From: Spirochaetaceae bacterium
Lineage (GTDB): Bacteria > Spirochaetota > Spirochaetia > DSM-2461
DNA: 64,000 bases
NCBI GenBank assembly: GCA_051531975.1
Contig: JAOPTT010000003.1
Span: forward strand, 32,001 to 96,000
Reading direction: 5' to 3'
Below, one piece after another: positions 1-64,000 of this stretch; the first letter of the stretch is position 1; every line of letters begins with the position of its first letter. Position numbers and translations under genes: made by a program. A model generated the notes under the pieces. The model made no database searches, had not been told where the DNA came from, and saw only the letters and a list, made by a program, of their open reading frames with translations.

Positions 1-829
1 AAAAGGCCAAATATTTGGTTTATTAGGCCCTAATGGCGCCGGGAAATCCACAACTATCAAAATGATTATGAATATATTAGATCCTGATAGTGGTACTATC
101 TTATTTGATGGGAAACAACTTAAAAGTTCTGATAAAGACAAAATAGGTTACCTACCAGAAGAGAGAGGGATCTATAAAAAGCAGAATGTAACGGAGTTTA
201 TTACTTATTTTGGTATGTTAAAGGGGAAAACACCAGCTCAGCTGAATCTACAAATTCAGAAATGGTTAACTTTCTTTGATCTAAATGACTGGAAATATAA
301 AAAAACAGAAGAACTATCAAAAGGTATGAGCCAGAAAGTTCAATTTATTACTGCGATAGTACATGATCCAGACTTTATAATACTTGATGAACCTTTTAGT
401 GGTTTAGATCCACTGAGTATGGATAAATTAAGAGAAGCAATACTGCTTTTAAAAGATGAGGGAAAAACTATTTTATTCTCAACACATGTTATGGAACAAG
501 CGGAAAAACTATGCTCCCATATTATGATTATCAATAAAGGAGAAGCGGTTATAAATGGTGAAATATCCGATATAAAAAAATCCTTTGGTAACAGATCAGT
601 TGCGTTAGAATTTGACGGTAATGGTGGATTTATCTCGGATTTAGAAGAAGTAGAATCAATTATAGAGTATCCAAGATATGTGGAAGTAGAGCTTAAAGAT
701 GAATCTTTAAGTGATAGTTTCCTGAAAAATATTGTAGGAAAAATATCTATTAAAAGATTTGAAAAGATTGTTCCTTCGTTACATAAAATTTTCATTAAAA
801 CCGTGGGAGGAGATATCGAAAATGAATAA
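1..829 (+). CDS. ABC-2 type transporter ATP-binding protein (5'-truncated by window edge)
   Basis: The frame is open from position 2 and contains Walker A GPNGAGKST upstream of the ORF-track start at 62. Signature LSKGMSQ, Walker B IILDEP and H-loop STH are present. Confidence 0.93.
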   Translation, partial: KGQIFGLLGPNGAGKSTTIKMIMNILDPDSGTILFDGKQLKSSDKDKIGYLPEERGIYKKQNVTEFITYFGMLKGKTPAQLNLQIQKWLTFFDLNDWKYKKTEELSKGMSQKVQFITAIVHDPDFIILDEPFSGLDPLSMDKLREAILLLKDEGKTILFSTHVMEQAEKLCSHIMIINKGEAVINGEISDIKKSFGNRSVALEFDGNGGFISDLEEVESIIEYPRYVEVELKDESLSDSFLKNIVGKISIKRFEKIVPSLHKIFIKTVGGDIENE

Positions 830-2051
830 ACTTCTAATAATTTTCAAACACGAATTCAGACAAATAACCAAGGGTAAACTATTTATATTAATGACTCTTC
901 TAGCTCCTCTATTTTTTATTGGATTAATTGTCATTATTGGATTTGTATCAAACAGTTCACAAAAAACAGAGGAAAATGCCTCTATAGCTATTTATTGCCA
1001 AAATGAAGAAATTATAAGTAGTCTTAAATCTACTTTAATAGAAGAGGGTCTAAATATCATCGTTGTGGAAAACGAAAAAAAAGGTAAAGAATTAGTTATA
1101 CAAGAAGAGTGTAAAGGCTTCACTTATATTCCTGATGACATTATGTCTATATCATCTATTAAATACTATTCTTCTACAGGAACTGATTTTCAGTACTCAA
1201 AAATAGTACTAAACGCAGTAAGGGATTTTGTCTTTAATCAAAAAAAATTACAGCTTGGATTATCTCTAAAAGAGAGTAACTGGTTATCTGAAAAGATAGA
1301 TATGAAAAGTCTAAAACTTTCTGATGATGGATCAACTGATGATTCAAATTTTCAGGGTATATTAATTGTTGTTATGGCTATTTCTTTTCTGATCATGATA
1401 ACGGTTGTAGTTTACGGTATTAGTGCAGCTAGATCTGTATTAACAGATAAGGCATCTAAAACTATAGAGATGTTATTAAGTTCTGTGGACCCATATAAAA
1501 TACTTCTTGGTAAAGTATTAGGTAGTGGTCTTGCAGGGCTGTTACAGTTCTCTATTTGGATGACAATGGCTGCTCTTGCTATTAAATTAATACTTCCGTT
1601 AATAAAGTTAGAGATTCCTTTGGGGTTTTTAACTACAGGAAATATAATTTCAATCTTTATTTTATTTATACTTGGATTTTTCTTCTATCTTTTTATATAT
1701 GGAGCTATGGGTGCAAATGTAGAGAATGAACAAAACTTAGGCCAGTTACAGATACCTTTACAGATGGTTTTAATGATACCTTGGATGTTAAATACTTCAA
1801 TAATATCAAACCCAAATAGTACCATGGCTAAAGTCCTAAGTTATATACCATTTACATCTCCAACAGTTATGACAACAAGAGTATTAATTGATTCACCAGG
1901 AATCCCGATGGTCATTTTATCTATGAGTATATTATTGGGATCACTGATTTTAGTTCTATTTGCATCAGCAAAACTATTTAAAATTGGTCTTTTAACAAAA
2001 GGTAAAAAGATTAACTTTATACAATTTATAGGCTATCTGTTTAAGAAATAA
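822..2051 (+). CDS. ABC-2 type permease (NatB/YhaP-like)
   Basis: ATG at 822 follows a GGAGG RBS and overlaps the ATPase stop. One N-terminal TM, an extracytoplasmic domain, the motif DKASKTIEMLLSS..LLGKVLG and about 5 C-terminal TMs. Confidence 0.88.
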   Translation: MNKLLIIFKHEFRQITKGKLFILMTLLAPLFFIGLIVIIGFVSNSSQKTEENASIAIYCQNEEIISSLKSTLIEEGLNIIVVENEKKGKELVIQEECKGFTYIPDDIMSISSIKYYSSTGTDFQYSKIVLNAVRDFVFNQKKLQLGLSLKESNWLSEKIDMKSLKLSDDGSTDDSNFQGILIVVMAISFLIMITVVVYGISAARSVLTDKASKTIEMLLSSVDPYKILLGKVLGSGLAGLLQFSIWMTMAALAIKLILPLIKLEIPLGFLTTGNIISIFILFILGFFFYLFIYGAMGANVENEQNLGQLQIPLQMVLMIPWMLNTSIISNPNSTMAKVLSYIPFTSPTVMTTRVLIDSPGIPMVILSMSILLGSLILVLFASAKLFKIGLLTKGKKINFIQFIGYLFKK

Positions 2052-3870
2052 GTTTTAATAAATTAACCTTAAGGCGTTTTCCTCTTAAGGTTACTCCATC
2101 TAATTTTTGGAATTTATTTTTGTTTAAATTTCCTGGAGAAAGACTTTGATGCACACTCTCTCCAATAAGTAGATCAGTTTCGAATTTTTTAGTTAAACTT
2201 TCTATTCTAGAAGCTACATTTACAGTATCTCCAATTACTGTATATTCCAATTTATTAGAGTTTCCTACATTCCCTGCAATAACATCTCCTGTATGTATAC
2301 CAATCCCTATTTTAACAGTGAAAATACCATTTTTAACCCTTTCATTATTAAAGTCCTCTAATCTTTTTTGTATAGTAAAAGCAGCTTCTACAGCTCGATC
2401 AGCATGATCCTTTGAAGCTATTGGGACACCAAAAAGTACTAATATACCATCTCCCATAAACTTATCAATTATTCCACCGTACTGATGAACAACACCTATT
2501 AATACATTATAATATTCATTTAAAAAACTAATTGTTTCGTGGGGAGTTATAGTTTCGGATAAAGCAGTAAATCCACGGATATCAGCAAATAAAATTGTAG
2601 CTTTATACATAGACCCATTAAGATCAACATTCCCATTTAAGATCTCTTCTGAAATTTCAGCAGAAAGATACTGTCCAAATAGAGACTTAATTCTTTCCCT
2701 CTCTTTAAGACCGTCTAGCATTTGATTAAAACCATTGGATAACTGACCAGTCTCTTCTCTAGATCGCACAACAGTATATGAATCCAAATTACCTTTAGAA
2801 ACACTCTTCATAGAACGAAGTAGTTCCTTGATAGGTTTTAATATTGATACATTACTCCATTGGATCATTTTTAAAACATAAATAATTGTAAAAAATAGAC
2901 CTGTTGCGATACCAAAGAGTAACTGAATAGAGCTTAGGCCATCCATATATGGAAGGTTTTCTTGTTTATAGACTTCACTAATTGCAAGTTCTCCATTTCC
3001 ATCTGGAATAGCTCTTAATATATTAAAAAGGTCTCCAAAAAGAATTTCTACTTTAACTGGATCTAAACTATTTAAATCTTCTATTAATGTAAAACTTGAA
3101 ACAACATAAAACAGAGTAATAACTAGGGGGACAAATGTTAAAAACACAGTAGTCATAAAAAAACGACCTTTTAGCCCTGGAAAGTTAAAACCACGAGGCA
3201 ACCTTTGCAGTCGTTCACTTGAATATACATGGTGAATATATTTAGTCTGAACCCTAAATTTTTGACCAAAGTAGACTAATAAAAGCCCCAATGTAGATGT
3301 AAATATAGATATGATTAGTATATTTCTAATTATAGAAAACATTTCGTCGGTACTATCTAGGGATCTTAACATAAAAAACAAGGATCTCTGTATATTTAGA
3401 AGACCTAATAGAACTATGCCTCCAATAATTTCAGGGGAATAATTTATTAGAGCTTTAGTATATTTATTGGAAAATGTTCCAATTTTTTTACCAGCTCTTT
3501 TACGCCTAAAGAAATTCTTTATAGGTAAGTTAAAAAGAAAAATAAAAAGACCTACAAAAAAGAACGTTGTACTATTATCACGTATAAAAAGAAGCTTCAT
3601 CTTCTCATTAAACGCGTTTTCTTCTGGGGTCATTAGTTGTTCAAACTCATTTGATTCAAAAAATTCAGGGTTCTCTGAAATTGCACTTTCAATAGCTGGA
3701 AGTTTTGTAAGAACTGATGTTCCTAATTCCATTAACTCATCGACAAAAAGAGAACCTACTAATGAGAGGTTTAGTCCTGCATATATGATCAGAGGGAATA
3801 ATAAAAACAAAAATCCATTGTATTTAGGGACTGATCTATCCTTTTTATATTTAATTCTCTTCATATACAT
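2041..3870 (-). CDS. Membrane-anchored class III adenylate/guanylate cyclase with HAMP domain
   Basis: Several TM segments, HAMP (PIKELL..EETGQLSNGFNQM) and catalytic motifs FADIRGFT, DKFMGDG and GDTVNVASRIE. Confidence 0.92.
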   Translation of the reverse strand: MYMKRIKYKKDRSVPKYNGFLFLLFPLIIYAGLNLSLVGSLFVDELMELGTSVLTKLPAIESAISENPEFFESNEFEQLMTPEENAFNEKMKLLFIRDNSTTFFFVGLFIFLFNLPIKNFFRRKRAGKKIGTFSNKYTKALINYSPEIIGGIVLLGLLNIQRSLFFMLRSLDSTDEMFSIIRNILIISIFTSTLGLLLVYFGQKFRVQTKYIHHVYSSERLQRLPRGFNFPGLKGRFFMTTVFLTFVPLVITLFYVVSSFTLIEDLNSLDPVKVEILFGDLFNILRAIPDGNGELAISEVYKQENLPYMDGLSSIQLLFGIATGLFFTIIYVLKMIQWSNVSILKPIKELLRSMKSVSKGNLDSYTVVRSREETGQLSNGFNQMLDGLKERERIKSLFGQYLSAEISEEILNGNVDLNGSMYKATILFADIRGFTALSETITPHETISFLNEYYNVLIGVVHQYGGIIDKFMGDGILVLFGVPIASKDHADRAVEAAFTIQKRLEDFNNERVKNGIFTVKIGIGIHTGDVIAGNVGNSNKLEYTVIGDTVNVASRIESLTKKFETDLLIGESVHQSLSPGNLNKNKFQKLDGVTLRGKRLKVNLLKLIS

Positions 3871-4255
3871 TTAACCCGGGAACGTCCCATTCTGAAGGAA
3901 TTGCAACCATTTTACCACTGTTATTAACTGAAGCCCATGTAACTTCAGCATCGCAAATAAGATCGTCTCCACGTTTTATCTGCTGATAAAATACCCCACT
4001 TACTCTTTTTCGCTTAATTGGCTTTGTAATTATTGATAAAGTATCGTTAGGTAGAGCAGAAAGTTTATAGTTAATTGTAACTTTAGCAATATATATTCCA
4101 TAACCAGCTTCGACAAAACCTTTATAATCGAGATTAATCTCTTTTAAATACTCGGATCTTGCGTGCTCTAAGTAGTTAAGGTAAACCGCGTTATTAACAT
4201 GCCCGTAAGCATCACATTCATAATGTCTAACTAATATCTCTGTTTTATATTCCAT
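3851..4255 (-). CDS. Acyl-CoA thioesterase, 4HBT/YbgC hot-dog family
   Basis: Motif VRHYECDAYGHVNNAVYLNYLEHAR; 134 aa. Confidence 0.9.
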   Translation of the reverse strand: MEYKTEILVRHYECDAYGHVNNAVYLNYLEHARSEYLKEINLDYKGFVEAGYGIYIAKVTINYKLSALPNDTLSIITKPIKRKRVSGVFYQQIKRGDDLICDAEVTWASVNNSGKMVAIPSEWDVPGLNVYEEN

Positions 4256-4291
4256 ACTTTATATTACACGTTTTTTATTTTAGAATAAAGC

Positions 4292-5035
4292 ATGATAAAA
4301 ATTTATGAAGTAATGTCCATAGAAAATGGGCTACCGCTTTTTTTTATAGAACATATCGAAAGGTTAAAACTATCCATCTCTAGTATTAATGATTATTCAA
4401 TTGATGAATTAATAAAAATTGCAGTAAAAAACATAAAACCCTTCTTAACTACTGAACCAGGATATAATGTTAAATTAACTTATTCTGAAGGAATATTTTC
4501 TGCTAATAGACTGTTTGCAATAAAACCTGATAAAGAAAGATATATATTTGGAGATAAAGTAGGAATCTACGATGCTGAAAGGCATAACCCATTGATCAAG
4601 CAGGAAAACTTAACCTTTAGACAACAAACAGAAATTTACTCTACTAGACACGATTTATACGATGTACTGTTAAAAAATAAGTTAGGCCATATTACTGAAG
4701 GATCAAAATCTAACTTCTTACTTATAGATAAAAAAAATAGAGTTATTACTTCTACAATTGGTGAATCCTTAAATGGTATAACAAGAGACAAAATATTTAA
4801 CATTTGTAAAAAATTAAACATAACTATTATTGAACAAAACATTACAAAAAAAACACTTTCAGAAGTGAAGTGTCTTTTTATTACAGGAACTTCTCCAGAA
4901 ATTTTACCTATAAAGAGTTGTGATAATATAAACTTTACAATTAAAAATAAAACACTAGATATACTAAGATCAGAGTATCTTAAATTAAAAGATAGTAATA
5001 AAATAACCACGAAGGGGTATTTTAATCTTGATTAA
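4292..5035 (+). CDS. PLP-dependent aminotransferase class IV family protein
   Basis: YEVM, HIERL, the PLP lysine in NPLIKQ, ITEGSKSN, LNGITR and FITGTSPEILP. Confidence 0.85.
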   Translation: MIKIYEVMSIENGLPLFFIEHIERLKLSISSINDYSIDELIKIAVKNIKPFLTTEPGYNVKLTYSEGIFSANRLFAIKPDKERYIFGDKVGIYDAERHNPLIKQENLTFRQQTEIYSTRHDLYDVLLKNKLGHITEGSKSNFLLIDKKNRVITSTIGESLNGITRDKIFNICKKLNITIIEQNITKKTLSEVKCLFITGTSPEILPIKSCDNINFTIKNKTLDILRSEYLKLKDSNKITTKGYFNLD

Positions 5036-5281
5036 AAGGCACGGGAATAGGCAGATTGATTATACGAACTGTCCCATCTTATAAAGATCTAAATAGAGAT
5101 TTGGAGAAATTAAGAATTAAATATAAAAAAATGCCAAGAATATATTATACACTATAAAAAAAGAGTAAATATAGAAAAATGATACATGCCTAATGGTGAG
5201 GAGCTTCTTCAGGTTACTAGAGATAGAGAGTATCATTTTAATGTAATAGTTAGAATATTCACTTTTAGGGTGTTTGAGGTG

Positions 5282-5309
5282 ATCAATACGGACATTACTC
5301 CGTATTGAT
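5282..5309. terminator. Perfect 11-bp hairpin downstream of pepD, probable terminator
   Basis: ATCAATACGGA-cattac-TCCGTATTGAT, 8 bp past the pepD stop and between convergent genes. Confidence 0.6.
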
Positions 5310-5316
5310 TCATCTT

Positions 5317-6747
5317 TTAGGTGTGAAATTCTAAATAATTTATAAGTAATTTCCAAATATCCATAATAGTAGAAACTAACATTTTTTCATCTGGACAATG
5401 TGGACTTTTAATAGTTGGCCCTATGGAAATCATCTGCATTTCTGGATATTTTGCTCCAATAACGCCACACTCTAATCCTGCATGTATAACTTCTATTACT
5501 GGGTCTTTTGAAAATACATCTTTATAACTCGCTGTGAACTTCTTTAAAACTGCTGAGTGAAAGTCTGGTTGCCATGAGGGATAACCTCCACCAAACCGGG
5601 CTGAGCCATTAGCTAATGAAACAACAGAATCTATTTTATCACATAACTCATCTAACCTCGACATAACAGAACTTCTTTGACTCATGAGTATTTTAAAGTC
5701 CTTTTCAGAAGTAGATAAAACTGCAAGATTACAGGACGTTTCAACTATTCCCTCCATCTCTTTTGAATAATTTGCTACTCCGTGGGGAAGTGCCAAAATA
5801 AGATCAATTATACTTCTATCACTAAAACTTGAAACATTATCACTTGGAGTTAATTCTAATGTAATTCCTGTGTCTGATGAAAAAAACTCATTTTTAATAA
5901 CATCTATTAAGGTTAGCAATGTATCTTGTGCTTTTTTCATGTCAGTTGATTTTAAACATATAGTAGCTGAACTATCTCTAGCTATTGCATTATGAGCACT
6001 CCCACCACTTATGTTGTTTATACCAAAATCAATATCTACCTTTGTAAGACTATTTAATAGCCTGGCTAATATTATATTTGCATTAGCTTTCTCTAGATGT
6101 ATTTCAACACCAGAATGACCACCTTTTAGTCCTCCTATAATTAAAGTTAAACTTTGATCAAAATCTTTATTTAAGTATGGTTTTCTCTTAGTTGTAATTT
6201 TTGCATCTCGACCACCAGCACAGCCTATTGTAAAAACACCTTCGTCTTCTGAATCGATATTAATTAGGGTCTTACCAGTTAACCAGTTTGTAGGTAAGTT
6301 AACAGCTCCTGTTAATCCAGTCTCTTCATCTACCGTAAATATTAGTTCTAGTGGAGGATGTTTTACATCTGGATCTATTGATAAAGCCATTGCTATTGCT
6401 AAAGCTATTCCATTATCTGCACCTAATGAAGTTTCAGTTGCTTTTAACCAGCCATCTTCTTGATACATTTTTATTGGATCTGTAGCAAAATTATGTTTTG
6501 AACCTACAATTTTTTCACATACCATATCCATATGACCTTGAAAAATAATAGTTTCTCTGTCTTCATATCCCGCTGATCCTGGAACTTTTATTAAAACATC
6601 TAAATATGTATCCCGTTCTACTTCAAAATGGTTTTTTGTAGCCCAATCAACTAGCCAGTCTGATATTGCTTCTTCGTTTTTAGACTTTCTAGGGATGTTA
6701 TTTATTTCTGTAAATATGTCTAATATGTTCTCTAATTTTAAATTCAT
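5317..6747 (-). CDS. pepD: Aminoacyl-histidine dipeptidase (peptidase D, M20C)
   Basis: QGHMDMVCEK, LGADNGI, TVDEETG, DSEDEG, GGHSG, IHAGLECG and SPHCPDE. Start placed at ATG 6747, after a GAGGA RBS. Confidence 0.93.
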   Translation of the reverse strand: MNLKLENILDIFTEINNIPRKSKNEEAISDWLVDWATKNHFEVERDTYLDVLIKVPGSAGYEDRETIIFQGHMDMVCEKIVGSKHNFATDPIKMYQEDGWLKATETSLGADNGIALAIAMALSIDPDVKHPPLELIFTVDEETGLTGAVNLPTNWLTGKTLINIDSEDEGVFTIGCAGGRDAKITTKRKPYLNKDFDQSLTLIIGGLKGGHSGVEIHLEKANANIILARLLNSLTKVDIDFGINNISGGSAHNAIARDSSATICLKSTDMKKAQDTLLTLIDVIKNEFFSSDTGITLELTPSDNVSSFSDRSIIDLILALPHGVANYSKEMEGIVETSCNLAVLSTSEKDFKILMSQRSSVMSRLDELCDKIDSVVSLANGSARFGGGYPSWQPDFHSAVLKKFTASYKDVFSKDPVIEVIHAGLECGVIGAKYPEMQMISIGPTIKSPHCPDEKMLVSTIMDIWKLLINYLEFHT

Positions 6748-6770
6748 AATAGTCCTCATTTGCATTTTTG

Positions 6771-6794
6771 GTTAGTTTGATGCATCAAATTAAC
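6771..6794. promoter_or_regulatory. 24-bp near-perfect palindrome (candidate repressor operator) between pepD and nagA
   Basis: GTTAGTTTGATGCATCAAATTAAC has one mismatched pair and abuts the nagA -35 box. Confidence 0.6.
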
Positions 6795-6824
6795 TTGACA
6801 CAGCCTTTAATTATAGCATAAGAT
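6795..6824 (+). promoter_or_regulatory. sigma70-type promoter of nagA
   Basis: TTGACA (6795-6800), 18 bp, TAAGAT (6819-6824), then a GAGGA RBS before ATG 6846. Confidence 0.6.
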
Positions 6825-6845
6825 TATAAATAGAGGAATAAAATT

Positions 6846-8018
6846 ATGGGATATATATGTTTAAAGAACGCTAGAATATTTACAGGTTATACATCAATAG
6901 ATAATGGTGCAGTTATTATTAAAGATGATCAGATTTTTGATGTTGTTGGTACTGAGAGATTAAATAAGCTTACTTTAGAAAGAGATACCCAGATTATTGA
7001 CCTTAATGGAGCCATATTAACAGCTGGTTTTATAGATACTCATATTCATGGATTACATGGCTATGGAACAGAAGATGGTTCAGTAGAATCAATATTAGGA
7101 ATGAGTGAAGCTCTTATTAACTATGGAGTTACTAGTTTTTGTCCAACAATCTACCCTCAACCAGATTTTGATTTTATGAAGAGTTTACACGCTTGTAGAG
7201 ATGCAATTGGACAAGAAAAAGGTGCAAAAATTCGTGGTCTTCATTTAGAGGGTCCTTTTATTTCTAAGGAAAAAAGAGGTGCTCAAAAAGAAGAATGCAT
7301 AAAAGATGTTGATATTGAACTAATGAAGTCTTTTGTTAGAGAGACAAATGAAAATATATCGTTAATGACTGTGGCACCAGAATTAAAAAACATGAGAGAT
7401 TTAGCATTGTACTGTACTAAAAAAGGTATTGTATTATCTGCAGGTCATACAAGTGCTACATATGAGCAGATGGTAGAAGGGATGCAGACAGGTATATTAC
7501 ACTCTACCCACTTCTTTAATGCCATGAGAAAGTTACACCATAGAGATCCAGGTTGTGTGGGTGCTATTATGATTCACCCAGAAATTTCATGTGAATTAAT
7601 TGCAGATGGCATACATGTACACCCATCCTTAGTTAAACTATTATTAAAAGAGAAACCAATAGATAAAGTTGTTTTGATTACAGATGCATTAAAACCTACA
7701 GGGCAAACTTGTGGTTGTTTATTAGCGAATAAAAGAGAAGTTTATCTAACTGACGAAAATATCTTTAGACATAAAGATGATGATGTAATTGCAGGTTCTT
7801 CCTCTACAATGATTGGTGGAATTACTAACTTAACAAAATGGGGTGTAAGTTTAGACCACGCACTTAGAATGGCTTCATCTAACCCTGCAACTGTATTACG
7901 AATGGATAAAGCCGGTGCATTAATTCCTGGAATGTTTGCAGATATTACTGTAATAGATGATGATTTTAATATAAAAATGACTATGGTATCTGGTAAGATT
8001 TTACTAAATAGACTTTAA
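6846..8018 (+). CDS. nagA: N-acetylglucosamine-6-phosphate deacetylase
   Basis: GFIDTHIHG, GLHLEGPF, TVAPE, AGHT, THFFNAM, IADGIHVHP and LITDA. Confidence 0.93.
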   Translation: MGYICLKNARIFTGYTSIDNGAVIIKDDQIFDVVGTERLNKLTLERDTQIIDLNGAILTAGFIDTHIHGLHGYGTEDGSVESILGMSEALINYGVTSFCPTIYPQPDFDFMKSLHACRDAIGQEKGAKIRGLHLEGPFISKEKRGAQKEECIKDVDIELMKSFVRETNENISLMTVAPELKNMRDLALYCTKKGIVLSAGHTSATYEQMVEGMQTGILHSTHFFNAMRKLHHRDPGCVGAIMIHPEISCELIADGIHVHPSLVKLLLKEKPIDKVVLITDALKPTGQTCGCLLANKREVYLTDENIFRHKDDDVIAGSSSTMIGGITNLTKWGVSLDHALRMASSNPATVLRMDKAGALIPGMFADITVIDDDFNIKMTMVSGKILLNRL

Positions 8019-8828
8019 AAAATCTTCTTTTTGATTAACATAGTTTACTGATTCAGATATCTTATCTCTTTTAATACAGCCATTAATTATGATATCGAAT
8101 TTTTTATTTATTGATTCCACTGCTAATAGTCTATTTTTAGTAGTTAGGTAATTGCCAATGATAAGCTTCTTTAATACATGGATTTTAAAGGGCTCAATAA
8201 AACCATATTTAAATGATAGTTGGTCTTTGTGTCCTGCATATTTTATTATAAGTTCTTTGTCTAAATAATCTACTTTAGTATCATTACAAATTCTAAGCCA
8301 GAGATCATAATCTTCACCTACTTCTATAGTCTCATCAAAACCATTAAACCTATTATATAGATCCTTGTTTAGTAGCACAGTAGACGGACCTAATATGCAA
8401 CCCTGTAAGGATTCTAAAAAGACATCTCCAGATTTTTTATGTTTTCTCTTTTTTTGGGAAACTACTTTATCTCCCATAATCCATCTCTCTTTAGTATGAA
8501 GAAGTTGGCATTCAGGGTTATTTTTAAAATATTGTCTTTGCTCTTCTAACTTATTTGGAAGCCAAACATCATCCGAGTCTAAAAATGCTAAAAACTGGCC
8601 TTTTGATAGTTCTACACCTCTGTTTCTTACTTTACCAGGATATCCACAATGTTCTATCTTAAAATAAGTTACATTTTCCATTGGGAAAAGAGTGGATGTT
8701 TCATCTGTCGATCCATCGTCAACTACTATAATTTCAGTCGCTTTAGATGTCTGTCCTAAAACTGAACCTATAGCTCTTTTTAACATTATAGCTCTATTAT
8801 ATGTTGGTATTATTACTGAGATATTCAC
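8004..8828 (-). CDS. Glycosyltransferase family 2
   Basis: ISVIIPTYNR, VVDDGSTD, FLDSDD and EDYDLWLR. The GTG start directly follows the TAG of the giant gene. Confidence 0.92.
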   Translation of the reverse strand: MNISVIIPTYNRAIMLKRAIGSVLGQTSKATEIIVVDDGSTDETSTLFPMENVTYFKIEHCGYPGKVRNRGVELSKGQFLAFLDSDDVWLPNKLEEQRQYFKNNPECQLLHTKERWIMGDKVVSQKKRKHKKSGDVFLESLQGCILGPSTVLLNKDLYNRFNGFDETIEVGEDYDLWLRICNDTKVDYLDKELIIKYAGHKDQLSFKYGFIEPFKIHVLKKLIIGNYLTTKNRLLAVESINKKFDIIINGCIKRDKISESVNYVNQKEDFLKSI

Positions 8829-11800
8829 CTATTTAACTATCAGTACTTTTCTAGATTCATTGATATCTGGAGCTATAACTTTAATAAAATAGATTCCTCT
8901 AGCTACTGCTTTTCCTGAGTTATTTTTACCATCCCATTGATATCTGTAAGTTCCTGCAGAAAGTCTACCTTTTTGTAAGTTTGTAATAACAGTTCCATCT
9001 AATGAAAATACTGAAATTGTGGACATACCTGGTTTATCTTGCTCTACATAAATCTCAGTTTTTTGATCATCTAGAGGATTAATAACATTATTAACAATAG
9101 TTACCCCACCTCTTTGGGTTTTTAATGAATCTAGATCAAACTCCCAAGGAACTAGATCTGTAAGATATGACCCACCTTCTGGTAGAGCTACACAGTAAAG
9201 ATCTTCTGCTGCTGCTAACTTATAGATAAATTGGAAAGTACCTCCAACTTCAAGTTCATTATCCAAATTGTCTACAGAGAAAAGTTTATAATCACCATCT
9301 GAACCTGAAGTAGATAACTCTCTGAGATTTAATGTAGTATAGATATAAGTACCAACCATATTATCTGGTAACCACAATCCAGGATTATATACTGAATCTG
9401 TGGTGTCGTAATCTATTGCTGCTGAGAGATCTGTATCGATATCATATAACAATGTCAAACCTAAGCTTTGATTGTTAGATCCATTTATCTCTGTTCCAAT
9501 AACTATATCTTCTGGTATTAATCGGCCTGTACCATCAAAATCTTTTAAACTTCCATCTTCGTTTCTTAATCTGCCATCATAATGCAAGGAGTCATTTCCA
9601 TAAGCTGGAGTAACAAGGCCTAGCCCTAAATCTGTTAATCTTCTTTCATCAGGACCTGTTTCGGTTCCATATTTATCAAATATAGTTAATGTATTTGTAA
9701 CTAATCTAGCAGTAACCATATCGTTTGCAGTTATAGGATTTGCAAAAGTTAATAAGAATTCACTTTTACCAACAGTATCTGTTGCAGTACCTTTTATTGC
9801 TAACACATTTTCGATACTATTTCCCTCACTATATGCTAAAGAGTAACTATCTTTTGTAATTCCGGTTCTAATAGGAATTGTAGGGCTATTTGTATAAATG
9901 TCCTTTGTATACTGGAGATAAACTGTTCTATCATCCACAATACTTAGGCTTAACAGTATCTCTGGTGGAATCCATTGGAATGCATCTAAACTGTTATTTG
10001 AACTTGGCATTAAGTTACCAGCATAATCTGTAGCTCGACCTACAGAGGAATCATAAGTAAGATTCATTAAACTTTTTAATAACCAGTTTTGGCTTTCGTC
10101 TATTTGAAGTGAAAAATAGTTATCATCTGGAGAATTAATCAAAGTTGATACTGGAGCAGGTGTTTTAAGCATATATGTATCTACTGCTGTATTCATTCCA
10201 AGAATAGGTGTACTAATTCTAGAAGCATCTCCAATAACACCCATTGCATAAGCTCCGGAGTTACCCATAAATGTATTTTCTCTAAGACCACCTATTGGGT
10301 CTGGTCTTGTAGCTGTAGTAGGTGTTCCTTTATCCCAACCAGTCCAAGATATCCAGAAAGGTTGCATTATATGATCATCAAGAACATGAAAATTTATTTC
10401 ATCTACAATTCTGTTTCCTACAATTAAATTATAGTCTAAGTAATAAATCTCATATACTTCGGTAATGTCACCATTTTCTAGTACCTGTTTAGAGAAATAT
10501 GGAGGAAAAACATCCCAACCTGTTCCCCCAATAAACCCTGGGGTTTTATAATAAGCATCATAATTAGGAGTAGAGGATTCTAAAGAGTTACCGGCACTAT
10601 CTGTAATATCAGCATTCCCAGGAACTGTAATAACTCTGGTAGAACCATCTGTTAACTGAGTAATTAACTCTGCATCAGTCTGTTCTGCTAATAAATCTAC
10701 TTGCTCTAAGTTAAAGTTATTTCTATGGAATAGAGCACTCGGACTTGTTATTTTATTATATGTATCTATATTGGTTGCTATGCTACCTAAATAACCGGGC
10801 CAAATTCCAGTATTTTGATACGCAACTACATTAATTCTAAGTTGATTTGCAGCAGTACTATAAATAGTGTTTGAATTAGCTGTTCCATCAAATGATCCTG
10901 AAGAATAGTTCCCTGGATATGAGAATAGACCTACAACATCAACATTGGCACCATTTTCCTCAATATATCCTAAATCTCCACCATAAGTACCAAAGGCATA
11001 TCCACTGCTTCGACTATTAACAACAGGGAAAGTACTAAAAGGTCCACCTGAAACATCGTAGGATACATCTTCTGAAAATGTTATGTCGAAATAATTATGA
11101 CCATCGAAGGTATCGGCTGTTCCTGTGGCATGTGTACTAGCTAAGATTTGAGTTATTGCTGGTTTAGCACCATCAAGTATACCTGTGATCTTACTACCTA
11201 TAGGATAGTGTTTAACTCTATTTTTATTTGTATCAATTAAGGTATAAAAAACAGTCAAAGAATTACTTGATGCTACTAAATTTGGAATTGTTGTTCTAGT
11301 TACAGCAGCAACACCTGATCGACCACGATCCGTTCCTGTTCCTGCAGAGAGACCTGTTGCATCAGTATTCCATCGGTAAGTTGGGGAATTTTCAACTCTC
11401 AAATAAAAGAGAGCGATATCCCCTGCCCCATCTGTTGTTATGGTACATTCTGGATCAGTATATGAAGCTAGATCTCCAGTATTAATTGCATTATCAAAAA
11501 CTCCAATTAACCCAGTCGCAAGGGCTGCAGAAATCTCATTATTACTGTTTTCAAATGCCCCACTAACTAGGTTTATCAAAATAACATCATCATACATAGT
11601 TTTAAGGCCAGTAGCAGTTAAATCAAAATCTGGTTCTGTAATTTCCCAATTAGAAGAATTCACATCTGGAATCACAGATATTAACGACGCTATATTAAAG
11701 TTTGCTGTACCCCACTGAACATTCATATTGTAAGCCTCTGCAAAGGCAGTTGTTGCATTATCATTATTAGGGATATTTAAGTTCCAGTTTGCTGTAGCAG

Positions 11801-14800
11801 ACATATCGGTTCCATTATTGTAGAAGTTATTAGTAACAGAAATAACTGAGGAATCTAAATTAGTGTAAGCACCTGAATATGCTCCAGGAAAAACAAACCC
11901 AGGGTTATATCCACTTATAAAGTCTGTTAATAGTCCGGTATTTATAGTTGCTACTCTATCTGCATGATTATATGCAAAAGCTCCAACTACACCAGTGGTG
12001 CCATCATCTATATTGTACCCAGCTCCAAGTAGAACCATATCCATATTAACAGTTAAATTATTACCATTTAGATCAATTATTCCACCATATAGAACTAGAT
12101 TATCTAACGTTATATCGTTGTTTATACTAATTGTATCACCATCTAAAAATAGGTGTACATCATTAAAAGTTAAGGCACTATTAGTAAATGTTAAGTTTTC
12201 TATACCATAAATATATGTGGTACCAACTGTGGTCATATTCCCAGTTGTAAATGTTTTTGCCAAAGTTGAATTATCAATAAATAGTCCACCAGTTGTGGTT
12301 TGATCACCAGCATCTAAAGTTACAATACCAGTCACATTATACAAAGCACCTTCTAATAATATAATACCGTTTGCAACAGGTGTATTAATATCAAAGTTAC
12401 CAGTTATTCCAGTAACACCAGATAAATCGGCCCGTGAAGAATCAACAGTTACTGATGTTAGAGCTGTAGTACCACCAATTATCCCATTAAAATCTACATA
12501 ACCAGTACCAGCATTAACAACAAAGGCAAAGCCACCATTTATTGTAGAACCAAATGTTAAATCTCTATTTGATCCAGAAGTATCTATGGATACTGCAGAG
12601 CTAGAAAGAGTTATATCTTCAGTAAAAGTTAAATCAGAACCAGATGTTATAGTTATTCCTTGTATATCTACAGCTCCAGTAATTGTTGCTAAGGCTGTTG
12701 TAGTTTCGATACCTACATTAGCTTGGAATATAATATTATCAGCATCAATAGAGAGTGGAACTGAAGCTGCGGAATTAATTCCTATATTTGTTAAAACTCC
12801 CGCAAATGTAACCGTTTTACCAACACCACTAGCAGTTACATCTAGATCATCAGTATCTACTGAGCCATTAAATGTAATATCACCAGTTGTAGATAATAGA
12901 GTTAAATCCTGACTTACTATGTTCCCAGAAAACAATATATCTCCACTAACCGTTGGTACTGTTAAATTATTGATATTTAAATTATTAGTAAATGTAATAT
13001 TTCCAGCTGAACTACTAACACTTAGGTTAGATGCACCTGTTACTGTTCCAGAGAAAGTAATATTTCCAGCAGTAGATGTAGTAAAATTATTTGATAAAAC
13101 TACATTCCCAGTAAAAAATAGGTCTGCTGTTGTAGCATTATTAAAATCAATAAATGATGATGTTAACGGTGTTTGATGAACATTGATATTTCCTGTTGTC
13201 CCCGTAACAGTTCCTGTTAATAAGTTATTACCATATAATTCTAAATTATCAGCATCAAGAGCCAGAATGTTATTTATTGAAAGATTACCCTGAACAGTTA
13301 GGTTTTCGTCTACTGTTAAGGTTGTTCCACCAGTTGAACTTAAATTGTAAAACTCAAAATCAGCCCCTGTTGTTATAGTCTGAGTTGAATTAAAAATAAC
13401 TGTAGAAGTATCATGAGTAAAGTTCTGGATTGTCCAAGAACCACCTAGGTTTATTGTATTATTAGCTGCAATTAAAATACCAGTTCCAGTAAGATCTGTA
13501 TTTACAGTTATATTGTCACCTAACGTTGTGGTTCCAGTTACATTTAAAGTTCCAAATGTTGCAGTTCCTGTTCCAGTAATATCAGCAGTAGCACTTGTTA
13601 AATTAACTGTTACAGCACCAGGAGTCAGTATTCCATCGATAACTATATCTTCACCAATTGTTAAATCAGCATTTTGATTAATTGTTCCAGTTCCATTTAT
13701 AGTTACATTATTAATTACATCTATAGTAGCATTCTGAGTGAGAGTTCCATCTACTGTAAGATCATTTGCAATAATTGTAGCTGTTCCTAAAGTCTTTGTA
13801 CCACTTAAAACTTCTAAGTTATAATAGTCTGTTCCTCCACCATAATCCTCAATAGCTCCAGCACCTGTAATATACCTAACAATTCCTGAATTAATGTCGG
13901 TTTTAGTTATACTTTCACCGCCAGCACCAGTACGAATAAAAGTACCAAGATTATCTAAAGTGTTATTAATAGTTAATACATTACCAGCAATTGTTAAAGC
14001 GGAATTTACATTATTAAGGGTAAGATTATTTACAAAGGCATCTGTAGTCAATACAGGGTCTGTCGTCACATCACCAATTACAACATTATTACTAAATGTA
14101 GGTACACTTTGAGGAGTCCAGTTGCTAGCATCCTCCCAATTTGAATCAGTGCTACCATCCCAAGTAATTGTAGTGACAGTAAATATCCAGTAACCGGCAG
14201 CTCCTGTAATATCATTATTTCCACTATTTAAACTATTATTACCAGCATTAATATTTACTGTTCCAGTAATATCACTATCACTAACCGATATAAACGTAAC
14301 ACTATTAGTTCCTGTATTATCAATATTCCATTTAGTACCTGGTATTGAACTCTCCAAAGTTATTAAATTACCTGCAGAACCATTTATAGTTAAAGTTGCA
14401 ACAGTCTGTGTAGATCCTGCCTCAAAGGTTATTGTTTTACTTCCTGTAGTAGATGTTAATGCATTAAAAGTATTACTACCTGTAATATTAGCCGTGGTAG
14501 TTGAATTTAAGAAAACAGTCCCTGTAGATGCTGTAAATGTTCCTGTATTATTCCAATTTCTTGCGACTGTAATATCCTGGGTACCATCGGTTAAATTACC
14601 ACTTATGTTTATATCGTTTAATATAATTATAGCTGCACTTAAAGTAATGGCACCAGAAATATTTAGGGTATTAAATGTTTGAGTTCCAGCACTATTAATA
14701 GCCGAAGTTCCAGTTAAGTCTATTATCCCATTTGTTGCAGTTCCGTGGGGTGTATGAGTTGCAATTCCCCAATCCCCTGCGACTGTAACAGTATTTATTC

Positions 14801-17800
14801 CAGAAGTTAACGTTCCAGTTCCCGTTAAATCTCCAGCTATACTTATATCAACATTAACAGTATCTAATTCTGCTGTTGTTAATGCTGTTCCAATTGTCAC
14901 ATTATTTACAACAATACCTGTAGATGGCTGAAGTGTTAAAGTTACACCATCATCTACATCAATATCAAACAATGTATGCCCAGTTGCAGATGTTAAGGTA
15001 CCTGAAATGGTTGTATATGTCATTGTTCCTGAAGTTGTGGGTGCTATCCATGCTCCTGAAAATCCAGAGTCGTCCCAGCTATTACTTATATCAAAGCTAA
15101 TATCATCAATATCTATTGTACCAAAAGCCCCAGTAAAATCAATGTTTGCAGCTGAGATTGTAGAAGCTACAGTAGAAGACAATATAGAAGCCGCTCCAGA
15201 AGTATTTGATATAAATAGATCAGCACAAGTTAAACTACCACCTGATAGTATTAAACGGCCTAAAGTAGAAATAGTAAGGTCATTTACACCACTATTTATG
15301 CTACCAGTAGTTGGTAATGTTATTATTCCACCTGTTAGAGTATTTGAAACTCCACCAAGAGTTAAAGCAAAAACTCCAGTAGTTAATGAGCCCCCTGTTA
15401 AACTAAAACTACCTGTAGTTGTTGAATCACCAGTCATAGTAATCGCACCAGTAACTAATAGATTAAAAAGCTCGATACTTTTTAAATTACCTCCAGTTAA
15501 AGTTATTGTTTGATTTGTACCAATAAACTGAGCATTGGCTTCCACAGGTACCTCAAAACCAGCTGCTGTTATATTTGCATTGTTTGTATCAGCATTAAAT
15601 ACACCCTGGGTTAAGGTTATTGCACCAGATGTTAGATCCCCGGTCAGTGTTAATATATCTGCTGTAGTATCTTTATTTATATTTATGACACCATATATAT
15701 GAGCATTTGTTGTAAAAGTAATATCTACTGCTCCGTCAAATGTTAGAGTTCCACCAGTACTTGTATAATTTGTAACATTTAAGTCTCCTGCAACAGTAAA
15801 ACCATCGATAGCTACACCTGTATTTGGGCTTGTAAAGTCATTTACAGTTACATTTCCGTCTATATTAAGTTTATTGACCCCTGTTATAGCAGAAGAATTA
15901 AATACACCGGTACCAGTTAAGTTTCCACCTATAGTGAGTAAATTATCACCAGTAATTAAAGTTGCTGTTGCTGTAGGTCCTACTGTTACATTATTTACAG
16001 TAATACCAGTTGAAGCCAACATTGTTAAAGTTACACCATCATCTACAATAATATTATATAAATCATGAAGTGCTTTAGAAGTTAAGGTTCCTGGATCTGT
16101 TGTAAATGTAATATCCCCAGATGTTGTTGGTGCTGTCCATGTTCCTGAAAATGCAGAATCATCCCAGCTACTACTAATATCAAAGCTAATATCATCAATA
16201 TCTATAGTTCCAAAAGCCCCAGTATAATCTATGTTTGCTGCTGATATTGTAGAAGCTGCAGTTGAAGACAGTATAGAAGCTGTACCAGATGTATTTGATA
16301 TAAATAGATCAGCACCAGTTAAGCTACCACCAGATAAAATCAGACTACCTAGTGTAGAAACTGTAAAATCATTAACTCCACTATCTATAGTTCCAGTTGT
16401 TGGAATTGTTATAGTTCCACCTGTTAAAGTATTAGATGCCCCACCTAATATCAGATTAAAAACTCCAGTAGTTAAAGTTCCACCTGTTTGACTAAAACTT
16501 CCAGCAGTAGTTGAATCACCAGTAATAGTTACAGCACCAGTAACTAAAAGATTAAATAGCTCAATACTTTTTAGGTTACCGCCAGTTAAAGTTATTGTTT
16601 GATTTGTACCAATAAACTGAGCATTGGCTTCGCTAGGAACTTCAAAACCAGCGGCAGTTATATCTGCATTATTTGTATCAGCATTTAGAACACCCTGGGT
16701 TAAAGTTATAGCCCCGGATGTTAGAACTCCGGTCAGTGTTAATATATCTGCGGTTGTATCTTTATTTATATTTATGACACCATAGGTATGGGCATTTGTT
16801 GTAAAAATAGTATCTGCCGCTCCATCAAATGTTAAAGTTCCACCAGTACTAGTATAGGTTGTAACATTAAAGTCCCCAGCTACTGTAAAACCAGTAATAG
16901 AAACTCCAGTATTTGGACTTGTAAAATTGGTAACAGTAACATTACCATCAATATTTAAGATATTAGCTCCGGTAATACCAGAGGAATCAAAGATACCAGC
17001 TCCTGTTAAATTACCAGTAATTGCTGTAGAGAAGTTATCAGTTATAAAAGTTCCTACAGGAATTGTTAGATTCCCAACATTTACTAATGGATCTAAAAGT
17101 GTGACAGTATCAACATTTAAATCTTTAGATATCTGAATATTACCTAAACCCTGACCATTAGACATTATAGTTGTATTTGCAGCACCATCAAACTCTAAAG
17201 TTCCACCTGTACTAGTATAATTTGCAACGTCCCAGTTACCTGCAACAGTAAAACCATCGGCTGTTACACCTGTATTTGTACTAACAAAATTATCTACTGT
17301 AACATTTCCATCAATATTTAACTGTTGACCTGTAGTCATTGCCGAGGAGTTAAAAATACCTGCTCCACTAAGTATTCCTGTTATAGCTGTTGAAAAATCA
17401 CCAGTGATGAATGTTCCTTGGACAATAGTTACATTTCCAGCACTAACTAGTGTATCTAAGAGTGTTACAGTATCCCCAATTAAATCTTTAGCTATCTGAA
17501 TATTAGCTAAAGCCTGTCCATTTGAAGTAATAGTAGTATCTGTGCCACCATCAAACTCTAAGGTTCCACCAGTACTAGTATAATTTGCAACATCCCAGTT
17601 ACCTGCTACAGTAAAACCATCGACTGCTACACCTGTATTTGTACTAACAAAATTATCAATAGTGACATAACTATCAATATTTAACTTATTGGCTCCAGTA
17701 ATAGATGAGGAATCAAATATACCTGCCCCGGTTAAATAACCTGATATTGCAGTAGAGTTATCTCCCGTATTTAAATTTCCTGCAGTAATCGTTACATTCC

Positions 17801-20800
17801 CTGCATTCACTATTGGATCTAAAATATTAACGATATCAGTATTTGCAGATTTAGATATTAAAATATTACCTAGGGACTGCCCATTTGAAGTTATAGAAGT
17901 AGGAGTTGTTGTACCATCTAATGTTAATGTTTCACCTGTATATGTATAATTTGTTACATTCCAGTCCCCTGCAACAGTAAAACCACCAGCACTAAAAGCT
18001 GGATTAATTAATGATGATAAAGAGATATCCCCATCTATATTCAGACTCTTAGTCCCAGTAACCATAGCTACTGTATCTAATGTTCCAGTTCCGGTTAAAT
18101 CCCCAGTTATAGAAATTGAAAAATCTAATGACTCTAACTCTGCAGTTGTAATTACCATATCCCCAGTAATAGCTAGGTCTGCACCTAACCTAAAGGTATC
18201 ATCTCCAGTAAAAGTTAAATTTGTATATGCATTTCCTAAGTTAAGACCTGTAAGTATATTAACACCAACTGTGCCATAATATGTTGTAGTTCCAGAAAGT
18301 GTAGATGTTGTTACGGTATAGGTCTCAGACCCTTCTAACATAATTCCACCATTGGCACTTTGTATAACTGTAGGAGATGTTAAGTTAAAGCCCTTTAAGT
18401 CCAAAACACCACTTGTTATTGTTAATGTACCACCAGCATTTAAAACTAAATTATTACCCAGCTCCCAGATATCATTAAAACCTGTAGTATCTTGGAATTC
18501 AAGATCATAATATGTATATCCTAAAGGTAAACTTGTAGCTATTGTAACTCCAGCATTTGCAAACCCATAATATACAACAGAACCAGCTAATGTAGTTGTT
18601 GTAGCGGTGTATGTCTCGTCACCATTTAGTCTTATCTCACCACCAGCATTTAGATTCAATGTTGTTAATGCTAAATCTGCACCATTAAAATCTAAGATTG
18701 CACCTGTTTCAATTGTTAATTCATCCAATGTTAAACCACTTGCTAATAATTCAGGCCAGTTTGTAGCATTCCCAGCAGGAGTAGTTGGTATAAGTACATC
18801 ATATGTCGCGTTATTTGGAACAACTCCTGTATCCCAGTTAGCAATATCACTCCATAAACCAGCGGCACCACCACCAGTCCAGGTAAATGTTGATACAAAA
18901 ACCCATAGAGGGTTAGTTCCAGTAGTTTTATTATTACTTATATCATTACAATCGGTATCGCTAACAGTTATGTCATTTCCACCTAATAAGAAACTATCCT
19001 GTAAGTTCATATTATTAATAGATGCTGATGTAACAGACATATTCCAACTGCTACCTGGAATTGTACTAAAAAGATCAATTTTATTTGTACTTCCAGTAAT
19101 TGTTAATGTAGTAATGGTTTGGGTAGCACCAGCAGTAAACCTTATAGTTTTATCGTCAGTTACAGAACTTAATACATTAAAAGTATTTGATCCTGTTATT
19201 ACAGTAGTTTTTGAAATATCATCTATTGAGACCTCACCAGTTTGTGCTGTAAAAGTTCCACCATTGTTATTAAATGAACCTGAAAGAGTTAAGATTCCAC
19301 TCCCAGCAGAAAGAGATCCACTATTTAAGTTTAGATCGTTTTTAATACTATTACTTGTAGTTCCAAAATCTAAAATTCCTTGATTTAAAAACAGGTCATT
19401 ATCTATAACTATATCTGAACTTAAATTAACTTGATCAATACTTGTATCTTTATTTATATCTAAATCATAAAAAGTAAAAGCTCCAGTAATAGTCGAATCA
19501 AGGCCACCAGAAAAAGATATAGTTTTAGAACCATGTGTAAATATACCTGCAGTTAAAGTTAAATCTCCTGCTATATCTAAATTATCTGCTGCTGTTACAG
19601 TTACACCATTAATAACAAGATTAAAATAATCCACACCTGAATAATCTTGAATTGTAGTAGTTCCACCATATTCTACTGTTCCAGAATCTATATCTGTTTT
19701 CGAAATATTTTGAGAAGCAACTCCAGATCGAACTAATGTACCTGTTGCCTGAATATCTAAGGAGCCATCTATTTCAAGATCAAATGTTGATGTATCTAGT
19801 GTAGCTCCTGCTAAAATTGTTAAGTTATTTGTAATTGAATTTGAGGTTAATACAGGAGGAGTACCTGCAGTTGTAATTATTACAGTATCAATAATAGTTG
19901 GAACTTGATTATTATCCCAGTTTGCAGCAACATCCCAGTTTGTAGAATCACCACCGTCATCCCCTTCCCATGTAAGTATTACAGGAGTAACATCTATCCA
20001 ATGAACTGATCCAATTGGTGTACCAGACAGGGTTTCATCAGTATTGGCATCAAAAATACTATCTGAAGCATTTATATCACTTCCTAAATCATCAACCTGC
20101 CCATAAAAAATCGAGACATATGAAACCTGAGCTACTGATCCCTTAAGGTTTTTAAAATTCCAGTCTGCATTTGCTGTTCCTCTTAATACTATTCTGGTTC
20201 CAATAGCGTCACCATCAATATCTAAGTCGTAAAAACTTTGTGTAGTTCCTGTAGTAAATTCTAATATTTTATCTGGTGTATTAGCTGTATCAATGCTTCT
20301 TAAAATATTAAATACAGTATTACCAGAAATTACCGAGATCTCAGCATCATCTAAAAACTCAACTATTCCAGTATCTCTATTAAAAGTCCCAGATGTATTA
20401 TTCCAGTCTTTCTTTACAGCAAGGGTAGATGTACCTCCGTTAACAGTACCCAATAAATCTATAGAATAAACTATAATATCCCCAGCTAAGGATAATGTAG
20501 CACCATTGGAGACCTCTATATTATAAAAAGTTACATCGTTTTGAATAGTAGAATTACCCTGAAAATAAACCTTGTTTGTTCCTGTTGTAAAACTAGCACC
20601 AGACCCCTGAGACCAATCTCCATAGATATTAATATCGTTACCATTACTATCTAATATACCGTCAGATATATTTATCTCACCAGCAACCGTTAAACCACTT
20701 AGAATAGTTTTTGTCCCTGACCCGCTCAATTTAAGGTTAAAATAATCTGTAGTTCCAAAATCACGAATATCCATATCTGAAGAATCACTATATTCAACTG

Positions 20801-23800
20801 TTCCAGAGTCAATATCATTAACAATAGTTAAAGCACTATCAGATATTTTAAGTGTACCTTCATTATTAAAGTTATCCGGATTTAATACAGTAGTACCTGA
20901 TATTTCGACTGTTGCACCAGAAGAGATATTAAGGTTCTTAACTTCTATATTTCCACTTGTTATATTAGGATAGTTTGTTAAACCACCAGGAATCATAACC
21001 CAGTCACTCGATGTTGGTGGAACTGTAGGATTTAACCTATCTGATGTCATCTCCCAGTTAGTTAATAGATTCCAATTAGTATTAGTTCCACCAGTCCATT
21101 CATAGATATCTCTATGAAATGTCCACTTAGGAGGGCCTACTAATTCGTTCCCACCACCATTTACAGAGTGATATCCAGCGTCAATATCCTGGGAGATCGT
21201 GGAATTACTAACACTTATATAATCAACGACTGAAGTAGTACTATCTAAAATAAATTTATCAAATGATGATGGGCTTAGTGTGATAAACCCTGACTCACTA
21301 CCATTTAAAGTTAAAGTCCCAATTGTTTGGGTCTTTGCGGATTCAAATATAAGAGATTTCCCAGGAGTTATACAAGTTAAGAAGTCAAATGAGTTATCTC
21401 CATAAATAGTTGAAGATTTAGTCCCATCAATAAATTCAACATAGTTAGCTCCAGGAGTAAACACTGAAGTAGGCGATGTTATCCAATCTCCACCAACTTC
21501 TATACCTGTAGAAAGTATTAATGTTGAACCAGCAGAAATCTCTAGGTCGTCAAATGCTGTGACGTTTACTGATATATCAGTAGTACCGTTCAAGGTTACT
21601 TTATTACCGTTAGACTCAAAATCCGATGAGTTTACAAAATTACCAGAAATTGAGATTGGGCTATTTAACGTTAGAACTCCGGTAAGAATATTGATATTCT
21701 GAAATTCCATATTATCCTGAATTGTTAAATCTGCATTAAATTGGATTTCACTATTAGTAGTAGTAGTAATCGCTGTAGGACTATATGATGAAATATCACC
21801 AGCTATTTTTAAATTAAAAGTATCTGGGATATCAAAGGAACCACTTTGTATATCAAGACTTCCACGTATATCAAGGTTGTTAACATGGGAAGAAAGAACC
21901 CCAGAACCTGACATTATAATATTATAGAACTTATTATTACCCCACATTAGAGTTGATATAGCTCCTACTCCATAAAATTCAACAGTACCAGCCCTTTCAT
22001 CAATCATGTTTATTGTCGAACCTAGTGATAATCTTATAGTTCCCTGGTTTATAAGGGTACCTGCGGCTTCAATAGCTAGATCATTACCTGCAAGATCTAA
22101 AATTGCACCCTCATTTATAAATACTGAGTATGCCGCCTCATTTCCTGTAAGAATAGGGTAATTAACTAATCCAGATGGGATTCGAACTTTGTCGTTAACA
22201 GATGCACCTGCAATAGGGACTACATTTGTGCTCCAGTTACCCACTGTAGACCATTCTGAATCCACAGCTCCAGTCCAGTTATTCATAGTGGTAAAACCTG
22301 TCCAATTTATATTATTTCCACCATCTACACTTTGGCTACCTCCAACAGTATCTGCACTTAAAGCAATAGTTGAAGTACTATCGGTGATAAAAAGGTTTCT
22401 TGTAGTAACAGTAGAAGCTCCAGTATCTAAACCCCAGGAATTCCCTGCTAAGCTACTTTTTAAAGTTATCTGTTTTGTACCGTTATTTGATTGTAGTTGT
22501 AGGTTACTAAAAATAGTTTGAGTTTTTCCAGCTTCAAATATAATAGTCTTATCTTGTTGTACACATATTAAAGAGAAAAATGTTGACTCTCCACTTATAT
22601 TTGTAATTATTCTATCATTATCTATTGTTACAACTTGAGATCCATGAATAAATGTTCCACTTTGATTCCAGTCTGCCTCTAATGTAATTGGAGATGCTAG
22701 TGTAAGAGAACCCAGAATTAGTACATCATCAAATACAGGAGTCGACGTACTTGTTAGAGTTGTTGTTCCTGTAAAACTAACTTCGTACCCATTATTGGTA
22801 AAAGCTTCAAATGTAAAATCTCCAGCAATTGATACATCCCCAGAGAGACTAAGTATAGGAGAAGCAACATCTATTAATCCATATGATCCTGCTATATTAA
22901 CGTTGCCAGATGTAGAGATAGTAAGATCACCTCCACTAGAATTTATTAAATCTATACTATTAATTGTACCAACATTAAAATTAGCAATCCCAATATCTAA
23001 ATTACTGCCAGTAGAACCATTCAAAGTTGTAATAATAGAAGATGACCCATTACCAGTAATATCAATATCCGAACCGTTATTTAGATTAACTTCAAAGATA
23101 GAACCAACAGTACTGTTTATTGACAGAAGTGCATTATCAGCATTAACTGTTGAATCACCACCTGTTAAGGTTAAAGAACCGGTAATTAAAAATTCCTTTG
23201 CAGGTTGAACATTAAGAGTAACAGTATCAAATTCGGCACTGCCCACAGTTAAATTCTGTGTTGGACTTAATGATATATTTGAAAACACTAGATTATCAAC
23301 AGTAGAGTCAAACCCAAGGAAAAGGTTCCCACCACTAATATCTAATATCCCTAGAGAGTCTAGTTCGTATAATGTTAGGTTTCCACCGCTAGAGACTATG
23401 GAACCACCACCTGAAACCTTACCAGTTCCTGAAGTAGTATAAACAACATTTAAGCTATTACCAGCAGTATCTAAAATTGCACCTGTTCTAATTTCTAAAC
23501 TTTTTAAGTTTGGAGTATCGGTTGCTAAAATAGGATTATTTGTAGTACTAGGGATGATTATATTTTGAGCCGCTACTGGAACAGATCCTAAACTCCAGTT
23601 ACCTATAGTATCCCAATCAGTATCCACGGAACCGTACCAAATGTTTGTACTAGGATCTACAATCGTTATTACTTTATCATCTAAAAGTGAATAAGTGGTA
23701 CCTCCATCAACAGAAACAAGAAGTTTCCCTGATGCTTCAACTGTACTTGAAATAAGCTCAATACCATCTATAGTTAATAACCTTCCGTCATCAAAATCTG

Positions 23801-25472
23801 CTGTGATAACATCGATAAGCAATACATTATATGTACCAGCCCCACCTTCATAACTTATTGTAGAGACCGCTCCTTGTGTTCCATTAATTACAGCTGTTCC
23901 AACTGTTGCTCCTGAATTAAAATATGTTCCAATTAATTCAGTAGGAATTTTAATACGAATGTCATTTCCAGTTGTAATATTTCCAGCTTCATTTTCTAAA
24001 ATAGTAACGTCTGAAATACCAGTAGTTGTTGATATATCAAGAGTACTATTTGTAATTGAGCTAATTGTAGGAGCTGTAAAAGCAGAGAAAACAATAGTAT
24101 CAGATTCATTTGGAAGAAAATTTACTAGGTTTGTAGATCCAGAAGTACCATCGGTAGTTAATACTATTGTAGCAATTTCAGCTTCAGCATCTGTAATCAT
24201 AAAAGTAGCCATACCATCAGAATCTGTAGTTATGAGTGTTGCACTACCCATATCCTGATCATATGTTCCCGGTGTTACTGAATCTGTGTATATAGTAGGT
24301 ACATCATCAGGCCCTCCAATAAGGTCCGAACCTGTAAGAGAAACATATACATTCCGAATATATGTCGCAGGATCACCTGCAGAATCAACTAACTGTAATG
24401 AGACCATTTCACCAATAGCACCAATTTTTGATAAACCATCCTCTAGCGTAATGATGACATGATCAGGAGGTGTTGGTTCATATGGAGAAGCATATATTCT
24501 TTGAAACTCTGTAGTACTTCCATCTAGGGTTACATAAACCTGACTTGTGTTTATACCATCTGCAGGTCCACCAACAGTTTCTTGTATATTTAAATTCCAA
24601 GTTCCATTTGTTTCAGCCCCAATAGAAAATGTGTGTAAAGATGGATATGCATTACCTGTAAAACCAGGATTTGTTGTAGCATTTGTAGTTGTTGCAGTTC
24701 CACCAGAAATGTCATATAAACTACAGGATTCAGCATTGTCAAAGTCGTGTAATTTTATTTCAATATCCCCAGTTGCTCCATCGGGAACAAAAGGATATAA
24801 ATCCCATGGGGTACCGGCTCTTTCTAATAAAGATAGAGTCCAAGCATATGCAAAACTCTTAATACTTGTAACACCTGTAGGTGTCCCAATATTATTATAG
24901 GAAGCATCTAGTCTAAATGCATTTTTATCCGTACTAGCGTAATACGCTGTAACTTTAAAATAGTACTTATTACCAATTTTTTCACCTTGGGTTACATTAA
25001 CAGGATTAAAATATACCCAAGACTCGTCATATGTTGCCCCTGTATCAACTTGTAAACCTGTAGTTTCAGAATCTAGAAATGCATTTCCACCAGCATTTCC
25101 ATCAATTAAAGAGAGTTCACTTCCTGTATACGCACTAGTTGCATCAACTATATCTAATTTTGCATTTGCACCTGTTATAGCTCCTGTACCACCAATTAAA
25201 GAGTAACTCCAATATCCAGCGGTTCCTGTTTCAGGGTCAGCATCAGTTTGACTATTATCAACACCAGGATCCTTTACAGCAAAATATATGTCCCCGGTTA
25301 CAGTTTCAGGGACCTCAAAAAACACAACCATATAGGGGTCATTATCACCATTACCAGGACCATTTGTTGTTGCCAAAAAATTACCACTTTCCGCAGGCAG
25401 AGCACTTTGAGAAAAAGCACAAACAGAGATCGTAAACAGCAGAGTTAAAATTAAGAGTTTAATATTTTTCAT
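8829..25472 (-). CDS. Giant (~5,550 aa) secreted/surface repetitive protein, probable beta-helical adhesin-like, with C-terminal FlgD-Ig-like domain
   Basis: One uninterrupted ORF with signal peptide MKNIKLLILTLLFTISVCAFS (ATG 25472). T/G/N/D/I-rich, with six W-x-G...W...NW modules. It ends in NNVINP...YQWDGKNNSGKAVARGIYFIKV...RKVLIVK. Confidence 0.85.
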   Translation of the reverse strand: MKNIKLLILTLLFTISVCAFSQSALPAESGNFLATTNGPGNGDNDPYMVVFFEVPETVTGDIYFAVKDPGVDNSQTDADPETGTAGYWSYSLIGGTGAITGANAKLDIVDATSAYTGSELSLIDGNAGGNAFLDSETTGLQVDTGATYDESWVYFNPVNVTQGEKIGNKYYFKVTAYYASTDKNAFRLDASYNNIGTPTGVTSIKSFAYAWTLSLLERAGTPWDLYPFVPDGATGDIEIKLHDFDNAESCSLYDISGGTATTTNATTNPGFTGNAYPSLHTFSIGAETNGTWNLNIQETVGGPADGINTSQVYVTLDGSTTEFQRIYASPYEPTPPDHVIITLEDGLSKIGAIGEMVSLQLVDSAGDPATYIRNVYVSLTGSDLIGGPDDVPTIYTDSVTPGTYDQDMGSATLITTDSDGMATFMITDAEAEIATIVLTTDGTSGSTNLVNFLPNESDTIVFSAFTAPTISSITNSTLDISTTTGISDVTILENEAGNITTGNDIRIKIPTELIGTYFNSGATVGTAVINGTQGAVSTISYEGGAGTYNVLLIDVITADFDDGRLLTIDGIELISSTVEASGKLLVSVDGGTTYSLLDDKVITIVDPSTNIWYGSVDTDWDTIGNWSLGSVPVAAQNIIIPSTTNNPILATDTPNLKSLEIRTGAILDTAGNSLNVVYTTSGTGKVSGGGSIVSSGGNLTLYELDSLGILDISGGNLFLGFDSTVDNLVFSNISLSPTQNLTVGSAEFDTVTLNVQPAKEFLITGSLTLTGGDSTVNADNALLSINSTVGSIFEVNLNNGSDIDITGNGSSSIITTLNGSTGSNLDIGIANFNVGTINSIDLINSSGGDLTISTSGNVNIAGSYGLIDVASPILSLSGDVSIAGDFTFEAFTNNGYEVSFTGTTTLTSTSTPVFDDVLILGSLTLASPITLEADWNQSGTFIHGSQVVTIDNDRIITNISGESTFFSLICVQQDKTIIFEAGKTQTIFSNLQLQSNNGTKQITLKSSLAGNSWGLDTGASTVTTRNLFITDSTSTIALSADTVGGSQSVDGGNNINWTGFTTMNNWTGAVDSEWSTVGNWSTNVVPIAGASVNDKVRIPSGLVNYPILTGNEAAYSVFINEGAILDLAGNDLAIEAAGTLINQGTIRLSLGSTINMIDERAGTVEFYGVGAISTLMWGNNKFYNIIMSGSGVLSSHVNNLDIRGSLDIQSGSFDIPDTFNLKIAGDISSYSPTAITTTTNSEIQFNADLTIQDNMEFQNINILTGVLTLNSPISISGNFVNSSDFESNGNKVTLNGTTDISVNVTAFDDLEISAGSTLILSTGIEVGGDWITSPTSVFTPGANYVEFIDGTKSSTIYGDNSFDFLTCITPGKSLIFESAKTQTIGTLTLNGSESGFITLSPSSFDKFILDSTTSVVDYISVSNSTISQDIDAGYHSVNGGGNELVGPPKWTFHRDIYEWTGGTNTNWNLLTNWEMTSDRLNPTVPPTSSDWVMIPGGLTNYPNITSGNIEVKNLNISSGATVEISGTTVLNPDNFNNEGTLKISDSALTIVNDIDSGTVEYSDSSDMDIRDFGTTDYFNLKLSGSGTKTILSGLTVAGEINISDGILDSNGNDINIYGDWSQGSGASFTTGTNKVYFQGNSTIQNDVTFYNIEVSNGATLSLAGDIIVYSIDLLGTVNGGTSTLAVKKDWNNTSGTFNRDTGIVEFLDDAEISVISGNTVFNILRSIDTANTPDKILEFTTGTTQSFYDLDIDGDAIGTRIVLRGTANADWNFKNLKGSVAQVSYVSIFYGQVDDLGSDINASDSIFDANTDETLSGTPIGSVHWIDVTPVILTWEGDDGGDSTNWDVAANWDNNQVPTIIDTVIITTAGTPPVLTSNSITNNLTILAGATLDTSTFDLEIDGSLDIQATGTLVRSGVASQNISKTDIDSGTVEYGGTTTIQDYSGVDYFNLVINGVTVTAADNLDIAGDLTLTAGIFTHGSKTISFSGGLDSTITGAFTFYDLDINKDTSIDQVNLSSDIVIDNDLFLNQGILDFGTTSNSIKNDLNLNSGSLSAGSGILTLSGSFNNNGGTFTAQTGEVSIDDISKTTVITGSNTFNVLSSVTDDKTIRFTAGATQTITTLTITGSTNKIDLFSTIPGSSWNMSVTSASINNMNLQDSFLLGGNDITVSDTDCNDISNNKTTGTNPLWVFVSTFTWTGGGAAGLWSDIANWDTGVVPNNATYDVLIPTTPAGNATNWPELLASGLTLDELTIETGAILDFNGADLALTTLNLNAGGEIRLNGDETYTATTTTLAGSVVYYGFANAGVTIATSLPLGYTYYDLEFQDTTGFNDIWELGNNLVLNAGGTLTITSGVLDLKGFNLTSPTVIQSANGGIMLEGSETYTVTTSTLSGTTTYYGTVGVNILTGLNLGNAYTNLTFTGDDTFRLGADLAITGDMVITTAELESLDFSISITGDLTGTGTLDTVAMVTGTKSLNIDGDISLSSLINPAFSAGGFTVAGDWNVTNYTYTGETLTLDGTTTPTSITSNGQSLGNILISKSANTDIVNILDPIVNAGNVTITAGNLNTGDNSTAISGYLTGAGIFDSSSITGANKLNIDSYVTIDNFVSTNTGVAVDGFTVAGNWDVANYTSTGGTLEFDGGTDTTITSNGQALANIQIAKDLIGDTVTLLDTLVSAGNVTIVQGTFITGDFSTAITGILSGAGIFNSSAMTTGQQLNIDGNVTVDNFVSTNTGVTADGFTVAGNWDVANYTSTGGTLEFDGAANTTIMSNGQGLGNIQISKDLNVDTVTLLDPLVNVGNLTIPVGTFITDNFSTAITGNLTGAGIFDSSGITGANILNIDGNVTVTNFTSPNTGVSITGFTVAGDFNVTTYTSTGGTLTFDGAADTIFTTNAHTYGVININKDTTADILTLTGVLTSGAITLTQGVLNADTNNADITAAGFEVPSEANAQFIGTNQTITLTGGNLKSIELFNLLVTGAVTITGDSTTAGSFSQTGGTLTTGVFNLILGGASNTLTGGTITIPTTGTIDSGVNDFTVSTLGSLILSGGSLTGADLFISNTSGTASILSSTAASTISAANIDYTGAFGTIDIDDISFDISSSWDDSAFSGTWTAPTTSGDITFTTDPGTLTSKALHDLYNIIVDDGVTLTMLASTGITVNNVTVGPTATATLITGDNLLTIGGNLTGTGVFNSSAITGVNKLNIDGNVTVNDFTSPNTGVAIDGFTVAGDLNVTNYTSTGGTLTFDGAVDITFTTNAHIYGVININKDTTADILTLTGDLTSGAITLTQGVFNADTNNANITAAGFEVPVEANAQFIGTNQTITLTGGNLKSIELFNLLVTGAITMTGDSTTTGSFSLTGGSLTTGVFALTLGGVSNTLTGGIITLPTTGSINSGVNDLTISTLGRLILSGGSLTCADLFISNTSGAASILSSTVASTISAANIDFTGAFGTIDIDDISFDISNSWDDSGFSGAWIAPTTSGTMTYTTISGTLTSATGHTLFDIDVDDGVTLTLQPSTGIVVNNVTIGTALTTAELDTVNVDISIAGDLTGTGTLTSGINTVTVAGDWGIATHTPHGTATNGIIDLTGTSAINSAGTQTFNTLNISGAITLSAAIIILNDINISGNLTDGTQDITVARNWNNTGTFTASTGTVFLNSTTTANITGSNTFNALTSTTGSKTITFEAGSTQTVATLTINGSAGNLITLESSIPGTKWNIDNTGTNSVTFISVSDSDITGTVNINAGNNSLNSGNNDITGAAGYWIFTVTTITWDGSTDSNWEDASNWTPQSVPTFSNNVVIGDVTTDPVLTTDAFVNNLTLNNVNSALTIAGNVLTINNTLDNLGTFIRTGAGGESITKTDINSGIVRYITGAGAIEDYGGGTDYYNLEVLSGTKTLGTATIIANDLTVDGTLTQNATIDVINNVTINGTGTINQNADLTIGEDIVIDGILTPGAVTVNLTSATADITGTGTATFGTLNVTGTTTLGDNITVNTDLTGTGILIAANNTINLGGSWTIQNFTHDTSTVIFNSTQTITTGADFEFYNLSSTGGTTLTVDENLTVQGNLSINNILALDADNLELYGNNLLTGTVTGTTGNINVHQTPLTSSFIDFNNATTADLFFTGNVVLSNNFTTSTAGNITFSGTVTGASNLSVSSSAGNITFTNNLNINNLTVPTVSGDILFSGNIVSQDLTLLSTTGDITFNGSVDTDDLDVTASGVGKTVTFAGVLTNIGINSAASVPLSIDADNIIFQANVGIETTTALATITGAVDIQGITITSGSDLTFTEDITLSSSAVSIDTSGSNRDLTFGSTINGGFAFVVNAGTGYVDFNGIIGGTTALTSVTVDSSRADLSGVTGITGNFDINTPVANGIILLEGALYNVTGIVTLDAGDQTTTGGLFIDNSTLAKTFTTGNMTTVGTTYIYGIENLTFTNSALTFNDVHLFLDGDTISINNDITLDNLVLYGGIIDLNGNNLTVNMDMVLLGAGYNIDDGTTGVVGAFAYNHADRVATINTGLLTDFISGYNPGFVFPGAYSGAYTNLDSSVISVTNNFYNNGTDMSATANWNLNIPNNDNATTAFAEAYNMNVQWGTANFNIASLISVIPDVNSSNWEITEPDFDLTATGLKTMYDDVILINLVSGAFENSNNEISAALATGLIGVFDNAINTGDLASYTDPECTITTDGAGDIALFYLRVENSPTYRWNTDATGLSAGTGTDRGRSGVAAVTRTTIPNLVASSNSLTVFYTLIDTNKNRVKHYPIGSKITGILDGAKPAITQILASTHATGTADTFDGHNYFDITFSEDVSYDVSGGPFSTFPVVNSRSSGYAFGTYGGDLGYIEENGANVDVVGLFSYPGNYSSGSFDGTANSNTIYSTAANQLRINVVAYQNTGIWPGYLGSIATNIDTYNKITSPSALFHRNNFNLEQVDLLAEQTDAELITQLTDGSTRVITVPGNADITDSAGNSLESSTPNYDAYYKTPGFIGGTGWDVFPPYFSKQVLENGDITEVYEIYYLDYNLIVGNRIVDEINFHVLDDHIMQPFWISWTGWDKGTPTTATRPDPIGGLRENTFMGNSGAYAMGVIGDASRISTPILGMNTAVDTYMLKTPAPVSTLINSPDDNYFSLQIDESQNWLLKSLMNLTYDSSVGRATDYAGNLMPSSNNSLDAFQWIPPEILLSLSIVDDRTVYLQYTKDIYTNSPTIPIRTGITKDSYSLAYSEGNSIENVLAIKGTATDTVGKSEFLLTFANPITANDMVTARLVTNTLTIFDKYGTETGPDERRLTDLGLGLVTPAYGNDSLHYDGRLRNEDGSLKDFDGTGRLIPEDIVIGTEINGSNNQSLGLTLLYDIDTDLSAAIDYDTTDSVYNPGLWLPDNMVGTYIYTTLNLRELSTSGSDGDYKLFSVDNLDNELEVGGTFQFIYKLAAAEDLYCVALPEGGSYLTDLVPWEFDLDSLKTQRGGVTIVNNVINPLDDQKTEIYVEQDKPGMSTISVFSLDGTVITNLQKGRLSAGTYRYQWDGKNNSGKAVARGIYFIKVIAPDINESRKVLIVK
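14900..18150 (-). repeat. Intragenic tandem duplications with 363-nt and 1089-nt periods
   Basis: Homologous anchors at 16838/17201/17564 and 17155/17518/17881 are 363 nt apart. Anchors at 15091/16180, 15512/16601 and 15749/16838 are 1089 nt apart. Outer boundaries are approximate. Confidence 0.85.
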
Positions 25473-25544
25473 ATTACCTATAACTATTATCGTTGGTTTT
25501 CCCAATATCATCAACTTAACTTTTATATTAAAACTATTAAAACG

Positions 25545-25573
25545 TTGAAACCATAAACAAAAACAGATATTAT
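25545..25573 (+). promoter_or_regulatory. sigma70-type promoter upstream of the repeat array and aroA
   Basis: TTGAAA (25545-25550), 17 bp, TATTAT (25568-25573). Confidence 0.6.
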
Positions 25574-25584
25574 ATTTTCAAACT

Positions 25585-25752
25585 AGGCTGGTCGTAATAG
25601 AAAATTACTGCTCGCCTATGCAACCAAGGCTGGTCGTAATAGAAAATTACTGCTCGCCTATGCAACCAAGGCTGGTCGTAATAGAAAATTACTGCTCGCC
25701 AATGCAACCAAGGCTGGTCGTAATAGAAAATTACTGCTCGCCAATGCAACCA
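25585..25752 (+). repeat. Four tandem 42-bp repeats, each able to form a hairpin
   Basis: Unit AGGCTGGTCGTAATAGAAAATTACTGCTCGCCWATGCAACCA starts at 25585, 25627, 25669 and 25711. W is T in units 1-2 and A in units 3-4. There are no spacers. Confidence 0.97.
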
Positions 25753-25767
25753 TGGGAGAGATAAATT

Positions 25768-27015
25768 ATGAAAGTTGAAGTTTCTAAGGGAAAGTTAGCA
25801 GGGGAAATAAGAATTCCAGCATCTAAATCCCATACAATAAGAGCACTACTAATTGCTACATTAGCAGAAGGTGAAAGTATTATATCCTATCCATTAATCT
25901 CTTCTGATACTAAAGCTTGTAAAGATGCATGTAAAGCCATGGGTGCACATATAAAAGAGACAGAGACATCATGGATAATTACTGGAACTGCTGGAAAATT
26001 AACTAAACCTTCAGGTCCTATTAATGTAGGAAACTCAGGAACTACACTATACTTAGCAGCAGCAGTTGCAGCATTAGCAGACTTCCCAATTACATTTACA
26101 GGAGACTACCAAATTCAGCGTAGATCAGCAGCTAACTTATTAGATAGTTTACAAGATTTAGGTGTAAAAATAGAGTCAAACAAAGGTTGTGCACCATTTA
26201 CAATTACTGGACCAATAAAAGGTGGAACTACTACTATAAAGTGTCCCACTAGTCAATATTTATCAGCTTTATTACTTGCAGCTCCTTTAGCAAAAGGTAA
26301 AACAGAAATTAATATACCCTTACTTCATGAAAAACCATATGCTGAAATGACTGTTCGATGGATGGAAGAACAAGGAATTACAATAGATGACTCAGATTAT
26401 AGCCACTTTGAAATTGAGGGTGGAAAAAAATATAACAATTTTAATAGACCAATTCCTGCAGACTTCTCATCATCTGCATTCTTTTTTACAGCAGCAGCAG
26501 TTACAGGTTGTACTTTAACTCTACAAGGCCTAGATATGTCTGACTCCCAAGGAGATAAGGCAATAGTTGAATACATGGAAAAATTAGGATGTGAGATTAA
26601 TATTGATGGAGAGAATATGACTATAATAGGGAAACCTATGACAGGATGTGATCTTGATATTAATGCAACACCAGACGCACTTCCAGCCCTAGCAGCTGTG
26701 GCATGTTATGCAAAAGGCACAACAAGACTATTAAATGTTCCCCAAGCTAGAATGAAAGAGACAGATAGAATCGATGTAATGACTAAAGAACTCAGAAAAA
26801 TGGGCGCTATAATAGTTGAGCAGGAAGATGGAATGGAAATTACAGGGACACCATTAACAGGAGCTGTTGTAAGTGGCCACGACGACCACCGAATTGTTAT
26901 GGCACTAGCTATTGCAGCACTTGGTTGTACAGGTGTAAACAATATTGATACTGCAGAAGCAGTTGATATTACATTCCCTGGATTTTTTGAACACCTTACA
27001 CGATTAACAATATAA
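25768..27015 (+). CDS. aroA: 3-phosphoshikimate 1-carboxyvinyltransferase (EPSP synthase)
   Basis: PASKSHTIR, NVGNSGTT, SQYLSALL, PADFSS, RMKETDRI, DDHRIVMA and ITFPGF. Confidence 0.96.
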   Translation: MKVEVSKGKLAGEIRIPASKSHTIRALLIATLAEGESIISYPLISSDTKACKDACKAMGAHIKETETSWIITGTAGKLTKPSGPINVGNSGTTLYLAAAVAALADFPITFTGDYQIQRRSAANLLDSLQDLGVKIESNKGCAPFTITGPIKGGTTTIKCPTSQYLSALLLAAPLAKGKTEINIPLLHEKPYAEMTVRWMEEQGITIDDSDYSHFEIEGGKKYNNFNRPIPADFSSSAFFFTAAAVTGCTLTLQGLDMSDSQGDKAIVEYMEKLGCEINIDGENMTIIGKPMTGCDLDINATPDALPALAAVACYAKGTTRLLNVPQARMKETDRIDVMTKELRKMGAIIVEQEDGMEITGTPLTGAVVSGHDDHRIVMALAIAALGCTGVNNIDTAEAVDITFPGFFEHLTRLTI

Positions 27016-27036
27016 ATAAAAAAGAAGGATATAAAA

Positions 27037-28068
27037 ATGAGAATCTACGACCTAAGAAGCGATACTATAACTAAACCATCAGAAGAAATGAGAAAAGCAA
27101 TGTATATCGCCGAAGTTGGAGATGATGTATATGGAGAAGACCCATCTATTAATAGATTACAAGAAATCTCCAATAAACTAACAGGTAAAAAAGCATCTCT
27201 ATTTGTTTCAAGTGGTTCTATGGCTAACCTTATTGCACTTTATATCAATGGTGGTCGTGGAAAAGATGTTTTAATGCATAAAGATGCCCACTCTCTTAAC
27301 CATGAATTAGGCGCTCCATCTGCAATTGCTGGGATAAACCCAATAGGTGTTCCAGGAGAGAGAGGAATATTACGCTCTGATATATTAGAAGATTATGTAA
27401 ACCCAAAAAATGGAGATTATCACGATGCAAAAACATCGATGATTATTATAGAAAATAGCCATAACTTTGCTGGTGGAACTTGTTATTATAAAGAAAATCT
27501 AAAAGATGTTCATGGATTTGTCCGAAAATATGGTCTTAAAATGCATATAGATGGTGCTAGAATATTTAATGCAGCAATTGCTACAGATATGAGTGTAAAA
27601 GAGATTTGCTCATATGCCGATACGGTATCATTTTGTCTGGCTAAAGGTCTTGGAGCCCCAGTTGGTGCAATATTATCTGGTAGCAAAGATTTTATAGAAG
27701 AAGCTAAGATGGTTAGAAAGATGTTAGGTGGTGGAACTAGACAAGCTGGTATTGTTGCCGCAGGTGGAATATACGCCCTAGAGAATAACGTTGATAGAAT
27801 TATTCAAGATCATATTAATGCTAAAACTTTAGCTACAACACTAAGTAAAAAGAGTTGGGCAAAAGTTGACCCATCTAAAATTGAGACAAACATTATATTC
27901 TTCGAAACCATAGGGATATCAGCTCGGAGATTAGAAGGTAAATTTTCTAGACGTGGGATAAAATGTTTTGCAACAGCAACAAATACAGTACGGTTTGTAA
28001 CAAGTATGGAACAGAATAAACAAGATATTAACTCTATATGTGGAATTATAAACGCCTTAAAAATATAG
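27037..28068 (+). CDS. ltaE: Low-specificity L-threonine aldolase
   Basis: DLRSDTIT, VGDDVYGEDP, SGSMAN, HIDGARIFNA and CLAKGLGAPVG. Confidence 0.93.
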   Translation: MRIYDLRSDTITKPSEEMRKAMYIAEVGDDVYGEDPSINRLQEISNKLTGKKASLFVSSGSMANLIALYINGGRGKDVLMHKDAHSLNHELGAPSAIAGINPIGVPGERGILRSDILEDYVNPKNGDYHDAKTSMIIIENSHNFAGGTCYYKENLKDVHGFVRKYGLKMHIDGARIFNAAIATDMSVKEICSYADTVSFCLAKGLGAPVGAILSGSKDFIEEAKMVRKMLGGGTRQAGIVAAGGIYALENNVDRIIQDHINAKTLATTLSKKSWAKVDPSKIETNIIFFETIGISARRLEGKFSRRGIKCFATATNTVRFVTSMEQNKQDINSICGIINALKI

Positions 28069-28069
28069 A

Positions 28070-29383
28070 TTAAATGATTCTAGACTCTTTTATATGGTCT
28101 AGAAAATCCTGCCTTGTTACAATTCCTACAATTTTTTTATTTGTAACAACAGGAATATGCCCTATGTTTTTGCTAAAAAATGTCTTCTCAATCTCTCGAA
28201 CAGAAGAATCTACTTCAAAAATTTCTAACTTTCTAGCCATATAACTTTTTACAGGAGAGTGCATTAAGTTTGACATCCGCCCTTTACTAATATCTCTTAA
28301 AGTTATTACCCCAACAAGTTCATCATCACTATTAACAACAGGGCACCCAGTATGTTGTATCTGCTCTAAATAAATTGAGGCATCCATTAAAGAAGTATCC
28401 TGATTAATAGTATATACATCGGTGGTCATTAAAACCCCAGCTGATATAGAAGGAATTAGGGAGCATCTTAAATGCCAGATGAACTCATCAACAAAAGTTA
28501 CGTCTTTTACCTCTTTTATCTTTGCAGATGCAGCCATAACATGGCCACCTCCACCATAAGGTTTTAGAAGTTGGCTTATATTGATTCTCTCTTTTTGACT
28601 GCGCCCAATAATTAATGTCTGACTACCCTTTGCAATGGAAACAATTAAGAAAAATGCATCAGGATTTTCTACATCCATTATCTTTTCTACAACGGATCCA
28701 ATGCCTGGAAGTTGAGATGGGATCTCTATAAAAGAGAGTAAAATGTAATGACCAAGTATTTTTTTTACTTCTAGTTTGTTCATTACACTATGGAATATAT
28801 CTATTTGTGCATCCTCTTTCATGGATTGTAAGAATTTACGTACTATTTTAATTTCTGCACCCTGGGTAATTAACCAACTAGCAGCGTTAAAATCATCAGG
28901 GGTTACATTTTCGAAGTTAAAAGATCCAGTATCTCCATAAATTCCTGCTAAAGCAATAGTTGCATCTTCAGGGGTTATAGAGATATCCTGTTCTATTAAA
29001 TATTTAACCATTATAGAGACATTAGCCCCTAAGGGCTCAGTATTTAAAACTGCATCTTTTATATCGCAACAATCTGCTTCGTGATGATCGTAAATTACAA
29101 CCTCATCAACATCGTTAATTGTATAGTCTGCAAATTCAAAATACTCTTTAATACGGTTAGTAGTTCTTGTATCTACAACAACTACCTTTTCGATATTTTC
29201 ACCTCTAAGAGTTTTAGCTGAGTTAAAGTTTAGATGTTTATTATATAAATGAAGAACATTCTTAGCGACAGGGTGAACTAGCCTACTACGAATTATGGTA
29301 TAATCAGGATATAAATAACCAGCAAGTACCATGGAACCGATACAATCAAGATCCATATTTGAATGTCCAATAATTATGTTCAT
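28070..29383 (-). CDS. DHH/DHHA1 phosphoesterase with C-terminal CBS pair
   Basis: GHSNMDLDCIGS, YDHH, GDTG and GGGGH, followed by two CBS repeats. Confidence 0.87.
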   Translation of the reverse strand: MNIIIGHSNMDLDCIGSMVLAGYLYPDYTIIRSRLVHPVAKNVLHLYNKHLNFNSAKTLRGENIEKVVVVDTRTTNRIKEYFEFADYTINDVDEVVIYDHHEADCCDIKDAVLNTEPLGANVSIMVKYLIEQDISITPEDATIALAGIYGDTGSFNFENVTPDDFNAASWLITQGAEIKIVRKFLQSMKEDAQIDIFHSVMNKLEVKKILGHYILLSFIEIPSQLPGIGSVVEKIMDVENPDAFFLIVSIAKGSQTLIIGRSQKERINISQLLKPYGGGGHVMAASAKIKEVKDVTFVDEFIWHLRCSLIPSISAGVLMTTDVYTINQDTSLMDASIYLEQIQHTGCPVVNSDDELVGVITLRDISKGRMSNLMHSPVKSYMARKLEIFEVDSSVREIEKTFFSKNIGHIPVVTNKKIVGIVTRQDFLDHIKESRII

Positions 29384-29435
29384 TTCAACCTCTACAACTA
29401 ATATAAGTGCTTAATCTATCTTTGTCTAAGTTTTT

Positions 29436-30338
29436 TTATTTTCTGGTGATCTTATAACCTTTATCCCTTAAAATTGAGATAAGACTATCAGCTCCAACAA
29501 GGTGCCCAGCTCCTACAACCATAAAGTAGTTTTCACCAGAATCGATAAAACCATCTACTTGTTCTGCCCAGTTTAAATTTCTGTCCACAAGCAGGGTATT
29601 ATACATTTCTAGACTTTCTGGATCTTGAAACTCGTCTAAAAACAGATCGCTGAAAGTCTTTAAATCTCCTAATTTCCATGCAGTAAATAGTTCATTAATA
29701 CTATCTAATATCATATCAATCTCATCAACAACCTTTTTAAGTTCATATACCTGTTTCTCAATTGATGCAGAACTTATCATATCAATTTGTCCTTCTGCAC
29801 TTTCTAAGAAGTACTGTTTTAAACCTTCACTTTTGGCAATGGACATAAAGTGCTGATCAACGCCATTTTCAGGATCCATACCATCTGCCTGTAAAGTTAA
29901 TACAGTTAACATAGTAGATAAAAACCAAGGCTTTAGAACCTCTACACCACTATATGGAATACCAAATTTTGACAATGCATCATGTATTAACTTATCTCTA
30001 AAATCATCATCAATATAATTAGAGAGAGAATCGCCACCTGAAAACATAGCACGTTCCATAGTGTAGGCAAGAATAGAATCTTGATTCCCCTCACCAATAT
30101 CCGCCTCCATAACAAAGTTATCTGAGTTTTCGATAGCGGTATAATACTCTTTATTTAGGGGGTATAGATCTGGGGATGCGACATGAACAGAACCGGCAAT
30201 ATATATTGTGGAAGCTTCAGTTTTAAGCTCCCACAAGAACATTGTTCCATTATCGATAGATTCTTTATTCTCTGCAGTTTTACAGGAGAATACTAATAAT
30301 AATAACAAACTAACTAATACAATTTTTCCTTTTATCAT
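29436..30338 (-). CDS. TraB/GumN family lipoprotein
   Basis: Lipobox-like LVFSC, YIAGSVH, GVD, LES, DRNLNW and VVGAGHL. Confidence 0.88.
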   Translation of the reverse strand: MIKGKIVLVSLLLLLVFSCKTAENKESIDNGTMFLWELKTEASTIYIAGSVHVASPDLYPLNKEYYTAIENSDNFVMEADIGEGNQDSILAYTMERAMFSGGDSLSNYIDDDFRDKLIHDALSKFGIPYSGVEVLKPWFLSTMLTVLTLQADGMDPENGVDQHFMSIAKSEGLKQYFLESAEGQIDMISSASIEKQVYELKKVVDEIDMILDSINELFTAWKLGDLKTFSDLFLDEFQDPESLEMYNTLLVDRNLNWAEQVDGFIDSGENYFMVVGAGHLVGADSLISILRDKGYKITRK

Positions 30339-30374
30339 AAAAAGAGAGTAGCATTAATTTATTTAACATTACAC

Positions 30375-31331
30375 TTACTTTTTAATTGTCATCTCTTCTT
30401 TTGCAAGTAGAGCAGCACCAATAACTCCAGCTTTATTACCAGCTGTAGCATAATTAAGTTTTGCAGATGGGAAACCTTCAACAAACAGATTATCAGTTAC
30501 TTTTTTTGTAAGAATATTCATTAGAAAGTCACCACTAGCAGCAACTCCTCCACCAAAAGTAATAACTTCAGGGTCTAATACATTTATTACGTTTACAACA
30601 CCTTCAGCTAAGTAAGTAGTATATCTATCTACTGCTCTAACTGGCATATCTTCACCTTTTGCAGCACGTTCAAAAATCTCTCTAGCAGTTACTTCATAAT
30701 CAACCGTAGTTTTTTCATCAATGATCATTTTTTCAAAATGTTTAACAATTGCTGTAGCAGATGCAAAAGTTTCAAAACACCCATTTTTACCACAAGAACA
30801 GTTATAAAAGTTATCACCTATAACCATATGCCCAACTTCTAAACCTAGACCATTTCCACCTCGGTATGGTTTCCCGTTAATAATAACTCCACAACCAACT
30901 CCAGTTCCTAAAGTTAATAAAACACCTGAATCTACATCTTTTAGAGCACCGATATAGTGTTCAGCCAGTGCAGCTAAGTTAGCATCGTTATCTAAATAAA
31001 CAGAAAATGATGTTTTCTTTTCTAAGAGCTCTCTTAAAGGTATATCAAACCAACCTAGATTTGTACATTTAAATACATGATCAAGGCCCTTATTTACAAC
31101 ACCAGGGACACCAATTCCAACACCTAAAACTTCAGTACTATAATCAGCTTTTGCTTTCTTCTCTAAACCATTAATAATATCAGCAAGATTATCTACTATC
31201 TCATCTAAAGTAGTTCCTGTTGGTCTGGATTGATCAAAAATTAGGTTGTTATCCATATCAAGTAAACCAGACTTAATATTTGTTCCACCTACATCTATAC
31301 CTATTATCAATTTATTGTCTCCTATATACAT
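30375..31331 (-). CDS. ROK family sugar kinase (glucokinase-like)
   Basis: GIDVGGT, DNDANLAALAE, TLGTGVG and EVGH..CSCGKNGCFE. Confidence 0.92.
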   Translation of the reverse strand: MYIGDNKLIIGIDVGGTNIKSGLLDMDNNLIFDQSRPTGTTLDEIVDNLADIINGLEKKAKADYSTEVLGVGIGVPGVVNKGLDHVFKCTNLGWFDIPLRELLEKKTSFSVYLDNDANLAALAEHYIGALKDVDSGVLLTLGTGVGCGVIINGKPYRGGNGLGLEVGHMVIGDNFYNCSCGKNGCFETFASATAIVKHFEKMIIDEKTTVDYEVTAREIFERAAKGEDMPVRAVDRYTTYLAEGVVNVINVLDPEVITFGGGVAASGDFLMNILTKKVTDNLFVEGFPSAKLNYATAGNKAGVIGAALLAKEEMTIKK

Positions 31332-31375
31332 TGTATTTATTTAAAAATATATCTATTATTATAAAGTAAAAGATA

Positions 31376-31396
31376 TTAGTTTTCAATGTCAACTAA
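31376..31396. promoter_or_regulatory. Inverted repeat TTAGTT-N9-AACTAA, candidate ROK-repressor operator
   Basis: TTAGTTttcaatgtcAACTAA lies between the divergent ROK kinase and ROK regulator genes. Confidence 0.55.
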
Positions 31397-31411
31397 AACA
31401 AGGATGAAACA

Positions 31412-32581
31412 TTGCACCCATCAATTAAAAATTCAATAAATAAAACTCGAGTACTACAAGAAATCAGAAAAGACGAAGGTATTAGCAGAATACAAATAGC
31501 CAAAATACTGAACTTAGATAAATCAACAATTTCTAAAATTACATCGGATCTTTTAGAGCAAGGACTTATTTTTGATAAAAAAACAGATGAAGAGTTAAAT
31601 CATGCTGGACGTAGACGTATAAAGTTATCTATAAATGATCAGTTTGGTGTAATAGTTGGTCTAGAAGTACAAACTGAATTTTATAATGTTGTCATAATAA
31701 CACTTAATGGAGAGATATTACAAAACTACAAAGAGGTTCTTCCTGTTGGCTTTTTTTTAGAATCGTTAGATGTAATTTTAGAAAGTGTTATTAAAAAAAC
31801 TGAATCTGAATTTAACAAAATACTTGGTATTGGTATTGGTATACCAGGTCATATAAATACTGAAGAAGGTATAATTTGTAGATCTAATCCTCTAAATATA
31901 GAAAAACCTATATCAATATACGAACATTTTGGTTCCAAATATAGTTATCCAATATTTATTGGTAATGATGCAAATTGTTGTTGTTGGGGAGAGTTAACAT
32001 TTACCAAAGGTAAGAGAGAGAATAACTTTTTAGTGGCTCTAGGGGAAGCGAGATCTGTAAATATTAGTGACAAAGGTTCTAAAGGTTTAGCTACCGGTCT
32101 TGGAATGGTTATTGATGGGAAAGTACTATTAGGTGATAATTTCTCTGCAGGGGAATTTAAAAGTTTTTTATGGAAAGGATCACAATTTTCACAATACTCA
32201 ATATCAGATGACGATGCTTTTGGTTTATTAGAAAATAGAGAGAATACACTAATTGTAATAGAAGAACTGGTAAAACAATTAGCCCTATATGTAAATAGTT
32301 TTAACTTTACAAAAGTTATTTTTGCAGGAATATTTAACGACTATAAAATGGATATTAAAAGAATACTAACAACAGAGATTAAAACCAATTGGGGATATTC
32401 AAATACTCCAGAGGTACAAATAGAATTTACAACTTTTGGTGATTACGACGTATCCTATGGGGCCGCAGGTATGGTAGTAGAAAGATTTTTTACTACACCA
32501 GATATTACTACAGCAGAGGATAAAAAAAGCCTAAAAGGAATAGATCTATTTAGTTCAATGAATTTCGCCGCTCATGAATAG
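31412..32581 (+). CDS. ROK family transcriptional regulator (XylR/NagC-like)
   Basis: N-terminal HTH (ISRIQIA..LDKSTIS), GRRR linker, GIGIPG and GNDANCC. TTG start. Confidence 0.88.
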   Translation: MHPSIKNSINKTRVLQEIRKDEGISRIQIAKILNLDKSTISKITSDLLEQGLIFDKKTDEELNHAGRRRIKLSINDQFGVIVGLEVQTEFYNVVIITLNGEILQNYKEVLPVGFFLESLDVILESVIKKTESEFNKILGIGIGIPGHINTEEGIICRSNPLNIEKPISIYEHFGSKYSYPIFIGNDANCCCWGELTFTKGKRENNFLVALGEARSVNISDKGSKGLATGLGMVIDGKVLLGDNFSAGEFKSFLWKGSQFSQYSISDDDAFGLLENRENTLIVIEELVKQLALYVNSFNFTKVIFAGIFNDYKMDIKRILTTEIKTNWGYSNTPEVQIEFTTFGDYDVSYGAAGMVVERFFTTPDITTAEDKKSLKGIDLFSSMNFAAHE

Positions 32582-34052
32582 AGTGTCTAGTTATAATTTT
32601 ACGTCCATTATCCGGTCTATTATGGCTAATATTACCAATAATCTGGGAAATACAGTCATATAAATCCAGCTGAACTATGGGCTTAATTAAATAAGCACTA
32701 AAACCAGCATTCTCTAATCGAAGGGCATCTCCCCTACTATTAACTGATGTCAAAAGTACTAATGACAAACCACTTAATGCAACGTTTTCTTTTATCTTTT
32801 TACATATTTCAAGTTCAATATTACTTTGAACTTTTTTATCAATAAGTATAATATTATATGGTACTGATTCTTTATAAGAGTCCAATATAACGTTAACAAT
32901 ATCTTCAGAAAAAGTTGAAAAGTTATGCCTTACATCCCATTTAGATAGTATTGCACCAATAACATTACCACTTGAGATACTATCCCCTATACATAAAATA
33001 TTTGCATCGGATAGATCTCCAACATTAAATGACGAGCGCCTTCGATCACTCTTTTTAAGTGGGATTTTAAATATAAATGCGGTACCTCCCCCTTCAAGAT
33101 CAGTTACAGCCATTTGCCCATCCATAAGTTCCACTAACTGTTTTGAAATTGGCAGACCAAGGCCTATACCACTAAGTTCACGACGAATACTACTTTCATC
33201 ATGAGAAAAACTATCAAAAATATCAATTTTATCATTAGGGATACCAACACCTGTATCTGAAACAGAAAATATAAAATTAGATGATTTATCTGAATCTTCT
33301 TCCATAAGACAAGAGATTGTAATCCCACCCTTTTCTGTAAATTTTATTGCATTATCTGTTAAGTTTGACAAAATCTGTCTTATTCGACCTGGATCTCCAA
33401 TAAGAAATTCAGGGATATCAGAATCAACAATACAATTTAGATCTAACCCTTTATCATGGGCTCTATAAGAGAAGGATGAGACAAAATCATCTAACATAAA
33501 TTGCAAGTTAAATTTTATATCTTCTAACTCTAATTTGCCATCTTCAATTTTTGAGTAGTCAAACATATCTTCTATTATAGATAGTAAAGTTCCACTACTA
33601 TTTTTTAAAATTCTAATGTACTCCATCTGTTTATCATCTAAATCTGTCTCTGCTAAAAGTTCAGTCATTCCAACTATGCCATTCATAGGAGTTCTGATCT
33701 CATGGGATATATTTGATAAAAAGTCACTTTTAATTCGGGTTGAATTTTCAGCTTTTCTTGCCATTAAATCGGTTAATTCAATATTGCTTTCAAGTTCTAT
33801 GGCATTATTCTCTTGGATTAGAAGTTGTTTTTTAATTATTCGAAGTGTAGGAATAAAAGTTAAATAAATTGACAAAAAAACTATTACTAACAAAAGCATA
33901 TTCATTATTAAAGAGAACTGAACAGCACCTATATGTTTAGATAAAATTCTTGAGACTACATTAACAACAATGATGCTTAAAAATATTATAACACCACCAA
34001 TTATTGCTCTACTTTTTAATTCATTATATATATTATCTTTTTTAAATATCAC
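32550..34052 (-). CDS. Membrane hybrid sensor histidine kinase (HisKA, HATPase, receiver)
   Basis: Two N-terminal TMs, FLSNISHEIRTPMNG, NLTDNAIKFT, DTGVGI, GLGLPI and a C-terminal receiver ending AYLIKP. Confidence 0.88.
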   Translation of the reverse strand: MIFKKDNIYNELKSRAIIGGVIIFLSIIVVNVVSRILSKHIGAVQFSLIMNMLLLVIVFLSIYLTFIPTLRIIKKQLLIQENNAIELESNIELTDLMARKAENSTRIKSDFLSNISHEIRTPMNGIVGMTELLAETDLDDKQMEYIRILKNSSGTLLSIIEDMFDYSKIEDGKLELEDIKFNLQFMLDDFVSSFSYRAHDKGLDLNCIVDSDIPEFLIGDPGRIRQILSNLTDNAIKFTEKGGITISCLMEEDSDKSSNFIFSVSDTGVGIPNDKIDIFDSFSHDESSIRRELSGIGLGLPISKQLVELMDGQMAVTDLEGGGTAFIFKIPLKKSDRRRSSFNVGDLSDANILCIGDSISSGNVIGAILSKWDVRHNFSTFSEDIVNVILDSYKESVPYNIILIDKKVQSNIELEICKKIKENVALSGLSLVLLTSVNSRGDALRLENAGFSAYLIKPIVQLDLYDCISQIIGNISHNRPDNGRKIITRHSIHERRNSLN

Positions 34053-34112
34053 ACTTATAATATTAGTTTATCGGTCACAACAATGCAATTTTTTTATGTT
34101 AAAATTAATTAA

Positions 34113-34142
34113 TAAATGGACCTGCAAAAGCAAGTCCATTTA
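34113..34142 (-). terminator. Intrinsic terminator after the cpdB-like gene
   Basis: TAAATGGACcTGC-AAAA-GCAaGTCCATTTA hairpin just past the stop, with an AT-rich tail. Confidence 0.7.
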
Positions 34143-34145
34143 ATT

Positions 34146-36011
34146 CTATTTGATATCTACTGCAGTTATTGCACGAACATTCATAGTTCGTCCATCTTCT
34201 GATGTTGGTATCATTAAAGAACCATCTTTTGCTTTAGCCACAACTGCTTCAATTAGAGGATTATCAAAATCAAAACCAATAATTTCCCAGTTATTATCTA
34301 CATCAGGTGTTACAACACCATTTTTCTCTTCTTGTACATATTGAACAATTAAACTTCTTATTCGTCCAGCGTCCTGTATTGCAGCATATGAGTCATAATA
34401 TTTATCATCTAATGTTACAAGATCAAGTCCAATTAGTGTTCCAAACCGGTAGTTATTAACAGCCAATTTGTATACTTTAGCATCATCAATATCAGAACCG
34501 TTCATTGTTACATCTACAACTCGCTCACCAGCAGGGTTTCTAATATCAACATTGTAAGAAACACCAGAGAACATATCGTAGTTATAACCTCTTACATCAG
34601 GGTTAAAACTTACAGTTAAGTCACCCTCAGTCGTAGTATTATAATAAGATGCTGACCATTCCATATATTTCTTTAAGTTAGCACCAGTAATATTTACACC
34701 AACTAAAGTATTTGGATATTTATAGATATAAGCTACATCCTTTTTCATGAATGCACCTTCTTTTAAAGTAGAACCAAAGTTAAATAGTGCTGCAGAAGAT
34801 ACATCTGCCCCAGTATAAAACATCTGAACTTCGTTAATAAAGTCTATTACTGCAGTATCTTCGATCTGAGCTCTAGGCATAGTTGTAACTTTGTCTTCTC
34901 CAGTTAAGTAGTCAACACCGTTTACAAAATCACCTTCGATTTGACCAACAACCATGTTTGCATCTGCAACTGAGTCATCGTGAACAAATTTAAACTTCTC
35001 TAACATCGAAGCTTCTTCGTCTAATGGTTTAGTTTCAACATTTTTAGCTTCAACACCTAAAACAACCCATTTATCACCATCTTTTTTAACTTTAATGTCA
35101 GCTCTAGCTAAAGCCCAACCATATTTTCCAGGCTCAAGAATTGTAACATCTCCAACCATATCAACATATTTAGCATGCTCATGACCACCAAAAATAACAT
35201 CAAATTCTTGCATATTTTCAGCAATCTCAATTATAGCTTCAGCACCTCTGTCACTTGTTCTTCCCATGTGAAAAGCACCAACTAAAACATCGTATTGACC
35301 TTCCATCTGAGCTACAGCAGCTTGTACAGATTCTAAAGTACCTTTAAATTCTAAACCTTTAAAGTGAGATGGAGAAGAAGCTTCCCATTCAGGAACGTGG
35401 GGAGGTAGAACACCTACAACACCAACTTTACATCCGTTTACATCAAATATTTTGTAAGGCTGAACATAATCACTTCCATCGGCTTCTTCTTTTATATTAG
35501 AAGATAAAACTGCACCGTTAAATGCTAATACATTTCTATCTAAAAATGATTTTTCAAAGTTAAACTCATGGTTACCTAAAACCCATACATCAAAGTCCAT
35601 ATAGTTTAAAGCTTGAATCATTGGATGAGTATCTAAGTCGTTAAATAGATCTGCACTATTATCTTGAACAGTATCACCAACATCCATTAATATCATGTCT
35701 GGATTTGCTGCTCTCTCTGCCATTATCGCAGAATAAACTTTTGCTAACCCTGCATCGGAATCTGGAGCGTCAATTGCATAATCATATGCATAAATTCTTC
35801 CATGTACATCTGCAGTGGCACCAATTGCAATTGTCTGTTCTGTTAGATCTTTGTCACCTTTAATAGTAACATCCCCAGTTTGGGAATCGTACATGCTAAT
35901 TACCGATTGCTTAGAATCAGGTTTAGCAACTTTGTTGTTCATACAGCCTGTTAAAACCAATGAAACGGCTAGGATTGATAGAATCCCAGGATTAAATAGT
36001 CTTCTTTTCAT
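34146..36011 (-). CDS. Lipoprotein 2',3'-cyclic-nucleotide phosphodiesterase / nucleotidase (CpdB/UshA family)
   Basis: Lipobox LTGC, metallophosphoesterase motifs ADVHG, DVGD, LGNHEF, HMG and GGHEH, plus a 5'-nucleotidase C-domain (YKYPNT, YNYD, NNYR). Confidence 0.9.
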   Translation of the reverse strand: MKRRLFNPGILSILAVSLVLTGCMNNKVAKPDSKQSVISMYDSQTGDVTIKGDKDLTEQTIAIGATADVHGRIYAYDYAIDAPDSDAGLAKVYSAIMAERAANPDMILMDVGDTVQDNSADLFNDLDTHPMIQALNYMDFDVWVLGNHEFNFEKSFLDRNVLAFNGAVLSSNIKEEADGSDYVQPYKIFDVNGCKVGVVGVLPPHVPEWEASSPSHFKGLEFKGTLESVQAAVAQMEGQYDVLVGAFHMGRTSDRGAEAIIEIAENMQEFDVIFGGHEHAKYVDMVGDVTILEPGKYGWALARADIKVKKDGDKWVVLGVEAKNVETKPLDEEASMLEKFKFVHDDSVADANMVVGQIEGDFVNGVDYLTGEDKVTTMPRAQIEDTAVIDFINEVQMFYTGADVSSAALFNFGSTLKEGAFMKKDVAYIYKYPNTLVGVNITGANLKKYMEWSASYYNTTTEGDLTVSFNPDVRGYNYDMFSGVSYNVDIRNPAGERVVDVTMNGSDIDDAKVYKLAVNNYRFGTLIGLDLVTLDDKYYDSYAAIQDAGRIRSLIVQYVQEEKNGVVTPDVDNNWEIIGFDFDNPLIEAVVAKAKDGSLMIPTSEDGRTMNVRAITAVDIK

Positions 36012-37156
36012 TTTTGTTTCTCCTCTTTTGTAACAATAATAAAAATTATATTTGTAAGGGGTACAGTTAAAATGATACCTATACTCCCTGCAAGTGCCTG
36101 TATTATCTCTATTGATATTAGAGGTATATTGATAAACTGGGTAAATGACATGGATAATCCAGCAATCATTAAAATAAGTGTAAAAGAACTGCCCGTAAAT
36201 GCAAGTATTAAAGTATTTATCATGGTTCCTATAAGATCTCGCCCTATAGACATACCAGATTTAAACAGTTCTTTTGTTGTTATTAAAGGTTTATGTTTTT
36301 GTATTTCGTCTAATGCAGAAGTTAAACTCATAGCAACATCCATTACTGCTCCAGAAGATGCAATTAAAATAGCTATAAATAGAAAACCATTAATTCGGAT
36401 TCCAAAATCCTTGGCAATATATAAAATTTGCTCACCTTTTTCCATATTAACCCCGGATAGATGGGCAATCTTTGAAGTTATATAACTGATTAAACCAGCA
36501 ACAACTATTCCACCAATAGTTCCTAAAATAGCTATAAGGCTTTTTTTAGAAAACCCAGTCAATAAAATAAAACTAACTACTGTAATAACTGATAAAATTA
36601 ATATGGACAGTCCCATAGGATCAAATCCATTTAATATTAATGGGACTAATACAAAAAGTAACATGACACCTGTAAAAGATAGGGCAACCAAGGAACGAAA
36701 ACCTTGCCTACCAGCTATAAAAATAACTAGAAATAGAAACAAAAGTAGCAGGCCAGCAAGAAGTGGAATCCTATTATAGCTATATAACCAGACAACTAGT
36801 TTCCCATCGGGTTCAGTTCTTATAGAAAAAATATAAGTTTTCCCCTCTTCACCTAATACATTATGACCTTTACTTAGAGTATTAGAAATATTATAGGTTT
36901 CAGCTCTTTGGGTACCTGTTAAAATTTCTATAACAAGATCCTGTATACCTAATTGTCTACCTGAAACATAAGGGTCAAGATCTAATGTTTCAGATTTTAC
37001 AGACATCACTTTTCCAAAAACAAATGTTTGAGAAAAGTATTTTTGAGGTTGAAAAAATTCTAAGGAAAGAAAAACTATTATAAAATTAATTAGTATAATA
37101 CCAACTAAAAAAAATCGTCCATGTAATATTACTGTAATATTTTGTAATTTTTTCAT
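36008..37156 (-). CDS. YibE/F family membrane protein
   Basis: Multi-TM protein with GAVMDVAMS, GRDLIGTMINTLILAFTG and GSIGIILTVPLT. Its stop overlaps the start of the downstream gene (ATGA). Confidence 0.88.
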   Translation of the reverse strand: MKKLQNITVILHGRFFLVGIILINFIIVFLSLEFFQPQKYFSQTFVFGKVMSVKSETLDLDPYVSGRQLGIQDLVIEILTGTQRAETYNISNTLSKGHNVLGEEGKTYIFSIRTEPDGKLVVWLYSYNRIPLLAGLLLLFLFLVIFIAGRQGFRSLVALSFTGVMLLFVLVPLILNGFDPMGLSILILSVITVVSFILLTGFSKKSLIAILGTIGGIVVAGLISYITSKIAHLSGVNMEKGEQILYIAKDFGIRINGFLFIAILIASSGAVMDVAMSLTSALDEIQKHKPLITTKELFKSGMSIGRDLIGTMINTLILAFTGSSFTLILMIAGLSMSFTQFINIPLISIEIIQALAGSIGIILTVPLTNIIFIIVTKEEKQK

Positions 37157-37329
37157 TGTTTTAAGATAACACATATAATCGTATAGTCAAGTGTATTTTT
37201 TTCACCCACATTCAATAGATACGTAATTCGAATATTGCACGATAAATACGGCGATTATCGTAGAAGAAGGACTGTTGCATTAAGAGGGAACCAAAGAGTA
37301 TTATTATTGTATACAAAAGAGGTAACGAT

Positions 37330-38328
37330 ATGAATAAGATTATTAAATGGGGAATTTTAGGTTGTGGAAATATTGCAAACAAATTTGCAGAGAGTACAAT
37401 ACTATTAGATAGTGTAAAAATAGTTGCTGCTGCATCTAATACACCAGGAAAAGCAGAGACATTCGCCAACAAACATTCTATTAAAAGTTACTACTCAAAC
37501 TACCAGGAATTATTAGAAGATCCTGAGGTTGATGCTGTTTATGTTGCAACGACTCATAACTTTCATTATAAAAATGTAAAACAAGTTCTAGAATATAACA
37601 AACATGTACTTTGCGAAAAACCAATGACAGTTAATGGAAAAGAGATGAAGTCTTTAATAGAATTAGCTACAGAGAAACAGCTGTTTATGATGGAAGCTAT
37701 GTGGACTAGATTTTTACCAGCAATAACCCAATTAAGAGAGTGGCTTAGTACCGAATTAATTGGTGAAATTAAACAGATTAGAGCAACTTTTGGTTTCCAC
37801 TTTCCATTTGACCCTACCCATCGACTTTACAATTTAGATCTGGCGGGGGGAGCTCTACTAGATGCCGGGATATACCCTTTATCATTTGCTAATATGATTA
37901 TGGGAGATAAACCTATAGAGATAAAATCTATTGCAGATATCGGTTCTACAGGAGTAGATGAGCAATCAACCTATATTTTTAAATATCAGTCTGGAACTTT
38001 AGCATTTTTAAACTCTACTATTACAGGAAGTGTGGTATCTAGGGCAGAAATTGTAGGAACCAAAGGTAGGATAACAATCCCCCAGGGCTTTTTAGCTGCC
38101 AAAGAGATCTGGTTGGAGATAAATAATCAAAACACTGTAAAAAAGAATCTTAACTTCGATGATGAAACAGGGTTTTCATTTGAGATTGAAGCCGCCTCAA
38201 ACTCTATCAGAAAAGGTTTGTTGGAAAATGATATAATGCCACTTTCCGATACACTTCAGCTAATGGAAACTATTGATATAATTAAAGATCAGCTTGGATT
38301 GGTATATGCAAACGACCGGAATTCTTAA
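37330..38328 (+). CDS. Gfo/Idh/MocA family oxidoreductase
   Basis: WGILGCGNIA, HVLCEKP, MEAMWTRF and GGALLDAGIY. Confidence 0.92.
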   Translation: MNKIIKWGILGCGNIANKFAESTILLDSVKIVAAASNTPGKAETFANKHSIKSYYSNYQELLEDPEVDAVYVATTHNFHYKNVKQVLEYNKHVLCEKPMTVNGKEMKSLIELATEKQLFMMEAMWTRFLPAITQLREWLSTELIGEIKQIRATFGFHFPFDPTHRLYNLDLAGGALLDAGIYPLSFANMIMGDKPIEIKSIADIGSTGVDEQSTYIFKYQSGTLAFLNSTITGSVVSRAEIVGTKGRITIPQGFLAAKEIWLEINNQNTVKKNLNFDDETGFSFEIEAASNSIRKGLLENDIMPLSDTLQLMETIDIIKDQLGLVYANDRNS

Positions 38329-38473
38329 CTAATTTTTTTGCATATTTCTCAGTAGCAACATACATTTCAAAGAACTCATCCATTTGTGCCATAGTCATAT
38401 TATCTATGTCACAACTTGGATCTACATGCTCTTTGTAACACATTAATTCTATTTTTAACTGGGCTTCTGTCAT
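38282..38473 (-). CDS. Small hypothetical protein (63 aa)
   Basis: ATG with a GGAGAA RBS. No recognisable family. The 3' end overlaps the convergent gene. Confidence 0.45.
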   Translation of the reverse strand: MTEAQLKIELMCYKEHVDPSCDIDNMTMAQMDEFFEMYVATEKYAKKLVKNSGRLHIPIQADL

Positions 38474-38583
38474 TATCTTCTCCGTGACAACATACTATAT
38501 CCATATTAAATAAAAGGATATTAAAAAAACTTTTAAGGTTATTAAAGGTAATGAATTAGCAAGGTTGGGTGTATAATTATAAT

Positions 38584-39060
38584 ATGAAAAAGGTATTATT
38601 AATATCTATCTTTATTATATTTTTCTCAAACAATATTAACGGGAATTCCCTTTATATTGAGATTAATCAGATGTTAGGATATAACGTTGGTTACGAAATG
38701 AAAAACTCAACTGGTTTAGGCTTTAGATTTGGTTTAGGTCTTTCAGTGTTTAATATAAAATCAGTGAGCTATAGTAGTGTTCTGTTTTACGAATTGCCAA
38801 TTAATTCCGATAATGTGTCTCTATCAATAAACATAGGACTTCCTCTAGCATATTTTGATCTGTGGGAAGAAAAATATTTAGACTGGGATCCTATTATAGA
38901 TACTCCATACGCTGGCTGGCTAATAGGCTCGACCATTAAATGCACAATTAAAAAACACTTTAGCATAAACTTAGGAGCTGCATACTGGATAGAGTGGCAG
39001 GAATATGGTGACGATAAAGATGGGTTTATGCCACTAGTCTTCTTAGGTTATTATTTCTAA
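38584..39060 (+). CDS. Hypothetical exported protein, probable small outer-membrane beta-barrel
   Basis: Signal-like MKKVLLISIFIIFF, alternating aromatic/glycine strands and a C-terminal LGYYF. Confidence 0.6.
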   Translation: MKKVLLISIFIIFFSNNINGNSLYIEINQMLGYNVGYEMKNSTGLGFRFGLGLSVFNIKSVSYSSVLFYELPINSDNVSLSINIGLPLAYFDLWEEKYLDWDPIIDTPYAGWLIGSTIKCTIKKHFSINLGAAYWIEWQEYGDDKDGFMPLVFLGYYF

Positions 39061-39114
39061 TTGAATAGAGAATATAATTATACTATTATGTCCTTAATTA
39101 AAAGGATATTAAAA

Positions 39115-39900
39115 ATGGAAAAATGTAATAACAGCCATAAACAAGAATTATTAGAGACAATTAGACATAAAGCAGGAGAGAACTGTTTTTTATACGGAGA
39201 CATTGAAAACTTCAGCTTAGATTCAGACTTTATGGATGTCTGGAGAATAAAAAAATCTGGAATAACAACTTCAATACTACTTAGATATTATAAATTTTAT
39301 GTAGTTTATTGTTCCGACGACGATGACATAGAAGAGGTGTCCCAAATAATAAAAAAAGATAACAATGCTAGTGGCGTTTCAGGACTAACCACAACAGTAA
39401 ATAAATTAGGGAAATATATAGATTTTGATAAACTAAAAGAGATGTTTTTAGCTGAGTTAACATCTGCTACCTACAAACCATTTAAAGAGGTTGCAACACC
39501 ACAAAAAGCTGTTGAATCCGACTTAGATGATCTATTTAATTTTGAGTGCACAGTAGAAGAGTTTGAAGTAACAGAAGAGAATAGAGAATCCTTTGGTCAA
39601 GAAGTTATTACAGGTACTGGTAGAATTTATTTTATTAAGGAAAATGAAAAAATAATATCAACTGCAGCATTATCTGCTGAAAATAGTAAAAATGGTATGA
39701 TTATAGGTGTAGCAACAAATCCAGATTATAGGAGAAAAGGTTTTGCTAAATCATGTGTAGGATTATTATGTAAAGAGATGGTAGAAGAGAGTAAATCTGT
39801 ACTACTTTTTTATGATAACCCTACAGCAGGAATATTATACAAGGATCTTGGTTTTGTAGATATTAATAACTGGGGTATGGGAGTTTTAAAACACTCGTAA
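39115..39900 (+). CDS. GNAT acetyltransferase
   Basis: GVATNPDYRRKGFAK and LFYDNPTAGILYKDLGF. Start placed at ATG 39115, after AAGGA. Confidence 0.85.
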   Translation: MEKCNNSHKQELLETIRHKAGENCFLYGDIENFSLDSDFMDVWRIKKSGITTSILLRYYKFYVVYCSDDDDIEEVSQIIKKDNNASGVSGLTTTVNKLGKYIDFDKLKEMFLAELTSATYKPFKEVATPQKAVESDLDDLFNFECTVEEFEVTEENRESFGQEVITGTGRIYFIKENEKIISTAALSAENSKNGMIIGVATNPDYRRKGFAKSCVGLLCKEMVEESKSVLLFYDNPTAGILYKDLGFVDINNWGMGVLKHS

Positions 39901-39944
39901 AAATATCTCTACATCTGATAAATAGCGGAGTGATGTTGAATACC

Positions 39945-39991
39945 AAGAGAAACAGAATTATATCCATTATTGAAATAGTTCTGTTCCTCTT
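39945..39991. terminator. Hairpin between convergent GNAT and ABC permease genes
   Basis: Imperfect stem AAGAGAAACAGAATTAT ... ATAGTTCTGTTCCTCTT. Confidence 0.5.
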
Positions 39992-40002
39992 AGAATATAT
40001 AA

Positions 40003-40959
40003 TTATGCTCTAGATTTTTTATCTTTATTCATAGAATCGATTCCTACAACTACAAGGATAATTAATCCTTTTACTAAGTACTGAATGTAAACTTGAACAC
40101 CTAGTAGGTTAAACATATTCCCAATAATCGAAAGAATTAAAACACCAACAAGAGTACCAACAACACTACCCTCTCCACCGGAGACACTAGTTCCACCAAT
40201 AACAGTTGCTGCTATTGCATCAAGTTCATATCCCTGGCCTGCTAATGGAGTTGCAGAGTTTAGTCTGGAGGCATAAACAATACCTGCCATTGCAGCCATC
40301 CCTCCTCCTATTACAAATGTCATTATCTGGTAATAATCAACAGACACCCCAGATAATCTAGTGGCTTCTTTGTTTCCACCAACTGCACATGAATAACGTC
40401 CTAAAGGTGTCTTGTTTAGAGTAAATTGCCACACTACAACCATAAATACAAGAAGTATTATAGGAAATGGAATTGGACCTATATAACCTGAACCGATAAA
40501 TCTAAAACTATCTGAATATCCAGTTATAGGGTATCCTCCAGTATAAAGATAGGTTAATCCACGGACGATTGTCATTGTTCCTAATGTAGCAATTATTGAT
40601 ACTATTTTAATTTTAGCAGCCAATATACCATTTGCAAGACCAACAAAAGAACCAACAGCCAAAGCTATAACAACTGCAAATCCCCATGGCATTACCCCTT
40701 GTAGACCTAATACAACAGCAGCAGATAGAGCAAGTGTTGATCCAACTGAGATATCAAATCCTCCACCAATTATTACATAGGTAGTACCGATTGCCATAAT
40801 CCCAATAATAGAACTCTGTCTTAATATATTTAAAATATTTCTTGACGTTAAAAAGTTAGGAGTTATTATGGAAATAACCAAACAAATAACACTAAATATT
40901 ATCATTATGCCGTATTTCTTAAAAATATCCCGTATTTTAGTGTTTACAATATTAGTCAT
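40003..40959 (-). CDS. Monosaccharide ABC transporter permease (RbsC-like)
   Basis: GGFDISVGS, IATLGTM, AVGGNKEATRLSG and GYELDAIAATVIGGTS. Confidence 0.93.
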   Translation of the reverse strand: MTNIVNTKIRDIFKKYGIMIIFSVICLVISIITPNFLTSRNILNILRQSSIIGIMAIGTTYVIIGGGFDISVGSTLALSAAVVLGLQGVMPWGFAVVIALAVGSFVGLANGILAAKIKIVSIIATLGTMTIVRGLTYLYTGGYPITGYSDSFRFIGSGYIGPIPFPIILLVFMVVVWQFTLNKTPLGRYSCAVGGNKEATRLSGVSVDYYQIMTFVIGGGMAAMAGIVYASRLNSATPLAGQGYELDAIAATVIGGTSVSGGEGSVVGTLVGVLILSIIGNMFNLLGVQVYIQYLVKGLIILVVVGIDSMNKDKKSRA

Positions 40960-42451
40960 TAATTTCTCCTTCTAATAATTTATTATAGATCTCTTTTTCT
41001 GAAACCCCTCGGTTACATATTTCATGGATATGACCTTTTTTCATTATCATTATTCTGTCTGAAATACCAACAATCTCAGGTACTTCTGTAGAGATAAATA
41101 TTATGGTCTTCCCTTTATCAGAAAGGTCCTGTACGATTTTATATATTGCATCCTTTGCTCCAACATCAACACCTCTAGTTGGCTCATCCATAATAATTAT
41201 ATCAGGGGCAGCTTCCAACCATTTCCCAATTATCACTTTCTGCTGGTTCCCACCACTAAGGGTTTTAACATCCTGATAAATTGAATTAATCTTAACATTC
41301 ATTTTATTTATTATTGATTTGGTTGATAGTTTCTCAGATTCAAAGGAGATCAAACCTTTAGTAACATGTTTTTCTAACGAGGCAAGTGTACAATTTGTTA
41401 CGACAGAATGTTCCTGTATTAGTCCTACTTTTTTCCGATCTTCAGGAAGCAGACCAATACCTAGCTTTTTACCTTTTTTAGGACTGGAGATTATAACTTT
41501 TTTATTGTTTATATAAATGTTTCCAGAGGTTGCTCTATCCCCACCAAACAGAACCATAGCTAGTTCAGTTTTTCCAGCACCGATAACCCCGGTAATACCT
41601 AAGACCTCACCCTTATAAACAGAGAAAGAGACGTTTTTTACTTTATTAAAAAAAGATAAGTTCTCAACTCTCAGAATCTCAGAATCAAAGCTTTTATTAC
41701 TTTTTTTCACACAACTACTCTGAAAGTCCTCTCCTACCATCATTTTTATTATTTTTTGCTCTGTAACGTCTTGAATATCTACTGTACCAACAAACTTCCC
41801 ATCTTTTAAAACAGTAGCTCGATCTGCTATCTCAAATACCTCTGATAAATAGTGAGTAATATATATTATTGTGACATTTTTTTTTCTAAGTTCAGCAATT
41901 ATAGAGAAAAGGTATTCAGTCTCTTTGTCTGTTAATGCATCTGTAGGTTCATCCATTATAATCAGGTTTGAATTCCTGGATATACACTTTAAGATCTCAA
42001 CTAGTTTCTTTTCTGCTGCGGTTAAGTTATATACTATGATTTCAGGATCGAAGTAAAACCCCATTTTTTCACATAATATATCATATCTTTCTCGGTTTTT
42101 TTTATTATTAAAAATTCCAAATTTTGATTTCTCTTCAACACCAAGGAATACATTATCTATTATTGATAGCTCTTCTATTAGACTTGTTTCTTGAAATATA
42201 ACTCCAATACCATTGTTGTAGGCTTGTGCTGGTGTCTGGTAACTACTCTTTTTTCCATTTAATAAAATAGTTCCATTGTCTCTATGGTATACCCCAGTTA
42301 TTATCTTTATAAGTGTCGACTTTCCTGCACCGTTCTCACCTAACAAAGCATGGATTTCTCCACTATTTATATCGAAGGATATATCATCTAAAACTTTTAC
42401 TCCAAAAAAGGACTTATTAATGTTCTTAATCTGTAAAACTTTCTCGGTCAT
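40952..42451 (-). CDS. Monosaccharide ABC transporter ATP-binding protein (RbsA-like, tandem NBD)
   Basis: GENGAGKST, MDEPT, YITH, PEDRK, LSGGNQQK and DEPTRGVDVGAK. Confidence 0.94.
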   Translation of the reverse strand: MTEKVLQIKNINKSFFGVKVLDDISFDINSGEIHALLGENGAGKSTLIKIITGVYHRDNGTILLNGKKSSYQTPAQAYNNGIGVIFQETSLIEELSIIDNVFLGVEEKSKFGIFNNKKNRERYDILCEKMGFYFDPEIIVYNLTAAEKKLVEILKCISRNSNLIIMDEPTDALTDKETEYLFSIIAELRKKNVTIIYITHYLSEVFEIADRATVLKDGKFVGTVDIQDVTEQKIIKMMVGEDFQSSCVKKSNKSFDSEILRVENLSFFNKVKNVSFSVYKGEVLGITGVIGAGKTELAMVLFGGDRATSGNIYINNKKVIISSPKKGKKLGIGLLPEDRKKVGLIQEHSVVTNCTLASLEKHVTKGLISFESEKLSTKSIINKMNVKINSIYQDVKTLSGGNQQKVIIGKWLEAAPDIIIMDEPTRGVDVGAKDAIYKIVQDLSDKGKTIIFISTEVPEIVGISDRIMIMKKGHIHEICNRGVSEKEIYNKLLEGEIND

Positions 42452-43671
42452 ATTAATTTCCTGCCTAATACCTTAAAGTGGTTATCAGGAATATGAATAA
42501 TGTTCCATGAAGCGACAACTCCTAAAACTTCTTCTTGTAAAGAGTCTATATAACCATCTAACATACCTTCCGATATTTTAGTAGAGAAGTAGGGACAATT
42601 TACAATTTCTAATCCACTATAAATAGGTACAGAATTATTAACCTGTTTTTGTGCTATCTTAAGATCTACTAATGCATTTTTTGGATCAACACCATTTTTT
42701 TCAATTTCAATTAAATTGTTTGGTAATTCAAAACCAAAATGTCTTTGCAAAAATCTAAGAAAGGCACTTTCTGAAACCTTAGGTGCAAGATTTCTAAAAC
42801 CATTAGTTAAACATATAATTTCCAGTGGGAATGCTGCTGGACCCATGGCGTAACAGTAAGACATGGTTTTAATCCAATCACATTGTGTAGAAAGTAGTGA
42901 ATAATCCTGTCCTGTAAAAAATGATAAACCTGGTGATAAAAGATCCAAACCAACTATTTTATCATTATTAAATCCATATTTATTATAAAGACTAACAGCC
43001 TTATATATCTGATTTCTCTTATATTGAAAAAAGGAACTAAAATCCTCAAATATTTTTTCAAAATTATTAAAACTATTTAATTTTTTATCATCTAATGTTG
43101 AAATCTTTTTATAGAAATTTGAAACCTTACTCATTTCAGATTTTAAGTCCATATTTTGTTCTAGACAGTAAGATGAATAGGATGTAAAAAAAGTAGAAAA
43201 AATTGACTCAAAACCATTAGCTGGAGAGGTATATCTAACTCTATCCAGGAAAACACCGTCATATTCATACTCTTCCATAGAAGATTTAAATTGGTTGAAA
43301 TTATTATCATTTATTAGATTATCAGTAGGATCTACAAATAAAAAACCTTCCTCACCCTTCCCAATTTTGTCCCATATACCTGATAGGTCTAAATCCTTGT
43401 GATAGGGTACTTGTGCCATGTTCTTTGTAGTTATATCTATATGGTTCATATCTGCAAAAACAGGATGCCAAAGATATGTTTCAATTTTGTTTTCTTTACA
43501 GAAATTTATAATTTCTTTTGTGTCATCTGAAGGATTTACATCCCAGATCATCAGCTTTTTCAGATCAAGATAGCCTTTTGTCCGGGCGATCTTATCTTTA
43601 ATGTCAGCCAAAGAGAAGGATTCCTTCTCTTCGACTCCAAGATAAAGCTGAGTACTATAATTAATACTCAT
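42448..43671 (-). CDS. Uncharacterised soluble protein, possible TIM-barrel glycoside-hydrolase-like enzyme
   Basis: No signal peptide. YDGVFLDRVRY, GQDY and DWIKTMSYC. Embedded in the ABC operon with an ATGA overlap. Confidence 0.55.
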   Translation of the reverse strand: MSINYSTQLYLGVEEKESFSLADIKDKIARTKGYLDLKKLMIWDVNPSDDTKEIINFCKENKIETYLWHPVFADMNHIDITTKNMAQVPYHKDLDLSGIWDKIGKGEEGFLFVDPTDNLINDNNFNQFKSSMEEYEYDGVFLDRVRYTSPANGFESIFSTFFTSYSSYCLEQNMDLKSEMSKVSNFYKKISTLDDKKLNSFNNFEKIFEDFSSFFQYKRNQIYKAVSLYNKYGFNNDKIVGLDLLSPGLSFFTGQDYSLLSTQCDWIKTMSYCYAMGPAAFPLEIICLTNGFRNLAPKVSESAFLRFLQRHFGFELPNNLIEIEKNGVDPKNALVDLKIAQKQVNNSVPIYSGLEIVNCPYFSTKISEGMLDGYIDSLQEEVLGVVASWNIIHIPDNHFKVLGRKLI

Positions 43672-43692
43672 TCTAAATTCCTTTTCCTTAAT

Positions 43693-44649
43693 TTAAAGTT
43701 CTGCTACTACACTATCAACGTTTTCTATACTTACAATTTCTGGAATAATTGAAATAATTTTATCCACTTTGTCTCCATTTAAGACTTTAGAAGCTGTTTG
43801 AACTGCAATGTAACCCATACTTGAAATTGATGCATTTGAAGTCATGTCAACTTTTCCTTCTTTGATATAAGGAATTAGCTCTTTAGAAAATTCTAAGCCC
43901 GTAATATTAACTTTGTAATCCAATCCGGCTTCTTCAACTGCTTCTGCTGCTGCAGATGCTGCGGAATACCACTGACAACTGATTAAGTCGATCTTTTCAC
44001 CTTTTTGTAAACTTGCCTCAACTGCACCTAGTGCGCCCTCTTTTGTCCAACCTGGAATACTTTGGCTATAAATAATGTTCCAGTTACTATGTTTTGCAAC
44101 AACTTCTTTAAAAGCTTTTGATCTCAATCTTTGTGGAGCTGTTCCAGCTGTTCCTTCAATTAATACAATATTAGAAGGTTCATTTCCTAATAGAGATTCA
44201 GCCATTTCACCCATTAAAAATCCTAGATATTCATCGTTAATTCCAATGAAACTTTCAACACCTTCAACATCTCCAGTTGGGTCTTCACCTAGTATGTTTG
44301 TAAATGTAATAAGAGGAATTCCAGCGTCCTGACAAAGCTCTATTGATGGTAACAGTGCTATATTGTCAGCTGAGCATAAAAGAATAACATCAACACCTCT
44401 GGCAACAAAGTTCTCCATCTGAGTTAACTGCTTACCAGCATCCCATTCCGCATCAGAATATATAAGATCTAATCCGAACTCTTTAGCTGCTTCATCCATT
44501 CCTTTACGTTGGATCATAAAGAACTCAACACTTCCAGGAAACAATACCGCGACTTGTGGGTTCCCACTTTTACTTTCATTTGTTCCACTTGCAAAAACGG
44601 TTGAAACTAATGTTACTAACAACAACAATGCTAAAATTTTCTTAGTCAT
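43693..44649 (-). CDS. Sugar ABC transporter substrate-binding protein (RbsB-like)
   Basis: Signal peptide ending VFASG, then DAEWDAGKQ..ENFVARGVD and IEGTAG..RSKAF. Confidence 0.88.
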   Translation of the reverse strand: MTKKILALLLLVTLVSTVFASGTNESKSGNPQVAVLFPGSVEFFMIQRKGMDEAAKEFGLDLIYSDAEWDAGKQLTQMENFVARGVDVILLCSADNIALLPSIELCQDAGIPLITFTNILGEDPTGDVEGVESFIGINDEYLGFLMGEMAESLLGNEPSNIVLIEGTAGTAPQRLRSKAFKEVVAKHSNWNIIYSQSIPGWTKEGALGAVEASLQKGEKIDLISCQWYSAASAAAEAVEEAGLDYKVNITGLEFSKELIPYIKEGKVDMTSNASISSMGYIAVQTASKVLNGDKVDKIISIIPEIVSIENVDSVVAEL

Positions 44650-44681
44650 AAAAACTCCTATAGTATTTTTACAATTACATA

Positions 44682-44698
44682 CGCAATACCCGTGCCAA
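44682..44698 (-). promoter_or_regulatory. sigma54 (-24/-12) promoter of the sugar ABC operon
   Basis: The minus strand reads TTGGCACGGGTATTGCG, an exact TGGCAC-N5-TTGC match, 33 bp upstream of the binding-protein start. Confidence 0.88.
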
Positions 44699-44750
44699 TT
44701 TTTTAAGTCACTATTTAATTAGTTTTAGTAGATTCAATTCTAATAAATGG

Positions 44751-44773
44751 GTAATAAATTGCACATTTATTAC
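44751..44773. promoter_or_regulatory. Inverted repeat: candidate enhancer (UAS) or kinase-gene terminator
   Basis: GTAATAAAT-TGCAC-ATTTATTAC, upstream of the sigma54 site across an AT-rich tract. Confidence 0.45.
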
Positions 44774-44787
44774 ACCTCGTGCACGTT

Positions 44788-46584
44788 TTACACATCCAAA
44801 GCTTCAGGAATAGAGACATAAAAAATAGTTTTATCTTCTATCTCTTTAAATCCAATCTCTCCTCTATGGTCTTCAACAATCTGTTTTGATATAGCTAGAC
44901 CTAGTCCTGTATTTTTTTTTGTAACCTTAGTAGTAAAAAATGGATCAAATATTTTGGATTTTTTATCTAGGTTAACTCCAGATCCATTATCTTCAACGCT
45001 CAAAATTACACTGTTATTCTTTTTTTTAATCTCTACATCTATTATGCCTTCGTCTAAAACTGCTTCGATGCTGTTAATTACAAGATTTATAATTACCTGT
45101 TTTAATTTACTAGAATTTCCATTTACAAGATATTCTTGGTTATCATCGATGTTTAGGTTCAAAGATATATCCTTCGTTTTAATTTTATATTCCAGCAGAA
45201 CCAGGGTTTCTAATAATATCTCTTTTAGGTCTATAGTAGTCTTACCACTTTGCATCTTTGAAAATGATAATAAACTGCCTGTAATTTCTTCAATCCTCGA
45301 TAACTCTTTTTCTATCTTCTGAATTTTTTCCTGACTATTAATATCAGTAATTTTCATTTTTAGAAGTTCTGTATAATTTGATATAATTGCCAAAGGATTA
45401 TTTATTTCGTGGACAACTCCTGCTGCAAGTTCAGCTAAAGAGAAAACTTTGTCTGCACCAATTTTATACTCCTGCATATGACATTTTTCTGTTACATCTT
45501 CTAACATAATTATAGAATCATCTGCTTCATTATCATTTGCTAGTGGAAATATAACGATGTCCATAAATTTACCATTTATGAGTTCCACCGAGGATAAACT
45601 AAGATGAAAATTCTTTGTAAGTGATGAAAGAATAAGTTCTTTGGAATTTTTATCTATAACAAATCCTTCCTGTAATCGTTCTAGAAAGTTTTCTCCACTG
45701 TTATCCATATCTAGAATATCTATTGCACTTCGGTTTATTACTGAAACTCTTTTTTGGTTATTAAAAACAATTATTCCCTCTTTTAGCTCATCAATTATAG
45801 ATTTAGAATATCTTTTTTCTAAAAATGAGTCCCAATCATTTCCTGCTGTTAATAATTTTGCATAGGAGAGTTCAACAAGTTTACTTTTGTCTACATTTTT
45901 TATATCCTCGGTTCCTTGCCTTCTTCCATCTTTTAAAATTGTAATTCTGTCTGCAAAATCAAAATCTTCATTAATGTTAGAAAAAATGTAGATTATACTT
46001 TTCCCCTTATTTTTAAGTTTTCCTAACAGCGTGTGTAATATTTTTAACTCTTCTGTTTTGAATCTTGATGACACCTCATCTAATATAAGAACATCAGGAT
46101 TATGAATCAGTGCTTTAGCAATCTCAATAAAATTTCTATTAAAAGGAGAGAGTTTTTTTACTGGAATGTTTAGATTAAAGTCTACATTAAATTCAGACAT
46201 TAACTGCTTCAGGTTTTTTAACATTTCTGCTCTTTTTAAAGTTTTAAAAATATTAGTTATAAATCTGCCAGAATATACGTTTTCATAAGAATTAAAATCG
46301 AGGATTAGATTGCTATATTGGTAAATTACTGAAATATTCTGATTTAGAGAATCTTTGGGTCTTAAGAACTCAACAACATTTCCATCTAATAAAATTTTTC
46401 CTTTATATTTTTTACACGCTCCTGTTAATATATTAACAACTGAGGATTTCCCACAAAAATGTTCTCCGTATAAGGCGTGAATCTCTCCCTCTTTCAGATC
46501 AAAGGAGAAATTCTGTAGGGCAAATACATTCTCTTCTCTATAAACAGAGATATTTTTTAGAACTAATTTATTTGCTCCCTTCAC
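44788..46584 (-). CDS. Fusion protein: degenerate sugar-ABC ATPase domain, PAS-like domain, histidine kinase
   Basis: Residues ~1-245 are RbsA-like (GEIHALYGEHFCGKS, VIYQ, ILDEVSS, ADRITILKDG). A PAS-like segment (EGIIVFN..INRSA) follows. Kinase boxes: H GVVHEINNPL, N NLVINSIEA, G1 DNGSG, F FDPFFTTK, G2 TGLGL. No TM segments. Confidence 0.9.
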   Translation of the reverse strand: MKGANKLVLKNISVYREENVFALQNFSFDLKEGEIHALYGEHFCGKSSVVNILTGACKKYKGKILLDGNVVEFLRPKDSLNQNISVIYQYSNLILDFNSYENVYSGRFITNIFKTLKRAEMLKNLKQLMSEFNVDFNLNIPVKKLSPFNRNFIEIAKALIHNPDVLILDEVSSRFKTEELKILHTLLGKLKNKGKSIIYIFSNINEDFDFADRITILKDGRRQGTEDIKNVDKSKLVELSYAKLLTAGNDWDSFLEKRYSKSIIDELKEGIIVFNNQKRVSVINRSAIDILDMDNSGENFLERLQEGFVIDKNSKELILSSLTKNFHLSLSSVELINGKFMDIVIFPLANDNEADDSIIMLEDVTEKCHMQEYKIGADKVFSLAELAAGVVHEINNPLAIISNYTELLKMKITDINSQEKIQKIEKELSRIEEITGSLLSFSKMQSGKTTIDLKEILLETLVLLEYKIKTKDISLNLNIDDNQEYLVNGNSSKLKQVIINLVINSIEAVLDEGIIDVEIKKKNNSVILSVEDNGSGVNLDKKSKIFDPFFTTKVTKKNTGLGLAISKQIVEDHRGEIGFKEIEDKTIFYVSIPEALDV

Positions 46585-47882
46585 ATCATGTCCAGTTTCT
46601 TCATTTTGTTATATAAAGTTTTTCTATGTATTTTTAATATATCAGCCGCTTTTTGTTTTGAACCATCAGCCTCTTTTAATGCGTTAATAATTATCACTTT
46701 ACTTAAGGTATTTAGTAAAATTTCTGGGCTATTTTCTGTTACTTTTTCGATCATTGAATACTGAGAGGATAAATTACCCATATTAATATTTTCTGTTTTA
46801 CAAAAAATTACTGCTCGTTCCATACAATTTTTTAATTCTCTAATATTCCCAGGCCAAGAGTGTTTAATGAGTTGATCTATTACGTTCTGTTCTACCCCGT
46901 GGATTACTTTCCCATACTGAGTACAGAATTTGATTCTAAAAAAATCTATTAAATCTACAATATCTTCTTTTCTCTCTCTAAGAGGAGGAAGTTCTAATGT
47001 TATTACGGATAATCGATAATAGAGGTCTTCTCTAAAAAGTCCACTTTCTATTAACTTCTGGAAGTTTTTATTAGTTGCTACAACAAAACGGATATCAGTT
47101 TTTATAACCTTTGTACCACCAAGCCGTGTAAACTCCTGTTCCTGTAGCACTCTTAAAATTTTTGCTTGAGTAGTTAGAGACATGTCTGCTATTTCATCTA
47201 AAAAGAGTGTTCCTGTATGGGCAAGTTCAAACTTTCCTTGGTACTGTCTATCAGCACCTGTAAATGCTCCTTTTTCGTGTCCAAATAGTTCACTTTCTAA
47301 TAGAGACTCAGATAAGGCAGCACTATTAACTTTTATAAACGGCTTATCTTTTCTTGAACTTTCACTATGGATTAAACCTGCAATAAGTTCTTTACCTGTT
47401 CCACTCTCCCCAGTAATAATTACAGATGCATTACTTTTAGCTGCAATTTCCAGTGTCTCATAGACAGCTATCATTCTTCTGTTTCGACTATGTCTTTCAG
47501 GTTTAAATGTACTGCTTGTTGATACTAAGTTCCCATATTTTTCTATATTACTTAATAATTTTGGAAGTTTTATTGGTTTGGATAAAAAATCAATGGCTCC
47601 ATATTTCATGGCATCTACTGCTTTATCTACTGTAGGATATCCTGTCATAACAATTACATGGATCTCCGGGTTAGCTGTCTTAATCTCTTTTAAAAGATTT
47701 AACCCACCTTTCCCAGGCATTTGAATATCCGTAATAACAAATTGTGGAGGATTTTTGAGTATCTGCTCTAAGGCCAGAATAGGATCGGTATTGTATTTCA
47801 CGTGAAAATTCATCTCAATTAAAATTTCAGATAGTGATAGACACATCTCCTGTTCATCATCAACAATAAATATAGTATTCAT
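46581..47882 (-). CDS. sigma54-dependent response regulator (NtrC/AtoC family)
   Basis: Receiver (IVDDE, TDIQMP, SKP), GESGTGKE, GAFTGA, FLDEI, FREDLYYRL, WPGNIREL and a Fis-type HTH. Confidence 0.95.
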   Translation of the reverse strand: MNTIFIVDDEQEMCLSLSEILIEMNFHVKYNTDPILALEQILKNPPQFVITDIQMPGKGGLNLLKEIKTANPEIHVIVMTGYPTVDKAVDAMKYGAIDFLSKPIKLPKLLSNIEKYGNLVSTSSTFKPERHSRNRRMIAVYETLEIAAKSNASVIITGESGTGKELIAGLIHSESSRKDKPFIKVNSAALSESLLESELFGHEKGAFTGADRQYQGKFELAHTGTLFLDEIADMSLTTQAKILRVLQEQEFTRLGGTKVIKTDIRFVVATNKNFQKLIESGLFREDLYYRLSVITLELPPLRERKEDIVDLIDFFRIKFCTQYGKVIHGVEQNVIDQLIKHSWPGNIRELKNCMERAVIFCKTENINMGNLSSQYSMIEKVTENSPEILLNTLSKVIIINALKEADGSKQKAADILKIHRKTLYNKMKKLDMM

Positions 47883-48101
47883 TTATCCCCCTTAGACAAT
47901 AAAAAATGCCCCTGTGTTTATACATTCATGGACTAGTTTACACAATAATGTCTTATACATAGGAATGCAGTCAAGGACAAATTACTATATTATTTAGGAA
48001 TAGTTACACATAAAGAAACATTACAAATAGTTACTTTAAGAAACAATAATAGGATACGAGCTTTGAGATATATAAACGAGATTGTAATGAATTTTAAATG
48101 C

Positions 48102-48422
48102 TTACCACTTAAACTTACAATAGCGACAAGAATTGTTATATGTTTTTTTTAAATTAAACAATTTATGAATAATATTAGAACCAGATTTATAGTTAGATGA
48201 ACCACACATTGGACAACCATTTTTATGTTTAACAAAATTAGCTGTTTCAAGAAGAACCCTGGCGATTGCATCTTCCTTATCACTTACAAATAATTTAATA
48301 TCAATTTTTCCATCACAACTTTTATTAGATATAAAACAATCAATATTTAAGTCATCAAAATATTCTCTAACTCTAAATGCAGGAAACTTTGATTCATTAT
48401 CTATGATACAGACTTTATGCAT
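48102..48422 (-). CDS. Hypothetical protein with C-terminal zinc ribbon
   Basis: CPMCGS...CRYCKFKW, with an AGGGG-type RBS. Confidence 0.6.
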   Translation of the reverse strand: MHKVCIIDNESKFPAFRVREYFDDLNIDCFISNKSCDGKIDIKLFVSDKEDAIARVLLETANFVKHKNGCPMCGSSNYKSGSNIIHKLFNLKKTYNNSCRYCKFKW

Positions 48423-48564
48423 TTTACGATCCCCTTCCTAATTTGATTAATAGTAATCAATATTAAAAAGAAGTTATAGATATAGAAAGTTATATAAAAG
48501 TTACATTTTAAATGAATATATAAAAAATACGGCATTCCAAATATTTAGTATTTTTATGTGATTT

Positions 48565-49236
48565 TTATAAAAGGTTCATTTCAACTAATTCTTCAATTTC
48601 ATAATTTCCAGGTTGTAAATTTTCAAAACATGATACAATTTTCGCCAAGCCTTTTGAATAACTTATTGCACCTTCTATTTTTGTCTCTATTTCTATTGAT
48701 GAATCTAAATCACCTATTCTGATTTTATGATATGCATGATGGTTTAGGTTTTTTATATTAAGTTTTTCTTGTTCATTCTTGTTTCTGATACTAATGATAT
48801 CATCTTCATTAAGACCTAAATATTGTGCAAATTTAATAGCTGTTCCTGGTTTAGATTTTTTTCCAGTTTGATGACTTTCGAAAATAGATATCTGTTCATT
48901 TTTAAATAAATCTTTGCCAAGTTTCAACCAATATATAAGTTTAATAATATTTATATCTAAATTAGGAGCATGTATATATTTAATAGAAATATTTTGAGGA
49001 GGCTCTAACTTATATTTATTTTCAGTTGAAGATTGGATATATGAAGAATCATACTGAATAGCCAACTTAAGTGATTCTTCAAATTCTCTTCCTGACCCTA
49101 TATGAACAAAGATTGAATTATTATCAAATACTCCAGAATTATTATATCGTTCTATATTTATATCTGTATAATCAGAAATATTGTTTGCTATAGAATCTGC
49201 TAATTTGCCATTTCCAACTATTACTAGCTTTTTCAT
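48565..49236 (-). CDS. Divergent dihydrodipicolinate-reductase-like protein
   Basis: Rossmann motif VIVGNGKLA, APN and ESHQTGKKSKPGTA (compare DapB ExHHxxKxDAPSGTA). Confidence 0.65.
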   Translation of the reverse strand: MKKLVIVGNGKLADSIANNISDYTDINIERYNNSGVFDNNSIFVHIGSGREFEESLKLAIQYDSSYIQSSTENKYKLEPPQNISIKYIHAPNLDINIIKLIYWLKLGKDLFKNEQISIFESHQTGKKSKPGTAIKFAQYLGLNEDDIISIRNKNEQEKLNIKNLNHHAYHKIRIGDLDSSIEIETKIEGAISYSKGLAKIVSCFENLQPGNYEIEELVEMNLL

Positions 49237-49466
49237 ATTTAGTCCTCAGCTTTTTGGTGATTTAGATATGTTAATACATACAATATAAAAGAAATGACTA
49301 CTTTACAATATAAATAAAACATCTAAATATTGGTCTAAATAAATTATTATTAAAGTTGAAACAATGAGTTAAGTCAATTAATATATAGTTAAGTACTATT
49401 TCAGTAATTATACATTTATATTTTTTTAATTTTTAATAGAGAAGAACAATATGACGAGGAGATTTA

Positions 49467-50336
49467 ATGTTAGATATGGAAATCATTACAGAAGAGTTTA
49501 AAATGATTAATGGGGTAAATCTATATTTTAAAACTATTGGTAAAGGAATTCCTATTATTGTTGTTCATGGAGGTCCAGGTTTAGCTCATAATTATCTATT
49601 TACATATTTTTCCCAATTATGTGATCAATATCAGATAATTTTCTACGATCAACGAGCATGTGGACTTTCGACCGGGGATGAAACTGAAAAAGATATAACA
49701 ATGGAAAATTTTATTGAAGATATAGAGGGTATTCGAAAAGCTTTTGGTATCGATAAGGTTAATTTAATAGGACAATCTTATGGTGGATTAATAACTCTTT
49801 CTTATGCAGTAAAATATCCACAAAATATGGGAAGCCTACTTATTTTAGAGTCTGCTGCTGCAAATCCAGAATCTGATATACAATTTGAGTTAATTATAGA
49901 TAAAAGAAAGTCACAATTTGATAAAACTCAATTATCAAAATTTGAAAATGAATTAGAGTTTTCTAATGCAAAATCTGAAATCATGAAGAAGTATTTCATG
50001 ATATTATTTAAATACTACTTTTTTGATGAAAGTTTTTTATCGGAATTATCCTTAGATTATTTAACTGATAAAATGGTAGATAAATTATTCCTAAGTGGAC
50101 GTTGTATTAAATCAGATCCAAATCTATTAAAGTTACTGCCAATAATAAAATGTCCTACATTAATAATTCATGGTGATTATGATCCTATTCCTGTAGAAGA
50201 TATTAGACTTATACATAATGCAATTGTTCAATCCCAATTTATTATAATTAAAGATTGTGGACATTTTGCTCATATTGAAAAGCAATCTCAATATTTTAAC
50301 GAAATAAGAAAATTTTATAATAAATACATAAATTAA
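49467..50336 (+). CDS. Alpha/beta hydrolase (proline iminopeptidase-like)
   Basis: HGGPG, YDQRACG, GQSYGG, HGDYD and CGHF. Confidence 0.9.
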   Translation: MLDMEIITEEFKMINGVNLYFKTIGKGIPIIVVHGGPGLAHNYLFTYFSQLCDQYQIIFYDQRACGLSTGDETEKDITMENFIEDIEGIRKAFGIDKVNLIGQSYGGLITLSYAVKYPQNMGSLLILESAAANPESDIQFELIIDKRKSQFDKTQLSKFENELEFSNAKSEIMKKYFMILFKYYFFDESFLSELSLDYLTDKMVDKLFLSGRCIKSDPNLLKLLPIIKCPTLIIHGDYDPIPVEDIRLIHNAIVQSQFIIIKDCGHFAHIEKQSQYFNEIRKFYNKYIN

Positions 50337-50525
50337 TTTTTAAAAGATGTTTTATAGATTAGATATTACAGCCACTTTGATTAGGAAGTTGATACCATCT
50401 CCAGCGTTCTACAGATCCACGGCTTGTCCCTTGGACTAAGTGGAGGGATTGCCGTGATTCTTGTTCTATCGTAGTAAATCGATTGGTATTCACACTATTG
50501 ATCCTACGAATTGTTCGCGACAATA

Positions 50526-51755
50526 CTATTTTTTAGGTGACAAAACCTTAGAAACCCATAATTTATCCACTACAACGATTAAAGCAATACCAATAACAAC
50601 AATTCCAAAACCTATTGCTGGGGTCCGATTAATTCCAAAAAATAAAGACAAACAAGTAGCTAGTAGAACAAGTAAACGAGGCCACATAAACTTGTTCGTA
50701 ATCCTCCAAACCGTCGCCGCTGTTGAACCTACAAACAATCCAATACCAATAGACATTGTTAGAGCTGCTGAAATAGAAAGTGGAGTTGCGGAGTGTGGTA
50801 ATATCATCCCAAAAGCCACTGACAAACTGATAACTCCACAAATAAGAGGAAAGTGAAAATAGCTATAACCAGAAGTTGCTAATTTTGATTGAATTTCAGA
50901 AGGGCACTTCTTAAGATGATCTTCTAAGAATTCTCTAACCCATCCAAAATATGTCCACCATAATAGGCAGGTCACAATGACTGCTGCCCCTGCAGCTACA
51001 AGTAAGTACAGAGTTCTCTCATCTTCTGCTACTGAATTACCAGCAACAATCAAAGACTCACCTAATGCAATGATCACAATAAGTGCATGACGTTCAATAA
51101 AATGCCCAACACGTAATTCACTTATAGGTTTTTTCCCCTTACCGCTACCGGCAATAATACCTGAAGCCAAGTCTGCCATGACAGCTCCTAACCATAACCA
51201 CTGACGAAGTTCGGGTTTTACAAAAGCTCCCACCAAAATTGCAACCAAGCTCGACATCGCTGTAATGAATGTAGGAATCATATTAGAATCTTTCAGATGC
51301 TCTTTGTTAGATCCAATGGCAATCAATACCAACCCTATCATGCGAATCAGTAGATATGGCACAACAAACCAGAAAACACCGTCACTAAACGCCATATCTA
51401 CAGAAGCAGCCATGATAAAAGCAACTCCGGTTGTTATTAGAGTAACTACTCGTGTGGCAACCTTTTTAGTATCAGCAATATTCAAAGTACAGGTGAATTG
51501 AGTCCAAGCCCACCATACAAGAGCAAACATCAACAACGTCTGACTCACATTATGGAAATCTAAATGGTGAGCTACTAAGTGAGTTGTTCGAGTTATTGCA
51601 AAAACAAAAACCAAATCAAAAAAAAGTTCGACAAAATCAACAGACTGGTCGTTCGTCGCACTACCAAAAGGACTAGGACGATCCTTTTTTCGGATAGATT
51701 GTTCACCGGATAGCGGTATTGTATCTATTACCCTAAGCTTTTTTTTTATATTCAT
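50526..51755 (-). CDS. Low temperature requirement protein A family membrane protein
   Basis: ELFFDLVFVFAI, WWAW, HFIERHALIVIIALGES and LWWTYF. Confidence 0.9.
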   Translation of the reverse strand: MNIKKKLRVIDTIPLSGEQSIRKKDRPSPFGSATNDQSVDFVELFFDLVFVFAITRTTHLVAHHLDFHNVSQTLLMFALVWWAWTQFTCTLNIADTKKVATRVVTLITTGVAFIMAASVDMAFSDGVFWFVVPYLLIRMIGLVLIAIGSNKEHLKDSNMIPTFITAMSSLVAILVGAFVKPELRQWLWLGAVMADLASGIIAGSGKGKKPISELRVGHFIERHALIVIIALGESLIVAGNSVAEDERTLYLLVAAGAAVIVTCLLWWTYFGWVREFLEDHLKKCPSEIQSKLATSGYSYFHFPLICGVISLSVAFGMILPHSATPLSISAALTMSIGIGLFVGSTAATVWRITNKFMWPRLLVLLATCLSLFFGINRTPAIGFGIVVIGIALIVVVDKLWVSKVLSPKK

Positions 51756-51791
51756 TCAAGTTCTCCTATTTTTCCATAATATTTGTTATTA

Positions 51792-52877
51792 TCACTTCAA
51801 CTTATCTGGTTCTGTATCAAAAGTTTTATACATATTACTAACTCCAAGATCTTTTTGCTTCAAATTTATTATTAGCTTTAAGGTTGAAACACCAAATGGT
51901 AGTTGTGCAACTCCAGTATCTGTTCCAGTGGTGGTAACAACAAAAACAGGCTGCTTCTTATATGAATTATTCTTTTTACCTTTTACAACATTAATTAGAT
52001 TCTTTGCTAACATCCCACCCTGAACAGTCGCTACATAACCATTTTTATTAGAATTATCAAGATTAGAGCAGTCTCCCAAAGCGAAAATATTATCGAACCC
52101 CTCAACCTTCATGTAGCTATCAACCTTAACTAAACCCTTTTCATCAAGAATATTTGGCATTTCAGCCCGTATAAACTCTGTATTAGGAACCATTCCAATA
52201 CAAACATATACTATGTCTGCATTGATCGTCTCGTTACTGTTTTTACATCGATAAATGTCACCATCTTTCTCGAACCTACGGTTAAATTTTACATTTACCC
52301 CTCTATTTGTTAGTTGTTCTAATGCAGTTTGTTGCATCTTTGGCTTAAAGTTATCTAGTAGATTATCAGTTCCATGGGCTAATGTGATCTTCTTCTCAGG
52401 GAAAGCAGACGCTATTTCTCCTGCGAACTCAACACCAACAACTCCACCTCCAATAATAAGAACCGAATCAGCAGATTTTAAAGACTTGTGTTCTTTTAAT
52501 ATCTCTTTATTTCGCTCTTCGTAGTCGAATTTAGAATTAGACTTTGTCAATGGCAGTGTAGGATAACGACTTCCTGTAGAAATAACTGCACTTTTAAAAC
52601 TAATAGTATTTCCATTAGACAATTTTACTTCTTTATCGTTCATAGACTCTACATTGCCTTGAATGAATACCCCATTTATAAAATCATTATACATTTTACG
52701 TGGTGTATTACCGACTTTTTGAGGATTGGTTATATTACGTAACATTGCAAAAGTCACTTCAAAATAGTTTTTTTTATCAATTAGTATAGTATCGATACCA
52801 CTCTTTGCTAGTTTCTGGGCTATTGTTACTCCAGCGAAACCGCCACCAATAATTAGTACATCTGTTTGTTTGTTCAT
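51792..52877 (-). CDS. FAD-dependent NAD(P)H oxidoreductase (AIF/AMID-like)
   Basis: IIGGGFAG, STGS, IIGGGVVGVEFAGE and FALGD. Confidence 0.88.
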   Translation of the reverse strand: MNKQTDVLIIGGGFAGVTIAQKLAKSGIDTILIDKKNYFEVTFAMLRNITNPQKVGNTPRKMYNDFINGVFIQGNVESMNDKEVKLSNGNTISFKSAVISTGSRYPTLPLTKSNSKFDYEERNKEILKEHKSLKSADSVLIIGGGVVGVEFAGEIASAFPEKKITLAHGTDNLLDNFKPKMQQTALEQLTNRGVNVKFNRRFEKDGDIYRCKNSNETINADIVYVCIGMVPNTEFIRAEMPNILDEKGLVKVDSYMKVEGFDNIFALGDCSNLDNSNKNGYVATVQGGMLAKNLINVVKGKKNNSYKKQPVFVVTTTGTDTGVAQLPFGVSTLKLIINLKQKDLGVSNMYKTFDTEPDKLK

Positions 52878-53024
52878 GTTTAATACTCCTATAAATATTA
52901 TTAATTTTATATTACTTAACTTAATTTGATAATTGAATACATAATGTTACCTATTTCTTGCACAATCCTCTCAGATAGAGAGAAAAGGGTATATTATTGG
53001 TTATTGATAATATAATATTAAAAT

Positions 53025-53933
53025 ATGAAAATAGATGTTAATAAATTAGATAAATTAAAGAGATTGATTTCTGATCACACAACTATAGAAGAAGGTGTTA
53101 CACAAACTCCATTAAATAATTTTATGTTGTTTAGATCTAGCAATGGACAACCACGTAAACATGAAGTTTATCAGGCATACCTTCTAATTTTAGCTCAGGG
53201 AGAAAAGCAGTTACATATCGGAGGGGAGAAATACAACTTTAAGGCTGGTGATTTTTTAGCAGTATTTATGCCTATGTTGTTGGAAGCAGAAAGGGTTGAT
53301 GTTCCAAAAGATGAACCATATCTTATGTGTTGTATCGAAATAGATCTTATTAAAATTGCCAATATCCTACTGAAGCTAGATGCTCATAATCCTTCTAGTA
53401 TATCTAACGAGTTAGCAGAAGCATCATCTTACTATTTAGGACCGATGGGTTATAACTTGTTAGATCCAGTTATACGTTTACTCGAAACACTTAAAAACCC
53501 TAGAGATACTGCGATATTAGGAGAATCCATTATAGATGAGATATATTATAGGCTCCTTACTGATGACAAAGTTGGGTTAGGCTCTTTGCGCCGGCACTTA
53601 GAACAACATGGACAAATTCAAGAAATTGCCCGTTCTGTAAATCATATTCAAGGGAATTTAAAAGAAAATGTCTCAGTGGAACAATTAGCAAAGCTATCTA
53701 ATATGAGTGTTTCTGGGTTTCATAGAACATTTAAAACAGTGATGCATACAACACCTATACAGTACGCTAAAACACTTAAGCTACACAGATCCAAAGCATT
53801 AATAAAAGAAGGTCAAACAGCGAATGAAGCTAGTATGTCCGTAGGGTATAATAGTGCAGCACAATTTAGTAGAGAATATAAACGTTTTTTTGGTACTACA
53901 CCATTGGAAACAAAGCTTTCTGTAAATGTATAA
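53025..53933 (+). CDS. AraC family regulator (YqhC-like N-domain)
   Basis: AQGEK, EIYYRLL, MSVSGFHRTFK and VGYNSAAQFSREYKRFFG. Confidence 0.92.
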   Translation: MKIDVNKLDKLKRLISDHTTIEEGVTQTPLNNFMLFRSSNGQPRKHEVYQAYLLILAQGEKQLHIGGEKYNFKAGDFLAVFMPMLLEAERVDVPKDEPYLMCCIEIDLIKIANILLKLDAHNPSSISNELAEASSYYLGPMGYNLLDPVIRLLETLKNPRDTAILGESIIDEIYYRLLTDDKVGLGSLRRHLEQHGQIQEIARSVNHIQGNLKENVSVEQLAKLSNMSVSGFHRTFKTVMHTTPIQYAKTLKLHRSKALIKEGQTANEASMSVGYNSAAQFSREYKRFFGTTPLETKLSVNV

Positions 53934-53957
53934 GAAAATTTACAGATATTATTGAAC

Positions 53958-54080
53958 TTAATTTATTACATCCATAGCTTTCTCTATCTCTGTTTTAAGC
54001 GTATTTATTTGTTTTACTTTTATATCAGGAATGACACCGACACCTTCCCAATTAGGGTATATTCGAAATACATTTCCTGG
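53958..54080 (-). pseudogene. C-terminal remnant of an S41-family peptidase
   Basis: A frame with no convincing start codon reads ...YPNWEGVGVIPDIKVKQ...EIEKAMDVIN*. Confidence 0.55.
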
Positions 54081-54177
54081 TTAAAACAAATACTGGGACT
54101 TTTGGACGTCTTTTCCCTTTGATACTGTATTTGAACTTATTAATTATGCATATTTTGTAATCCACAACCATTTGGGG

Positions 54178-54286
54178 GTATAGCGTCCTATAAGGTGCGA
54201 ACTTGCCACGAAGTGTTACTGTAGTTTCTGCATTTTTCTTGCAGAAACTATAACAAAAGTCTGCCACTTACAATAGTTTGTTAAAC
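54178..54286 (-). mobile_element. Degenerate integron attC-like recombination site
   Basis: R'' GTTTAAC begins 14 nt after the DJ-1 gene stop. A long imperfect hairpin follows and ends in the R'-like GCTATAC. Confidence 0.55.
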
Positions 54287-54299
54287 CGCCAAACCCATA

Positions 54300-54938
54300 T
54301 TATTTACTGTCCAAAGATTCCATCAATTGTAAAAAGTACTTTGAATCTTTTAAACTATATAAATTATACCAGGCTTCTAGCGTCTCTTTATTCATGACAT
54401 CTAATTTCTTTAAGATTTCATATGTGAATTCTAATGGTGCAAGCCATGAAGCAGTTATTAAATTATTGTTAACAACAACACTATTAGTTGAATAAAAAGC
54501 ACTACCAGTATAATCGGTACAAATCATTTCTAAATAATTTAGATCATTACTTGTATGTTTTTGATTATTTAAAATTCCTAACTGTGCAAGAAAAATGGTA
54601 GCTCCACAAATGGCTGCAACATTTATTTTTTTATTAATAAAATCCTTAAGTCTACTAATTAAACAGTTATCATCAATCTTTTGCCAATTATCTGAACCAG
54701 GTAATATTAATAAATCCCCTTCCTTAAAATTAATTTTAGAAATTTCAATATCAGGCTCTATTATAGTTCCACCCATTGTTTTTATGGGATTTAAAGTTTT
54801 ACTAATAAATTTAAAATTCAAATTATTATTTTCAGAAAGAAACCTCTTACTTTTTAGTTCTGCAGTTAAATATCCAATTTCCCAATCAGCAAGACCATCT
54901 AGAATGTACATATAGCAATTTTTATCTTTATCTATCAT
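54300..54938 (-). CDS. DJ-1/PfpI family protein
   Basis: LADWEIGY, TMGG, LILPG, AAICGAT and HTSN. Confidence 0.9.
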   Translation of the reverse strand: MIDKDKNCYMYILDGLADWEIGYLTAELKSKRFLSENNNLNFKFISKTLNPIKTMGGTIIEPDIEISKINFKEGDLLILPGSDNWQKIDDNCLISRLKDFINKKINVAAICGATIFLAQLGILNNQKHTSNDLNYLEMICTDYTGSAFYSTNSVVVNNNLITASWLAPLEFTYEILKKLDVMNKETLEAWYNLYSLKDSKYFLQLMESLDSK

Positions 54939-55198
54939 AATTTATTACTCCAACGTTTTAACTTTGGTAATAATAATTCTAAATTTTTTCTTGCTTCAGT
55001 ATCAGTAATCCCCTCTTTCACCATAAAGGGGATGCAGCTAATTATCATTTCTTCTAATGTTTCATCAGGTTTGTTAAAATTACCATTAACATAACAAAAT
55101 TTACAATATTCTTCACTTTTAATTCCATTCGATTCAAGACCAAACAAGCTTTCATCACTAAGTGGCATTCCACAACTTTGACATAATTCTTGGCTCAT
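54935..55198 (-). CDS. Putative zinc-ribbon domain protein
   Basis: CQSCGMPL...EYCKFCY..G.F...LPKLKRW, with an AAGGAG RBS. Confidence 0.88.
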   Translation of the reverse strand: MSQELCQSCGMPLSDESLFGLESNGIKSEEYCKFCYVNGNFNKPDETLEEMIISCIPFMVKEGITDTEARKNLELLLPKLKRWSNKL

Positions 55199-55222
55199 GT
55201 TTTTCTCCTTTAATATGTGAGA

Positions 55223-55258
55223 AGTCTACAATAGCAATTACGACAACAGTGTGTCATA
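55223..55258 (-). promoter_or_regulatory. Candidate WYL-regulator operator plus -10 box
   Basis: Palindrome TACGACA-N6-TGTCATA (55239-55258). The minus strand reads TGTCGT-N11-TAGACT upstream of the zinc-ribbon gene. Confidence 0.6.
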
Positions 55259-56165
55259 GATTATAAATTTTAATACTTTTTTTTAATCTATTAACGATGA
55301 CCTTTCTTAAAGATTCAGGTTCAATTATTTCAACTTCATGACTTAAGCTCAATAACACTGAATAAAGCCATTCATCTATTGGAAAAGAGCATTTTAGTAT
55401 TACATTACCATCTTTATCTAAAGTTTCATCAATAGGATCAAGATAATCGGGGATCCTTCCATACATTGAAGGAATAAATTTTAAGATTATATCGGTTGAA
55501 CTTCTTGTCATATCAATTTGATCAGGTTCAATTGGCTTTATATCTGCTCGTTCAGTAAAAGTATTTTCTAATTCAATATCAAACATTCTTTTAGTATTAA
55601 ATATTCTATAATCATTTCTTAATGTGCAGTAAGCATAAAGATACCAAGAATTACCTTTCATTATTATAGTATATGGCTCAACTTTTCTTTTTGTTCTTTT
55701 TTTATGTAAATCAGTATAGTTAAATATTAAAATTCTATTCTTTTCAGTTGCTAAATATATATCATCAAGTTTTTCATTTTGTCTTTTATTATTTCCCCAG
55801 GGTTTAGTATCGATTAATAATTTTCTGCTTGAACTATTATTCTCATTCATACTAGAAAACTTGTTTAATAAATCACGGACAGAACCTTTAAATAATGTAT
55901 CTTTAAAACTACCCAGTATCTCTACTAAAGTATTTATTTCTTTCTGAGATATATAATTTTTATCCAGTTTATAATTTTCAATAATATGGTAACCACCATT
56001 CTTCCCTACTTCACCATAAATTGGGACTCCAGCATTGCAAAGGTTATCTATATCTCTTTGGATTGTTCTTATTGATACATCAAATGTTTTTGATAATTCC
56101 TCTGCTGTTACTTTCTTTTTTTCAATGATAATTAAAAGAATTGAAACTAATCTATCTATTTTCAT
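55254..56165 (-). CDS. YafY-family HTH-WYL transcriptional regulator
   Basis: VTAEELS..VSIRTIQRDI, GGY and RKVEPY..WYLYAYC..R.DYRIF. Confidence 0.93.
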   Translation of the reverse strand: MKIDRLVSILLIIIEKKKVTAEELSKTFDVSIRTIQRDIDNLCNAGVPIYGEVGKNGGYHIIENYKLDKNYISQKEINTLVEILGSFKDTLFKGSVRDLLNKFSSMNENNSSSRKLLIDTKPWGNNKRQNEKLDDIYLATEKNRILIFNYTDLHKKRTKRKVEPYTIIMKGNSWYLYAYCTLRNDYRIFNTKRMFDIELENTFTERADIKPIEPDQIDMTRSSTDIILKFIPSMYGRIPDYLDPIDETLDKDGNVILKCSFPIDEWLYSVLLSLSHEVEIIEPESLRKVIVNRLKKSIKIYNL

Positions 56166-56303
56166 ATTTAACCCTAAATTTTTGATTTATATTATTTTAA
56201 TAAATATATGCAGTTTTTGATACAATAATTAATGAATAAAACATTAGACTTCTTCTTGGTATAAATGTAACATTATTTGGGGTATTAATAGGAATGGTAT
56301 TAT

Positions 56304-56744
56304 ATGGAAGTAAGAGAAATTTTACATGAAGATCTAGAATCTATTTATAACTTATCTAAGCAATTAGGATACACATATTCAAAAAATAAGATGGATAAAC
56401 GTATTGTAGAATTAATCAAATCAACAAATGATAAGATTTTTGTGGCTTTTGATCCTAGAACTAATTCAGTTACTGGTTATATACATCTTCAAGTATATAA
56501 AACACTGTATTTTGATTCACTACTAAATATTTTAGGTATTGTTGTAGATAAAGATATTCGAAATAAAGGAATCGGATCTCTTTTAATAAACAAAGCAGAG
56601 GAATATGCTAAAAATGAAAGCTGCGTAGGGATAAGGGCTAACTCAGGTTCATCTAGAATTTCTGCCCATAGTTTTTATAGAAAAAGTGGTTTTATGGATG
56701 AAAGTGATCAAAAAAAGTTTATCAAAATATTTTCAGAAACCTGA
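56304..56744 (+). CDS. GNAT acetyltransferase
   Basis: QLGY, VVDKDIRNKGIGS and AHSFYRKSGF. Confidence 0.88.
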   Translation: MEVREILHEDLESIYNLSKQLGYTYSKNKMDKRIVELIKSTNDKIFVAFDPRTNSVTGYIHLQVYKTLYFDSLLNILGIVVDKDIRNKGIGSLLINKAEEYAKNESCVGIRANSGSSRISAHSFYRKSGFMDESDQKKFIKIFSET

Positions 56745-56766
56745 CATCATTTGTTACAATACAACA

Positions 56767-56795
56767 CCCTTTTGTATAAAAGATATACAAAAGGG
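56767..56795. terminator. Perfect 12-bp hairpin between convergent genes
   Basis: CCCTTTTGTATA-AAAGA-TATACAAAAGGG. Confidence 0.7.
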
Positions 56796-56804
56796 ATATA
56801 AAAT

Positions 56805-58157
56805 TTAGGTTATGTTTATATCTAAACCTTCAACATCTAAAATGTCTTTTTTAATAATCTCTCTAAGTTCACTCTTAATAGTAATTAAATCGATGTTATT
56901 AATTAAGTTCTCTTTTTCAAAGGGATCATTTTCTAGGTCGTAAAGAAAAATCTCTTTATAATTCACTCCCCCGCTGGTATTCCATCCTGTGTCCTTCTCT
57001 GTATCAGGAATGGAGATTTCATACTTCCACTTTTTTGTCCGTATAGCCCGGCCAATGTGGTTTTCACTTATCTCAAGATATACATGTTCTCGCCAATTGT
57101 CATTTACACCATCAATTAGAGACTGAAGAGGTGCTCCTCTCATATATGATGGAACAGGAATATCAGCTGCGGCAAGAAAAGTAGCGGGTAGATCTATGAG
57201 ACTTACAAGATCATCGTTAACCAACCCTCCCCTGAATCCAGGGCCACATATAACCAATGGAATATGGATACTAGAATCATGACAGGAGCGCTTATATTCC
57301 AAGTTTCTTGTTCGAAAGTGTGACCCATGATCTGAGGAAAAAATTATAAGAGTATTTTCATCCAGTCCAATATCTTTTAACTTCTCCCTTATACGGCCAA
57401 GATTTTGATCTAGACTATTACAACATCCAAGATAGTCTGGATACTCCTCTCTCCATGATCCTTTGGTTCCTTTTAAATCCCCTGGTACTGTAAAATCTGC
57501 AAACTTTTCTTTTGAATCCTTAGGACCGATGCTAACATTCATATCATTCTGGTGGTGTGGTTCAATATATGAAAGAAATAGGAAAAAGGGATTATCATCA
57601 TTTTGTCTATCAAGGAAATCTAGAGCCCAATCTGTCTGTGCATCCGGCCTAAACTGGTCTTTAAACTCTTTTTTATTCCCATTAATATCAAACATATGCC
57701 CTTCGAAGGGATGGGATGTAAATTCTAATACATCGGAAGCAATCCACTCGTCTTTCCAGCCACCACGGTAGGCTTTATCAATAGCTTTGATACTATAGTC
57801 AGGATATATTTTAGCAGTTTCTGACTTAGGATCACTTTTAGTTGTTGCTAGGTGCCATTTCCCGATATACCCTGTTTTATAGAAATTCTCATTAAAGTAG
57901 TGTGCAATTGTTTTTTCATCCTGGGGCAGGTGTATTGAATTCCTGAAACAACCTGTTTCTGTGGCATATTTCCCTGTTTGAAGACTGGATCTTGCAGGGC
58001 CACAAACTGGCTGACAGGTAAATGCTTTTGAGAAACGCACTCCCTCCCTGGCCATTTTATCCAGTTCCGGAGTAACATTTAAATCCTGTCCGTAACATCC
58101 ACATGTATCAGCTCTCTGCTGATCTGTAAAAAAAAATACTATATTTGGCTTTTTCAT
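56805..58157 (-). CDS. Cytoplasmic Cys-type formylglycine sulfatase
   Basis: KPNIVFFFTDQQR, CGPAR (CxPxR), GKWHL, EPHH and SDHG. No signal peptide. Confidence 0.92.
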   Translation of the reverse strand: MKKPNIVFFFTDQQRADTCGCYGQDLNVTPELDKMAREGVRFSKAFTCQPVCGPARSSLQTGKYATETGCFRNSIHLPQDEKTIAHYFNENFYKTGYIGKWHLATTKSDPKSETAKIYPDYSIKAIDKAYRGGWKDEWIASDVLEFTSHPFEGHMFDINGNKKEFKDQFRPDAQTDWALDFLDRQNDDNPFFLFLSYIEPHHQNDMNVSIGPKDSKEKFADFTVPGDLKGTKGSWREEYPDYLGCCNSLDQNLGRIREKLKDIGLDENTLIIFSSDHGSHFRTRNLEYKRSCHDSSIHIPLVICGPGFRGGLVNDDLVSLIDLPATFLAAADIPVPSYMRGAPLQSLIDGVNDNWREHVYLEISENHIGRAIRTKKWKYEISIPDTEKDTGWNTSGGVNYKEIFLYDLENDPFEKENLINNIDLITIKSELREIIKKDILDVEGLDINIT

Positions 58158-58228
58158 ATTTAAATTATGACTGATTATTTTATATTTAACATTGAAGAAT
58201 ACTACAATTTATTACACTATAATACAGT

Positions 58229-59080
58229 ATGGATGATTTTGATAAGGTTTATGAGAAGTTAAAAAACTGTTTTAATAAAAATGGAGCTGATAATGTAATT
58301 TATGCATCACCTGTAAAATCTCCACCACCACCAAAGAGCTATTACAGCCATAACCATAGGCTTGCAATACCAATTAGTGGGATTCATTCAATGGTCATTT
58401 CTAGTACAGATTTAGGACATAACAACATATATCCAAAACCCGGCGATGTAACATTTATGCCCATGGGATCCTGGAACCAACCTGACTGGTTAAAACCTGT
58501 CGAGGTTATTACATTTATTTTTGAACCGGATAAAATAATAGTAAGCTATGTAAATAATATGATAGAGACTGAAGGTAAAGTTCTAAACAGATTCTCCCTT
58601 CCAAAAGTTCCCAGAAATATAACGACCCTACTGAATCTCATAGAACTAAAAGAGCCATCTGATATAGAGAAGCTTTCAAATTTGAAAAACAGACTATTAA
58701 TAAACGTTTTAATAATAGAACTAATTGAAGATCTAAAAAAAAGAGAGAAGTTAGGAAAGCATAACAAAGTATCAGGATGTCATGGTATATGTTTGCATTT
58801 AGATGAGTTCTACTCCGACAACTGTTCCAGGGATACAATTGCCAACATTTTCTCCCTGACCCCTAACTATATTTCCAATTTATTTAGAAAGGAAACTGGA
58901 TACAGTTATTCAGAATATGTTAATAATTTAAGAGTAAAACATAGTTGCCGTTTATTAAAAGATACAAATGCCACTCTTGATGAAATCTCAGCTTCCTGCG
59001 GTTTCTCCAGTACAACTTATTTCTGCCGTGTATTTCGAAAGATAACAGGTAAAAGGCCAGGAGAGATTAGAAAAGAGTGA
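58229..59080 (+). CDS. AraC family regulator
   Basis: C-terminal double HTH (PNYISNLFRKETG...CGFSSTTYFCRVFRK). Divergent from the sulfatase. Confidence 0.9.
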   Translation: MDDFDKVYEKLKNCFNKNGADNVIYASPVKSPPPPKSYYSHNHRLAIPISGIHSMVISSTDLGHNNIYPKPGDVTFMPMGSWNQPDWLKPVEVITFIFEPDKIIVSYVNNMIETEGKVLNRFSLPKVPRNITTLLNLIELKEPSDIEKLSNLKNRLLINVLIIELIEDLKKREKLGKHNKVSGCHGICLHLDEFYSDNCSRDTIANIFSLTPNYISNLFRKETGYSYSEYVNNLRVKHSCRLLKDTNATLDEISASCGFSSTTYFCRVFRKITGKRPGEIRKE

Positions 59081-59167
59081 TTATTTTACTTGTCCTCAAC
59101 ATTAAAACTTCATTACATATTTAGAATATATATGGAGTTACTTACTGTTTTTATGGTAAAAGAACTC

Positions 59168-60568
59168 ATGAGATTAAAAATATTAATATTACTTCTTTTG
59201 ATACTGTCATTTAATAAAGTCTTTGCTCACCCACATATTTATATAAACTACAAAATAGAAATTATTGATGATAACTTTGCAATGATACGCTGGACATTTG
59301 ACCCACTAACATCAGAAAGGAATATTTATACTTTCGATAATAACTCTGATGGAATCTTTGACCGGAGTGAGTCTGAATTATTATATGATGAAGGGTTTAA
59401 AAGTGTTGCAGATTATGGATACTTTATTAGGTTAAGTGTTGGAGATGTAAGCTTTAAAGTAGCTTCTATCTCAAGTTTTTCAGTTAATATTAATAGTGAC
59501 AGAACCTTAACTTACTCTTTTAAAATAGCTCTTCCAAAATTTGTTGATAGTGATCTCTTAACAATTACACATTTTGATACATCATACTTTATCGCTTTTA
59601 AAGAACCGACAGAAGAGAACATTAGTTTTAATAGTCCGCTATATTTTAAAATAGCAAAAAATATAACAAGGCCTTACTACTATGACCCAGCAGCTCCTGC
59701 AGATATAAATCTTGATACTTCAAAACCACAACCAGGATGGCTAAAAGCCTACCCAACAGAAGTAATTATTAGTAAGGAACCAATATCAAAATCCGTAGGG
59801 GATAACAGAGTAACACTTAAGGAAAAACTAATAGAGATTCAGAGGGATGTATACCTAAAGTTATCTAACTATTTAGTCCAAATCAAAAACAAAACATCTA
59901 TTACTATAATTGCTTTAATCCTTCTACTATCGTTTATATACGGCATCGTTCATGCACTAGGGCCTGGGCATAGAAAGGTCGTAATCTCGTCCTACCTGTT
60001 AGCTACAAAAAAAACTACTATTAAAGAGGGTGTTTTCATAAGTATGTTATCGGCTTTAATACACTCAGGGTCAGGGGTTTTACTTATAATTATTTTAACT
60101 AAACTATTCTCTAAAGTTCAACCAAACCTTATTAATAGTTTTACTTTATCCCTTCAAGCTATTAGCTACATCCTACTTCTTATTTTAAGTATCGTATTAT
60201 TAATGATGAAGATTATTAGACTAAAGTCATCAAACAAGGTTCAGGAATCTAAAAGTAGCCTCTGGTTAATATTTATCACAAGCTTCTTCCCCTGCCCTGG
60301 AGCAATAACTATTATGCTTTTTTCCATAACTATAAATATGATTGGGATAGGTATACTTACAGTTCTTGGTATGTCTTTAGGTATAGGAATTACCCTATCT
60401 ATTATTTCTATAATAACCGTTAAGAGTAAAGAAATTTTGACACTTGGGAAAAATAAAGCTTTTATATTTCTAAATAAATATACCCAGTGGTTTGGTTTAA
60501 TTATACTTCTAATATTCTCGGTTTTTATGGTTTGGTCTGGAAGCTACTTCGAAGTAAACTCCCTATAA
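59168..60568 (+). CDS. DUF1007-like periplasmic domain fused to RcnA/NiCoT-like Ni/Co transporter
   Basis: Signal peptide ending VFA-HPH, then WTFD and FDTSYF, followed by YGIVHALGPGHRK, HSGSG, PCPGA and MSLGIGIT. Confidence 0.8.
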   Translation: MRLKILILLLLILSFNKVFAHPHIYINYKIEIIDDNFAMIRWTFDPLTSERNIYTFDNNSDGIFDRSESELLYDEGFKSVADYGYFIRLSVGDVSFKVASISSFSVNINSDRTLTYSFKIALPKFVDSDLLTITHFDTSYFIAFKEPTEENISFNSPLYFKIAKNITRPYYYDPAAPADINLDTSKPQPGWLKAYPTEVIISKEPISKSVGDNRVTLKEKLIEIQRDVYLKLSNYLVQIKNKTSITIIALILLLSFIYGIVHALGPGHRKVVISSYLLATKKTTIKEGVFISMLSALIHSGSGVLLIIILTKLFSKVQPNLINSFTLSLQAISYILLLILSIVLLMMKIIRLKSSNKVQESKSSLWLIFITSFFPCPGAITIMLFSITINMIGIGILTVLGMSLGIGITLSIISIITVKSKEILTLGKNKAFIFLNKYTQWFGLIILLIFSVFMVWSGSYFEVNSL

Positions 60569-60621
60569 TTATTAGTTTTAATGCAATCTTTTATGAGCTA
60601 TAATTGATATTAAGAACATAC

Positions 60622-60933
60622 CTACGAATTATGATTTACCAGTATATGAGTATTTTGTAGGAGCTCTTTTGATCTTCTTATTTTTGCATCTTTTATATAC
60701 ACAGATAATTTTATTCCAGTTAATAATTTATATCTTCTAGATAGATATGGGGAGTTAAAATAAAACTCATCAGCTATTTTTGTTACAGATAGATCACTAG
60801 CTATGTTTTCAGAAATATATTTATTAATTCTAAATATGAGGTTCCTGTTTTCATTTGCTTTATCTAGTCTTAATCCATAACTTATTTTTCTATTAAGTTT
60901 AGGGTAAAATAGTTCTGTTTTATCTTTATTCAT
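60622..60933 (-). pseudogene. Truncated AraC-type HTH fragment
   Basis: YISENIASDLSV..IAD.FYFNSPYLSR. It stops before the second HTH and has no sensing domain. Confidence 0.6.
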
Positions 60934-60967
60934 AACTCCCCATACATCTTATTATTTTCATTTATCT

Positions 60968-62095
60968 TTATTCATATCTATTAACAACTTTAGGGATATT
61001 GCCATTTCTAATGGATTCTGTTGCCATAACACCAGCTGCAACTGCATTTCTAGCAGCAATAGGAGATGTATTTGGTTCTTTATTAAAACGGATGTAATCA
61101 ATAAATCGATTTACAATTTCCACATCAGCAACTTCATGTCCCGCTTCATTACCATTAAGGTTATAAATAATATCTGGCTGACCAAAGACATCTGTTCTTT
61201 TAGTATAAACTTCTACAGTACTATTCCCTGAATCTCCTCTGTTTTCTATCCGACCTTTAGTTCCTATAAAAGTATAACTTCTCCAGGCATCAGGAGCGTA
61301 ATGACACTGTGTATAAGAGGCCTGAACACCATTATCAAGCTGCATTAAAATCATATTATGATCTTCCACGTCTATAACTAGGGAGAGGTTATCCTGTTTT
61401 TCTGCAGGCCATATATCCGGTCTAAAGCTAGCAACACCCCGCTCATCGGCATTTCTTCTTTTACACTTATCATAAACACTAAGTTTTCCCATTCCTACTA
61501 CAGATTCAGTATAACCACCTGCAAGCCAATGTATAACATCAATATCATGTGCTCCTTTCTGTAAAAGTAGACCTGTTGTATTTTTTTGTTCTGAGTGCCA
61601 ATCTTTAAAATAAGCATCCCCTCCATATGATATAAAGTGCCTGCACCATACAGCTTGAATTTCTCCTATTGTTCCTTCATCAATTATTTTTTTCATTGTT
61701 AAAATAGAGTCCATATGCCTCATATTGTGCCCAAGGTATAGTTTTTGTCCTGTTTTTTTTACAGTATCAAGAATACGATCACAACCCTCTATTGTTATTG
61801 CCATTGGTTTCTCTAGAAATACATCCTTACCTGCTTCTAAAGATGCAATTGCATGTTCCTCATGTAAATTGTCCGGACTACATATCATGACCGCATCTAT
61901 ATCTTTTGATTTTAGAAGAATTCTATAATCTTCATACAGATCTGCATCTGGATATTTTTCAGAAAAGTTATCCCGGGCATCCTTATAAGGATCAGCTCCT
62001 GCAGTAACAAAAACATTTAATTCAGGATTATGAGCGTGTTTTGAGATATCACTTCTTAATCCGATACCGATTATTCCAATTTTAATTTCTTTCAT
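60968..62095 (-). CDS. Gfo/Idh/MocA family oxidoreductase
   Basis: IGIIGIG, LEKPMA, GHNMRH and GLLLQKGAHDID. Start placed at ATG 62095, after GGAG. Confidence 0.9.
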   Translation of the reverse strand: MKEIKIGIIGIGLRSDISKHAHNPELNVFVTAGADPYKDARDNFSEKYPDADLYEDYRILLKSKDIDAVMICSPDNLHEEHAIASLEAGKDVFLEKPMAITIEGCDRILDTVKKTGQKLYLGHNMRHMDSILTMKKIIDEGTIGEIQAVWCRHFISYGGDAYFKDWHSEQKNTTGLLLQKGAHDIDVIHWLAGGYTESVVGMGKLSVYDKCKRRNADERGVASFRPDIWPAEKQDNLSLVIDVEDHNMILMQLDNGVQASYTQCHYAPDAWRSYTFIGTKGRIENRGDSGNSTVEVYTKRTDVFGQPDIIYNLNGNEAGHEVADVEIVNRFIDYIRFNKEPNTSPIAARNAVAAGVMATESIRNGNIPKVVNRYE

Positions 62096-62235
62096 TTTGT
62101 TCTCCGATATAATTAAAATTACTACAGTATTTCCAATATACAAATGACATATAGTGTATAAATTTTAACAATAAGTGTATTTATAATTTAGAGATAATCA
62201 TTTGGGAATATTAAAATATAGGAACAATACTAAAT

Positions 62236-63051
62236 TTATTTTATTTTAAAAAGTTCAATTCTCATTTCTCTAGGACTTTTACCTGTTTCAATTTTAAATT
62301 GCCTTGAAAATTGGTAAATATCAGACCACCCTACTAAATCCCCAATTTCTCCAATTGATAACCGGCTGTTATAAAGATGATACAGAGCAGCTTCTATCCG
62401 TATGGATCTGAGTTGGGACATAATTGTTTCACCAAACTCTTTTTTGAACAAGGAACAGAGGTAAGGAGCTGATAAGTTAGCAATTTGTGCAAGAGATTCT
62501 AATGTTATTTTCTCATTATAATGTTCTTGTAGATATCTACGAATATCTAACATTGGGTTATTTTCCAACAAATTATTTTCTATATTAGTATTTCTATTTG
62601 TTATTTTAACAATTGATTTTATTAAACTCTCTATTATTGATTTATCAGTAAAATTATTTACCATTTCTTTATATAAAAGCTCTAACCAAGGAATTATTTC
62701 AAACATTGAACAGGATTGTGGGATACCTGGTGTTATTTTTAGATTTTGAAAAATACACTCAGCTATATTACCACTTAGATGTATCCAGCTGTGTATCCAT
62801 GTATCGTATTCAGAGTGATAATAGTGCCCCATATCTGGTTTCCAGTATATAACAGATGATTCTGCAATATAATACTTATCTGAAGGAACCCCTGAAGACA
62901 TGGACTGATGAAAAAACATTATAAGTATATCACCAGTTCCCACAGGTCTATCAATAGTAGAATAGTTCATTTCCTCTTTGATTCCGATACCATTAATTTG
63001 TAAATCATTATTAGATTCTTCTTTAGAGAACCACTTCTTCAAATTCTTCAT
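62236..63051 (-). CDS. AraC family regulator
   Basis: Cupin-like N-domain (HYY, WIHSWIH) and a double HTH (LSAPYLCSLFKK...VGWSDIYQFSRQFK). Confidence 0.9.
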   Translation of the reverse strand: MKNLKKWFSKEESNNDLQINGIGIKEEMNYSTIDRPVGTGDILIMFFHQSMSSGVPSDKYYIAESSVIYWKPDMGHYYHSEYDTWIHSWIHLSGNIAECIFQNLKITPGIPQSCSMFEIIPWLELLYKEMVNNFTDKSIIESLIKSIVKITNRNTNIENNLLENNPMLDIRRYLQEHYNEKITLESLAQIANLSAPYLCSLFKKEFGETIMSQLRSIRIEAALYHLYNSRLSIGEIGDLVGWSDIYQFSRQFKIETGKSPREMRIELFKIK

Positions 63052-63141
63052 AATATTAATATATAACAAAAATTAGTAACAAAAGCCATTTAATTTATCA
63101 CTTTGTAGCAATATTATATAAAAAAGATTAAGGAGATTATT

Positions 63142-64000
63142 ATGTTTAAACCACTTCAACACTCTCTAAGTACATTATCCCTTTTAACCGATGCACAAAG
63201 TAGATCTATTTGTGGAGAAAATAGAACTGGGGAAATCGCTGGAGGTGCTCGAGAACACTGCCCTCAAGACGATAATGGGAACCCAATAGGAGATGCCAGA
63301 GAATTAGGTCAGGGCTGGAAAGTACATCCAAGTGACATTATCCCTCCTGGGGAAGTTTTTGAATTAGCAAATATTGAGGGCCCTGGTTGTATTAACCACA
63401 TATGGATGGTTCCTACAGGGAGATATCGATCATCTATTCTTAGAGTATATTATGATGGTAATGATTTCCCATCAATTGAAGTACCTGTCGGTGACTTTTT
63501 CGCCAGTGCATATACAAGTGTTGAGGATTTTGCACAAGTTAACTCACTACCAGTATGTGTTAATCCAGGCAGTGCATTTAATTGTTACTGGCCAATACCT
63601 TTTAAGAAAAATCTTAGAATGACTTTAGAAAATAGAGATTACGAAGATGTAGTTCTTTATTACCAAATAGATTATACACTCCAGACGCTTCCAGAGAATA
63701 CAGCATACTTTCATGCCCAGTTTAGAAGGATTAATCCTCTACCTTATGGTGATGTTTATACAATACTAGATGGTGTTGAAGGCCAAGGACATTATGTAGG
63801 GACCTACATGGCATGGCAAGTTAATAACAATATTTGGTGGGGAGAAGGTGAAATAAAGTTCTATATAGATGGCGATGCGAATCCAGAAATATCCGGTGGA
63901 AAGATAGTGGCAGGGTCAACAGGTTTCCCAACTATTTGTGGAACAGGAACAGAAGATTATTTCTGTGGATCATATAACTATGAAAATCAGCGAGAAAATA
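63142..64000 (+). CDS. DUF2961 / GH172-like glycoside hydrolase (3'-truncated by window edge; absent from ORF track)
   Basis: AAGGAG RBS and ATG 63142. The hand translation contains RSICGEN, GQGWKV, GPGCINHIW, EVPVGDFF, NCYWPIPF, YFHAQF, WWGEGE and GTGTEDYF. Confidence 0.88.
   Translation, partial: MFKPLQHSLSTLSLLTDAQSRSICGENRTGEIAGGAREHCPQDDNGNPIGDARELGQGWKVHPSDIIPPGEVFELANIEGPGCINHIWMVPTGRYRSSILRVYYDGNDFPSIEVPVGDFFASAYTSVEDFAQVNSLPVCVNPGSAFNCYWPIPFKKNLRMTLENRDYEDVVLYYQIDYTLQTLPENTAYFHAQFRRINPLPYGDVYTILDGVEGQGHYVGTYMAWQVNNNIWWGEGEIKFYIDGDANPEISGGKIVAGSTGFPTICGTGTEDYFCGSYNYENQREN

Follow-up and report, generated by a model that had tools for sequence, protein, structure and literature searches.

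The analysed window was a stretch of 64,000 nucleotides from a spirochaete (Spirochaetaceae) genome, for which the source assembly is metagenome-derived. Six minus-strand genes, whose ORF coordinates were checked, form one module and encode a response regulator, a histidine kinase, a binding protein, a GH-like protein, an ATPase and a permease (Table 1). The regulator consists of a receiver (Response_reg, 87.9 bits), an AAA+ sigma-54 interaction domain (Sigma54_activat, 228 bits), with the GAFTGA motif seen in the translation, and a Fis-type HTH (HTH_8, 43.9 bits), all assigned with Pfam. Its stop codon overlaps the kinase start by 4 nt (GTGA), in agreement with the original prediction, which had been made from the sequence alone.

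Table 1. Features of the module and their positions in the window
Feature	Coordinates	Strand	Basis
NtrC-type sigma-54 response regulator, 433 aa	46581-47882	minus	Pfam
Kinase, ABC_tran + PAS + HisKA + HATPase_c, 598 aa, GTG start	44788-46584	minus	Pfam, AF2, Foldseek
Kinase residues 1-245, single ABC NBD of CUT2 NBD1 type	45850-46584	minus	Pfam, BLASTP, AF2, Foldseek
Kinase residues 246-363, linker, entry motif and PAS fold	45496-45849	minus	AF2, Foldseek, PDB sequence match
Kinase residues 364-598, DHp and CA (stop codon included)	44788-45495	minus	Pfam
Perfect inverted repeat GTAATAAAT-N5-ATTTATTAC	44751-44773	minus	direct reading of the sequence
Sigma-54 -24/-12 element TGGCACGGGTATTGC (TGGCAC-GGGTA-TTGC)	44683-44697	minus	motif match
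Periplasmic sugar-binding protein, 318 aa	43693-44649	minus	Pfam Peripla_BP_4, 166.6 bits
GH-like protein, 407 aa, predicted cytoplasmic (beta/alpha)8-barrel	42448-43671	minus	AF2, Foldseek, ESM Atlas
CUT2-type ABC ATPase, two fused NBDs, 499 aa	40952-42451	minus	Pfam ABC_tran, two stretches, 179.4 bits
RbsC-type permease, 318 aa	40003-40959	minus	Pfam BPD_transp_2, 155.4 bits

The importer proteins resembled ribose-type systems at scores below the NCBIfam cut-offs. The best model for the binding protein was RbsB (89 bits, cut-off 337), and its N-terminus carries a hydrophobic signal or lipoprotein-like segment (hydropathy peak of 2.22 at residue 5). The two-NBD ATPase scored 489 bits with RbsA and 482 bits with AraG, both under the equivalog cut-offs, and the permease scored 273.6 bits with the ribose permease model (cut-off 398). 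Many spirochaete permeases are 70-90% identical to the permease of the module, and the cytoplasmic loop GGNKEATRLSG, which we take to be the EAA/coupling helix from general knowledge of ABC importers, was near-invariant in 53 aligned permeases, three of which come from the genome's two other HK-linked importers. The Pfam search with the GH-like protein gave zero matches. Its AF2 model (pLDDT 90, pTM 0.91) matched the PgaB C-terminal domain (4p7q, E 2.3e-8), Cwp19 and beta-amylase in Foldseek, the nearest ESM Atlas cluster was named 'Glycosyl hydrolase-like 10 domain-containing protein' (score 0.98), and homologues take the same place in the operon in two other loci (L004 and L140).

The sigma-54 element predicted ahead of the importer genes was found 33 nt before the ATG of the binding-protein gene, between the kinase and importer genes, and was the sole match to TGGCAC-N5-TTGC within the 64-kb window. 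The 5.46-Mb genome contains 13 exact sites, compared to 2.3 expected from base composition, and also encodes rpoN. The inverted repeat precedes the -24 element by approximately 66 nt and is a candidate binding site for the activator.

Pfam assigned ABC_tran to residues 23-171 of the kinase (E 1.2e-21; 78.2 bits, cut-off 25), HisKA to residues 383-447 (52.6 bits) and HATPase_c to residues 490-594 (75.2 bits), while PAS_7 scored 17.3 bits, under its cut-off of 27. A PAS fold at approximately residues 262-363 is nevertheless supported by an alpha/beta module in the AF2 model (mean pLDDT 88.6, above 90 in the NBD), by the top Foldseek match, the LOV-DHp-CA protein 4gcz (E 3.8e-24), and by precomputed PAS matches of kinase homologues. 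The family conservation profile revealed a conserved YNE..IL..LP entry motif ahead of the PAS domain; the preceding linker (residues 245-260) was modelled with low confidence. Residues 257-594 match 3a0r in the PDB by sequence, and the NBD was structurally similar to LptB/LivG-type NBDs (TM 0.85-0.87 on the target). The DHp domain contains H392 within HEINNPL and the CA domain the N, G1, F and G2 boxes, with H392, N504, G534, G560 and G562 invariant across 150 family sequences. The kinase is cytoplasmic: as originally predicted, a hydropathy scan of all 598 residues detected no peak of TM strength, the Kyte-Doolittle maximum (19-aa mean) being 1.59 and located within the CA domain.

The first ~245 residues had been described as colinear with the N-terminal NBD of the neighbouring ATPase, and BLASTP bore this out, with 33% identity over 270 aa for NBD1 (E 1e-36) and 26% over 204 aa for NBD2. 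The strings quoted in that description (GEIHALYGEHFCGKS, VIYQ, DEVS, YIFS and ADRITILKDG) were all present in the translations. The best sequence match of this region was the N-terminal NBD of CUT2 ATPases (RbsA, AraG, MglA, XylG), although the leading NCBIfam scores (AraG 154 bits, MglA 141, RbsA 132) were far below the equivalog cut-offs of 689-850. A tree of 77 rows was built, including 39 kinase NBDs, 17 NBD1 halves and 17 NBD2 halves. All 39 kinase NBDs fell into one clade (SH-aLRT 100), which joined the NBD1 halves (97), away from the NBD2 halves (97). The kinase NBDs were no nearer to their own neighbour's NBD1 than to other NBD1s (mean closeness rank of 7.9 of 17, expected 9.0). The phylogeny indicates that the kinase NBD, which takes the place of a usual sensor domain, arose once, in an ancient event, from the N-terminal half of an RbsA-type (CUT2) ATPase.

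The motifs for hydrolysis had been called eroded, with the Walker A Lys and Q-loop intact. The latter two are indeed kept, and so is the Walker B Asp-Glu (ILDE). The losses comprise the Pro-Thr that follows Walker B, the fourth Gly of Walker A (now Phe), the D-loop Asp, the H-loop His (now Ser) and an LSGGQ-type signature. The neighbouring NBD1 has LTAAEKK instead of LSGGQ, so the missing signature goes back to the CUT2 NBD1 lineage and is no peculiarity of the kinase. Both the H-loop His and the fourth Walker A Gly are missing from the 598-aa kinase and its two closest relatives. Judging from the retained Walker A Lys, Walker B Asp and Q-loop, the kinase NBD looks able to bind ATP; hydrolysis by the NBD of this clade is predicted to be very unlikely. 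Among 150 family members, the Walker A Lys was retained in 147, the Walker B Asp in 144, the catalytic Glu in 131, the Q-loop Gln in 126 and the H-loop His in 89. Calling the hydrolysis motifs eroded was an overstatement, and the term pseudo-NBD therefore describes the clade of the 598-aa kinase, not the family. Kinase and CUT2 NBD1 have in common the GEIHAL-G-E motif, Q-loop, Walker B and non-canonical signature, whereas the kinase has one NBD rather than two and differs at positions replaced family-wide. Of the 150 members, 118 carry Lys/Arg at the D-loop position, 3% keep Pro-Thr after Walker B and 77% have His for the Walker A Asn; these three changes cluster at the NBD:NBD contact surface. 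The C-terminal MVGR motif is replaced as well. Mean conservation of the NBD (0.43) matched that of the CA domain (0.45) and was above that of PAS (0.33).

The NBD-kinase fusion is a genuine, conserved spirochaete family. Among the word-search matches listed, about 91 of 120 combine ABC_tran, HisKA and HATPase_c in ~600 aa, and approximately 124 of the best 150 representatives at 50% identity are colinear with the kinase over its whole length. The homologues (~600 aa, 21-76% identity) come from many independent assemblies, and sampling 301 genomes of the phylum gave full-length copies in 13, including the closed single-contig genomes G030 and G094. The source genome has three NBD-kinase paralogues, each adjoining its own CUT2 importer. 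The kinase frame is open and unbroken, and AF2 modelled the junction with confidence, the short linker apart. A fusion created by misassembly or a frameshift between part of an ABC ATPase gene and a kinase gene is refuted by the full-length homologues, and we regard it as practically inconceivable. The literature search for an ABC-NBD-histidine kinase architecture found none described, as the original prediction had anticipated, and the family is apparently unstudied.

The neighbourhoods of 30 NBD-kinase loci were surveyed. Next to the kinase, 29 loci had the regulator and 28 had an importer of BPD_transp_2 type, as expected from the predicted link to sugar ABC operons, and a -24/-12 element was directed at the importer in 23. 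The wiring of kinase, NtrC-type regulator and sigma-54-promoted importer is well supported. The source genome encodes 17 two-NBD CUT2 ATPases, and each of its three kinases lies within ~3 kb of one of them. The partner importer at L123 has a single-NBD ATPase of 265 aa, and L133 appears similar. At L130, the regulator-kinase pair lies beside a LacI-type regulator and araB/araD/araA, and no ABC genes were found within 8 kb.

The evolution of the kinase domains was compared with that of the transporter by Mantel and partial Mantel tests in 17 complete modules, which are related to each other, so that the significance of the results is overstated. The NBD distances tracked those of the permease (r 0.47; partial r given the kinase core 0.40), with 1 of 5001 permutations as high. 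The partial r of the NBD was 0.36 with ATPase NBD1 and 0.52 with NBD2; the values for the kinase core were -0.18 (permease), -0.13 (NBD1) and -0.30 (NBD2), those for PAS and the transporter were 0.10-0.15 and not significant, and the core tracked the regulator at r 0.95. Of the kinase domains, only the NBD co-diverges with the adjoining permease and ATPase, a pattern that joint exchange of NBD and transporter would also yield.

The co-divergence is consistent with an NBD that docks on the permease and reads the cognate importer, which the kinase in turn induces; we consider the case for this reading evenly poised. The original prediction had the NBD docking on the permease or the ATPase. The complex of two permeases with kinase residues 1-250 scored 0.56 in all three runs (best of three controls, 0.03), with at least 89% of contacts agreeing and partner pLDDT of at least 78. 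Of 157 solved complexes, 116 reached the pass mark, as did 2 of 215 mismatched pairs; only 18 of the 157 passed at 0.60 or below, along with both of those mismatches. The score of 0.56 lends the predicted contact weak support, and by these figures most passes at this level are false unless the contact was probable beforehand. Zero PDB chains matched the permease sequence at E ≤ 0.001, which makes recall of a solved CUT2 complex unlikely. Against docking, NBDs generally sit on a coupling helix in ABC systems and the predictor may place any NBD there, and the importer's own complete ATPase would take the same permease sites. With the loop near-invariant and 17 CUT2 systems in the genome, recognition of the kinase's own permease is hard to see.

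The kinase might instead make no contact with the transporter and sense a cytoplasmic cue, either a sugar or metabolite bound by PAS or the ATP/ADP state through the NBD, which would then act in nucleotide-dependent dimerisation or as a regulatory switch, the importer being merely the target operon. The PAS domain could bind such a ligand, and as the most variable domain it fits a specificity-determining pocket; the kinase core resembles the cytoplasmic PAS kinases 3a0r and 4gcz, the importer already has a complete ATPase, and L130 lacks an adjacent importer yet has arabinose catabolic genes. We nonetheless hold this explanation to be rather unlikely. Most members retain the Q-loop Gln, through which ABC proteins couple to their membrane domain, co-divergence with permease and ATPase was seen for the NBD and not PAS, the adjacency of the importer is tighter than for typical regulator-target pairs, and the complex prediction passed its controls, if weakly.

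A further possibility is that the kinase NBD pairs head-to-tail with the NBD2-type domain of the ATPase (LSGGNQQ), or with a single-NBD ATPase, and reports its nucleotide or engagement state, the kinase domain being of NBD1 type, with Walker A intact and the signature motif missing. The NBD correlated most strongly with NBD2, the altered D-loop, post-Walker B and Walker A positions lie at the NBD:NBD interface, and single-NBD partners such as that at L123 make a free NBD partner easier to imagine. However, in a two-NBD ATPase the NBD1 joined to NBD2 in one chain would win over any partner in trans, and the differences between the correlations are small and come from 17 non-independent modules; we consider such pairing improbable. 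Its logic resembles that of MalK-MalT or PstB-PhoU-PhoR, albeit through NBD:NBD contact.

In E. coli, the importer NBD subunit MalK conveys transport status to the transcription regulator MalT, and an NBD likewise would inform a regulator here. Unlike the NBD-kinase, MalK is a working ATPase that sequesters MalT via a C-terminal regulatory domain, with neither phosphorelay nor fusion. The PAS-DHp-CA part matched AtoS (193 bits over residues 257-584) and ZraS (133 bits) in NCBIfam, and, as with AtoS/ZraS/NtrB-type kinases and their NtrC-family regulators, the partner of the NBD-kinase is a receiver-AAA+-HTH_8 activator. AtoS and ZraS, however, sit in the membrane and receive periplasmic or TM input, the AtoS match falls far short of the cut-off of 646, and among the AtoS/ZraS/NtrB-type kinases compared an NBD input is unique to the NBD-kinase family. 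In the phosphate signalling system of E. coli (PstSCAB-PhoU-PhoR/PhoB), PstB mutants locked open or closed signal sufficiency or starvation (PMC5775613). PhoR has no periplasmic sensor and is proposed to read the importer conformation from the cytoplasmic side. A PAS domain lies between input and kinase core in both PhoR and the NBD-kinase, but in Pst the working ATPase PstB, PhoU and the membrane-anchored PhoR are separate proteins. The NBD-kinase has an extra NBD1-derived domain fused to a soluble kinase and no PhoU, its importer still has a separate ATPase, and it signals to a sigma-54 activator. In Firmicutes, as outlined in PMC9169098 and PMC3023708, BceS is unable to sense by itself and relies on the adjacent ABC transporter BceAB, and the two-component system induces that transporter. 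BceS, in contrast, is an intramembrane-sensing kinase that meets the permease within the membrane, BceAB is of exporter type, and no part is fused. CbrA and CrbS, according to the accounts in PMC7096432 and PMC5715377, are fusions of an SLC5 symporter domain, STAC and a histidine kinase, in which a transporter module is likewise the covalently fused input; there the fused part is a membrane-embedded secondary-transporter permease, whereas in the NBD-kinase it is the soluble ATP-binding motor of an ABC transporter, and the kinase lacks a membrane segment.

If the kinase does read its importer through the permease, its dimer would place two NBDs where the transporter's own ATPase would bind, on the cytoplasmic coupling helices of a dimer of the cognate RbsC-type permease. 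The signal would run from transporter to kinase: docking of the sugar-loaded binding protein on the permease would alter the separation or closure of the two NBDs, and the movement would pass through the conserved linker and PAS to the DHp/CA core. The kinase would then phosphorylate the NtrC-type regulator, switching on the sigma-54 promoter, from which the genes for the binding protein, GH-like enzyme, ATPase and permease would be expressed. There is about an even chance that the six genes constitute a self-regulating sugar-uptake system of this kind.

Positions 40003-47882 of the window are filled by six minus-strand genes, listed below with two non-coding elements. The regulator combines a receiver, an AAA+ sigma-54 interaction domain with the GAFTGA motif and a C-terminal HTH (Pfam matches and translation), which places it among the NtrC-family enhancer-binding proteins, and its TGA stop overlaps the GTG start of the kinase by 4 nt. 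The importer genes share a strand and overlap or adjoin one another; a Peripla_BP_4 binding protein, a two-NBD ATPase and a BPD_transp_2 permease encoded in one operon identify a CUT2 (RbsA-type) sugar importer. For the importer proteins every NCBIfam equivalog score was below its cut-off, and none names a substrate. The flanking genes (GNAT, GFO/IDH/MocA oxidoreductase, DapB_C-like and alpha/beta hydrolase) are unrelated to these functions, so the module is self-contained.

Features of the kinase-importer module (positions in the window)
Feature	Position	Strand	Description
Regulator, 433 aa	46581-47882	-	Pfam Response_reg + Sigma54_activat + HTH_8
Kinase, 598 aa	44788-46584	-	Pfam ABC_tran (23-171, E 1.2e-21), HisKA (383-447), HATPase_c (490-594)
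Inverted repeat, perfect, 9 bp	44751-44773	-	GTAATAAAT-N5-ATTTATTAC; between kinase stop and sigma-54 element
Sigma-54 element	44683-44697	-	TGGCAC-GGGTA-TTGC; 33 nt before binding-protein ATG
Binding protein	43693-44649	-	Pfam Peripla_BP_4
407-aa protein	42448-43671	-	No Pfam match; predicted GH-like fold
ATPase, 499 aa	40952-42451	-	Two ABC_tran stretches (Pfam)
Permease	40003-40959	-	Pfam BPD_transp_2

The domain assignments of the kinase were well above the Pfam cut-offs for ABC_tran (PF00005, 78.2 bits versus 25), HisKA (52.6 versus 26.9) and HATPase_c (75.2 versus 26.4). PAS_7 scored 17.3 bits, under its cut-off of 27, and many homologues have PAS matches. The AF2 model built from a 150-row alignment (mean pLDDT 88.6) comprised a confident NBD (residues 1-245), a low-confidence linker (245-260), a PAS-like five-stranded alpha/beta module (about 262-363), a long DHp hairpin (365-442) and a CA domain (449-594). 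Foldseek matched the model to the PAS-DHp-CA protein 4gcz (E 3.8e-24) and to isolated NBDs such as LptB (TM 0.85-0.87 on target); the PAS-DHp-CA structure 3a0r matched by sequence. The highest 19-residue mean hydropathy was 1.59, within the CA domain, against 2.44 for the permease. Among 150 family sequences the HisKA-class box residues H392, N504, G534, G560 and G562 were invariant, and mean conservation was 0.43 for the NBD, 0.45 for CA and lowest, 0.33, for PAS. No curated NCBIfam model fits this family: AtoS (NF008468) reached 193.4 bits against a cut-off of 646 and covered only residues 257-584, while AraG (154 bits, cut-off 689) and RbsA (132 bits, cut-off 745) covered only residues 7-248. 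The kinase has a single NBD, whereas the CUT2 ATPase equivalogs have two fused. The 'AtoS' labels on JGI homologues are best-hit transfers, and the family currently carries wrong database names, either 'AtoS' or 'ATP-binding cassette domain-containing protein'.

The architecture recurs widely. By manual count, 91 of the best 120 word-search matches, the window's own protein included, were proteins of about 600 aa combining ABC_tran, HisKA and HATPase_c; their identities to the kinase were 76%, 67% and then at most 41%, and the named members were Spirochaetota metagenome-assembled genomes (MAGs). A phmmer search run exhaustively over 1.84 billion representatives gave about 124 full-length, colinear proteins among its best 150 matches (manual count). 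The family is large and, clustered at 50% identity, exceeds 100 clusters. Among 301 genomes of the phylum, an HMM search detected full-length copies, defined by query coverage, in 13 genomes, which represent at least seven families and include two single-contig assemblies; the 117 genomes that match at 1e-70 include some matched through the kinase or the ATPase part alone, and copy numbers are minimum values because only four candidates were scored per genome. One family locus belongs to a KSB3 MAG. A metagenome scan using kinase-generic patterns gave seven full-length family members among 80 loci, mostly on short contigs, which were kept out of the locus counts below. A sequencing error joining two genes, or a lack of full-length homologues, would have undermined the original prediction; the colinear homologues of about 600 aa answer both points. 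Together with the paralogues in the same genome and the full-length copies in the 13 genomes, they rule out a misassembly or fusion artefact, to which we assign a negligible probability.

The linkage to sugar ABC operons was likewise borne out by gene neighbourhoods. Besides 17 CUT2 ATPases with two NBDs, the genome encodes three NBD-kinases, each following a sigma-54 regulator and lying beside its own binding protein-ATPase-permease operon. We pooled these three loci with 12 genome-contig loci and 15 from other genomes of the phylum, the latter two sets sharing no cross pair at or above 95% identity. The regulator adjoined the kinase in 29 of the 30 loci, the remaining one being cut at a contig end, and a BPD_transp_2-type importer adjoined in 28, the exceptions being the truncated L008 and L130. 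A -24/-12 element (at most one mismatch, GG and GC fixed) faced the importer operon in 23 of the 30. The only true exception, without an adjoining ABC importer, was L130 (3809-15135), which has a LacI-type regulator and araB/araD/araA beside the regulator-kinase pair; a sigma-54-like element at 6305-6319 (-) in this locus faces a gene for a Big_5 and ice-binding-like protein.

The partner importers vary and have one permease or two. In L123 (2430-7782) the ATPase is a single-NBD protein of 265 aa, the gene order is binding protein-permease-ATPase, and GatZ/KbaZ-like and PfkB genes follow; L133 appears similar. The kinase family is therefore not limited to two-NBD partners. Both other NBD-kinase genes of the genome are divergent from their own importers: that at C9:282436-284280 (L087) encodes a protein 36% identical to the window's kinase and has a CUT2 importer with a methyl-accepting chemotaxis protein gene directly 3' of the permease, and that at C9:358417-360240 (L088), 30% identical, has an importer with two permease genes. 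Two regulator-kinase modules lie back to back in L005 (2950-9800), each with its own CUT2 importer, which suggests duplication of the module in its entirety.

Exact TGGCAC-N5-TTGC sites number 13 in the 5.46-Mb genome, where base composition predicts 2.3. Two of them (C3:76683 and C9:361704) immediately precede binding-protein genes that neighbour NBD-kinase paralogues. Several of the 13 are no more than about 100 nt away from genes for other sigma-54 activators (e.g., C14:179024-179038, C17:4916-4930 and C13:58246-58260), outlining a small sigma-54 regulon. The genome also encodes rpoN (C13:137711-138187; Sigma54_DBD, 174 bits). The inverted repeat upstream of the element in the window may be a binding site for the activator. 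A sigma-70-like scan returned 56 promoter-like sites versus 42.4 expected, and a terminator scan found none on the minus strand between kinase and binding protein; both results mean little in DNA of 32% GC. Sequencing runs listed as containing this DNA comprised one DNA run, which may be the source sample, and no RNA run. The wiring by itself, from kinase to regulator to sigma-54-driven importer operon, is in our judgement highly probable.

The NBD motifs of the kinase are partly degenerate. Walker A reads GEHFCGKS, with Lys and Ser present and the fourth Gly replaced by Phe, and fits the looser pattern GxxxxGK[ST]; the Q-loop (VIYQ, Q89) and Walker B (VLILDE, D169 and E170) are present. The signature (LSPFNR), D-loop (SSRF) and H-loop (FSN) lack LSGGQ, the Asp and the His, respectively, which a canonical sandwich dimer requires for hydrolysis. 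In 150 members selected as full-length, the Walker A Lys was kept in 147, the Walker B Asp in 144, the catalytic Glu in 131, the Q-loop Gln in 126 and the H-loop His in 89. The fourth position of Walker A was occupied by Gly in 80 members and by Arg in 44, the D-loop position was Lys or Arg in 118, the Asn of Walker A was changed to His in 77%, and no SGG signature was found across the family. The Pro-Thr following Walker B, shared by all of 41 true NBD1s (the N-terminal halves of two-NBD ATPases), occurred in 3% of the family, and the MVGR motif that closes NBD1 was replaced. NBD1 of the neighbouring ATPase also lacks LSGGQ (LTAAEKK), which makes that loss ancestral, while the H-loop His and the fourth Gly of Walker A are additionally gone in the window's kinase and its two closest relatives. 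The predicted erosion of the hydrolysis motifs holds in the window's kinase for the H-loop His and the Pro-Thr following Walker B and is overstated for the family; it does not extend to the Walker B Asp-Glu pair, which is kept. As we read these alignments, selection maintains nucleotide binding and the Q-loop, the NBD:NBD interface has been reshaped, and hydrolysis can be dispensed with, at least in the clade of the window's kinase.

Residues 19-281 of the kinase were 33% identical to NBD1 of the neighbouring ATPase (E 1e-36) and 26% identical to NBD2, its C-terminal half. A tree of 39 kinase NBDs, 17 NBD1 and 17 NBD2 domains from the CUT2 ATPases of the genome and four single-NBD outgroups, obtained by a quick search with SH-aLRT values only and no bootstrap, joined all kinase NBDs in one clade (100), grouped this clade with NBD1 (97) and separated it from NBD2 (97). 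The three paralogues of the genome fell into different sub-clades, and the NBD1 of a kinase's own neighbour was not its nearest (mean rank 7.9 of 17). The fusion thus goes back to an old event and is no local copy; recent duplication of, or gene conversion from, the adjoining ATPase was ruled out by the single clade and this rank.

Co-divergence was evaluated in 17 modules holding all four proteins. Distances of the NBD correlated with those of the permease (r 0.47) and ATPase (r 0.50), compared with 0.32 and 0.33 for the kinase core (DHp/CA), which itself followed the regulator (r 0.95). Given the core, the partial correlation of the NBD was 0.40 for the permease, 0.36 for NBD1 and 0.52 for NBD2, each value reached in 1 of 5001 permutations, although the set of modules is small, its members are related, and partial Mantel tests tend to overstate significance; given the NBD, that of the core was negative, and PAS was not significant. 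Within one polypeptide, the NBD thus varies with the transporter and the core with the regulator, a pattern that joint exchange of NBD and transporter would also give. A purely cytoplasmic cue, read through the PAS module or nucleotide state, would give the NBD no role at the transporter; we consider it unlikely in view of these correlations, while L130 keeps the regulator-kinase pair without an importer. Pairing of the NBD with the ATPase, especially with NBD2 or single-NBD partners, is in keeping with the NBD2 correlation and with L123, yet that correlation differs little from the others, and we regard this reading as quite improbable.

According to the original prediction, the NBD docks on the permease or pairs with the ATPase. 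The permease half received a result graded as weak support: a permease dimer with kinase residues 1-250 scored 0.56 in three runs, versus 0.00, 0.03 and 0.00 for the controls. Of 157 solved complexes, 116 attained the mark that this score passes, against two of 215 mismatches, and scores passing it but not exceeding 0.60 came from 18 of the solved complexes and both of those mismatches. At least 89% of contacts agreed between runs, with a partner pLDDT of at least 78, and no permease-like chain was found by sequence in the PDB. Docking of an NBD on a coupling helix is generic to ABC systems, which lessens the weight of the score. Also against docking, the presumed coupling loop was near-invariant over 53 aligned permeases, three of them from the genome's other HK-linked importers, the importer has its own ATPase, and L130 has no importer. 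On balance we give about even chances to the NBDs of a kinase dimer docking on the cognate permease dimer and turning its state into kinase activity. Seated there, they would convert binding-protein docking, or the transport state, into a change in kinase activity, and the regulator would fire the sigma-54 promoter of the importer operon, closing a positive feedback loop. A more tentative reading, in our estimate somewhat doubtful, is an ABC complex devoted to signalling and without transport activity, built from the kinase dimer, the permease dimer and the binding protein outside. Each of its two NBD1-type domains would present an ATP-binding Walker A to a degenerate signature, and the pair would work as a clamp, glued by ATP, that closes according to the docking of liganded binding protein, the power stroke of an ABC transporter turned into a receptor mechanism.

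The 407-aa protein had only eight detectable relatives in a word search of 5.8 billion proteins, no Pfam match, no NCBIfam match of note and no PDB sequence match. Its AF2 model (pLDDT 90, pTM 0.91) is a (beta/alpha)8 barrel with the C-terminal glycoside-hydrolase domain of PgaB, Cwp19 and beta-amylases as nearest folds, and it lacks a signal sequence. Judged by the modelled fold, it is probably a cytoplasmic glycosidase acting on an imported glycoside. In L004 and L140 a homologous gene is placed between those for the binding protein and the ATPase, and L140 has the gene order of the window; the binding proteins (53-56% identical) and permeases (61-66%) of these loci look orthologous to the window's. 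This transporter is retained there with kinases only 33-34% identical to that of the window. Among relatives the window's permease is much better conserved, at 70-90% identity to more than 100 clusters, than the kinase, at no more than 41% beyond its two close relatives.

Signalling from ABC transporters to kinases, as in Pst-PhoU-PhoR and BceAB-BceS, has been debated for decades, in part because contacts between separate proteins are transient. Full-text searching, with subscription-only papers outside its scope, returned no description of an ABC-NBD-histidine kinase, in agreement with the expectation that no characterised kinase has such an architecture. PstSCAB-PhoU-PhoR (PMC5775613) and BceAB-BceS follow a similar logic with separate proteins, and CbrA and CrbS have the permease domain of a secondary transporter fused to the kinase, unlike the soluble NBD here. 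Transporter-coupled two-component sensing is itself already known; the new element is the kind of input domain. The suspected interface element, the NBD, is covalently joined to the kinase in this one-polypeptide system, which allows ATP binding, closure of the NBD and kinase output to be followed at once, and the family offers a sugar-responsive sigma-54 switch with defined parts. Were the kinase to form a non-transporting signalling complex, an extracellular sugar signal would cross the membrane to a histidine kinase itself devoid of membrane segments. Docking of the NBD on the permease, if real, would let an extracellular sugar be sensed without a transmembrane segment in the sensor, and the family would represent a new class of two-component input domain.
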